The position numbers and the translations under genes were made by a program. The notes under the pieces were generated by a model. The model saw only the letters and a list, made by a program, of their open reading frames with translations, was not told the DNA's origin and made no database searches. A stretch of DNA of 38,198 bases from a virus. Lineage: Duplodnaviria > Caudoviricetes. Shown here piece after piece: positions 1 to 38,198 of the stretch (positions are counted from its first letter, which is position 1; every line of letters begins with the position of its first letter). The stretch spans positions 1 to 38,198 of IMG/VR virus record IMGVR_UViG_3300037722_001041. One strand, given 5' to 3'.

Positions 1-423
1 GTCAAGCAGATTCTTCAGTAACGCAACTACACTTTCTTTGTCGGTTACGTGCTTGGGTAAAATCGCCGGATTCTTGACGACTGCGTCAGCAGTACCATCA
101 CCATAGGTATCGTATAACCGGCCGGCGGTAACTTTTCCGACACCAGGCAGAGACGATATCAACGCAATCATTCCCTCTCTCCCTGCGGGACGGCAGAGCG
201 CGTGGTTGAAGAATTTGAATTGCCGGCCGTACTCCGAATCCTGCCAATCACCAAACAACACCAAATCCATGTTGGTGTTTCGGGCGGCGTCAGAGATTAG
301 GCCGACGGCCTTGAAGTCTCCGAACTCTTTGTTGTAGAAACGCAAAACTCCCCAACTCTGGCCGGAGGCATTCGGAGGCTTGATGTGGACGTGCCCCTGG
401 TAAGCCGCTTTGATCTGAGCCAT
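1..423 (-). CDS. recD2: RecD2-like SF1 helicase, N-terminal part (runs off the window)
   Basis: Manual translation from ATG 423: MAQIKAAY...LFGDWQDSEYGRQFKF...LPGVGKVTAGRLYDTYG. This resembles the RecD2 N-terminal GxW...YGxQF motif plus a helix-hairpin-helix; GGGAG RBS upstream. Confidence 0.75.
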   Translation of the reverse strand, partial: MAQIKAAYQGHVHIKPPNASGQSWGVLRFYNKEFGDFKAVGLISDAARNTNMDLVLFGDWQDSEYGRQFKFFNHALCRPAGREGMIALISSLPGVGKVTAGRLYDTYGDGTADAVVKNPAILPKHVTDKESVVALLKNLLD

Positions 424-440
424 ACAGATCTCCCGGAGGG

Positions 441-486
441 AAAAGAAAACTTCCCCGAGAGTCCTTCCTGTGGACATTCGGGGAAG
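441..486 (-). terminator. Rho-independent terminator
   Basis: CTTCCCCGA...TCGGGGAAG stem followed by TTTTCTTTT, downstream of the SSB-like gene. Confidence 0.7.
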
Positions 487-523
487 AAGAAGTTCAGCAT
501 CCTTGCCTCAACACAGCTATGGC

Positions 524-1015
524 TCAGAACGGCACCTCCTCGCCCTCGGCGGCGGCAGTGCCTCCCCCTGTGAAGTCGTACTTCGGATATCCCTTCGCCT
601 CAGGCGAATAGGGATTAACGAAGGTGAACTCGACCCCGACCTTGGGCTTGCCGTTATAGGTACTGGCCTCAAGGACGGTCATGAAATCACAGTGGCGGGA
701 TTTTTCAAACGGCAAGTCCACGTTATTGCCGGCGGCCAATTGGCGGGCAATCTCATTCTTCGTCGTCACGCGGCAGGCGATCAGGAAGTTGAACGCCCGG
801 CCCAAAGACTTGCCGTCCTTTTTGAACCAAATGCGGAATTTCTTGCTTTCCTGGCCCGGTTTCTCATGTGCCTTGATTACGCACTGCACTTCGATGTCGT
901 TTTCCTTCTCGATCGTGTCAATAACGATCGCGTGCACTTTACCCGGTGCGGGCATCGCTCCTCCGGAGGAGTCCAAAGAATTGATGTCGAAGTCGGCTGC
1001 GTTGAAAATTGTCAT
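524..1015 (-). CDS. Phage single-stranded DNA-binding protein (DUF669-like)
   Basis: 163 aa with an acidic C-terminal tail ending EGEEVPF; directly downstream of the Sak4-like ATPase. Confidence 0.6.
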   Translation of the reverse strand: MTIFNAADFDINSLDSSGGAMPAPGKVHAIVIDTIEKENDIEVQCVIKAHEKPGQESKKFRIWFKKDGKSLGRAFNFLIACRVTTKNEIARQLAAGNNVDLPFEKSRHCDFMTVLEASTYNGKPKVGVEFTFVNPYSPEAKGYPKYDFTGGGTAAAEGEEVPF

Positions 1016-2244
1016 TCGGTTCCTCTCAGTTTAGCTGAAGCTTCCGCCGCGATTCCTTGCATGAATCTCCCGAACTCGGCCCGGGATAACTGTTTCACTT
1101 TCTCAATATTGCCTCCGGCAGGATCGACACCGCGCGAGCGAAGCATCTTCTCGATGCCGGCGATCACTCTGTCGAACATATTGATTTCCTCGGCCGCGGA
1201 AAGCAAATCGAGAGCCTCATCATCCGTCAGAGGCTTCTCGATTTCCATCCTAGCAGGCTCTTCCTCTGCCGTCCTGGCCTCGTTGGCCTGGCTCTGGGCT
1301 CGCTCCCTCGCGACGCGAGTGGCTTCCATTGCCTTCGCATCAAGCTTCGCTGCCTCGAGCTTAGCCTCCTGTGTGGCTCGTTCGTTGGCCGCGATTTCCA
1401 ATTGAAGTTCCATCTTCTGATCCTCCGTAAGTTCCTTCTCCCTTGCACGCTCATCCTCGGGCACGTTATCGTAATCGGCCGGCGTCAGGATATATTGCCG
1501 GATCACATCTGGTGTTGCCACTGGTATACGAACCGGGAGGTACGGCTGGATGGTCAGTACGCCGCCCTTCAGAGTTTTCCTGTTGAGCCGGTCCTTCAGA
1601 ACAACAGCGCTCGGCGCTTTCGGCGAGGTGCCATCTTTGCGTGGTTCACGGTCTAGCCAGAGATACAGCGACGAGAGCTGGAAGAACGCGCCGCGCCCGC
1701 GAGGAATGGCCTTGTTGGTCGACTTTTGCAGTGTATCGCTCCATTCACGCTTCGTGTGGTTGCAGAACACAAATGTCTGGCACCTGCTTGCGACCTCCAA
1801 GAGAATCTTTTCCCACGCGTCATTTACGTAGCTTTGAAAGATCCCTTTCGTCGCAACAAAAGTTTCTGCCGATTTGTAGCCGTACTCGGCGTGGCGATGG
1901 CGCATCCAGTCAGCAAGTCCTAGTTCCAAGCGATCCGCTGGGTCGACCACGATGATGTCGAAGCTACCGGCCTGAACACCTCTCATCAGAGTAAGCCAAC
2001 ACTCGAAAGCTTGGCGAGGCGCAGCACCTTTCGGGTACTTCAAGAGCATCAAATCGGCAAAGTCTATCCGAGACACACCAAGCTCTTCCCATCCTACACT
2101 GCTTTTTTCCATGTCATAGCACAATGTGGTTTGCGGTGATACGGACAGAGCAAAAGTTGTCTTCCCACTACCGTGGGCGCCGGTCACGCCGATCACGGGA
2201 ATTTTCACGCCGTTTGGCCAGAGTTGCTTAATACCGCTGCTCAT
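1012..2244 (-). CDS. AAA_24/Sak4-like P-loop ATPase (single-strand annealing recombinase) with C-terminal coiled coil
   Basis: Walker A GAHGSGKT, YDME motif, Walker B DIIVVD, FCNH; adjacent to exonuclease and SSB-like genes. Confidence 0.75.
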   Translation of the reverse strand: MSSGIKQLWPNGVKIPVIGVTGAHGSGKTTFALSVSPQTTLCYDMEKSSVGWEELGVSRIDFADLMLLKYPKGAAPRQAFECWLTLMRGVQAGSFDIIVVDPADRLELGLADWMRHRHAEYGYKSAETFVATKGIFQSYVNDAWEKILLEVASRCQTFVFCNHTKREWSDTLQKSTNKAIPRGRGAFFQLSSLYLWLDREPRKDGTSPKAPSAVVLKDRLNRKTLKGGVLTIQPYLPVRIPVATPDVIRQYILTPADYDNVPEDERAREKELTEDQKMELQLEIAANERATQEAKLEAAKLDAKAMEATRVARERAQSQANEARTAEEEPARMEIEKPLTDDEALDLLSAAEEINMFDRVIAGIEKMLRSRGVDPAGGNIEKVKQLSRAEFGRFMQGIAAEASAKLRGTE

Positions 2245-2482
2245 CTTGCACTTGCTCCCCTACATTATAGGACAATTCGTACACGAACTCGCCCGCGCAA
2301 TCACCGACGTGCCCTTCTTCTTGAAGCGTTAACCTTCCGTCTTCTCGGTCCACAATCGCAGCCGCAAATATCGTTCCTTCGGGGAATATTCCCACAGCTT
2401 GCGAAAGTTTCACATCATAGAATACGTCGATCGAATCAGTGACGGTATTCCAGCCGCGATATTCAAAAAGCTTTTCAATCAT
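2228..2482 (-). CDS. Hypothetical protein (84 aa)
   Basis: Fills the gap between exonuclease and ATPase, overlapping both. Confidence 0.6.
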   Translation of the reverse strand: MIEKLFEYRGWNTVTDSIDVFYDVKLSQAVGIFPEGTIFAAAIVDREDGRLTLQEEGHVGDCAGEFVYELSYNVGEQVQDEQRY

Positions 2483-3288
2483 ACTAAAAGTCCCATTCCC
2501 TTTGCTACATTGTACGTCGCCACTATGTCGCTTGTCAAGTAGTTTCGGGCCAATTCAACCTGCCCATCGCGAAGCAGAACCCAAAATTGATCACCGGTAA
2601 TTCCTTCAAGTTTGCCCTCAACACCCATTAGTTTCGCCAGGTGATCAAGCTTGACGTATGCGCGGTTATCTCCGCAGCCCCAACGCCGCAGTGTGTCTTC
2701 GATAAAGTCTTCCGGCTTGCCATACCTCGTGAAGAGGTAGGGCGGATTAATGCCGTATTTCCACGAACGACGTGTCAAGAAGGGCAGGTCGAAATTGTTG
2801 CTGTTGTGCCCTATCAGGCGGCCACCATGCCGACGGACTTCAACTACCATTTCCCAGAAATACCCAAGCATTTCCCATTCGCCGCTAATATCGATGTAGA
2901 CTTTCAGGCCACCTGCGGTAGCAATGCCGTAGCCAATCGCCAACACACGGCCGCAGATTGAACTCAGCGGAGCTGCGTTGATGAAGTCTTCCCACGCCTG
3001 TTTCTTGAGAGCCTCGACCTCAGGCTTCCAGTTTCGTACGCGCTCATCATGCTTCGCGCGTTCTTCTGCCATTTTCAGACCAATTTTCACAGGGTCTTTG
3101 AGATTGCCGATTTTTACTGTCTTGGGATCAAACTTGCCTGGATCATCAGGCAGAATTACTTTTGATTCATCGTAGAACTGACGCAAGACTTCGTCGCGCT
3201 CAGGTCCGGTTTCAATGTCGAAGCAAACTTTTGGGAATTTGCAATCTAGCAGTTGAAAAAACTGCTCACGGTCAATCACGTTTGACAT
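2479..3288 (-). CDS. DnaQ/PolB-like 3'-5' exonuclease
   Basis: ExoI FDIET, ExoII GHNSNNFD, ExoIII YLTSD; start placed at ATG 3288, just after the upstream stop. Confidence 0.85.
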   Translation of the reverse strand: MSNVIDREQFFQLLDCKFPKVCFDIETGPERDEVLRQFYDESKVILPDDPGKFDPKTVKIGNLKDPVKIGLKMAEERAKHDERVRNWKPEVEALKKQAWEDFINAAPLSSICGRVLAIGYGIATAGGLKVYIDISGEWEMLGYFWEMVVEVRRHGGRLIGHNSNNFDLPFLTRRSWKYGINPPYLFTRYGKPEDFIEDTLRRWGCGDNRAYVKLDHLAKLMGVEGKLEGITGDQFWVLLRDGQVELARNYLTSDIVATYNVAKGMGLLV

Positions 3289-3289
3289 T

Positions 3290-3460
3290 TTAGCTGCTTT
3301 CCCGTGTGAATGCGTAGAAGAAAACATAGAACCAACCAAAACCGCCATGTATCGCGGCCCAAACAATTGATTTATGCAACGACCATGAGATCGCAACGGC
3401 GATTACTGATCCAAGACTAATCCCACTGTGAATGATTGTGGTCCCAGTACTGTCGCTCAT
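3290..3460 (-). CDS. Small membrane protein (56 aa)
   Basis: Manual translation MSDSTGTTIIHSGISLGSVIAVAISWSLHKSIVWAAIHGGFGWFYVFFYAFTRESS; two hydrophobic segments; AAGGAAG RBS. Confidence 0.7.
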   Translation of the reverse strand: MSDSTGTTIIHSGISLGSVIAVAISWSLHKSIVWAAIHGGFGWFYVFFYAFTRESS

Positions 3461-3487
3461 AAATCACTTCCTTTTTGTTGATCTCGA

Positions 3488-3679
3488 CTAGGCGGTTGAC
3501 ACCGCGCGTAATTCATCAAGCCTAATAATCTGCTTTGTTCCGGCCGCACTTTGCGGCGCAACAACACGCACAAGAAAATATAAAGTGGCCTCCCATTTGC
3601 GGGCCCGGCCGTCGATGGTCTCGAGAACCGTTCCAGTCAGAAAGCTAGTGCGTACTAAGTCGCCTTGCTTGACAAGCAT
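3488..3679 (-). CDS. Hypothetical small beta-barrel-like protein (63 aa)
   Basis: AAGGA RBS before ATG 3679; MLVKQGDLVRT... has an SH3/KOW-like pattern. Confidence 0.55.
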   Translation of the reverse strand: MLVKQGDLVRTSFLTGTVLETIDGRARKWEATLYFLVRVVAPQSAAGTKQIIRLDELRAVSTA

Positions 3680-3735
3680 AAATGTCCTTGAGGAAAGAAA
3701 AGGCCACAACGGTCGCAACGCATCCGTCTGGCCTT

Positions 3736-3764
3736 ATTATACCAAGGTCTCGGGCCTGAATAAA
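3736..3764 (-). promoter_or_regulatory. Sigma70-type extended -10 promoter for the recombination/replication block
   Basis: TTTATT-N17-TATAAT with TG (TGGTATAAT), intergenic; a CGGGTCT/AGGCCCG hairpin overlaps the -35 element. Confidence 0.65.
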
Positions 3765-3779
3765 GACCCGTCGTCATTT

Positions 3780-4052
3780 TTATTTTTGGATTAGAAGTAG
3801 GATTTGTGCCTGTAAGTCTCGGATCTCTGATACATCCTGGCGAATGTGATCAATATCCTGCCGGAGGCTTACCACTTGCTTGTCAGCATAAGCCTGCGTC
3901 TCAGCTACAATCCGGCGCTCATCATCTACCGTCAGGCTACGGTATTCAGCACTTGCCATGCCGATCAAAATCCAGCCCAGCACCCCAAGAACGGCTGTGA
4001 GCAACACCGGGGCTGTGGCCAGGATGATGTCTTTCCAGAGTCTAGAACCCAT
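3780..4052 (-). CDS. Single-TM coiled-coil membrane protein (holin/spanin-like candidate)
   Basis: N-terminal hydrophobic helix followed by a heptad-like C-terminus; last gene of the late block. Confidence 0.5.
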   Translation of the reverse strand: MGSRLWKDIILATAPVLLTAVLGVLGWILIGMASAEYRSLTVDDERRIVAETQAYADKQVVSLRQDIDHIRQDVSEIRDLQAQILLLIQK

Positions 4053-4230
4053 GTTGCTCCTTGAGCCGGTTGTCGATTCGATCGACCGCGGCGTCGACTA
4101 TTACCGGTCCGAACCGCCCCCATACTTTAGACAGGACGGGGCGATTCATTAGCATGTAGGGCACAGCTGTCGTGGCGGCAAACGTGATGGCCATAACTGC
4201 TAGTTTCTTAACGAGAAGCGCTTTAAGCAT
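4042..4230 (-). CDS. Small membrane protein (62 aa)
   Basis: One hydrophobic segment; tightly packed with its neighbours. Confidence 0.55.
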   Translation of the reverse strand: MLKALLVKKLAVMAITFAATTAVPYMLMNRPVLSKVWGRFGPVIVDAAVDRIDNRLKEQHGF

Positions 4231-4232
4231 AG

Positions 4233-4400
4233 CTATTTGCCCTTCTTCTTTTTCTTCTGAGCCTTGGTTGGCAGTCCCTTGGGACTTTGCCCGGCTACGA
4301 ATTCCTTGGCCTGGGCTTTAGTTGGACCGCCCTTCTTGCGGGCCTTTCCGTGAGCCACAGCCTGCATGTAATTAAACTGAGCGCGCGAAGTGGCGGGCAT
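4233..4400 (-). CDS. Small highly basic protein (55 aa)
   Basis: Manual translation MPATSRAQFNYMQAVAHGKARKKGGPTKAQAKEFVAGQSPKGLPTKAQKKKKKGK; AAGGAG RBS; fills the gap exactly. Confidence 0.7.
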   Translation of the reverse strand: MPATSRAQFNYMQAVAHGKARKKGGPTKAQAKEFVAGQSPKGLPTKAQKKKKKGK

Positions 4401-4403
4401 CGA

Positions 4404-4799
4404 CTAGCTCTCCTTTGGTGCAACCGGGGTCACAGTTATCGTCACGCCCATTTTTTTCTGAATGTAATCCACTAACGCGGTACGACTATCCGTATCGGCC
4501 AGACGTTTGTCAAGTTGTGTCTTCAGAAACAAATCGACAGCCTGCTTAGATAATTCGGCGTCGCCAACGATTTCATGCATGTGTTGAAGTGCATAAAGGC
4601 TGCCGGAATAATTACCGATTGAATACTCAGTCAACAGAGAACTCAATGTTGGAAGGCCGTTAGCCTGGCACCACGCGCCCAAGCGGGCAGCCTGCCGGCG
4701 GCGATCTTCGACGCGGGTATCAGCTTTTACCAAAAGCTTACCACCAAAAAATGCTCCTGCGGAAATTCCTGCGATCAGCAGCATCGACTGCATGTCCAT
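4404..4799 (-). CDS. N-terminally membrane-anchored hypothetical protein (131 aa)
   Basis: Hydrophobic N-terminus; GGAG RBS. Confidence 0.65.
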   Translation of the reverse strand: MDMQSMLLIAGISAGAFFGGKLLVKADTRVEDRRRQAARLGAWCQANGLPTLSSLLTEYSIGNYSGSLYALQHMHEIVGDAELSKQAVDLFLKTQLDKRLADTDSRTALVDYIQKKMGVTITVTPVAPKES

Positions 4800-4819
4800 G
4801 TTGTGTCTCCAAATCCAAA

Positions 4820-5524
4820 TTAAGAGTGGTCAAACGATTTCCAGATACCCAGGCCTGCGGCAGCAAGTGGAATCAGTAGAGCAAGCAGTGGTATTCCTCC
4901 ATTCTCTTCCTCCTCCACTGGTGTCAGTGGTGGAGTAATTGTTGGTACAAGCGGCTTGATCTCGGGCGGGGGAGTTACAGGTGCAGGTTGCGGAGCCGGT
5001 TGCGGTTGAGGTTGTGGGTACGGAGCCGGACGTGGCAACGGCACTCGTGGCAAAATAGGGTAGGGACACGGGCCGCCGGGAGGGCACGGCCTTTGCTGCT
5101 TCGCAGCATATGTGTCCACTGCGTCCTGCAACCTACGCACTAGAACGCTTGTTTTGAGGTTACTACCAGTGGCAAAGAACACTACTTGAGATTTCCCGGT
5201 TTCATCGGGAGGGGCTTGCAGCAGTAGGGCAGGTCGCTGCGATCCAAGAAAAGTTGCCCAATCGGTTTTGCTCACCGTCGGGTTGGCATCGGTCCACTCG
5301 TTATAGACTACCTGTGGTTTAAGTTGGATCATGGCTTTGTTGGTAGCCATGAAATCCAGGAGATTCCGATCGGCCTCCGTGGGTAGTTCACTTACCACCA
5401 GTGTAAGGTACCAGCGGCCCGCGGCAATTTCGGGCAAATCGATCACACGTTCTGTAACCTGCGGCCCAGCGAGGGCCAGTGAGGACGTCAGAAACAACAT
5501 CAAAGAACCAAGAAATGTGCGCAT
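4820..5524 (-). CDS. Exported protein with Pro-rich linker and C-terminal membrane anchor (234 aa)
   Basis: Sec-type signal peptide ending ALA, CPPGGPCP motif, Pro/Gln-rich linker, C-terminal TM helix; CAGGAG RBS. Confidence 0.7.
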   Translation of the reverse strand: MRTFLGSLMLFLTSSLALAGPQVTERVIDLPEIAAGRWYLTLVVSELPTEADRNLLDFMATNKAMIQLKPQVVYNEWTDANPTVSKTDWATFLGSQRPALLLQAPPDETGKSQVVFFATGSNLKTSVLVRRLQDAVDTYAAKQQRPCPPGGPCPYPILPRVPLPRPAPYPQPQPQPAPQPAPVTPPPEIKPLVPTITPPLTPVEEEENGGIPLLALLIPLAAAGLGIWKSFDHS

Positions 5525-5554
5525 GATATGCTCCTGTTTTTGGGTCTGCTTAGA

Positions 5555-5583
5555 ATTATTCGGGTAAAATCGTCAACTGGCAA
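5555..5583 (-). promoter_or_regulatory. Putative late promoter, copy 3
   Basis: TTGCCA-N17-AATAAT with ACCCG immediately before the -10; matches copies at 26525-26553 and 36236-36264. Confidence 0.6.
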
Positions 5584-5586
5584 GAG

Positions 5587-6126
5587 CTATTGTGCCGGCC
5601 AAGGAGGAGGTGGTTGGTACACAAATGTCCACCCGAAACCTCCGAATTCGGTACGCCATCGTCGCAAAAATTCCTCTCTAGGTACTACAGTATACACCCC
5701 AACTGAGTTGTTGTCAAGCAGAATTGCGTAATCCTGGGACAAATCAAGTAGATTTATGGAATGGCGAGGGTAGTAAAAAATACCCGCGCCGAGGCGATTC
5801 CGACTCGCCCAGTCCAGAAAAGCAGGATCACCAGTATCAGTGTAGGCGAATTTAAGACCCGAAAAGGTCATGTGATTGATCTGTGAAGTATCCCACTCAC
5901 CGCCTTGAAAGTTGGTACGCCACCACTCAGCATGTTCGTGCAAACCCATCCAACGCAGCAGAGTCACAGTAGCCGCGTTCACACATGATCCTTCACCCTT
6001 CGGGGAATCCCAATTCGGTTGCCGCAATTGCCACGGCACATCCGCTAAGGTTTCAATAATCTTGCCCGGCACTTGAGCCATTGCTGGCGCCGCATACAAC
6101 ATCAGAAATAATGCAATCCGATACAT
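5587..6126 (-). CDS. Secreted papain-fold (C39-like) cysteine peptidase
   Basis: Signal peptide ending AMA; oxyanion Q (RQPN), catalytic Cys GSCVNAA, His HSINL, LLDNN. Confidence 0.7.
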   Translation of the reverse strand: MYRIALFLMLYAAPAMAQVPGKIIETLADVPWQLRQPNWDSPKGEGSCVNAATVTLLRWMGLHEHAEWWRTNFQGGEWDTSQINHMTFSGLKFAYTDTGDPAFLDWASRNRLGAGIFYYPRHSINLLDLSQDYAILLDNNSVGVYTVVPREEFLRRWRTEFGGFGWTFVYQPPPPWPAQ

Positions 6127-6129
6127 GTT

Positions 6130-9100
6130 TTACTCCGTTGCAAAAAACCTATTGATCGTCTCTTGATCTGCCCCGAGCCTCTGCAGGGACCTGCGACGCG
6201 AAATTGTATTCCTTGGAGCTACTCGCCGGCGAGGTATCCCGCCCCTTTTCTCAGCTTCCTCATTTTCATGCTCTTGATCATCCACCAACAACTTTCGCCA
6301 GAGCGATTCTATCCCTTGCTGAATTCCGACTCCGTTCGCGTCTAATTTAGCCAAAGCATTTTCAACAGTCGTTTTGGTCTTTTCGGTCTCTGTTGGGCGA
6401 GATGCGGTTTGCACCATCGTGCCGATTACGTCGTCTCGTTTAGCTTCCAGCAGGACCTTATGCTCTGGCGTTGCCACTTGTAGCATCTTGTTCAGCGAAG
6501 TCAATGACGTTGGAACGTATGGCTGATACTCACCTTTGAGCAACGCTGCAGTCATATCTTTCGCGATACCATTGTCTTCGAGTATTTTCTGCGCATCCTT
6601 CTCGTCGAAGGCGTAACCCTTCAATAGCGTCAGCGTACCTTGCACATCCTTGGCCAGTGCATCAAATGCTTCGCGGCGATTGCGTTCGGTACGTTCGTAT
6701 GCGGATGCCAACTCAGCCAGCGAAACTGCGCCCGTCCTTGTGGCGACACTATTGAAGATGCCGTTTGTTTCAGACATCTCGTTTTGAAACCGCGAGGCTT
6801 TGAAACCCGTAGACTGACGAGGATCCGTGGTGGTTAACCGCGTACCAGTTGTGAGCGCGATGACTTCATTTGGCCACTTATATCGTTTGCCCTCTTCTGC
6901 CGAGGTCGGTGAAATTCCACGCGCAATACGTCTTCCCGAAGTAACAATGCCCGGCTCAATGGCGGTCTTCATAATGTGCTCTATGCCGAGCCAGAACTTC
7001 ATAAGTTCATCGTCTTGCTGGTTATATATCGTTCTTTTTTCATAAGTCTCACCATGCCGGGCTTCATCAAGAGCTTTGAAAAGAATCTTGGGCTCAGCGT
7101 ATGAAGAGAAGAGTGCTCCGACCGTGCCCCACACATCTCCTTCTCCGGAAGCCTTCACTGCTTCCGTAGCGAAGCTAAGAGGATCCGAATACGACATATC
7201 AGAGTATGAGCGCACGCCTTCATCATCAGTGCCGGTGTGAATGAGTGCGGCATATCGCGACCACCACGGAACGTGTCGGCGTAGTGCGTCCTCCTCTTCT
7301 TTCGAGGTGTGAGTTAAAAAGCGTGACAACGCAACGAGACTTAGTGGGATCGCTCGTGCAGCAATTTGACCGGCCGCAAGCTTTGCGCCCATAAAGCGCG
7401 TCCGCGGATCAGCTAACCATTTAATAGTGTATCCTGTGCGATACCATTGATTCCTTACCTGTTCAGTTTGAAAACTGATGAAATTCCCAAGTGGCGACCG
7501 CTTCAAACTGCGGAAGACTTTTGGGATACGTGAATACATAGTGGTTGTATTGCGGGTAACCTTAGCAGACTCGTCCATCAGTTGCTCTTCGGTCCACTCG
7601 GGATAGGCTTTGCGAAAATCTCGCATATTGGCTTCCCAATTTGCAAGTTTGAAGATATCATCCATCGTGCCGTAAAGTCGACTCGGCAAGCTTGCGAGTT
7701 TTCTCAAGCCCTGCTGAGGCTTGCTGCCAGTCAATTCTTTGATCGCTTCCGAAAGTAGGCCTTGAGTCGCGCGGTCTTCGATTGTCCCAATCTCTAGATT
7801 CTCACCGATGACTCCGCGTGAGATTGCTTTGAGCAAATATTCTTGGTTTGCGCTGTTGTCCGTGTTAAACAGATTCGTCCAAGCAGTGCCAATCATTGTT
7901 GCGAATTCAAGTGGATTATGCCCGTTGGAAAGTTCAGACAACATATTGCTGGGCAATTGACGAATCGTAGCCATTGGTGAAAAGGCGGTTTTTCCCAGCT
8001 CCGAGACTGAGGACGCAAACATCAATGCTTTGTACCACTTTGCATCCATATTTGTTTTGTCTGTTGCCGCGAACGCTTCGGCGACTTCGGGATATGTGAC
8101 GAGCCCAGACAGTGGATACCGTCCTTCATTTGTTGGAGCGGCAATCTGTGCATACATTCCCTCCGGGGGACTGCCTTCCTTCGGGTCGAAAAGGTAACCT
8201 TTCGCTAAACCGTCGGCGCGCATCTCCGTATACATTTGATGCGTCGCATTTAGCTGCGCGATTCGCTGTACTGAATCAAGATAATTCAAAATCGGATCGT
8301 CGCGTTCGCCAAGGAATTTGCGCCATACCTCCGGTAGGTTTTTCTTGTGCCGGAGCCCGTCCAAATCTTTAGCTGGAATGAATCCTCTGGCGAGAAACTC
8401 CAACGGGCTACCAGCTTTTTTGGCTTCGAGCAAAATGCGGTTCGCGTCGTTGCGGGCATCAATCTCCGTCCAATCTGGATGCTCACCGCGTAGCCAATTT
8501 ACGAAGTCATTGAAAGTTTCCTGCGGCATGCGTTCAGAATAATTCGGATCGCGAAATGCATCGTATGCCGTTGTCAAGTAGACTCCGTCATTTGCAATGA
8601 TTTTTACTAAGGTTGCCGCGCGATCTTCGGGAACACCATAGCTGACGAGTTCTTTCACAGCACCTTTGAACGCTTTTGGTTCGCCACTTTCAATCGCCGC
8701 ACGAATATCATTGTACAGGTCTGTCCTAGAAAGCAGATGTTCAGGCAACTCAATTCCCAACCGGCCCTCAAAAGCCCCTGAGTTCAAACCTTCGCGGCTG
8801 AGCGCATCAACGTGCTTTCGCATACGCCGTGCTGGCTCGCGAACTTCGGCCGGTAAGGTATCAATGCTCTCTTCACCACGAAGCACAGCGCGAATTGTCT
8901 CCTTTGTATCGGCATCTAACTCGCCGAGCAATGGTACGCCGTAGGCTTTATGTGCTGCTTTGCGGAAAGCTTGTATGGCAAAATCGGCCTTTTTATACTC
9001 CATCTTCATCCGAAAGTTACGTTTCTCGAGCGCGGCAAAGGAACCTTTCTCAAGGTTACCACGCGAGCGCGCTTGATCTGTAAACGCGCGCCAACCTTTG

Positions 9101-11163
9101 CCGATCAGCCGACTCAGCCGCCCGCCAACTATAGCCTTCGCGCCTTGAACTTTTCCGCCGGTAGCAACGCGAGCTATTGCGCCAACATCAAGCGTGCCAG
9201 CCTCCTCTGTTATGATCGGTGGAAGTAGCGGTTCGCCTTTCGGGACTTTTTTTCGGGCTTTGCGCTTTGCCTCTTCAGCCGCGAAATCAGCACTCACTTT
9301 TGCAATGATCGCTTCATCTCTGGCTTTCGCCTCGAGGTAAGCCGTCGGATCAACCGGCCGCAGATCCTTTTGAACCGGGAAAGTTAAAGAATCACCTTCT
9401 GCAACTTTGGCCCGCGCTTTAAGACGTTCTTTTACCTGCTTTCCCAAGCTGCGCACAGTTTCTTCATCGGTGCCAAGCGCTTTCATCGCAAAGCGAACAT
9501 AATCTTTGTCTCGTTTGCTTGGCTTAGCCTGCGCTGCGATATACAGGGCTTTGTCCACGTCACTCTGAAAGTTGACAGAGAATCCTCGTGTTCCGTAACT
9601 ATACCGTGGTGATGCCTTTGAGAGATCTGCAGGAAGACGTGGTTCCGCTACTGCTGCCGCAGGCGTTGGAGGTGCTGCCGCAGGCGTTGGAGGTGCTGCC
9701 GCAGGCGTTGGAGGTGCTGCCGCAGACTTTAGCGCAGCTGCAGCCTTTTCTGCAGTTATACGTTCTGAAGCATGGCGAAATTCTCGTTCGCGATATCTGG
9801 CTTGCGCTTTAGGATCCCATTGACTCAATGGAATACCGCCAAGTTTAGAAGCAGGCTCTACTGCTTTCACAGGCGTAGGTTCAGGTGTTGCCGCCGCAGG
9901 CTCAACTGCTGCCGCAGGCGCGGGCTCAACTGCCGCCGCAGGTGGGTAGAATACTTTCGATGGACCTGGTTTTGCCACGAACGGCACATTCGAGATAATC
10001 CCCGCTGGCCCGGTAACAACTGTTTTCGATCGCGGATCTTCAACCGTAAGCGTCTCCGGTAGTGTCTCGCGCAAAGACTCTGCCAGTACGCTGCGTTGAT
10101 CAGCGTTGAGATTTATGCGAAAACCGGCATCTTTGAAATCCTTGCGGGTTGGATTGGCAATTGCGCTTAGTTTGGCAAGTTTTTCAACTCCGCCTGGTTT
10201 CTGCGTAATTGATTCAATCTGCGCAGCAAACGTATCGATTTTGCGCGAATCAGTATCGGCGAAAGCAATTTCTCCTCCGACCTTTCCGCCACCAATTACT
10301 CCGCCAGCCAAGCTGCCGAGCACTGCTTCTTTAGCACGATTTTTCCAAAAATCTTTGAAAGCACTTGGATCATTCTCGGCGAGCCATTGTGTGAAATCAT
10401 TTGCAGTACCTTCTGCGATTTCTTCTATAGCCTCACCAACAGCAACTCCACCAATTCGGGCGGCTTTCTGCGCCGCCAAACCGTATAAAGTTTTCTTTAG
10501 TGCGGGCTTGCCTTTCAAGAATCCAAGAGGCAACCGCTCAGTCACAGCGGCAACAAGACCCACTACAGCACCTTCTCCAGCTGCAATCTGCGCTGCAGTC
10601 TGATCGTCGTAACCCTTCTTTCGCAGCCTATCCATGGCGTCTCCAGCGGAAGTTGCCCCTGCTTTTCCGCCCATATAGACCATGCCTGCGGCCGGTGTCC
10701 CAACCACACTGAATCCAGCGGCCATCAGCAAATCGGCACCGACATCTAATCCGTGTTCTGCCAACCACGCTGGACTCCGATACCATTCGTCTGCAGCCTC
10801 TGCTTTCTGTGCCGATTTCGAGTATGGAAATAATTCTTGTTTTTTCTGCCCTATTGCCTTGCGGAGGTCTGTTTTTTCCTGAAATGTCTTGTCGCTCATC
10901 AAACCAGTGGCTTTGCCAAGGACAGTCTCAGCGCTTAACTCGGCCTCTGCGAGGCTCGAAATGAACCGGCCATAGGCATTTCCAGCAGCCTTCACAGCCG
11001 GCATTTTGTAAATGCGCGCAAGAGTTGATTCTTCGTCCTGAACGAAATCATCTTCTTCATCCTGAAAAGCATCGCTTATTGAGATGGTAGATGGTTTAGC
11101 TTTTTTAGAGATGGATCGCTGTTGCGGAAACAGTTCTGAGATGCTATAATACTCAATCGGCAT
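6130..11163 (-). CDS. Large internal virion/DNA-ejection protein (1677 aa)
   Basis: Size, Ala/Gly-rich membrane-like N-terminal region with GEAIEE motif, helical C-terminal region, last position in the ejection block. Confidence 0.65.
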   Translation of the reverse strand: MPIEYYSISELFPQQRSISKKAKPSTISISDAFQDEEDDFVQDEESTLARIYKMPAVKAAGNAYGRFISSLAEAELSAETVLGKATGLMSDKTFQEKTDLRKAIGQKKQELFPYSKSAQKAEAADEWYRSPAWLAEHGLDVGADLLMAAGFSVVGTPAAGMVYMGGKAGATSAGDAMDRLRKKGYDDQTAAQIAAGEGAVVGLVAAVTERLPLGFLKGKPALKKTLYGLAAQKAARIGGVAVGEAIEEIAEGTANDFTQWLAENDPSAFKDFWKNRAKEAVLGSLAGGVIGGGKVGGEIAFADTDSRKIDTFAAQIESITQKPGGVEKLAKLSAIANPTRKDFKDAGFRINLNADQRSVLAESLRETLPETLTVEDPRSKTVVTGPAGIISNVPFVAKPGPSKVFYPPAAAVEPAPAAAVEPAAATPEPTPVKAVEPASKLGGIPLSQWDPKAQARYREREFRHASERITAEKAAAALKSAAAPPTPAAAPPTPAAAPPTPAAAVAEPRLPADLSKASPRYSYGTRGFSVNFQSDVDKALYIAAQAKPSKRDKDYVRFAMKALGTDEETVRSLGKQVKERLKARAKVAEGDSLTFPVQKDLRPVDPTAYLEAKARDEAIIAKVSADFAAEEAKRKARKKVPKGEPLLPPIITEEAGTLDVGAIARVATGGKVQGAKAIVGGRLSRLIGKGWRAFTDQARSRGNLEKGSFAALEKRNFRMKMEYKKADFAIQAFRKAAHKAYGVPLLGELDADTKETIRAVLRGEESIDTLPAEVREPARRMRKHVDALSREGLNSGAFEGRLGIELPEHLLSRTDLYNDIRAAIESGEPKAFKGAVKELVSYGVPEDRAATLVKIIANDGVYLTTAYDAFRDPNYSERMPQETFNDFVNWLRGEHPDWTEIDARNDANRILLEAKKAGSPLEFLARGFIPAKDLDGLRHKKNLPEVWRKFLGERDDPILNYLDSVQRIAQLNATHQMYTEMRADGLAKGYLFDPKEGSPPEGMYAQIAAPTNEGRYPLSGLVTYPEVAEAFAATDKTNMDAKWYKALMFASSVSELGKTAFSPMATIRQLPSNMLSELSNGHNPLEFATMIGTAWTNLFNTDNSANQEYLLKAISRGVIGENLEIGTIEDRATQGLLSEAIKELTGSKPQQGLRKLASLPSRLYGTMDDIFKLANWEANMRDFRKAYPEWTEEQLMDESAKVTRNTTTMYSRIPKVFRSLKRSPLGNFISFQTEQVRNQWYRTGYTIKWLADPRTRFMGAKLAAGQIAARAIPLSLVALSRFLTHTSKEEEDALRRHVPWWSRYAALIHTGTDDEGVRSYSDMSYSDPLSFATEAVKASGEGDVWGTVGALFSSYAEPKILFKALDEARHGETYEKRTIYNQQDDELMKFWLGIEHIMKTAIEPGIVTSGRRIARGISPTSAEEGKRYKWPNEVIALTTGTRLTTTDPRQSTGFKASRFQNEMSETNGIFNSVATRTGAVSLAELASAYERTERNRREAFDALAKDVQGTLTLLKGYAFDEKDAQKILEDNGIAKDMTAALLKGEYQPYVPTSLTSLNKMLQVATPEHKVLLEAKRDDVIGTMVQTASRPTETEKTKTTVENALAKLDANGVGIQQGIESLWRKLLVDDQEHENEEAEKRGGIPRRRVAPRNTISRRRSLQRLGADQETINRFFATE
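9652..9725. repeat. 21-bp tandem repeat (3.5 copies) encoding AAAPPTP
   Basis: tgctgccgcaggcgttggagg repeated exactly; related AAAVEP repeats near 9885-9945. Confidence 0.9.
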
Positions 11164-11184
11164 TTGTGCCTCGAATACTACGTA

Positions 11185-13251
11185 CTACATATTAGATACA
11201 GATACAAAAGGTATTTCACTGGTCGGTTTCTTTTTCTTGATGCCGACTTTTTTCTTAATGCCGATTTTACGTGGTGGAATTTTTGCAAGCTTACCACTAT
11301 CCACTTTGTAATACAGCACCCCGAGAATAGATATGACTGACCCGACAGGAGCAGATTCTGCGTCTCGCTGGGTATTCATAATAATCGGGCGCGAGACCAT
11401 TCCGCGTAATCGCTCGTTGGATTCCCAGTTTTCAAGCATAGTATCGATTGTAGGCTCTTTTCCTTTTTGGCCGACAACATCCACCGGCGCAGTTACCTGC
11501 GTAGCAGCTGCTTTGATCAAATTCTTTGGCTCTCTGTCTTCTGCCAAGGCTTGCTCATATTCCTTTCGCTGCATTTCGGCTACAGGAGTTGGAACATTTG
11601 CCCCTCTGGTTTCAATCGCCTGTTCATCTCCCTGTTGAATGAAGGGATTCTCGGTGAATCCACCAGCCGCACCAGACTCAATCTGTCGCATCGCTTGGGA
11701 AATAATGTCCTGCTGGGATTCCTTGGGTTGGCGCTGACGGTCAATAGCTTGAGCGTAGGCTTGATCAATCCGAACCTGAGCGACCGCTGCTTCGTATTCC
11801 TTACTCTTTGTTCCCTTTTTTCTGGCGACATCCTCGGCCTTGTCTTGGCTATCACGGTACGCATCAACTGCGTCGTTGTAGACTTGATCAAAGCGAGTTT
11901 CTCGTTGCTGCGCAATGGCCTCTGTGTGGGCCTTGCTGTAAGGCACTTCCCAGAACTTTCCCTTGTCCTTGACATACCGCCGGCCGTCTGGTAACTCCGC
12001 AACTGTTCCGTCCGCGGCATCTTTGAAGGTTGTTTTCAATTCATCCTTACTATACGCGATTGCCGGGCGATCCATGGACGCCGCTTCGATAAGCATCTGT
12101 GGTCCCCATTCCTTCGTCCTGACAACCGCGCCTTCCTGTTTCATAGCTGCAGATGCCGCCGCACTAACTTTTCGGCTTCGTATTGCTTCTTGGATGTCGG
12201 TCCGAAGATCATCCTCGGCCGAAATCGGTCTGCGAATGTTAGACCATGGGCCTGCCGGCGGCTGTTGTCCTTGCCCAGGTACTGGTCCAGGCGACGGTGT
12301 TGGCGCTGCTCCGGTGGCCATCCGTCGCTTCAACGCATCTTGGTAGTCTGTTACAAACGGATCGTATGTCTCGCCTTTCAACGCAGTTTTAGCGGGGTCG
12401 GTAATCCCGGAATCAGAGATCAGCTTCTGCGCGTGTTTGGCCTGTAGGTACTGTTTAACGTAGAGTTGTCCAGCCTGTATCGACATCTCGGCCTCCTCCT
12501 CAGGCGAGAATGGCTGATAGCCAACTACGTTGTCCTCTTCATCCTTGACTTCCTTGCTTGGCAACCTGGATTCCCGGATCTTTTCATATCGTTCGGTGAT
12601 TTTCTTGTATGCATCCTCGGTACCTTTTTGCTCGTCTGAAAAGTTTCTTTCGGCACCGCTACCGCGAGGTACTATTTGATACCCGGACTTCGGCGACGTT
12701 GGTACAGCGAGGCTGTCTTCGCCTACCTGAATTGTATTGTTTCGGATGTAATCCGGCGTATATCCCAGAATCTCAACTCCCTTTTCAGTTTTGATTTTCT
12801 GAACCCCGTTGTCATCGGTTATGTCGCCAACCTGCGAGCCTGGTTCATTGACGTGATATTGCCACTTATATTCCTCGGCCTCGTCGTAGATGGAGTTAAC
12901 GGCCTTGAGATATTCATCTCTCCGCACGCGACCCTCTTTGTAAGCTTTGTAAATCGCCTCGGTTTTCTTATTTAGCTCGTTGACTTGCGCTTTTGCTGGC
13001 TGATCGAATGTTTGATACTGTTGCCCGAGTTGACCCCTCGCTTTTTCCCATGAATCAAGACGGCTAGACAAAAAACTATCCTTGGTTGATCCGGCCGTTC
13101 GCGGGGAATAGAAATCACTGTAATTTTGACGAAGAGCCCCGAGGACTGGCTGAGACATATCTGTGTCAATCAAAGACGAATCTCGAACCGTATTAAATCC
13201 AGAGTATGGATTATAAATGTAAGGATCAATTTCTTGGTATGTAAGTGCCAT
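11185..13251 (-). CDS. Putative internal virion/ejection protein (688 aa)
   Basis: Helical, charged, with a Pro-rich linker; located in the ejection block. Confidence 0.55.
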   Translation of the reverse strand: MALTYQEIDPYIYNPYSGFNTVRDSSLIDTDMSQPVLGALRQNYSDFYSPRTAGSTKDSFLSSRLDSWEKARGQLGQQYQTFDQPAKAQVNELNKKTEAIYKAYKEGRVRRDEYLKAVNSIYDEAEEYKWQYHVNEPGSQVGDITDDNGVQKIKTEKGVEILGYTPDYIRNNTIQVGEDSLAVPTSPKSGYQIVPRGSGAERNFSDEQKGTEDAYKKITERYEKIRESRLPSKEVKDEEDNVVGYQPFSPEEEAEMSIQAGQLYVKQYLQAKHAQKLISDSGITDPAKTALKGETYDPFVTDYQDALKRRMATGAAPTPSPGPVPGQGQQPPAGPWSNIRRPISAEDDLRTDIQEAIRSRKVSAAASAAMKQEGAVVRTKEWGPQMLIEAASMDRPAIAYSKDELKTTFKDAADGTVAELPDGRRYVKDKGKFWEVPYSKAHTEAIAQQRETRFDQVYNDAVDAYRDSQDKAEDVARKKGTKSKEYEAAVAQVRIDQAYAQAIDRQRQPKESQQDIISQAMRQIESGAAGGFTENPFIQQGDEQAIETRGANVPTPVAEMQRKEYEQALAEDREPKNLIKAAATQVTAPVDVVGQKGKEPTIDTMLENWESNERLRGMVSRPIIMNTQRDAESAPVGSVISILGVLYYKVDSGKLAKIPPRKIGIKKKVGIKKKKPTSEIPFVSVSNM

Positions 13252-13267
13252 TCTTACGTAATCACCC

Positions 13268-14626
13268 TTAGAAATAATTTGTTGTTATTCTTTTTCCTTG
13301 AGCAGCCAGCTGAGCTGACGGCGAAGTAGCGGAAGCAGTCTTACGGGCCAAATCTGCCAACTGCTGTTGTTGAAGAAGTTGTGCGTATCCAAGCGACGTA
13401 GTTGATCCTAACTGACCTAATTGAGCTGCTCTTTGTTGATCGGCAAGTTTCTGAGCTGCGTTCATCTGGAGATAGTTGAGATTTACGCCTTGCTGAGCCT
13501 GTTGGTATCCTAGACTCGTTTGTATTCCGGAAATTTGTTCTTGAGCCCGAAGCTGAGCAAGTTGTTGTTGAACATTGATAGGAAGTCCTTGTGCCTGAAA
13601 TCCAAGTTGCGCGGCCTGAGTTCCATACCCCGCCAGTCCGAACTGGCCTTGCAAGGTTTCGCCACTCAATCCACCGAGATATCCCATTTTCTCTGCTGTA
13701 AGTCTTCCCTCGAGACCAGAAGCTTCCATGCCGGCCGCTTCTTCTATGCCTCTTCTCGCTGCGTCTAAAGCTGTGGTTTTACCACGACCACTGCTAATTG
13801 CTTGTTGTGTTGCACTGGCTAGAGCCTGCTCCCGGCGGCGGTCAAGCATGGCTCGCTCCGCGCCCCCGAGTCCCTCGGCGAGAGGAGAGAGAGCTGCTTC
13901 CCTGGATGTGTACTGTTGGGCCAAGGCCTCAGCCGAGGACTTTGCAGCACCTATGTCCCCCATAGCTTGCCCGGCAACATCTCTTGCTTCCGCGAGAATT
14001 GAGCTGTAATCACCAGGAGAGGTCATCCCTCTCGTAAGGGATGGTGATATCTGTGGCTGCGTGGTGCCCGGTTTGAATCCTTTGAGTTGTTGCTGCGCTC
14101 TCTGCGCAGCGCCGGTAATGTCTGTTTTTGGTGCTGTCGGCCCCCCAACCAATCCGCCTCCACCACCAACTAAACCACCACCTCCACCGCCTCCGCCACC
14201 CCCACCACCTCCGCCGCCTCCGCCGCCTCCGCCGCCTCCACCGAATGGACCGTGCCATGTTGGTCCACGAGCCGCTTTTTCTTTTGCTTCACGCTCCTTC
14301 CAATATTCGGCAGTTTTCTTAGCCATTGCCTCTTCATTTTGCGACTTTATTACCCAATTCTCCCATCCTTTTTGGGCATATTTCGCAGTAGCGGCTGCTG
14401 CTTTTGCGGCCTTATCTTCCCAGTCAGCAATCTGTTTACTATAATCGCCCGAGGACGCCGCGCCGATCAATTGTCCTACGGCACCTCCTACGAGACCACC
14501 AACGACTCCGCCGCCAGGACCAAAAAGAGTGCTGCCTACAGTGCTGCCGATACCTCCCCCCACTCCACCAAACGGAGATTGTGGTGGCGGACCAGAAGCA
14601 TATGGATTTGTTATAGCACCGGCCAT
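13268..14626 (-). CDS. DNA-transfer/pilot-like ejection protein with poly-Gly tract (452 aa)
   Basis: GxxxG-rich hydrophobic N-terminus, Gln/Ala-rich coiled coil, 23-Gly run. Confidence 0.6.
   Translation of the reverse strand: MAGAITNPYASGPPPQSPFGGVGGGIGSTVGSTLFGPGGGVVGGLVGGAVGQLIGAASSGDYSKQIADWEDKAAKAAAATAKYAQKGWENWVIKSQNEEAMAKKTAEYWKEREAKEKAARGPTWHGPFGGGGGGGGGGGGGGGGGGGGGGGLVGGGGGLVGGPTAPKTDITGAAQRAQQQLKGFKPGTTQPQISPSLTRGMTSPGDYSSILAEARDVAGQAMGDIGAAKSSAEALAQQYTSREAALSPLAEGLGGAERAMLDRRREQALASATQQAISSGRGKTTALDAARRGIEEAAGMEASGLEGRLTAEKMGYLGGLSGETLQGQFGLAGYGTQAAQLGFQAQGLPINVQQQLAQLRAQEQISGIQTSLGYQQAQQGVNLNYLQMNAAQKLADQQRAAQLGQLGSTTSLGYAQLLQQQQLADLARKTASATSPSAQLAAQGKRITTNYF
14174..14242 (-). 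repeat. Poly-glycine tract (23 consecutive GGN codons)
   Basis: Mixed GGA/GGC/GGT/GGG codons, followed by LVGGGGGLVGG. Confidence 0.9.
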
Positions 14627-14637
14627 TTAGAATTCCT

Positions 14638-15735
14638 TTACAGATATCCTTGGCTAACAATTTTTGAATAATCCTGATTAGCCCAAGGAGTTCCATAGGT
14701 TCCGCTGAGAGATCCTCGTGATATATCGGCCCACGATGGTTGGTTAGGAGACATAGTTCCAATACTAACACCTATGGGTTTTGTGGCCATTGCGTATATC
14801 GCCGCTTGGCTTGCAGCTTTCGCTTCGGACATAGACTGTTGTAGACCAAGATAATCGAGCGCCGTGGATTGCTGCAAACCAAGTCTTTGCAGCGCAAGGT
14901 CTGCGTTTTGCTGCGTTGTACTGCTTCTAATCTGGGCCTCCGCAGTGGCCTGTTGACCCTGCAATTGCGCACGGCCCACGCCAGTTTTTCTTTGTGCGTC
15001 GCGTATCGCGGCGTCCAATTCCGCGCCCTGCAGTCCAACACTTACAGGTAATTGCCGCATCTCAAGGGCTTGCGCAGCAGTGCCAAACTGGCCTTTAACA
15101 GCGGCTTCTCGCGCCGCGAGCGTTTCGCCGCTCAAGGCGCTACGATAGTTCATTTGCTCGCGAGTCTGCCGCTCTCGCATGAGATCATTTAACTGTGACC
15201 CAGTGGCTGCAATTCCGCCCTGCACAGCAGTCTGTGTTCCTTGATTGTAAAGCCCGCGCTGAATCAAATCGGAATCAACGCCGCCTTGAAGCGTTTGTTG
15301 TCTTGCTTGCAGCCGTCCTTGCTCCTCTTGTTGCAATCCTCCGAGAAAATCGGTAAGATTCTGCTCTCTTGCTCCATATTGCTGTGCGACGGATTCCCTC
15401 TGCGCTTGCGCTTGATTTAATGCTAATGATTGTGTGGTAGCTGCCTGTCGAGCCTCATCGATAATTGGTCCATATTGAGACGTAAAGAACGACGAGGACG
15501 ACGCTGGAGTTATGCCAAGTACGGGTTGAGAAACCGTGGGGATATTTCCTTCGTTTAGCCGCACCGGAGTTCCCAGAGGTTGGTAGGTTGCCCCATTCTC
15601 TTTTTCGGCCGCGAGAGTCTGTCGGCGCACATTTTCATTATATATTCGCATATTAGAGCGATTGATTTTGTCACTCGCAGTTAGCGTTGGGCGTTGCGGA
15701 ATCCACGGAGTGGTTTGAACTGAACTTAATGCCAT
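14638..15735 (-). CDS. Ejection/pilot-like protein (365 aa), paralog of 13268-14626
   Basis: Gln/Ala-rich; shares EAR...AQQYxxRE...LSGETL...GQFG with its neighbour. Confidence 0.6.
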   Translation of the reverse strand: MALSSVQTTPWIPQRPTLTASDKINRSNMRIYNENVRRQTLAAEKENGATYQPLGTPVRLNEGNIPTVSQPVLGITPASSSSFFTSQYGPIIDEARQAATTQSLALNQAQAQRESVAQQYGAREQNLTDFLGGLQQEEQGRLQARQQTLQGGVDSDLIQRGLYNQGTQTAVQGGIAATGSQLNDLMRERQTREQMNYRSALSGETLAAREAAVKGQFGTAAQALEMRQLPVSVGLQGAELDAAIRDAQRKTGVGRAQLQGQQATAEAQIRSSTTQQNADLALQRLGLQQSTALDYLGLQQSMSEAKAASQAAIYAMATKPIGVSIGTMSPNQPSWADISRGSLSGTYGTPWANQDYSKIVSQGYL

Positions 15736-15745
15736 TTTACTAACC

Positions 15746-16420
15746 CTATGTCAATGGATAAGCAAAGGTTTCACTTACCCTTGTCCTACTTTTCCCAGTT
15801 TTAACAAGTGATAGTTTTGCGCGAATCTTTTCCAATGCCCACGCAGTGGATGCATCAGTCGTCCCGACTTTCAGGTACATGTAGTACCCGCGCTCTCGCG
15901 GATTATCAGCAAAACTCATTCCGGCTTCAAAAGTATCGTCTCCAGAGAATGTTGCAGCTTCTGTGTCTAGAGCGGCCTCCGGCGTGTCACCTATGAGAAT
16001 CTCATACTTGATGGCATTACCGTCCGGATCCGTGTGTGCCTGCAATTCAGACAGAACCAGTGGAATCATTGTGTCACCACTGCTTAGCGGCCCGATGATT
16101 GCAAAAGCTTCAATGGCCGTTCCGTCATCGGTCACTACTGATGAATCTATTTTTCGGATGTATCCATCTTCACTGCCTATCAACAAAACGCGGTCGTCAG
16201 GATTGTCACCATCGAATACCATCAACGCCATTGGATTATGATCAGTCGAGGCGAAAACATCCTTAAACCATCCCTTACTTCGTGCGTCAAAGAACCAATT
16301 GTTTGCGCTGGTCGGTGTTACTGATGTGAGGGTGAAAAAAATCCCGCCGAGCTGAAACTCATTCTCGAGATCAGCTGTTTCATTTATGAACAAATCGCCT
16401 ACTTGATATTCTCTTGACAT
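15746..16420 (-). CDS. C-terminal part of the tail nozzle/stabilisation protein (P22 gp10/T7 gp12-like), with a foreign ~30-aa N-terminus
   Basis: WFFDARSKGW, LLIGSEDGYIRKID, DDGTAI and a terminal RGYYMYLKV...WALEKI beta-sandwich pattern typical of the C-half of these proteins. Confidence 0.6.
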   Translation of the reverse strand: MSREYQVGDLFINETADLENEFQLGGIFFTLTSVTPTSANNWFFDARSKGWFKDVFASTDHNPMALMVFDGDNPDDRVLLIGSEDGYIRKIDSSVVTDDGTAIEAFAIIGPLSSGDTMIPLVLSELQAHTDPDGNAIKYEILIGDTPEAALDTEAATFSGDDTFEAGMSFADNPRERGYYMYLKVGTTDASTAWALEKIRAKLSLVKTGKSRTRVSETFAYPLT

Positions 16421-17940
16421 TAGGCTATAGTCATCTTCGGGTCAAAGTAAATTGTTTGACTGGCTTTTGCTAAGCAAACTCTCGCCAGGATCGGTCCCTT
16501 TTCTGCCGTGGTGAACGACACCGCAAGCTTTTGTTTGACCGGCGTTGTTAAACCAGTCGTCGTCCACGATACCGTGCTGGTAGTTTGATTAGCAGCCGAA
16601 GCAAGTACGTCAGTTTTGCTATCGCTGGCGAAGGATGCTAGTGGGAACCCGGACGTTCCAAGATATTCAATTTCGAGCCACACCTCAGCGTCAGTTAACG
16701 TCGATCCGTCGTTGACGATCTCCACGGTAGCTGTTAAGGCTCCTACGCTATCATTCCACGTAATGATTGGATCAGATACAAGCGGCGTCACAAATTTTGC
16801 GTTGGCTGTTGTAACCATCTTTCGACTGATATTTGTCGTGCCGTCGGAAGCACCCGCAAGTTTCACAATCGTTGTTTCATGATAGATTTGGCCCTGATAG
16901 CGAATCTTGTTGTATCGATAGTTTGTGTCGGCAGAATCGCAATTCACAACATCGACGTCGGTTCCGCCTTGATCGACTGGCACGTTCGTGGGATCAAAGA
17001 TGCTCACGCTGGCCCCTAACTTGCAGTTTTCAAAACGTACAACATTTGGGCCGGTGGCACTGGGGTCAACGAGATAATTCGTTGCCCCTGTTATCGCAGA
17101 CAAATCAATTCCGCGAAGGTATATATCACCCGTATCGCCCGATGACACCAGAGGGAAAAGTGTGCCTGGAGCCGTACCAACAATTGCGTTAGGCGTATCT
17201 ATCCATCTCACCCTGCAGCTAAATATGATACCCTGCGTGCTGGCCGCGAATGAAAAAGTTGTGTTTACCAACTCAATCATTTCGCCGTCGGTTCCGGTGG
17301 CTTTCTCCCCAAACTTCCATCGAGCTGCGCTGCCCGATGTCAGTTTAAGTTGGCAATTTTCAAATTTGAACCACCACGGAGACTGACTTAAGAAACCTTG
17401 TGAGGGAGATGTCGTTGCTGTTGCAAATGTGATGCCTTGTATGTATGCAAAACCTGCGAATGAAAAAACTTGATTACCGGTGGTAGTAACTGTTGCGGTT
17501 GTAGCCTGTGCTGTAGGAGGTGTGGCTGTGTCTGTTGCGCAGATGATCTCATTTGGAGCAGCAGCCGTTCCTGGAAATGTCAGGGTTATGGCCGCTGTTC
17601 CTGTTTCCGCATGATTATTACTGACATAAAGCGTATCGCCCGCAGCCATCCAAGCCAACGCTGGATTCATCCTAGCATGCGCAGCAGTCCAGCCGTACGC
17701 TGTATCGCCAGTAACTTCAGTCCAAACGGCAGAACCATCGCTTGTTGTACCTCCTTTAGTCAGTGTCCATGAAGGCTCCGCCCCTCCCGAAGTCCCTGCA
17801 GTCGTGCATCGAAACACGCGCTCACTGTTTACAGCCGGAGCCGCCAGCTGCCGGCGAAGATCTCCCACGGAGTAAACCGTAGTAGCGGCCCACGCGGTAA
17901 CCGCGGTCCATTTTGTCGATCCAAGATACCAGACAGCCAT
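16420..17940 (-). CDS. Tailspike/receptor-binding-like protein (506 aa)
   Basis: N-terminal CBM-like W...YSVGD...FRCTTAGTS...EPSW...DGSAVW module, beta-helix-like middle (FENC repeats), Thr-rich jelly-roll-like C-terminus. Confidence 0.6.
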   Translation of the reverse strand: MAVWYLGSTKWTAVTAWAATTVYSVGDLRRQLAAPAVNSERVFRCTTAGTSGGAEPSWTLTKGGTTSDGSAVWTEVTGDTAYGWTAAHARMNPALAWMAAGDTLYVSNNHAETGTAAITLTFPGTAAAPNEIICATDTATPPTAQATTATVTTTGNQVFSFAGFAYIQGITFATATTSPSQGFLSQSPWWFKFENCQLKLTSGSAARWKFGEKATGTDGEMIELVNTTFSFAASTQGIIFSCRVRWIDTPNAIVGTAPGTLFPLVSSGDTGDIYLRGIDLSAITGATNYLVDPSATGPNVVRFENCKLGASVSIFDPTNVPVDQGGTDVDVVNCDSADTNYRYNKIRYQGQIYHETTIVKLAGASDGTTNISRKMVTTANAKFVTPLVSDPIITWNDSVGALTATVEIVNDGSTLTDAEVWLEIEYLGTSGFPLASFASDSKTDVLASAANQTTSTVSWTTTGLTTPVKQKLAVSFTTAEKGPILARVCLAKASQTIYFDPKMTIA

Positions 17941-17941
17941 C

Positions 17942-19003
17942 TTAAGCGCTCACAAACGGTGTAATGAATAGGTAAAATCCTTGTTGCGTTTCATCCCACG
18001 CCATGCGTACAAACGTTCGGTTGAGATCTGTATCTACCAGAAGCGGGGCAATTACGTTATTAGTCAAAGGCTCTGGTTCACCTCCGCCTCCCGCCAGGGA
18101 ATACACGTGTCCGCGCGAGCTGAAAAAATAAATCGTCCCTGACGCATCCCTACAATATGGCCTGCCAAACGCCATACCCACGGTGTCAGAAAGAAGATCG
18201 ATTCGTCCATTGCTGGCTTGTGGGTCGCCATTCATTTGGTATATCGAATGGTCACATCCAATAATCAATATGTCATCAGAATATGGAATCAAGCAGTTTA
18301 TGACATCACCGACTTTTCCGACAACGCCCGTACCTCCAGTCACAGCTTGAATTTCTGTAACCACGGCCGGCGAGTAGTCCCAATCTAACGGATCGCCAAG
18401 TTTACTCATGAACCAGTTGTGCGGATCAGTCCGCAAACCAGACAACACTACCCGCGATCGCCACATTTCAATCAATCGCGGGACCGACGATCCGTCCGTG
18501 CCGGGCAAACTGCCTGCGGTAGGAGTCCAATCAGTTGCTGCGTTGGTTGATCCTGTCCACACTTTATAGCTAATGCCGTCTGTGAAATACACCTTTCCAA
18601 ATAGCTCGGCTGATAAAATGAAGGGAGCCGTCGCGCTCAATGTTCTAGAGCCGGATGCCGTCGCGGCCGAAGTACCAGAATCAGCAAATGTGTAAATCGC
18701 TCCACCAGAAACCGCTACTGCCGTTACTGTCCTAACACCCAACGAAAGAGTGGAAGGATTTGTTGCAGAAATCACCGTCGCATAATTCAAGTCCTGTATG
18801 CGAACGTCGCCATTGATCTGTGATGACAGGAATTTTGATAGTCCAGGCCTGATTCCCCCGCGAGCCCGACTTTCCAGGACGTCGAACAAGCGAACATTCT
18901 GACAATCAACGCAGGTTCCGTCCGGCTGCGAAATACGAGACGCAACCACGTTTATCCCGTTGGCTGGAAACTTCAGAGATATATTTTGTACATCTCTTGC
19001 CAT
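17942..19003 (-). CDS. N-terminal part of the tail nozzle/stabilisation protein
   Basis: FPxxGIN...QP...DCQNVR...RGGIRPGL N-terminus and beta-propeller-like blades (WFMSKLGDPLDWD); directly follows the adaptor gene. Confidence 0.7.
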   Translation of the reverse strand: MARDVQNISLKFPANGINVVASRISQPDGTCVDCQNVRLFDVLESRARGGIRPGLSKFLSSQINGDVRIQDLNYATVISATNPSTLSLGVRTVTAVAVSGGAIYTFADSGTSAATASGSRTLSATAPFILSAELFGKVYFTDGISYKVWTGSTNAATDWTPTAGSLPGTDGSSVPRLIEMWRSRVVLSGLRTDPHNWFMSKLGDPLDWDYSPAVVTEIQAVTGGTGVVGKVGDVINCLIPYSDDILIIGCDHSIYQMNGDPQASNGRIDLLSDTVGMAFGRPYCRDASGTIYFFSSRGHVYSLAGGGGEPEPLTNNVIAPLLVDTDLNRTFVRMAWDETQQGFYLFITPFVSA

Positions 19004-19707
19004 TACTTCACAGCATCCTTCTGAAGTTGATCGCTTCGCAACGCATGAGACAGCGACTCAACAAACTTCTGCTGCAGTGGCCCCGCAGGGTCGTCATCAT
19101 GCCGGGCTTCAGCGACGGCCAAGAAGGCAGCCGTTATAGTCTCACCATATTGCGCTCCTCCTACGGGGTAAATGTTGGTGTTGCTAATGGAGTCCGGCAC
19201 AAATACGTATCGGTATGTCAATGCCAAATTATTCTCCGCCGCTGTGGGAGTCGGATAAACGATCATTTCCCATCTTTGACCGTTGACTGCATCATATGCT
19301 TTGTTGCGCACAGCGTAATACTTTGGCACGCCAGTTTGGTTGTCTGAGGACTGAATCCTGCGAATAGTTGTTTCATCCTCGATTCCTAACGGTCTCTTGT
19401 TTTGTCCGGCGGCGTAGGTTATGCTATCATCAAGGATCGTCCCGCCGAAGTCATCGGGCAAAACATACGTTGTGGTATTCGTATTTAAAGTGATCGTTCC
19501 TGTTTTTCGCATGAACGACCACTCATACCTCGGTTGGTCCGGCCCGGTTGGAGGATAGTAAAATGTCCTCAACGCTCGCAGCGCGATATCGTCAAAGTCT
19601 TGCAGTTGCGTGTTTGACCACGAAGCAACAGCTCGGGGCCATCCCAATAAGACCGCAACCTCTCTTCGGAGAGTATTGATTGTTACGGAAAGACCAGGTT
19701 CGGCCAT
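19003..19707 (-). CDS. Head-tail adaptor/tail tubular protein A-like
   Basis: EWSFMR, YVLPDDF, GVPKYY, VYPTP, LTY motifs; precedes the nozzle gene. Confidence 0.75.
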   Translation of the reverse strand: MAEPGLSVTINTLRREVAVLLGWPRAVASWSNTQLQDFDDIALRALRTFYYPPTGPDQPRYEWSFMRKTGTITLNTNTTTYVLPDDFGGTILDDSITYAAGQNKRPLGIEDETTIRRIQSSDNQTGVPKYYAVRNKAYDAVNGQRWEMIVYPTPTAAENNLALTYRYVFVPDSISNTNIYPVGGAQYGETITAAFLAVAEARHDDDPAGPLQQKFVESLSHALRSDQLQKDAVK

Positions 19708-19716
19708 GAAAAGACC

Positions 19717-21168
19717 CTATGCTAGAATATGCCAATTCGTGTTATCGCTGGTTACAGCCACAGAGCTGTATATACCCCAAAGTTCGATTCCATTTCCCCC
19801 GTCGATCGTGGCTGCATCGGCTGTGTTGACGACAACATGACCCGTGCTGCCATCAACCTTTTTGACGTAAACAGGTTCGCCCGAGTAGAAAGTTGTATTC
19901 GCGTTTGGCAATTCAATTGTTACTGTGTTTGTGCTGGTGGTAACCAAAATGATCGTCTTTGGCTCGACCACACTGTAATCTGTACTTGTCGACTGAATGT
20001 TGCTAAGCTTCGGTTGTCTGTCACTTATGATATGCCAGTCTGTGCCATCATTAGCAAATTCCAAGGCTTGATATTGCAGGTGAATTTCTTGAGTCGCAGA
20101 CCCATCGATGTTTGCACTGTCGGCGGTATTGACTGTAACAATTCCGGCACCAGAATCAACTTTTTTGACAAAAATCGGTTCGTCATAATAAAATCTACTG
20201 GTAACAACAGGAAGTTCGATATTTACAGTGTTCGCTGCCGTGGTCACAAGAACTACGTTGATTGGCTCAGCTACTGTGTATCCGGTACTTGTCGCTTTCG
20301 TGAACCTAGCGGTTGCCTCTCTTTCCGAAATGATATACCAATCCGCCCCGTCACTGACGAGTGCAATTGCTCGGTATTGCCCGACAAGAGTCGTGTTTGC
20401 ATCTCCGTTGATTGTATCGCCAACTCCTGGGGTGAGTATTACATTACCCACACCAGAGTCAATTTTGATGACGTACAACAAATCGCTAACATAATCCGTG
20501 GCGTCTGGGAGTGTAATTGTTCTGTCAGACCCGCCTGTTGTCACGAGGATAGTCCGCTCTGGCTCAGCCACTGTGTGGTTTGTGTTGACAACGGATGTTG
20601 CCGTGCCAAAAGCGTGAGGATCAGTAGTTCCGGCGGCTCGTAACAAAACCCAATTTGTATTTGTGCTTACATAGAACAACAACGCTGAACCGTAGTTGGT
20701 ATCAAGCAAACTTTTGGACGCTGAACTTCCATTGATCGTATATGTTGTATTTGCTGTGTCCGGATTAACTGAAACGACCTTTTCTTTCGCCGTGCCTGCG
20801 GAATCATAGAAACCAATCCATGATCCTGTTTGCAATCTTGCTGTATACGCCGGAAGATTGATAGTGAACGCCCCGGCATTGGAATTACAGGCAACATAAT
20901 CACCCAGGTTATGAGACGTTGTTGTAGCAAGGGTTACGTTTCCGTTAACGGTAGTCGTTGACTGAAAATTGAAAAAAGTACCGGCGGTGCCGGTCTTAAA
21001 GTATTCGTCGCCGTAAACATCAGAAATTTCAAACGTCGCGCTTCCGGTCAAGGCAACAGTGATGTCCGAGTCTCCACTGCCTGGAACATAAAAAGCATTG
21101 CTGAGGCGTCGCAACCGGGTTGGCCCAGAACGTTTCGTTATTCGCGGCGGTGTGCGATATTCAGCCAT
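19717..21168 (-). CDS. Fibre-like virion protein with tandem ~100-aa beta repeats (483 aa)
   Basis: Three clear repeats V(A/V)EP..(I/V)LVTT...I(T/E)LP...K(V/I)D...I(D/N)G...SDGxxW plus one diverged copy. Confidence 0.65.
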   Translation of the reverse strand: MAEYRTPPRITKRSGPTRLRRLSNAFYVPGSGDSDITVALTGSATFEISDVYGDEYFKTGTAGTFFNFQSTTTVNGNVTLATTTSHNLGDYVACNSNAGAFTINLPAYTARLQTGSWIGFYDSAGTAKEKVVSVNPDTANTTYTINGSSASKSLLDTNYGSALLFYVSTNTNWVLLRAAGTTDPHAFGTATSVVNTNHTVAEPERTILVTTGGSDRTITLPDATDYVSDLLYVIKIDSGVGNVILTPGVGDTINGDANTTLVGQYRAIALVSDGADWYIISEREATARFTKATSTGYTVAEPINVVLVTTAANTVNIELPVVTSRFYYDEPIFVKKVDSGAGIVTVNTADSANIDGSATQEIHLQYQALEFANDGTDWHIISDRQPKLSNIQSTSTDYSVVEPKTIILVTTSTNTVTIELPNANTTFYSGEPVYVKKVDGSTGHVVVNTADAATIDGGNGIELWGIYSSVAVTSDNTNWHILA

Positions 21169-21170
21169 TC

Positions 21171-21578
21171 CTATTCCACAATCAAGATGTCCACTTTCGC
21201 CGTGCTACCACTCTCGTTATGCGCCACTACTGAGTTAATGGTTGTCGTGCTGTTAGAAGTTTCATCGAGCCCAAGTTGATACGGAAGACCATACTCGTTG
21301 GCACGGCCAGTGCCAAGCAACTGCACATTCCACGTGGCGGACGCCGTATCTGTAAAGACGACCCGCGTGTTGAAGTCGGAAACAATTCGCAGGTAACTAA
21401 AATCCCCGAGTTCATCAGCGTACATCGTGGCGTTAGCGGCGTTGGCAATTGTCTCAGTTTTGGTGAACTTGTTTCCCGTCACAGAGATTGAAATAGGTTT
21501 CTCGAGACTGCCTCGCTTTACGGACTCACCGTCAACTCGGCCGGCAAGTTTCTGCCATACCTGGATATTAAATGTCAT
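21171..21578 (-). CDS. Hypothetical virion-associated beta protein (135 aa)
   Basis: Thr/Ser-rich, coupled to neighbours, GGAG RBS. Confidence 0.6.
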   Translation of the reverse strand: MTFNIQVWQKLAGRVDGESVKRGSLEKPISISVTGNKFTKTETIANAANATMYADELGDFSYLRIVSDFNTRVVFTDTASATWNVQLLGTGRANEYGLPYQLGLDETSNSTTTINSVVAHNESGSTAKVDILIVE

Positions 21579-21998
21579 TTACACTTCTCCGATCAACTTG
21601 AGTTCTTCGCGAGTTGGAAAACGAACGCTAGTAGCGCTCATCTTGCGTTCCTCTTCTCCGTTATCCTCGTCGAGCGCAACGTGGATTCGTTTCGTCTGCT
21701 GGTCCTGCCGCACAAAACGTCCCCATCGCCATTTGCCGCGGTACTTCGCAAGAATACGGTCTCCAACCTTAAGATTGGTTTCGTCCAGGAACGATACCGG
21801 ATTCTCTTGCGTCGGACGTCCCGCGAGCATGACGACCAAGATCAGCTCATGAACCGAAAGATTCTGTCCTAGTCGTCGCGCGGTTCGCTCGACATCCCAA
21901 TACAAATCAACCACATCCGAAGGAAGGACGGTGTTTGGCTCGAGCTTCAATGCGTTGCGCAAGATTGCTTCATGATTCTCATCCATAACAAGCGACAT
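21579..21998 (-). CDS. Hypothetical protein with C-terminal Tudor/SH3-like domain (139 aa)
   Basis: AAGGA RBS before ATG 21998, just after the terminator; LKVGDRILAKYRGKWRWGRF...IHVALDE pattern. Confidence 0.6.
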   Translation of the reverse strand: MSLVMDENHEAILRNALKLEPNTVLPSDVVDLYWDVERTARRLGQNLSVHELILVVMLAGRPTQENPVSFLDETNLKVGDRILAKYRGKWRWGRFVRQDQQTKRIHVALDEDNGEEERKMSATSVRFPTREELKLIGEV

Positions 21999-22012
21999 AA
22001 AAAATCCTTTGT

Positions 22013-22055
22013 AAAAAGAAAAAGCCCGGCCCGGTCTCGGCCGGGAGCCGGGCTT
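22013..22055 (-). terminator. Rho-independent terminator
   Basis: AAGCCCGGC...GCCGGGCTT GC-rich stem followed by TTTCTTTTT. Confidence 0.85.
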
Positions 22056-22077
22056 GTGCAAATCAAACAGCCGAAAA

Positions 22078-22302
22078 TTAACCGCCGTCAATTGCTGCCT
22101 GCAACTTGGCAATAAGTGCATTAGTTGTTGACAAAATATCCGCGCTTTCGGCCTGATACACTTCATCCGCTGCACTCACCGCAGCATTAGCAGCCGCGGC
22201 AACCTCTTCCTTGGCGTCCAAGTCAGTCTTTGCGGTTGCGGCTTCGATTGTTTCGATTTCCAATTGATTCACCAATAGTCGCAGTTCTACAAAATCAAGC
22301 AT
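22078..22302 (-). CDS. Ala-rich coiled-coil protein (74 aa)
   Basis: GAGGAG RBS before ATG 22302. Confidence 0.65.
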   Translation of the reverse strand: MLDFVELRLLVNQLEIETIEAATAKTDLDAKEEVAAAANAAVSAADEVYQAESADILSTTNALIAKLQAAIDGG

Positions 22303-22356
22303 AGTTTGTCTCCTCATCAAAAGATATCTACGAAACCACCACACATGAAATTTTCC

Positions 22357-23037
22357 TTAGTCCGTAATAGTGGCGGTCCCTGCTCCGGGAATAAAGACCC
22401 AGCTCGTACCATCGCAGATCCATTTGCAACTTGCCCCGATGATCTCATTAGCCGTTGACAACGCCACACTATTTGCGTTAAGGGTGTTCAGAGCCAGGAT
22501 CGTGTTCACAGTGTTCGCAGTGAACGTTGTATTCTGCCCAACCCCACTCACGTACTCGAACCACTTACCGTTAATTGCCGCCGCAACATCCGGCAACGTA
22601 TAGTTCCGATCGCTCGCAGCGCGGTTTGTGACCAATGCCCCCCAGTGAGTTGCGTTGAGGGTTGTGTTCGTATTTTGAACCACAACCTTCTGATCAACCG
22701 AACCATTGGATGTTGGGACAACCGAGCCTGTCATATTGAGAGTCGTGGCATTCAAAGTCGTGATTGTGGCAGTGCCGGTTGTATTGATCGCGGCGTTGGA
22801 GCTAATCCCAACACCGGCGAGCGTCATAGACGCCCCACCCTTGTCAAACAAGACGGACGTCGAGGTGTCACCCAAGAAAACTTGGACATCGCAGTCATTC
22901 GTGCCGTCACCAAAGGCAAACTTGCCTTGATCATCCACCGCGGGCAAAAAGTTGGCAACCTCGCCGGAAGCCAAATCAAACTTGTCGTCGCTAACCAGAC
23001 CTTCCTGGAGAAGGCGGATTATGTTTTTCGATCCCAT
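22357..23037 (-). CDS. Putative capsid decoration/head-fibre protein (226 aa)
   Basis: Thr/Asn-rich beta protein with YTLP...CDGTSW C-terminal domain; GAGG RBS; capsid operon. Confidence 0.55.
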   Translation of the reverse strand: MGSKNIIRLLQEGLVSDDKFDLASGEVANFLPAVDDQGKFAFGDGTNDCDVQVFLGDTSTSVLFDKGGASMTLAGVGISSNAAINTTGTATITTLNATTLNMTGSVVPTSNGSVDQKVVVQNTNTTLNATHWGALVTNRAASDRNYTLPDVAAAINGKWFEYVSGVGQNTTFTANTVNTILALNTLNANSVALSTANEIIGASCKWICDGTSWVFIPGAGTATITD

Positions 23038-23155
23038 GGTTGCTTCCTCTCAATTTTACAACATAGAAAAGTTGGTCCCGGGCGACACGCTGCCGCGAAC
23101 ACCTCTTGTGCTCTCCGCCGGGCCGAGACGCCGGGTACTGCCGGCATACAGTTAG

Positions 23156-23226
23156 TAGCGGAGGTGGGAATCGAACCCACGTGCGCGGCGTATGAGGCCG
23201 CTGAGAAACCTCTTCTCGACCCCGCA
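23156..23226 (-). tRNA. tRNA-Met(CAT), initiator-like (U1:U72 mismatch)
   Basis: TGCGGGG/CTCCGCT-A acceptor; anticodon arm GCGGC-CTCATAC-GCCGC; T arm GTGGG-TTCGATT-CCCAC; no encoded CCA. Confidence 0.85.
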
Positions 23227-23227
23227 G

Positions 23228-23300
23228 TCGGGCACCCATGGCTCGCACATGGCGCCTCCTGATCCCAAATCAGGCGTGCCGCTACCTGCACCTCTGCCCG
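23228..23300 (-). tRNA. tRNA-Pro(TGG), atypical
   Basis: CCTGA-TTTGGGA-TCAGG; C1-G72, A73; T loop TGCGAGC; G7:G66 mismatch; A8. Confidence 0.8.
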
Positions 23301-23343
23301 AAACGTGGCCGTGTTTAACGTGGTGTACGCATCTCATCCACGG
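23301..23343 (-). ncRNA. SAM-II-like pseudoknot element (copy upstream of tRNA-Pro)
   Basis: CCGTGG-ATG-AGATG-CGT-ACA-CCACG-TTAAAC-ACG-GCCA-CGTTT. Confidence 0.45.
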
Positions 23344-23345
23344 AG

Positions 23346-23417
23346 TGGACCTCGCGGAAGTTGCACCCGCCACACCGACTTTGCAAGAGTCAGTCGCCCC
23401 TAACGGCATGCAGGCCC
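23346..23417 (-). tRNA. tRNA-Ala(TGC), atypical
   Basis: TGACT-CTTGCAA-AGTCG; G3:U70 identity pair, A73; T loop TGCAACT; G7:G66 mismatch; C8. Confidence 0.8.
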
Positions 23418-23518
23418 TTGGTCGGGAGCTGTTTCAAGTCTCTCACCCCCGGCACGACCACCGTTTTTGAAGGTCTGGCACGACCTATAATCCCGTGAGC
23501 CATGCGGCCCTGGAACAA

Positions 23519-23591
23519 AGCTGCCATCTGGAATCGAACCAGAATCTGATGCCTCACAAGAGCACCGCTTTGCCTGTTAAGCTACAGCAGC
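23519..23591 (-). tRNA. tRNA-Thr(TGT)
   Basis: GCTGCTG/TGGCAGC-T acceptor with C2-G71; GTGCT-CTTGTGA-GGCAT (G37); canonical TTCGATT T loop. Confidence 0.88.
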
Positions 23592-23593
23592 CA

Positions 23594-23643
23594 AGCAGGG
23601 CTGATTTTTTTATCGTGGTGCAATGCCCCGCTACCATCCACGG
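23594..23643 (-). ncRNA. SAM-II-like pseudoknot element (copy upstream of tRNA-Thr)
   Basis: CCGTGG-ATG-GT-AGCGGGGC-ATT-GCA-CCACG-ATAAAAA-AAT-CA-GCCCTGCT; 8-bp loop-to-tail pairing. Confidence 0.55.
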
Positions 23644-23677
23644 CGGAAGTAAGCCTTACCGCGAGCTTGCTTGTAAG

Positions 23678-23749
23678 AGCAGCAAACCGGTTATGATCCG
23701 GCACGGCCAGTTTGGAAGACTGGTGCTCTGCCAGTTGAGCTATTGCCGC
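23678..23749 (-). tRNA. tRNA-Gly(TCC) with non-canonical T loop
   Basis: GCGGCAA/TTGCTGC-T; normal D arm; CCAGT-CTTCCAA-ACTGG; T arm GCCGG-ATCATAA-CCGGT. Confidence 0.85.
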
Positions 23750-23754
23750 TTCTC

Positions 23755-23813
23755 GACCAGATTATCGTGCTGGTCTACCCACGGCTGCATTATTGGCAGT
23801 ACAGCTTCTGCCA
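23755..23813 (-). ncRNA. Two back-to-back H-type pseudoknots upstream of tRNA-Gly
   Basis: TGGCAG-AA-GCTGTA-CTGCCA-ATAA-TGCAGC immediately followed by CGTG-GGTA-GACCAG-CACG-ATAAT-CTGGTC. Confidence 0.55.
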
Positions 23814-23902
23814 TGTCTGGGCGCCCTTGTTTAGGCCGGCGCGCCGCCCGCCACTGTTTTGAGTACCAACCACTACCGGCATCGGATTAAGCCCCGCAGG
23901 GA

Positions 23903-24745
23903 TTACTCTTCGCCGTTCATGTACTGACAGGCCATGACCCAATCGACGTTAAACTTGGCTTCCGCTGCCGTTCCAACTTTCGTGAGAATCAGAGGAATCA
24001 TTGCCTCGTTCTCCGGGAAGGTCGCAGCGTCCAGGTTCGTTGTAGTTACATATGACCCGGCGTCAGCCGCGTTGATGTAGAAGGTGATTTTCTTTGCATC
24101 GTCAGCAGTTGGATCGTAAACGAAACCAACCTTATACCAAGTGTTGGCAACAAGTGTCAGCGCGTTCGCCTCAACTTGCTGCAACGTCTGGCTTGCGGCT
24201 TGGTACGCGATGTCCATTTGATCGCCGTCGTCGTTCAGACGTTGGAAGCCCACGAAGTTGCCAGTCGTAATGAACGCTCCCGTATCGTCAACCAGCGTGT
24301 TGGCGCCCACGCCTGCGGCAGCAGCACTCCCCAGACCAAGCACGAATGCACAGCCATTGTCGGCAATTGTCTCGGTTAGGAAGCGTGCTTCATACAATAC
24401 CTTGCCGGTGTTGCCTGCAGCATTGTCAATTCGGAATGTGGCACCGCTGCCCAGTTGAACGTGGCCTTCGTCATTGTCCGCATCGTTGCCGGCGATTTCA
24501 AGAACACCGAGAGCATTACCGAGGTCAACGGCCGTGTCGCCTTGAATCGTAACACCCGTGTCTTGGTAGGTTAGATAGCCGCCTGACGCCCCGGCACTAG
24601 CGTGAACCGGGACATTTTGGAAGTCATCATATACGACGACACATTTCCCGATGAGCTGATCGTGCAAAAGCTTTGCAGGATCACCAAAAATGATAGGAGA
24701 AGGACCGCGGTTGGTTTCTCCGAAGTAGCGAACGTAATTAGACAT
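23903..24745 (-). CDS. Putative capsid decoration/auxiliary protein with concanavalin-like fold (280 aa)
   Basis: YDDF...WYKVGFVYD...ITFYIN...FNVDWV pattern; downstream of the MCP. Confidence 0.6.
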   Translation of the reverse strand: MSNYVRYFGETNRGPSPIIFGDPAKLLHDQLIGKCVVVYDDFQNVPVHASAGASGGYLTYQDTGVTIQGDTAVDLGNALGVLEIAGNDADNDEGHVQLGSGATFRIDNAAGNTGKVLYEARFLTETIADNGCAFVLGLGSAAAAGVGANTLVDDTGAFITTGNFVGFQRLNDDGDQMDIAYQAASQTLQQVEANALTLVANTWYKVGFVYDPTADDAKKITFYINAADAGSYVTTTNLDAATFPENEAMIPLILTKVGTAAEAKFNVDWVMACQYMNGEE

Positions 24746-24855
24746 GATCTCACCCTTTCAAAGGCTAGACTGGCCTATGCCCCCACAAGCCCAGGAATTT
24801 ATCATCCGTGAATGGTCTGATAGTCTCGCCCGCCAAGGGCAAGATGTTTCGTTGA

Positions 24856-25125
24856 CTAGTAACCGCCAGAAAGTCGTTTCCTAGCGTACTTCTCGCCGTA
24901 TATTTTGCCGTATGTTGAAGCAATGTCGAGCGACTTCTGTTTGATATCTTCAATGTTCGTGCTCAGGTGAGTTCGGTTCGGCGCAATCGGCGACTGTTTC
25001 GGAGCCACCGGTGTAGGCCCAGTAGCCACTCGCTGTGCGGCTTTCTGCTGCGCCTCCCACGTCGCACGTTTGTGTTGGCGCATCCACGGGCTGTCGGTCG
25101 ATTTGTACTGGACGGGTGCTGGCAT
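24856..25125 (-). CDS. Hypothetical basic protein (89 aa)
   Basis: Starts 1 nt after the upstream stop; GGAG RBS. Confidence 0.55.
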   Translation of the reverse strand: MPAPVQYKSTDSPWMRQHKRATWEAQQKAAQRVATGPTPVAPKQSPIAPNRTHLSTNIEDIKQKSLDIASTYGKIYGEKYARKRLSGGY

Positions 25126-25126
25126 G

Positions 25127-25255
25127 TTAGTAGGAACTCCGCTTCTTGCCCATAGCTTTACGCGACTTCTCGCGTTCGCGCTTCGCCATCGCGTCGATCA
25201 TCGCCTTCTTGGAGGGCATCTGTTTGCGACCGCCGGTCATTGGCATGCGAGCCAT
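25127..25255 (-). CDS. Small basic Met/Lys/Arg-rich protein (42 aa)
   Basis: Manual translation MARMPMTGGRKQMPSKKAMIDAMAKREREKSRKAMGKKRSSY; AAAGGA RBS. Confidence 0.6.
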   Translation of the reverse strand: MARMPMTGGRKQMPSKKAMIDAMAKREREKSRKAMGKKRSSY

Positions 25256-25270
25256 GATCGTCCTTTCAAG

Positions 25271-25312
25271 AAGAGAAAACTCTCCCCTGCTGTTGTTGCA
25301 GGCAGGGGAGAG
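25271..25312 (-). terminator. Rho-independent terminator after the MCP
   Basis: 11-bp stem CTCTCCCCTGC/GCAGGGGAGAG followed by TTTTCTCTT. Confidence 0.8.
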
Positions 25313-25326
25313 CTGATTCTATCACG

Positions 25327-26370
25327 TTACACACTGGTCGTGAAGACTGCATTCCGGCGCCTGTCGACGCACAAAAAGTTGTAAGTCAGATCAAGGAACA
25401 CCTGCCACACATTGTGCTGGTTTGGTGCCCTAGTGGCCTCGCTTTCACGCAAGTAATCACCCTTGAGGCAAATTGGGTAAAAAGTGCTGTGGTCGATCAT
25501 GTAGACCGGTCCGTCGCTGCGCGAGTCCAACTTCGGAATCCACACAATCGGGTGCTTGCGGAAGAGCATCTGGCCATCCATCGCAGCGATGTCGCGGCCG
25601 AGGTTCTCGTTCTGTCCTTCGCCAACATCCTCAATCGAAAGGATCACGGACTCGGGGACGTAAATCCGATACCGCTCGCCCATCGCTCCGCGGTAGTCTT
25701 GTTCCGTCACCGGACTCTTGAACCGAATCTTCCGGTGCGCGGTTCGCATCTTCGAGACCAGGTCCGACTTCGTCACACTGGTGTAAACAGCCGTGTAGTT
25801 CTTGAAATTCGGGCTGTCGGTCAGGTTGACGTTACCGATTGTCGTATGGCTACCAGGTAGGCCTCCGTTGAAGCCGGTTGTGGCATTCTCGACAATCCAG
25901 TACTGGATGCTGTAAGGCAGAATCTTGTCAGTCGTGCCCGGCGCCGTACCCCACGCGCGATCTTCCAACTCCTCGACGAGGCCCAGAAGTGCCGCAGCCC
26001 GACGGGGCTTGATGACGTTTAGAATCAGACTCTTGCCGCGGTTCATCAAAATGTCAGTCTGGTAGATCAGGGCCCATGATGTCTGCGCGTGGCGCCACGG
26101 AATCTGAAGCTGATCCAGGACGTCAGGAATGTTCACCTGATCGGTATCCATAAGGCCAACGTGCTTGGCACTGGTGCTGTCCAATTTGGACATCAGCGTG
26201 CGCTGGATACCGATACCGGAATCAAACATCACCTTGTCTTTCTTGAACCACTTCGAAAATACTTCGTAGTAGGGCAAGGATTGAGCAATCTGTTGAAATC
26301 TGAGTGGACCAAGGTCGTACAACGTACTAGCGACTAGGTCGGCAATGTCGGTCGCGGTCAAAGCTGCCAC
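25327..26370 (-). CDS. Major capsid protein (HK97 fold)
   Basis: 347 aa, GTG start with GAAGGA RBS, own promoter and terminator, strong C/G3 codon bias, coat-like C-terminal motifs (YMID...NFLCVDRRRNAV). Confidence 0.85.
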   Translation of the reverse strand: MAALTATDIADLVASTLYDLGPLRFQQIAQSLPYYEVFSKWFKKDKVMFDSGIGIQRTLMSKLDSTSAKHVGLMDTDQVNIPDVLDQLQIPWRHAQTSWALIYQTDILMNRGKSLILNVIKPRRAAALLGLVEELEDRAWGTAPGTTDKILPYSIQYWIVENATTGFNGGLPGSHTTIGNVNLTDSPNFKNYTAVYTSVTKSDLVSKMRTAHRKIRFKSPVTEQDYRGAMGERYRIYVPESVILSIEDVGEGQNENLGRDIAAMDGQMLFRKHPIVWIPKLDSRSDGPVYMIDHSTFYPICLKGDYLRESEATRAPNQHNVWQVFLDLTYNFLCVDRRRNAVFTTSV

Positions 26371-26524
26371 GGAAGTGTTCCTTCAAATTGTATTGTTACC
26401 GCCAATTTGCTTGGCGCAAGGTTAATCAAAAATGACTATCAGCCTTCGACCCGCTACTAGACTTCGGCGACTGCATCGCTCATCGCGGAAAGATCACCGG
26501 CAAACGGGGATAGCTTGTTGTGTA

Positions 26525-26553
26525 ATTATTCAGGTTTTGGCCGAAAAAAGCAA
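26525..26553 (-). promoter_or_regulatory. Putative late promoter, copy 2 (MCP)
   Basis: TTGCTT-N17-AATAAT with ACCTG immediately before the -10. Confidence 0.6.
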
Positions 26554-26562
26554 CAGACATTT

Positions 26563-27399
26563 CTATTGCCCGGTGTACGACGTATTTGAGTACGTGGCAT
26601 CGTTGTAGAAGATACCATTCAAACGTCGCAATCTTGAGCGTCCAAAAGTATCCAACGCTAAATTTCCGTTGTACCCCAGCACATGCGCATTTCTCTGCCG
26701 ATCGCGAACGATGTTTCCTGCCAATTTCTGCAGGAAAACTTGAAAGAGTGGCCCCTGTACACCAATTTTACGCAGCTCGGCAACTGCCATACATGAAGCC
26801 AGGATCCCTGGACCGTGAACTTGCCCGCCCAGTGGGAAAGGTGCGTCCTCCGTCAGTCGCTGCGCGTGGGCTTGGTAGCGAAGAGCCATCCGGTATTGAG
26901 CGTCCGGGGTTGGGTGTAAAACCAAAATTAACGTATGCTTTTCCGTCCCCGCAGAGTCAGCTGGCTCGAGTGCAAAATATTCTGGCGGCGACGTAAACGA
27001 TGTCCTCGCTTGTAGAGCTAAAAGTCGCGAGGGACTGGCGTGCTTCACCGGTGGGAAAGCGTTATCAGTATCGAGATATGCCATATCTCCGATCGGGCGC
27101 TCAAACATTGAGGGTGTTTCGTAGCGGCGTTCATCGGCTTCGGTGGTAAACTCCCATGTCGGGCGCATGAAGGACCATTCGTGCACGTCACCTTCGACAA
27201 TCGTGTACGGTGGTTGCAGCGGCGGAGGAAAATAGTACGACCTTAAACCTTCGTCGATAACCTCTTGAACAGTTTGCTCGGTCTCATCATTCCAATCTGC
27301 GTGGTTGATGCCAAAGCCGAGATATCCACCGATTTGCCGGCGTAAATAATGATAATCAATCTCGAGCGAATCAGCGCGGTTTGCAATTGGCCAAGGCAT
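26563..27399 (-). CDS. Second head-tail adaptor/ring protein (paralog of 19003-19707)
   Basis: Shared LRR...LG...W, YxPP, EWSFMR, PTP, PxGG, AVAE, GPL motifs in the same order. Confidence 0.75.
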   Translation of the reverse strand: MPWPIANRADSLEIDYHYLRRQIGGYLGFGINHADWNDETEQTVQEVIDEGLRSYYFPPPLQPPYTIVEGDVHEWSFMRPTWEFTTEADERRYETPSMFERPIGDMAYLDTDNAFPPVKHASPSRLLALQARTSFTSPPEYFALEPADSAGTEKHTLILVLHPTPDAQYRMALRYQAHAQRLTEDAPFPLGGQVHGPGILASCMAVAELRKIGVQGPLFQVFLQKLAGNIVRDRQRNAHVLGYNGNLALDTFGRSRLRRLNGIFYNDATYSNTSYTGQ

Positions 27400-27411
27400 G
27401 TTCGCACTTTC

Positions 27412-28158
27412 CTACGTAATGGTTGTCCAGGACAGGCCCCACTTCGTCCCTAAGGCACTGCCGATTTCATTCTTTTCTGTCGTTGTTAGCACTCGATTGA
27501 ATCTTGCGTACTCGCCGATGCTCCCGTCCGTAGCTTGTGTGCCTGTGGCCAGAGAGAGCAACGTTACCGCAGAATCCGTCCCCGTCCCGGCGTTTCCCGA
27601 AGCGACCGCTGCGCCGCCGTTGACGTAAAGCAACGATGCAGTCGAATTAAACTCGGCCAACCAGATCTCGAGCGTGTTCGCGGTGTATGCGCCGTCAGCG
27701 AGTTGCGTGCCCGCACGCATAAATCTCGCATCGGCGGCGGTAATCCCTAGTCGACTCTGCGAGGCACCGGAGAAGTGCCGAACCGTGCTGCCTTCAGGCG
27801 CTTTCACAACAATGAAAATCGTCTTCGGATCCGGCGATAAAAGTGCGCCAGTGGCCAAAAACGCAACTGCGTTGCCTTGAATCCCCGTTAGACTCCCAGT
27901 CAGCGTCGTTACGGCGGGTTGCAGCGACGTATTGGCCTGTACTGCGTGATTATCATTTCCTGTCTGATCTTTAACAGAGGTCACCAAGCTATTGACGACC
28001 GTCATGTGGTTTTCGGTGTTGGCCGATACGTCATATCGAAACACGAGACCGGGATAATCACCCCACGAGAACCCTGGACCACCACCGTCCGCACCGCCTT
28101 GCGGGTTGATCGCCGAGAGGCCGCTTAGACCGGATGCGAGTGGCTTGGTTAGAGACAT
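27412..28158 (-). CDS. Lectin/concanavalin-like virion protein (248 aa)
   Basis: KDQTGNDNHAVQA...QP, TIFIVVK, LYVNG, FNRVLT...KWG motifs. Confidence 0.6.
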   Translation of the reverse strand: MSLTKPLASGLSGLSAINPQGGADGGGPGFSWGDYPGLVFRYDVSANTENHMTVVNSLVTSVKDQTGNDNHAVQANTSLQPAVTTLTGSLTGIQGNAVAFLATGALLSPDPKTIFIVVKAPEGSTVRHFSGASQSRLGITAADARFMRAGTQLADGAYTANTLEIWLAEFNSTASLLYVNGGAAVASGNAGTGTDSAVTLLSLATGTQATDGSIGEYARFNRVLTTTEKNEIGSALGTKWGLSWTTIT

Positions 28159-28161
28159 CGT

Positions 28162-28497
28162 CTATCTTTTTTGCACCGTTAATTTTTTTGTGGCAGTGCC
28201 ATCGAGCAATGTAATGGTGACCTCAGCGCTGATAGGCGCAACCATTCCGCGATCCCCAAACACAAGTTGGCCAGGGCCGCTGGTTGTAATGTCCACCGCG
28301 AGCAACGTTGTATTATTAGTGGAGTCTAAGATTGTCAAACCACCGCTGGTTGGCGCAGTTGCATAAGACCACGTAACCCAATCCAACACATTGTACTCGT
28401 TTGCAACTGCGTTGACAGTGACAACTGAATTTGAACCGCTCGCAGCAGTGTTGTAATCGGTATCCTGTACCGACATTGTATCTGGAAGACCACGCAT
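28162..28497 (-). CDS. Small beta-rich virion protein (111 aa), copy B
   Basis: About 61% identical (68/111 by manual count, gap-free) to 31379-31714. Confidence 0.75.
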   Translation of the reverse strand: MRGLPDTMSVQDTDYNTAASGSNSVVTVNAVANEYNVLDWVTWSYATAPTSGGLTILDSTNNTTLLAVDITTSGPGQLVFGDRGMVAPISAEVTITLLDGTATKKLTVQKR

Positions 28498-28498
28498 T

Positions 28499-29560
28499 TT
28501 ATTTCATTCTCCACAAAGCCCTGCGTAGCAGGAATTGATACTTTCTCAACTGAGCACCGCTGAAATTTAAGTTGGCCGATTTTCCACTGATCAAATATGT
28601 ACCAGATCCTGCGGAAAGCAATCGACCAAATTTAGGAGTAGCGGCAGTTCCGGTAATTGAAAAAGATCCTGAGTTTGCAGTAAGCTTGCGACCGAACAAT
28701 ACACCAGCCGCGGAGCCAGTTACACTAAACGAGCCTGAGCCGGCAGAAAGCAAACGACCAAATTTTAAGGTTGCGGCGGTGCCCGTTAATGAATATGAAC
28801 CTGATCCGGCCACAATGCTAAAAGCACCGGCTGCAGCATTTCGTTTTAATACTTTCCGCTGCGGCAGAAGGATCCCCGTCGGATTGCTGTAGAGGTCCCA
28901 GACTTCGCCGGCCGTGAGGGCGCGGTTATAAACACGGACATCCGAGATGGCGCCTAGAAATGTTTGGGCTCCACCAACACCGGCCCCGATGGCCGTTGTG
29001 CCACTCGTATTGGAGGTTGTTCTTGTTACGTTGCCAGTAATCGGTACGCCGTCTAGGTAGGCCGCGACAGATGCACTTCCAAAATGCACCCCGACTAAGT
29101 GATGCCAATTTGTGGTATCAGTGAATGCCACTGAACCATTGTGGCCAGTGCCATTGTAAAGTGTGTATCCGATCTCATTTGTTTGAATCCAAAGATTGTG
29201 TGAGTCATTTGTGGATGAACGCTGAGAAAACAGCCTCTCTGACCGTCCTGCGGTCGTCGATTTAAACCAAAGACTAACCGTATATGCGGCCGTGAGTGCG
29301 TTTGGAATTACGAATGAACGAAGACCCACCCAGTCGTTTGATCCATCAAAATCCAGCGCCGTCCCGTGATGGCCCCCGATCCAATCCTCTGGCGGGTTCA
29401 TAGTAGTCAGATCGCCATTATTGCGGTACAATGACGAGTCAAAGCAAAGATTGCTGCCTGGACGCTGACCGGCAAACCAAAAAATGAGCCCGCAACCTTG
29501 ACCATCGTGATCAATATCGCCGTCGTCGAAATCTTCAGGAAATATCTCGTAGAATGCCAT
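28499..29560 (-). CDS. LamG/concanavalin A-like domain protein with C-terminal beta repeats
   Basis: ALDFDGSND, YTVSLWFK, WHHLVGV, YLDG, FLGAISDVRVYNRAL; four GSGS(Y/F)xxTG...FGRxL repeats. Confidence 0.85.
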   Translation of the reverse strand: MAFYEIFPEDFDDGDIDHDGQGCGLIFWFAGQRPGSNLCFDSSLYRNNGDLTTMNPPEDWIGGHHGTALDFDGSNDWVGLRSFVIPNALTAAYTVSLWFKSTTAGRSERLFSQRSSTNDSHNLWIQTNEIGYTLYNGTGHNGSVAFTDTTNWHHLVGVHFGSASVAAYLDGVPITGNVTRTTSNTSGTTAIGAGVGGAQTFLGAISDVRVYNRALTAGEVWDLYSNPTGILLPQRKVLKRNAAAGAFSIVAGSGSYSLTGTAATLKFGRLLSAGSGSFSVTGSAAGVLFGRKLTANSGSFSITGTAATPKFGRLLSAGSGTYLISGKSANLNFSGAQLRKYQFLLRRALWRMK

Positions 29561-29565
29561 CGATA

Positions 29566-30126
29566 CTAAGAGGCTGCCACGTCATCAACGTTCGGAATTA
29601 AAGCCACATACATCTCGACCGCGTCAGCGATGAATGCTTGGCCGCAATCATTTTTGACCACAATCTGGCCATAACGCGACGGCGGAAAAAACCGGCTACG
29701 AAGAAGAGCAACCTGCGGTATTGCATCGGCAGTCATTGCCATTGCCCCTAGAAATATCAGTTGACGTTTGAACTCATCGACGTCTGCCTCGGCGCCGCCG
29801 CCAGGCGCCCATGCGGCGTCCGCACCCGTCACCGACGTGCCACCATCGTTGCCTGTCCCCGCCGTAGTCACAAAAGACGAAGACCAGTAAAATTCCACAC
29901 GATTCCCGGCTGTTGGCGCTACACCAGGTTCAATGCACGCTTTAACGGCATAGCTTCCAGCCCTGTTAGCAGTCAAATCGGCCTTTGCGCCTTGTCTCGC
30001 GGCGCCATCAGCAATGCTTGTAAGATCAATTTGATGAGTCCTTGTGATACCACTAGCCGTGCTGCTGTAGTCAGTAGTGTCCGCCCAACAAATAGGCGTA
30101 CCCATTTCAACTGTTACGTCTGCCAT
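29566..30126 (-). CDS. Hypothetical virion jelly-roll-like protein (186 aa)
   Basis: Beta-rich; coupled to the LamG gene. Confidence 0.65.
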   Translation of the reverse strand: MADVTVEMGTPICWADTTDYSSTASGITRTHQIDLTSIADGAARQGAKADLTANRAGSYAVKACIEPGVAPTAGNRVEFYWSSSFVTTAGTGNDGGTSVTGADAAWAPGGGAEADVDEFKRQLIFLGAMAMTADAIPQVALLRSRFFPPSRYGQIVVKNDCGQAFIADAVEMYVALIPNVDDVAAS

Positions 30127-30428
30127 TATACAATCCCTCCGGTAACTAAAGCTTCAACAGCAGTATTGACTTGTGTTTGCATTGCTGAATCAGATGCGCC
30201 GCTAATTTGGGAAACGGTCAAATCTTTATTGGCCGCCAGCACGTAGTTCATTAGTTCGTCTGCTTCGCTCAGAGGATTGGCGAATGTATTTTCAGCCCAC
30301 GTTAACTGATTCAACGTGGGCGTTGCTCCGCTGACATACGCCTGTGCTTTGATGACAGCGGCTACGGCGAGTTTATTTCGCAGTGCGGTATTTGTCCGCA
30401 GATTAAATAATTCTTCATACGTTGCCAT
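30126..30428 (-). CDS. Hypothetical helical protein (100 aa)
   Basis: AAGGA RBS before ATG 30428; TAATG overlap with the next gene. Confidence 0.65.
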   Translation of the reverse strand: MATYEELFNLRTNTALRNKLAVAAVIKAQAYVSGATPTLNQLTWAENTFANPLSEADELMNYVLAANKDLTVSQISGASDSAMQTQVNTAVEALVTGGIV

Positions 30429-30450
30429 CTGTCTGTATCCTTTTTGTCTG

Positions 30451-30645
30451 CTAACCTCGGCTATACAAATTGCCGGCTTCAGCCCGCATCCAATGGTGTT
30501 TCTTGCCACATACGGAACACTTCCGAATGGCCGTAAATTCTTGTTCATCCACAACTGTTGAGTTACCGAGGTCACGACAACATGTGTCAACATTTGGTTG
30601 TTTGCACAACGCATTCTCCCATCGCAAAAGCGAATAAAAATCCAT
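30451..30645 (-). CDS. Small Zn-ribbon-like protein (64 aa)
   Basis: CC...CSVCGKKHH; fills the gap. Confidence 0.55.
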   Translation of the reverse strand: MDFYSLLRWENALCKQPNVDTCCRDLGNSTVVDEQEFTAIRKCSVCGKKHHWMRAEAGNLYSRG

Positions 30646-30649
30646 GGCA

Positions 30650-30937
30650 TTATTTTCCAGTTAAGAAATTCCAAGTTTTCCTAATCCATGTTGGTCTATC
30701 TGCCTCGGCCTCATTGGTAGCCCTGATTGCCCGAACATCCATCAGTAATGACCACACTTCATCCACAACGCGATCAGGATATCTTGGGCAATCGAAAGCC
30801 CCGGACGGAACCATTTTTTCAGCGTAAAAAGTTCCGCTACTGACAAAAATCTTGTGTTCTTCTACGCCTGGCGGCGGTTGGTCAATGGAGAATCGTTCAT
30901 CTTGACCGAGCGAAGACACCAAAATCTCATAGATCAT
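30650..30937 (-). CDS. Hypothetical protein (95 aa)
   Basis: AGGGA before ATG 30937; fills the gap. Confidence 0.5.
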   Translation of the reverse strand: MIYEILVSSLGQDERFSIDQPPPGVEEHKIFVSSGTFYAEKMVPSGAFDCPRYPDRVVDEVWSLLMDVRAIRATNEAEADRPTWIRKTWNFLTGK

Positions 30938-30948
30938 GAGTTCATCCC

Positions 30949-31374
30949 TTAAGCCAATGTAAGAACACTCGCACCAAAATCGACTGTAAACGTCTCGGAC
31001 GCGGCAGGGGTTACTTCGCTCCCGTAATCCCACCAACCAATCAATGGATCGACCGGCGAAACGGGAGTGTCGTTGTACAGAACAATGTATCTCAATGGAC
31101 CAAATGTTCCGCCGGATGCTGTCCAAACAACATCCGTTCCCACTAGGGTTGCTGTACCGCCGGTTTCCGACCAATCATTGGCAATATCAGTCCCCCCGGA
31201 CGGGTATCCGTTTTCCACCGTTATTTCCGCCAGATCTGCTTTAACGGTATCCAAGGAAGCGCTTGGTGTGGCGTTAGACGCATAGACCTTTAAAGTATGA
31301 CCAGCAGCCTGTAGTTGATGCGTTCCAAGGCCTAACTGCTCAGCAAAGTCGTTGAATTTATTAAATGCAACCAT
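30949..31374 (-). CDS. Phage fibre/structural module protein (141 aa)
   Basis: FNKFNDF...EIT..NGY..GG...RYIVLYNDT...LIGWWDYG...ETFTVDF; a pattern I recognise from phage structural modules. Confidence 0.7.
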   Translation of the reverse strand: MVAFNKFNDFAEQLGLGTHQLQAAGHTLKVYASNATPSASLDTVKADLAEITVENGYPSGGTDIANDWSETGGTATLVGTDVVWTASGGTFGPLRYIVLYNDTPVSPVDPLIGWWDYGSEVTPAASETFTVDFGASVLTLA

Positions 31375-31378
31375 GACG

Positions 31379-31714
31379 CTACCTATATTGAACAGTGAGA
31401 TGTTTGCCTGCACCGCCATCAGCAAGAGTGAATGTAGTGATCGTGTTCTGCGGTGTAACCATGCCACGTTCACTAAAAAAAGTGCCGCCGGGTCCATCAG
31501 TAGTAATAGACCATTTTGCCAAAGTCGTATTGTTTGTTGTATCCGTAACTGTTAAGCTACCAGACGTCGGTGTTGCATCATACGACCAGATGATCCAATC
31601 AAGTACATTGTAGCCGTCGGCAGGTGCAGCAAGCGTTACTACTGAATCTGCACCACTGGCTGCAGTATTGTAACTCGTAGCTTGCTTCGCCGCTGTGTCT
31701 GGCAATCCTCGCAT
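31379..31714 (-). CDS. Small beta-rich virion protein (111 aa), copy A
   Basis: AAGGAG RBS; paralog of 28162-28497. Confidence 0.75.
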   Translation of the reverse strand: MRGLPDTAAKQATSYNTAASGADSVVTLAAPADGYNVLDWIIWSYDATPTSGSLTVTDTTNNTTLAKWSITTDGPGGTFFSERGMVTPQNTITTFTLADGGAGKHLTVQYR

Positions 31715-31726
31715 TGCATTTCTCCT

Positions 31727-32857
31727 TTAGATAACCTCAAGTTCGCCGGCGTCCTGGTCGATTGTGGCGCGATTTTTCTTGAAGAAATTCTCCGCAGCGT
31801 GAATCGCCCGCTCCTCTCCGGTCATCTGTTTGCTGCGACGATGAGTCGGTCGCTCTGTGACCAGCCTCTGCCGCTTTGTAGCATCCGCAATAACTCCGCG
31901 GCGAACCGACTTCTCTTGAGCCTCTGGAAATGCCACTCGGAGAGCACGCGACAACAAATCTTTCCGCCCAAGATCTGGCTGATTGTAGACGCGGCGGCCT
32001 GCCTCCATTTGCGACGCTATGCGGTCCAAATGAACTCGATTCTGTAGAGCAAGGCTATTGACTGGCAAGGAGTACCCGTCCCCGGATCCGAAAATAGGTT
32101 TCCACGTATCTCCTAATTCTGACACGAATCCGTCAAATTCTTGAACATAACGCTGCTGTTGATCAACTTGCGTTTGCCGCGATATTGATGCCAAAGCTTC
32201 GGCATGTTGTTGCAAAGCCTTATCTCGCTCTGCCAGCTGCTGCTGGAATCGCTTACTAATTTCCACCGCGACTTGGCGAGTATCTTCGTCCCAATCTTTG
32301 CCAAAGTCATCTTCAAGGAAACCAGGCTTTTCTTTGCTTCCTGCCTCAACCTGTCGCTCTGGGGCAGCAGGAATTACTGCCGGTGGCATATACTGATAAG
32401 GCTGTCCCGCTTGAACAAAACGTGCGTCCATGGATCGCACTTGAATTTCGAGCGCTTCGGGAGTTAGAAATTGTTCCTTTGCCTCACTGGCCGTGAGCCC
32501 AGCGGCATTGAGCAAGTCAGCCGGAAATTCCGGAACACTGACTTTCGCAGCTGCTGATCCATCATCATCATCATCGCCTGCGGCAGCTGGAACCGCCGAG
32601 GCATCTGCATCATCGTCCCCGCCACCATCCGCCTGATCTTGAGCCACATCGTCTGCGACAGGCGGCTCTGAGTCATCCTCCTGCGCGGTAGGCGGAGCAC
32701 CGGCGCGGGCTAGAACTTCTGGTGCAAACGTACCTTCCGTGTCATCGTATTGAGACGCATCTGTCTCCGGCGCAAATTCCGGTTGCGGCAGCGGCTTGAT
32801 GGCATCGGTATTCGTCGTTCCGAAAGCGTTGTCCTTGCTTTTTTTGGCTTTGGCCAC
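31727..32857 (-). CDS. Putative capsid scaffolding protein
   Basis: Very acidic disordered N-terminus, coiled coil, basic C-terminus; GTG 32857 preceded by AGGAGA; lies between portal and MCP. Confidence 0.65.
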   Translation of the reverse strand: MAKAKKSKDNAFGTTNTDAIKPLPQPEFAPETDASQYDDTEGTFAPEVLARAGAPPTAQEDDSEPPVADDVAQDQADGGGDDDADASAVPAAAGDDDDDGSAAAKVSVPEFPADLLNAAGLTASEAKEQFLTPEALEIQVRSMDARFVQAGQPYQYMPPAVIPAAPERQVEAGSKEKPGFLEDDFGKDWDEDTRQVAVEISKRFQQQLAERDKALQQHAEALASISRQTQVDQQQRYVQEFDGFVSELGDTWKPIFGSGDGYSLPVNSLALQNRVHLDRIASQMEAGRRVYNQPDLGRKDLLSRALRVAFPEAQEKSVRRGVIADATKRQRLVTERPTHRRSKQMTGEERAIHAAENFFKKNRATIDQDAGELEVI

Positions 32858-32870
32858 ACTTATCTCCTGG

Positions 32871-33269
32871 TTAAATAGCGAATTCGTCGCGTTCAATAGC
32901 GCGACGCAATGCAGTCCTTGCCTCTACTTGCTGTCTTCCTGAAAGGATCTGCTTCCCTTCGTGGTCCCGCACACAAAATCCATCTCTCCCATCCCACATC
33001 CCTGATGCTTTCGCAATCTCGCGAAATTGCTTGTCACTCGTTACAAGACATCGACCTTCACTATCAAAATCGGCAGCCACTCCGTTGGATCGCAAATGGG
33101 CCATTGCCTTTGGCACATCAGCTGGGTCCACACCAAGCGCGTCACTGGGATGCGGTTTTACCCAAGCCCCGGCAGACCTCAAGACATAAACATTTTCATG
33201 AGTTGATGCTTTTGGGCACGTTGTTAAATGTGCTTTAATCATTTGCCGGATGTCATCAGTCAACTTCAT
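32871..33269 (-). CDS. Hypothetical protein (132 aa)
   Basis: Between portal and scaffold; SDALGVDP motif; GGAG RBS. Confidence 0.65.
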   Translation of the reverse strand: MKLTDDIRQMIKAHLTTCPKASTHENVYVLRSAGAWVKPHPSDALGVDPADVPKAMAHLRSNGVAADFDSEGRCLVTSDKQFREIAKASGMWDGRDGFCVRDHEGKQILSGRQQVEARTALRRAIERDEFAI

Positions 33270-33271
33270 AC

Positions 33272-35104
33272 CTAACTCTCCGTACCAGCTCTCACCAAAG
33301 CTGTTATGTTTTTCTTGCTGCGTTCCTCAATACCTTGCGTACTTCGATTCTCGCGTACGTAGTTGCGTGTTGTCGATGGACTCTGCAAAGGCCTCCGACC
33401 GGGAGTTTGCGGCATCATGTCATTCTGCCCCTGTAGTGTCATCTCTGATGAAATCAATTCCGTGATCTCTGGGAGGTCGGAATATTTTGCGATCAATTCG
33501 ACCAGTTTCTTCATATTCAGCGACATTCCCCATTGGCTTAACATCGGCGCCAGCGGCAGAAAAACCTGCGTCGTCAGCTGCATAATTGAGCCGAGACGCT
33601 GCTGCGGTCCTTTGCTTTGCAGGCTATACGGGGCAATCTGAAACTGGTAACGGAAGAAATCCTGTTCTCGACGTTCGGCCGGATTCCATGTGAACTCAAT
33701 ATCGCCAAAACCCTCAATCTGTTTTGACAAATCCAACTCAAGAAATGGGTCGGAATACATATACCAGGCCAAGTCTTTAATGACATCTGCTGTGAACGTC
33801 ACAACCTTTGACTGCATATCGCGTAGCATTTCGCTGCTTGACTGCACCAGCAATTGCTCCTGGCCAAGGGTTCCTCCTTGCTGTGACAACCCTCCCATAG
33901 CGTCAAGATTTCCCGCCATGTAGGACAGAGTTTCTTTGAGCCATTGGACGAACCCAAAATTCCCCGGATCAACCCCGCCGTATTTCAACTCTTTGACGCT
34001 GTCAATGTGCGTCGCCTGGATAACTTGGCCGTCTTCGGCCTCCATGATCGTCTGAGCTGTTCCATCCGCGACAGCACGGCCATCAGCGATCGTGAGCGTT
34101 TTTTGTCTCTTCGCTTGCAATCCAAGTTGATTCACAAGAACAGTCAGCAGGTCCTGCAGATCAAACAAATGCTGCGCCGGAGCTGATGGCATGATGTTTC
34201 CCGGCACCGTCGAAAATGCCAGTAGATGAAACGGGCCATGCTCCGGGCCCTCCCATTCGCGAACTAGCAGTGGTTGAAGACCTTGCTGCGCGGGAAGTGT
34301 CACGAATAGGTTATCGCCAGGAATCCAGATATCCCAGAGATCGACGTGTTGACGATATTCTGTTTTCGAAATCGCATTTCCAGCTGTCCAATCCGAAGTG
34401 CTTTCCTGCCCGCCGGCAAAATCTTCGACAACACCGCGTTCTGTTTCCGGAGATAACTTCGCTTTTGCCTCTTTATCGTATTCCGGATTACTCGCAACAA
34501 GATCGTATGGCATCCTGTAGCGATTCGCAACCCAATCCCATTCCTCCTGACGACGTGCATTCATATCGTAGAGGAAATCTTCAAGCAACACTGGTTCTGC
34601 GTACGGTTGTCCGCCTTTGGATGTGTAACCGGCACCGCGTGGCAGGTATTCAGACGTAACACCAACCTTCATCACCCCGAGTAGGAATAACGCAGATCGT
34701 ACTACATCCGAGAGATTACGCCCGAATTTGATCGCATCAAGTAGAAAGCTTGTCGCCAATTCCATTTCATATGCTTGGGCCGTCAATGCCGGAGATTTGG
34801 TTAACACCAGCGCCGCAGGCGATTGCGATACCAATTGCCGCAACCAAATTTCGATTGCGAGACGCATCATATTCAACGGTGTCTCGCCACTGCCAGAGTT
34901 CTCTCCATATCGACTGCCGGCGAAATAGGAGACGCTATCTACGTACTGGGCCCGAAACGTCGCCATTTGTCGGGCGGACCAAGCCATCGAATCTCGCAAT
35001 TTGTCAACGTCGACATCGCGAAGCGGATTGATTCCGCCCAGGCGGTCATTGTTACCGCCGCGGTCTTGCTTGGAGCCGAAATCCTCGTCCGGGTGTACGC
35101 TCAT
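33272..35104 (-). CDS. Portal protein (podovirus/P22-like)
   Basis: 610 aa downstream of TerL; GVMKVG, DFLYDM, GPFHLL, helical stem/crown pattern. Confidence 0.85.
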   Translation of the reverse strand: MSVHPDEDFGSKQDRGGNNDRLGGINPLRDVDVDKLRDSMAWSARQMATFRAQYVDSVSYFAGSRYGENSGSGETPLNMMRLAIEIWLRQLVSQSPAALVLTKSPALTAQAYEMELATSFLLDAIKFGRNLSDVVRSALFLLGVMKVGVTSEYLPRGAGYTSKGGQPYAEPVLLEDFLYDMNARRQEEWDWVANRYRMPYDLVASNPEYDKEAKAKLSPETERGVVEDFAGGQESTSDWTAGNAISKTEYRQHVDLWDIWIPGDNLFVTLPAQQGLQPLLVREWEGPEHGPFHLLAFSTVPGNIMPSAPAQHLFDLQDLLTVLVNQLGLQAKRQKTLTIADGRAVADGTAQTIMEAEDGQVIQATHIDSVKELKYGGVDPGNFGFVQWLKETLSYMAGNLDAMGGLSQQGGTLGQEQLLVQSSSEMLRDMQSKVVTFTADVIKDLAWYMYSDPFLELDLSKQIEGFGDIEFTWNPAERREQDFFRYQFQIAPYSLQSKGPQQRLGSIMQLTTQVFLPLAPMLSQWGMSLNMKKLVELIAKYSDLPEITELISSEMTLQGQNDMMPQTPGRRPLQSPSTTRNYVRENRSTQGIEERSKKNITALVRAGTES

Positions 35105-35544
35105 TTGTCGTGTTTTCTCAGGTAATTAACCGCCGCCTCTAGCACAAGCGGATCATCACAAAAGTAGCCCAACCCACTGTTACACCTATAGCAAAGAAAC
35201 TCACGAATTTTTCCATCTTGGTGGTCATGATCAAGATGGGGTCGCGCAGTCAATGAGCCACAAATAGCGCAGCGATTGCCGGATTCTTCGCGTAATCTGT
35301 CGTACTCTTCCAACGTGATCCCAAACTTTGCGTGAACATACCTCCGGCGCCCGTCCTCTTTGTGTTTCCTGTAATATTCAGGATTCTGCTTCCGCAACTG
35401 TGCGCATTCCCGCCTCTTCTCGAGGTACTTAGGATCTTTTTCGAGGACTTCGCGGTAAGCTTTGTATTTTTTAGAGGTTTTCCGCCAAACCTTCATGTAG
35501 GCGTTTCTGTATGCTTTTCGTTTTTCCGGATCTTTGTAGGGCAT
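35101..35544 (-). CDS. Endonuclease VII-type HNH nuclease
   Basis: FGIT..EY, CAIC, HLDHDH, IREFLCYRCNSGLG; basic helical N-terminus. Confidence 0.9.
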   Translation of the reverse strand: MPYKDPEKRKAYRNAYMKVWRKTSKKYKAYREVLEKDPKYLEKRRECAQLRKQNPEYYRKHKEDGRRRYVHAKFGITLEEYDRLREESGNRCAICGSLTARPHLDHDHQDGKIREFLCYRCNSGLGYFCDDPLVLEAAVNYLRKHDK

Positions 35545-35546
35545 AT

Positions 35547-35822
35547 TTAGTCCCAACTAGAGTACCAGTTTTCGACATCGTGGTCAGGCGACACATTATC
35601 TTTCTCAGAAAATCCGCGAGGTCTACTATGACGCTCCTCAAATGGCGTCATATCTTCCTCTGCGGCATGTGTCGCGAGTCCGCCAGCATACAAACCACCT
35701 GTATCTTTGCCGGTCATGTCAGGATCACCTGCCAGTTCCGTGTCACCGCCCTGCTCCCGAGCAACAGATCGGCATGCTTCACGAATCATGAATGTGGGAT
35801 CGGTATCATAGCTGTTAGCCAT
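35547..35822 (-). CDS. Acidic hypothetical protein (91 aa)
   Basis: GGAGG RBS. Confidence 0.6.
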   Translation of the reverse strand: MANSYDTDPTFMIREACRSVAREQGGDTELAGDPDMTGKDTGGLYAGGLATHAAEEDMTPFEERHSRPRGFSEKDNVSPDHDVENWYSSWD

Positions 35823-35879
35823 CGAAATCCTCCCGGAGGGAATGCCAAGTTTTGTGATAGAAAAACTGGGCAGTTTTTC

Positions 35880-36071
35880 TTACAGCAAATGCTCATGCCT
35901 TGCATTCAAGAAGCCCATGAACCAATTGTACCTATGTTGGTTCCAGTCTGAACCTCGGGCATGTGGGCAATCAGAAAAAGAAAACCCCAGACGATACGCT
36001 TCCCTGCCATCGTTGAACTCTGGGGCCGCCGTCGGTGTATCATCCTGACTGGAGAAGATACGGTTGCGCAT
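35880..36071 (-). CDS. Rmf/CrpP-fold small protein (63 aa)
   Basis: FNDGREAYRLG...CPH...WFMGF matches the Rmf pattern GxxA...G...CPY...WxxGW. Confidence 0.6.
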   Translation of the reverse strand: MRNRIFSSQDDTPTAAPEFNDGREAYRLGFSFSDCPHARGSDWNQHRYNWFMGFLNARHEHLL

Positions 36072-36073
36072 AG

Positions 36074-36181
36074 TTACTTTCCTGTGTCGTCCTCTTGGTT
36101 ATCGGTTTGAAGTGCAACGTCTCGCTTGGCTTCGGCCACTGCGGACGCAACCTGGCTGTCTTGCGTGTCTTTCTCGAGCAT
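36074..36181 (-). CDS. Small acidic protein (35 aa)
   Basis: AAGGAG RBS 8 nt before the ATG; first ORF after promoter copy 1. Confidence 0.45.
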   Translation of the reverse strand: MLEKDTQDSQVASAVAEAKRDVALQTDNQEDDTGK

Positions 36182-36235
36182 GATACCAGCTCCTTTTGAT
36201 TCAAGTGGTTAATTGCGGCAGTAGGTTCTTTTGAG

Positions 36236-36264
36236 ATTATTCGTGTATTTCCTGATTTTGGCAA
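36236..36264 (-). promoter_or_regulatory. Putative late promoter, copy 1 (portal block)
   Basis: TTGCCA-N17-AATAAT with ACACG before the -10, immediately after the TerL stop. Confidence 0.6.
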
Positions 36265-38198
36265 CTACCAATCTCGAAGCCGTGGACGCATGGATTTCTT
36301 CATCATTAACCGGTCGTTTTCCCGGCGAATTTTCTGCCGATAGCCAAACGAGCCCTCCGGGGGATTGAAATTGCCGCGTTTGATTCTCGGATTGCTAATT
36401 TGACCTGCGGCTCCACCACCAAGTTCCTCCATCGCCAAATTGGCCAGCGCATCCGCTATGACACGGTCTCCGTGGTTCTCATTCGAGTTCATCGGATCGT
36501 CATCATCTGTCGTACCCGCGATATACATTATTTTGTCACCAGCACAGACTTGATAGTGCGAGCATTCTTTGAGAGCCTCCTCTGACGGATTCTCAAAGAA
36601 GCCTTCGGTGAGTGACCAACGATACTTCGACAACATGCCGTTCTTGCTAGTTTTGGAACTTTGCCACCCCGGTTCCTTTGTTGTCTTCTTTTTTGTTGAA
36701 TTCCACGGTGTGTGCCAGTGAAAATTTCTGAAGTTACTATCAAGCACGCGAAGTCGAAACGCTCCCCCGCCCGTTCCGTTATTCTCCCAGATCAGATAGG
36801 CTGGTCCTCCGTCGGCGTTCATGAACCAACGACAAACAGCAATTGCCAGCTCGGCGAGGCGTTCGGGACCAGTGGTATGCGAGCAGTATTCGGCTACTTT
36901 CTTGCCTGTGTCTCGATTAGCAACCGAGATGACACTATTACTTGTCCAGCATGTACCGAGACCCATAGCTATATCGACTCCAACGACGTAATTACCTAGT
37001 GGCGGCAGTGCTTTGTGCGTCTGAAGATCGAACCATAATTTGAACCGCCCAGTTTTTGACGTCATGAAGCGTGTGACTGTTAAGTCTTCGCCATATTCCA
37101 CCTCACCAATGGTATCTGGCTTTCTGGTTCTGGCACAACAGCGTTCGATAAGCTGCGGCGGGAAAAAGTTATTCCCGGCGCCCTCCGGATCCATATCGTA
37201 TTCTTGCGCAATCATCCGCGGCGTCATTCCACCGCGGCAACACTCATTGACGTACCATGGGCTCCATACTTTTGATGCGCTCTCAATGTCGAAACTGCGG
37301 TGCTGCAGAATCTTGCGCAACTCACCGAAAAAATTATCAGTATACTCACCGACAAGAATTGGTTCGGTCGTTCCGGGCTTTAGCAGTCGCCCATTTTTGC
37401 CATCGATGCAGAACATAAACTGATTGCGTGTTGGATTATTCATCCACGGCATGCAGATTTTGACCATGGACGATGGCTCTTTCATGCACTTGTAGTATGC
37501 ACCATCGCACCCGTTATACGTACTGACCAAAATGCGGCAGTCTGTGACCGGCGCGGTAGAGGAAAGAGCTGCCTCGTCATCGCCGCGTGGAAATTTTGCG
37601 AATTCGTCCATCATCAGTGCCGTTAGGCGTGCACCAGAGAACATCTCGGCCGTCGTGGCTGTCGCATAGATAATGCTACCGTTCCGCCTGTTGTGCCACG
37701 TTGATCGCGTGATATTGCGCTCCCAATCACCATCGTCTTTCGGTTTACCTTTTTTCCCAGACATCCACTGCGGCATCGTTTCAAGAAGGAAATCAACCTT
37801 CGCGCCGAGAGAACTGAGATTGTTTGGATCATCAGCCGAGTCACGGTCCTTACTCACGAGACCAAAGTCTTTCTTTTCCGGGTGAAAGAGCCATACCCAA
37901 ACAAAAACGCAGATCACGATCCACGTAGCCCCTTCACCGCGGGACTTCTCCAGTCCTATATCCGTGTATCCGAGATTCTTGAGAATGGCTTCAAACACAG
38001 GTATTTGCGACGACCACGGAAGGAACGGCAAAATTGATTTCTTACCATCTCGAGGCCGCGGCTCATAAATGAACGCAAACGACTTCAACCACCAGAAGAA
38101 ATCTTCGCGGCATTTTTTGATGATCCAATCACGATTAACCTGTGACTTAGATGCCCACTTTCGCAGTACTTTGCGATATTCGAGGTTGGCAACCGGTT
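36265..38198 (-). CDS. terL: Terminase large subunit (5' end outside the window)
   Basis: Frame open to the window edge; Walker A KSRGEGAT, Walker B LMMDEF, coupling motif STYNG, RNase H-like VGVDIA, WENNG, HGDRVIADAL. Confidence 0.92.
   Translation of the reverse strand, partial: PVANLEYRKVLRKWASKSQVNRDWIIKKCREDFFWWLKSFAFIYEPRPRDGKKSILPFLPWSSQIPVFEAILKNLGYTDIGLEKSRGEGATWIVICVFVWVWLFHPEKKDFGLVSKDRDSADDPNNLSSLGAKVDFLLETMPQWMSGKKGKPKDDGDWERNITRSTWHNRRNGSIIYATATTAEMFSGARLTALMMDEFAKFPRGDDEAALSSTAPVTDCRILVSTYNGCDGAYYKCMKEPSSMVKICMPWMNNPTRNQFMFCIDGKNGRLLKPGTTEPILVGEYTDNFFGELRKILQHRSFDIESASKVWSPWYVNECCRGGMTPRMIAQEYDMDPEGAGNNFFPPQLIERCCARTRKPDTIGEVEYGEDLTVTRFMTSKTGRFKLWFDLQTHKALPPLGNYVVGVDIAMGLGTCWTSNSVISVANRDTGKKVAEYCSHTTGPERLAELAIAVCRWFMNADGGPAYLIWENNGTGGGAFRLRVLDSNFRNFHWHTPWNSTKKKTTKEPGWQSSKTSKNGMLSKYRWSLTEGFFENPSEEALKECSHYQVCAGDKIMYIAGTTDDDDPMNSNENHGDRVIADALANLAMEELGGGAAGQISNPRIKRGNFNPPEGSFGYRQKIRRENDRLMMKKSMRPRLRDW

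What the first reader, a model, noticed from the sequence alone, without database searches (positions are those of the whole stretch)
23038..23902. ~860-nt RNA island in the capsid operon: five tRNAs interleaved with a chain of H-type pseudoknots
Seen: the spacers between the tRNAs are structured. Clear H-type pseudoknots with A-rich loop 3 lie at 23784-23813 (TGGCAG/CTGCCA + GCTGTA/TGCAGC), 23755-23783 (CGTG/CACG + GACCAG/CTGGTC) and 23594-23643 (CGTGG/CCACG + AGCGGGGC/GCCCTGCT). Weaker ones lie at 23301-23343 and about 23642-23670 (AAGCT/GGCTT + GCGG/CCGC). Three of them end 0-5 nt before a tRNA 5' end (Gly, Thr, Pro). The same topology recurs with different sequences, which argues for selection on structure. 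Known: phage large ncRNAs such as GOLLD often neighbour or embed tRNAs. Inference: this is either an undescribed large tRNA-embedding ncRNA, or a polycistron in which RNase P cleavage releases stable small pseudoknot RNAs (decoys, aptamers or exonuclease blocks) during late infection.
Basis: partly seen in the sequence, partly recalled or inferred. Interest (0 to 1): 0.85.

Follow-up and report, generated by a model that had tools for sequence, protein, structure and literature searches.

The report
Swappable pseudoknot-tRNA cassette in phage operon
Between two virion genes of an uncultured phage lies a patchwork of five tRNA genes, small knotted RNA modules that relatives swap, and an older folded leader of the next gene; it is likely cut into separate small RNAs rather than being one giant RNA, and the modules match no catalogued RNA family.

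Summary
The island has three clear and two atypical tRNAs, and 8 A-rich H-type pseudoknot parses in the spacers against 1.8 in shuffles (0 of 200 reach 8). It is not one GOLLD-like RNA. Four relatives carry islands of 465-763 nt at the same site, with different tRNAs and different inner pseudoknots, even where the flanking protein is 98% identical. Only three parts recur in all five islands: a pseudoknot before the first tRNA, one after the last, and a three-way-junction leader. Best reading (inferred, untested): a late-operon transcript is punctuated by tRNA excision, and the pseudoknots cap the cut ends and persist as small stable RNAs, like T4 RNA C and D. A bolder reading is a swappable set of decoys against host RNA-binding defences. 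Rfam 15 finds only tRNAs. No RNA data or host were found. The scan noted similar pseudoknot chains and spike-gene leaders on other phage DNA.

The parts
25327..26370 (-). Major capsid protein gene (context)
   Evidence: No direct family hit; homologue in L009 (34.5% identical) matches phrog_9953 major head protein, E 1.5e-8
23903..24745 (-). Upstream gene, LamG/ConA-like domain, likely a virion protein
   Evidence: Pfam PF13385, E 9.4e-7; 102 homologues. In most distant relatives a GC-rich hairpin follows it instead of the island (read by eye)
23820..23852 (-).
   Evidence: Parsed in window, L001, L002, L048, L148; stem 1 is 100% paired over 4 sequences with one two-sided change (the stem 2 count there is invalid because of a register shift; not significant with 4 sequences); the window's stem 1 has a bulge
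23784..23813 (-). PKA: 6+6 bp H-type pseudoknot
   Evidence: identical in L001 (0 of 30 positions differ), so no covariation; no counterpart found in L002, L048, L148
23755..23783 (-). PKB: 4+6 bp H-type pseudoknot, abuts PKA, ends 5 nt before tRNA-Gly
   Evidence: identical in L001; a contig of run X2 carries other sequence here (table 7)
23677..23749 (-). tRNA-Gly(TCC), atypical T loop, no encoded CCA
23643..23668 (-). Weak pseudoknot or simple hairpin
   Evidence: The two L001 changes inside it fall in loop 1 or at the stem edge; a hairpin is the nested minimum-energy fold
23594..23642 (-). PKC: 5+8 bp H-type pseudoknot with 12-nt A-rich loop 3, ends 2 nt before tRNA-Thr
   Evidence: in L001 one stem 2 pair changes on both sides (23626 and 23600) and the other 2 of 4 differences are in loops
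23519..23591 (-). tRNA-Thr(TGT)
23457..23486 (-). PKD: hairpin with A-rich tail; second stem doubtful
   Evidence: Parsed; a variant contig in run X2 keeps stem 1 but not the stem 2 partners (loose ends)
23423..23459 (-).
   Evidence: Also in L048, there before tRNA-Pro, with a two-sided change in stem 1 that breaks a pair of the rival nested fold; 2 sequences only
23345..23417 (-). Atypical tRNA-Ala(TGC): degenerate D arm and T loop, keeps G3-U70 and A73
   Evidence: Relaxed ARAGORN; identity elements recalled; found in none of the 4 related islands
23301..23343 (-). Hairpin sharing its first stem with PKC; pseudoknot not supported
   Evidence: Repeat families D3 and D17; no parse
23227..23300 (-). 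Atypical tRNA-Pro(TGG), directly abutting tRNA-Met
   Evidence: present in 4 of 5 islands
23155..23226 (-). tRNA-Met(CAT) with initiator-like features (unpaired 1:72, A11-U24)
   Evidence: the meaning of the features is recalled
23128..23152 (-).
   Evidence: stem 1 94.7% and stem 2 100% paired over 5 sequences, each with a two-sided change
23054..23122 (-). Three-way-junction leader (P1 23122-23118 with 23081-23077, P2 with purine-rich loop, short P3), then ACCA, a 4-bp P4 and TAAAA before the ribosome-binding site; travels with the downstream gene family
22357..23037 (-). Downstream gene, likely capsid spike or head decoration protein
   Evidence: Model of the family (first row L013; pLDDT 85) best matches the Pa223 capsid spike 9ny6, E 2.7e-5; 48% identical homologues of the L011 copy are annotated 'head decoration protein' in 3 of 5 records

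Best explanation
The island is a mosaic tRNA-plus-pseudoknot cassette lying in front of an older structured leader of a likely capsid-spike gene; it is likely transcribed with the late virion genes and likely cut apart when host enzymes excise the tRNAs, after which the pseudoknots would cap the cut ends and persist as small stable RNAs. Shown: modules, their reshuffling, covariation of the outer pseudoknot PKG and of the leader, and the leader's tie to the spike gene. Inferred: (1) co-transcription, since all genes and tRNAs share a strand, the scan finds no promoter or terminator inside on that strand, and the first terminator-like site follows at 22045; (2) RNase P and 3' trimming release the tRNAs (established knowledge); (3) excision cuts the mRNA, so PK0 would guard the new 3' end of the upstream message and PKG the new 5' end of the spike message; (4) the inner, lineage-specific pseudoknots come out as 30-90 nt stable RNAs, in the manner of T4 RNA C and D; (5) the leader sets translation of the spike gene, probably through a bound virion protein.
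For: Pseudoknot density above shuffles in the window and L001. PK0 and PKG bracket the tRNAs in 5 of 5 islands, and no parse resembling either was seen in 14 tRNA-less leader regions (judged by eye; 9 of the 14 gave other, mostly weaker or leader-overlapping, parses). PKG plus leader: 95.1% of cells paired, 5 pairs changed on both sides, 0 of 500 shuffles reach the covariation score, slid controls 28-42% paired. Leader in 12 tRNA-less copies: 93.2% paired, 9 of 19 pairs changed on both sides. A model from these 12 alone finds the L002 copy at E 2e-6 and L001 at E 0.024. 13 of 20 spike-family starts carry the leader against 5 of 400 random windows; 6 of the 7 misses are second genes of tandem pairs. 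Modules move: PKE precedes Ala in the window but Pro in L048; L047 and L048 have 98% identical LamG proteins yet unrelated 5' halves. In most distant relatives a terminator-like hairpin sits where PK0 sits. T4 makes two small RNAs of unknown role from its tRNA region, classed as late (PMC3014915, PMC9697503, passages).
Against: No expression, processing or probing data. The five islands lie in one 7-member clade, so tRNA-PK0-PKG co-occurrence may be a single event. PKA and PKB show no covariation, and their identity with L001 (0 of 94 positions differ in PK0-PKB, against 60-63% of four-fold sites in three neighbouring genes) could come from recent exchange rather than selection. Counts in L048, L002 and L148 are not above chance. 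PK0 covariation is not significant with 4 sequences. The leader model from tRNA-less copies missed the window's own copy at E <= 2; the link runs through L001 and L002. End-capping does not explain why inner modules turn over so fast. My search for bacterial pseudoknots that block exoribonucleases listed 4 reviews, which I did not read.
Confidence: 0.5

Rival explanations
1. The inner pseudoknots are released as decoys for host RNA-binding defence proteins, such as type III toxin-antitoxin nucleases whose antitoxins are 34-36-nt H-type pseudoknots; with the tRNAs they form an anti-defence cassette. This is compatible with the best explanation and supplies a job for the released RNAs.
For: Size and topology match type III antitoxins (PMC5086642, PMC13682666, passages). 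Phage TE escapes ToxIN with a pseudo-ToxI RNA (PMC3475682, passages). Phage tRNA loci can be amplified against defences by a homing endonuclease (PMC13096335, abstract), and an HNH-like ORF follows the island in L148 (read by eye). Fast module swapping is typical of counter-defence loci (own knowledge).
Against: No tandem repeats and no Rfam ToxI or AbiF match. ToxI binds through single-stranded tails and is cut at A-rich sites between repeats, whereas PKA and PKB abut with no tail and the spacer A-runs lie mostly inside loop 3. Host and its defences are unknown.
Confidence: 0.18
2. The pseudoknots are folding insulators or processing aids: they tie up GC-rich spacer sequence so that each tRNA folds and is cut correctly, and are degraded afterwards.
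For: A nested fold of the whole island gives 74 long-range pairs with p > 0.5, some inside tRNAs; pseudoknots end 2-6 nt before several tRNA 5' ends in 4 of 5 islands.
Against: Pro-Met in three islands, and the two tRNA-like pieces of L002, abut with no pseudoknot; simple hairpins or shorter spacers would do; three pseudoknots in a row before Gly are more than an insulator needs.
Confidence: 0.14
3. The island is one large tRNA-embedding ncRNA like GOLLD or ROOL.
For: Length 865 nt, dense structure, phage and tRNA context as described for GOLLD, whose linker sometimes holds tRNAs (10.1101/2024.12.08.627333, passages); both ends are conserved.
Against: No Rfam match; length 465-865 nt with unrelated middles; the PK0-leader duplex is not above shuffles in any of 5 islands (32, 112, 44, 184 and 208 of 300); the 3' end exists alone as a gene leader.
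Confidence: 0.07
4. Some modules are small self-cleaving ribozymes that trim the tRNAs, like theta ribozymes.
For: Theta ribozymes sit next to phage tRNAs (PMC10879173, passages).
Against: Theta cleavage sites lie within 5 nt of a tRNA 3' end and need an HDV-like nested double pseudoknot with a catalytic C. My descriptor (written from recall) gave hits only inside tRNA arms in 2 of 5 islands and none in the others. No Rfam ribozyme hit.
Confidence: 0.05
5. Most inner modules are chance folds or relics in GC-rich spacers.
For: The loose scanner finds formal pseudoknots even inside tRNAs; three islands are not above chance by count; PKD and 23301-23343 look degraded.
Against: Two-sided changes in PKC, PKE and PKG; window density 0 of 200.
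Confidence: 0.06

Closest known systems
Phage T4 RNA C and RNA D (rnaC, rnaD; PMC3014915, PMC9697503)
   Same: Small non-tRNA RNAs encoded within a phage tRNA region, function unknown
   Different: Here the pieces are 25-50-nt H-type pseudoknots that are swapped between relatives, the cluster sits inside a virion operon, and expression is not shown; I did not compare sequences with rnaC or rnaD
GOLLD and ROOL RNAs (PMC5737381; 10.1101/2024.12.08.627333)
   Same: Phage, next to or around tRNAs, several pseudoknots, similar total length
   Different: No Rfam match, no conserved multistem core or long-range helices; content reshuffles; the conserved 3' part is a separate gene leader
Type III antitoxin RNAs (ToxI, CptI, TenpI) and pseudo-ToxI of phage TE (PMC5086642, PMC13682666, PMC3475682)
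   Same: Tandem H-type pseudoknots of similar size with an A-rich loop across stem 1
   Different: Not repeats of one unit, no toxin gene found, no single-stranded tails between PKA and PKB, interleaved with tRNAs
Theta ribozymes (PMC10879173)
   Same: Small pseudoknotted RNAs next to phage tRNAs
   Different: Single H-type knots, mostly 5' of tRNAs; no HDV core or catalytic C at a tRNA 3' end
Phage gene leaders GP20-a and GP20-b and other candidate cis RNAs (PMC10690425); T4/T2 gene 32 operator pseudoknot (PMC3014915)
   Same: Structured leader just before the start of a phage gene; gene 32 shows that a phage leader can be a translational operator
   Different: Different fold and gene; no Rfam match; whether the leader is among the 10,006 candidates of PMC10690425 could not be checked (the two zip files were unreadable)

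Membership tests
GOLLD / ROOL | Match to the family covariance model | tested here: not met
   only tRNA passes; nothing else below E 0.1
GOLLD / ROOL | One conserved large fold with long-range helices | tested here: not met
   middles unrelated, end-to-end duplex not above shuffles
GOLLD / ROOL | Phage context next to tRNAs | tested here: met
T4 RNA C/D-like small RNAs of tRNA clusters | Structured non-tRNA segment inside a phage tRNA cluster | tested here: met
T4 RNA C/D-like small RNAs of tRNA clusters | Accumulates as a discrete stable RNA in infection | not testable with these tools
   No RNA run was listed
Type III antitoxin | H-type pseudoknot with A-rich loop | tested here: met
   (predicted, not probed)
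Type III antitoxin | Tandem repeats of one unit | tested here: not met
   0 arrays; only short shared stems. TenpI repeats can be non-identical
Type III antitoxin | Terminator and toxin gene downstream | tested here: not met
   Next gene is spike-like; no such toxin among 26 ORFs in PADLOC or 37 in Pfam; the record is about 52% complete
Type III antitoxin | Binds and inhibits a toxin | not testable with these tools
   Needs a bench assay
Theta / HDV-like ribozyme | Nested double pseudoknot with catalytic C starting within 5 nt of a tRNA 3' end | tested here: not met
   (descriptor from recall); placement rule from PMC10879173
SAM-II, preQ1-I, pistol, guanidine-III (small H-type aptamers and ribozyme) | Match to the Rfam model | tested here: not met
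   none listed at E <= 10; likeness of the first stem and A-rich loop to these RNAs is recalled only
tmRNA | tRNA-like ends with a tag frame and pseudoknots | tested here: not met
   ARAGORN finds none; the permuted-tmRNA hit (E 0.43, 17.5 bits against a cut-off of 47) is the Met T arm
Cis-regulatory phage gene leader (three-way junction) | Fixed position just before one gene family, kept by covariation | tested here: met
Cis-regulatory phage gene leader (three-way junction) | Changes expression of the gene | not testable with these tools
   Needs a reporter

The most novel reading that the evidence does not exclude
Phages use tRNA excision as a processing scaffold to release a swappable library of tiny pseudoknot RNAs that act as decoys for host RNA-binding defence proteins, while two fixed pseudoknots armour the cut ends of the virion mRNA: tRNA punctuation of a late operon doubling as an RNA counter-defence cassette.
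Probability: 0.15. Interest if true: 0.85.

Novelty: new variant of a known kind. Interest (0 to 1): 0.52.

Why it matters
Small stable RNAs in phage tRNA clusters have had no known role since T4 RNA C and D. This locus breaks such a region into minimal 25-50-nt modules with natural swaps between close relatives, which makes the question easy to test: each module can be made, probed and offered to nucleases and defence proteins. It also yields an uncatalogued, well covarying leader tied to a capsid-spike gene family, which bears on how phages set the amount of accessory virion proteins.

Tried and rejected
Rfam at gathering and E-value thresholds: tRNA only. blastn of the island and two spacers against cultured phages: only tRNA pieces or E >= 1; tblastn of the capsid protein found no cultured relative. 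Exact-pattern scans of viral contigs for PK0 and PKG returned only contigs already known (1 and 3 loci). The first leader pattern gave 22 loci, 3 real; the second gave 81 unique matches, 13 real by eye, 4 of them new. Expression: no RNA holder listed; this is no evidence either way. Host: relatives in two binned genomes (Pirellulales, Gemmatimonadota) may be mis-binned, and the capsid gene was found in 1 of 401 genomes of the former's phylum, the one already known; a plasmid search with tRNA-Gly was uninformative. RNAalifold on the MAFFT alignment of 14 leaders recovered only P4, because P1 was out of register; I used per-sequence parses and sub-alignments instead. The stem 2 count for PK0 is invalid for the same reason. 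I first read the leader's ACCA as a tRNA-like 3' end, but its CA lies in the covarying P4 stem; an RNase P site there is not excluded. Long-range PK0-leader pairing rejected. Codon supply: the A-ending codons read by four of the tRNAs make up 26-33% of their boxes overall and 12-19% in the capsid gene, so no clear codon reason. No tRNA elsewhere in 4 tRNA-less relatives' records, 3 of them incomplete. In the tree L055 was mislabelled as lacking the leader; it has it. Literature: three searches (phage + tRNA cluster + H-type pseudoknot; phage tRNA processing of late mRNA; tRNA genes + decoy ncRNA) returned 0 papers. Readable supplements of PMC10690425 held none of my contig ids or motifs, but its two zip files could not be read.

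Full report
Setting. The window is a linear virus record, about 52% complete, with terminase, SU10-type portal and adaptor, and endonuclease VII genes. The virion genes and everything in the island read on the minus strand. The island lies between a LamG-domain gene (23903-24745) and a gene (22357-23037) whose family model resembles the Pa223 capsid spike and whose relatives are annotated head decoration protein. The gene at 25327-26370 is the major capsid protein by way of a homologue. No cultured relative was found and the host is unknown.

Observation. Three tRNAs pass default tools and two more, Ala and Pro, pass a relaxed threshold. Pro is kept by compensatory changes (6 of 21 pairs, 4 sequences). 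A scanner for H-type knots with both stems at or below -6 kcal/mol and an A-rich loop 3 gives 8 in the window's spacers against 1.76 +/- 1.17 in shuffles (0 of 200), and 2.0 per 500 nt in 36 other tiles. The criteria were chosen after seeing the island, and three of the four related islands are not above chance by count.

Relatives. Searches with the LamG and capsid proteins gave 44, 76, 67, 2 and 9 loci, many redundant. In most, a GC-rich hairpin follows the LamG gene and there are no tRNAs. Four distinct relatives carry an island: L001 (763 nt; Gly, Thr, Pro, Met), L048 (553 nt; Thr, Pro, Met), L002 (465 nt; a degenerate tRNA and Pro) and L148 (one tRNA, then an HNH-like ORF after the leader). 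All five lie in one supported 7-member clade with two tRNA-less members. The window and L001 share the first 384 nt at 95% identity although 60-63% of four-fold sites differ in three neighbouring genes (44% in the capsid gene). Yet L047 (same phage as L001) and L048, with 98% identical LamG proteins, share nothing in the 5' half. The island is therefore a mosaic, and the identity of PKA and PKB with L001 may reflect exchange as much as selection.

What is conserved. (1) PK0 before the first tRNA in 5 of 5 islands, with different stems in L048; four sequences are too few for significance. (2) PKG after the last tRNA in 5 of 5, directly before (3) a three-way junction with a short fourth stem. 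PKG plus junction: 95% of cells paired, 5 pairs changed on both sides, no shuffle of 500 reaches the score (the tool warns that relatedness inflates this control, but the slid controls fall to 28-42% paired). Inner modules are lineage-specific, but two show two-sided changes: PKC in L001 and PKE in L048, where it precedes another tRNA.

The leader is a separate element. It parses in 19 of 20 copies tried, and L055 adds one more. Twelve copies from tRNA-less phages give 9 of 19 pairs with two-sided changes, and a model built from them finds L002, L149, L218 and L001, though not the window's own copy. It follows the spike family when that gene moves (L013) and occurs twice in L011, which has two paralogues. 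Of 20 family starts, 13 parse, against 5 of 400 random windows; six misses are second genes of close tandem pairs and one is a copy that the strict parser missed. One homologue in a cultured-phage collection follows its capsid gene by 21 nt with no room for a leader, and L148 has the leader before an HNH-like ORF. A cis role on the spike gene is the natural inference; translational control by a bound virion protein, as for T4 gene 32 (PMC3014915, passages), is a guess.

Mechanism. No promoter or terminator is found inside the island on its strand, and a terminator-like site follows at 22045, so it is likely part of a late transcript. By established knowledge RNase P and 3' trimming will excise the tRNAs, none of which encodes CCA. 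That would cut the message. The two invariant knots sit where new ends would arise, and PK0 takes the place of the hairpin seen in tRNA-less relatives, so I infer an end-capping role. This rests on one clade. The inner knots are not needed for processing, since some tRNAs abut directly; they would be released as compact stable RNAs. T4 RNA C and D are the precedent (PMC3014915, PMC9697503, passages). Their fast turnover and likeness in size and topology to type III antitoxins (PMC5086642, PMC13682666, passages), with the pseudo-ToxI precedent (PMC3475682, passages), make a decoy role the boldest open reading, but repeats, tails and a toxin gene are missing.

Rejected. GOLLD or ROOL membership, theta ribozyme, tmRNA.

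Novelty. No module matches Rfam 15. Three literature searches found no paper with the term sets used; the library lacks most subscription papers, and the zip files of PMC10690425 were unreadable. Papers seen only as passages or listings: PMC5737381, PMC10690425, PMC10879173, PMC12283969, 10.1101/2024.12.08.627333, 10.64898/2026.09.22.753630 (passages); PMC13096335 (abstract and outline). This scan's own notes describe similar chains of pseudoknot modules in other phage tRNA clusters and structured leaders before capsid-spike-like genes; none matched this DNA by sequence, and I did not check them. The kind of thing is known; these modules, their order and the bracketing pattern appear new.

Noticed in passing
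L148 4290 onward (same contig as L130, L221): An HNH-like homing endonuclease ORF follows the leader directly, where the spike gene lies in other relatives (read by eye); recalls SegB next to T-even tRNA clusters.
   Followed up: no
L047 2005-2500, L002 5109-5550, L148 1945-2500, L218 6032-6600: Different endonuclease-VII-like ORFs are inserted right after the major capsid gene in four relatives (read by eye); the window has a hairpin there instead and carries such a gene at 35101-35556.
   Followed up: no
window 24746-24855; L047, L002, L148, L149 just before the LamG gene: The untranslated stretch before the LamG gene looks structured and partly conserved among relatives; it may be another leader.
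   Followed up: no
window 22357-23037 and family (alignment A6): A short N-terminal helix (MSxxNIxRL) is kept across spike-family genes with very different lengths and domains; it may anchor them on the capsid.
   Followed up: partly
L011 6869-6976 and 7364-7491: Two spike paralogues each have their own leader, whereas six other tandem second copies lack it.
   Followed up: yes
window 23227-23300: tRNA-Pro has A at position 8 and a G-G pair at 7:66 in all 4 relatives; the T loop is canonical in L002 and L048 but altered in the window and L001, possibly nuclease evasion.
   Followed up: partly
run X2, contigs over window 23067-23180, 23388-23460 and 23819-24100: One soil sample holds further island variants, including other sequence in place of PKB.
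   Followed up: partly
L001 1901-1945, L048 1077-1130, L002 7115-7185, L148 4075-4122: Each relative has its own extra module, often a pseudoknot parse, between the last tRNA and PKG.
   Followed up: partly
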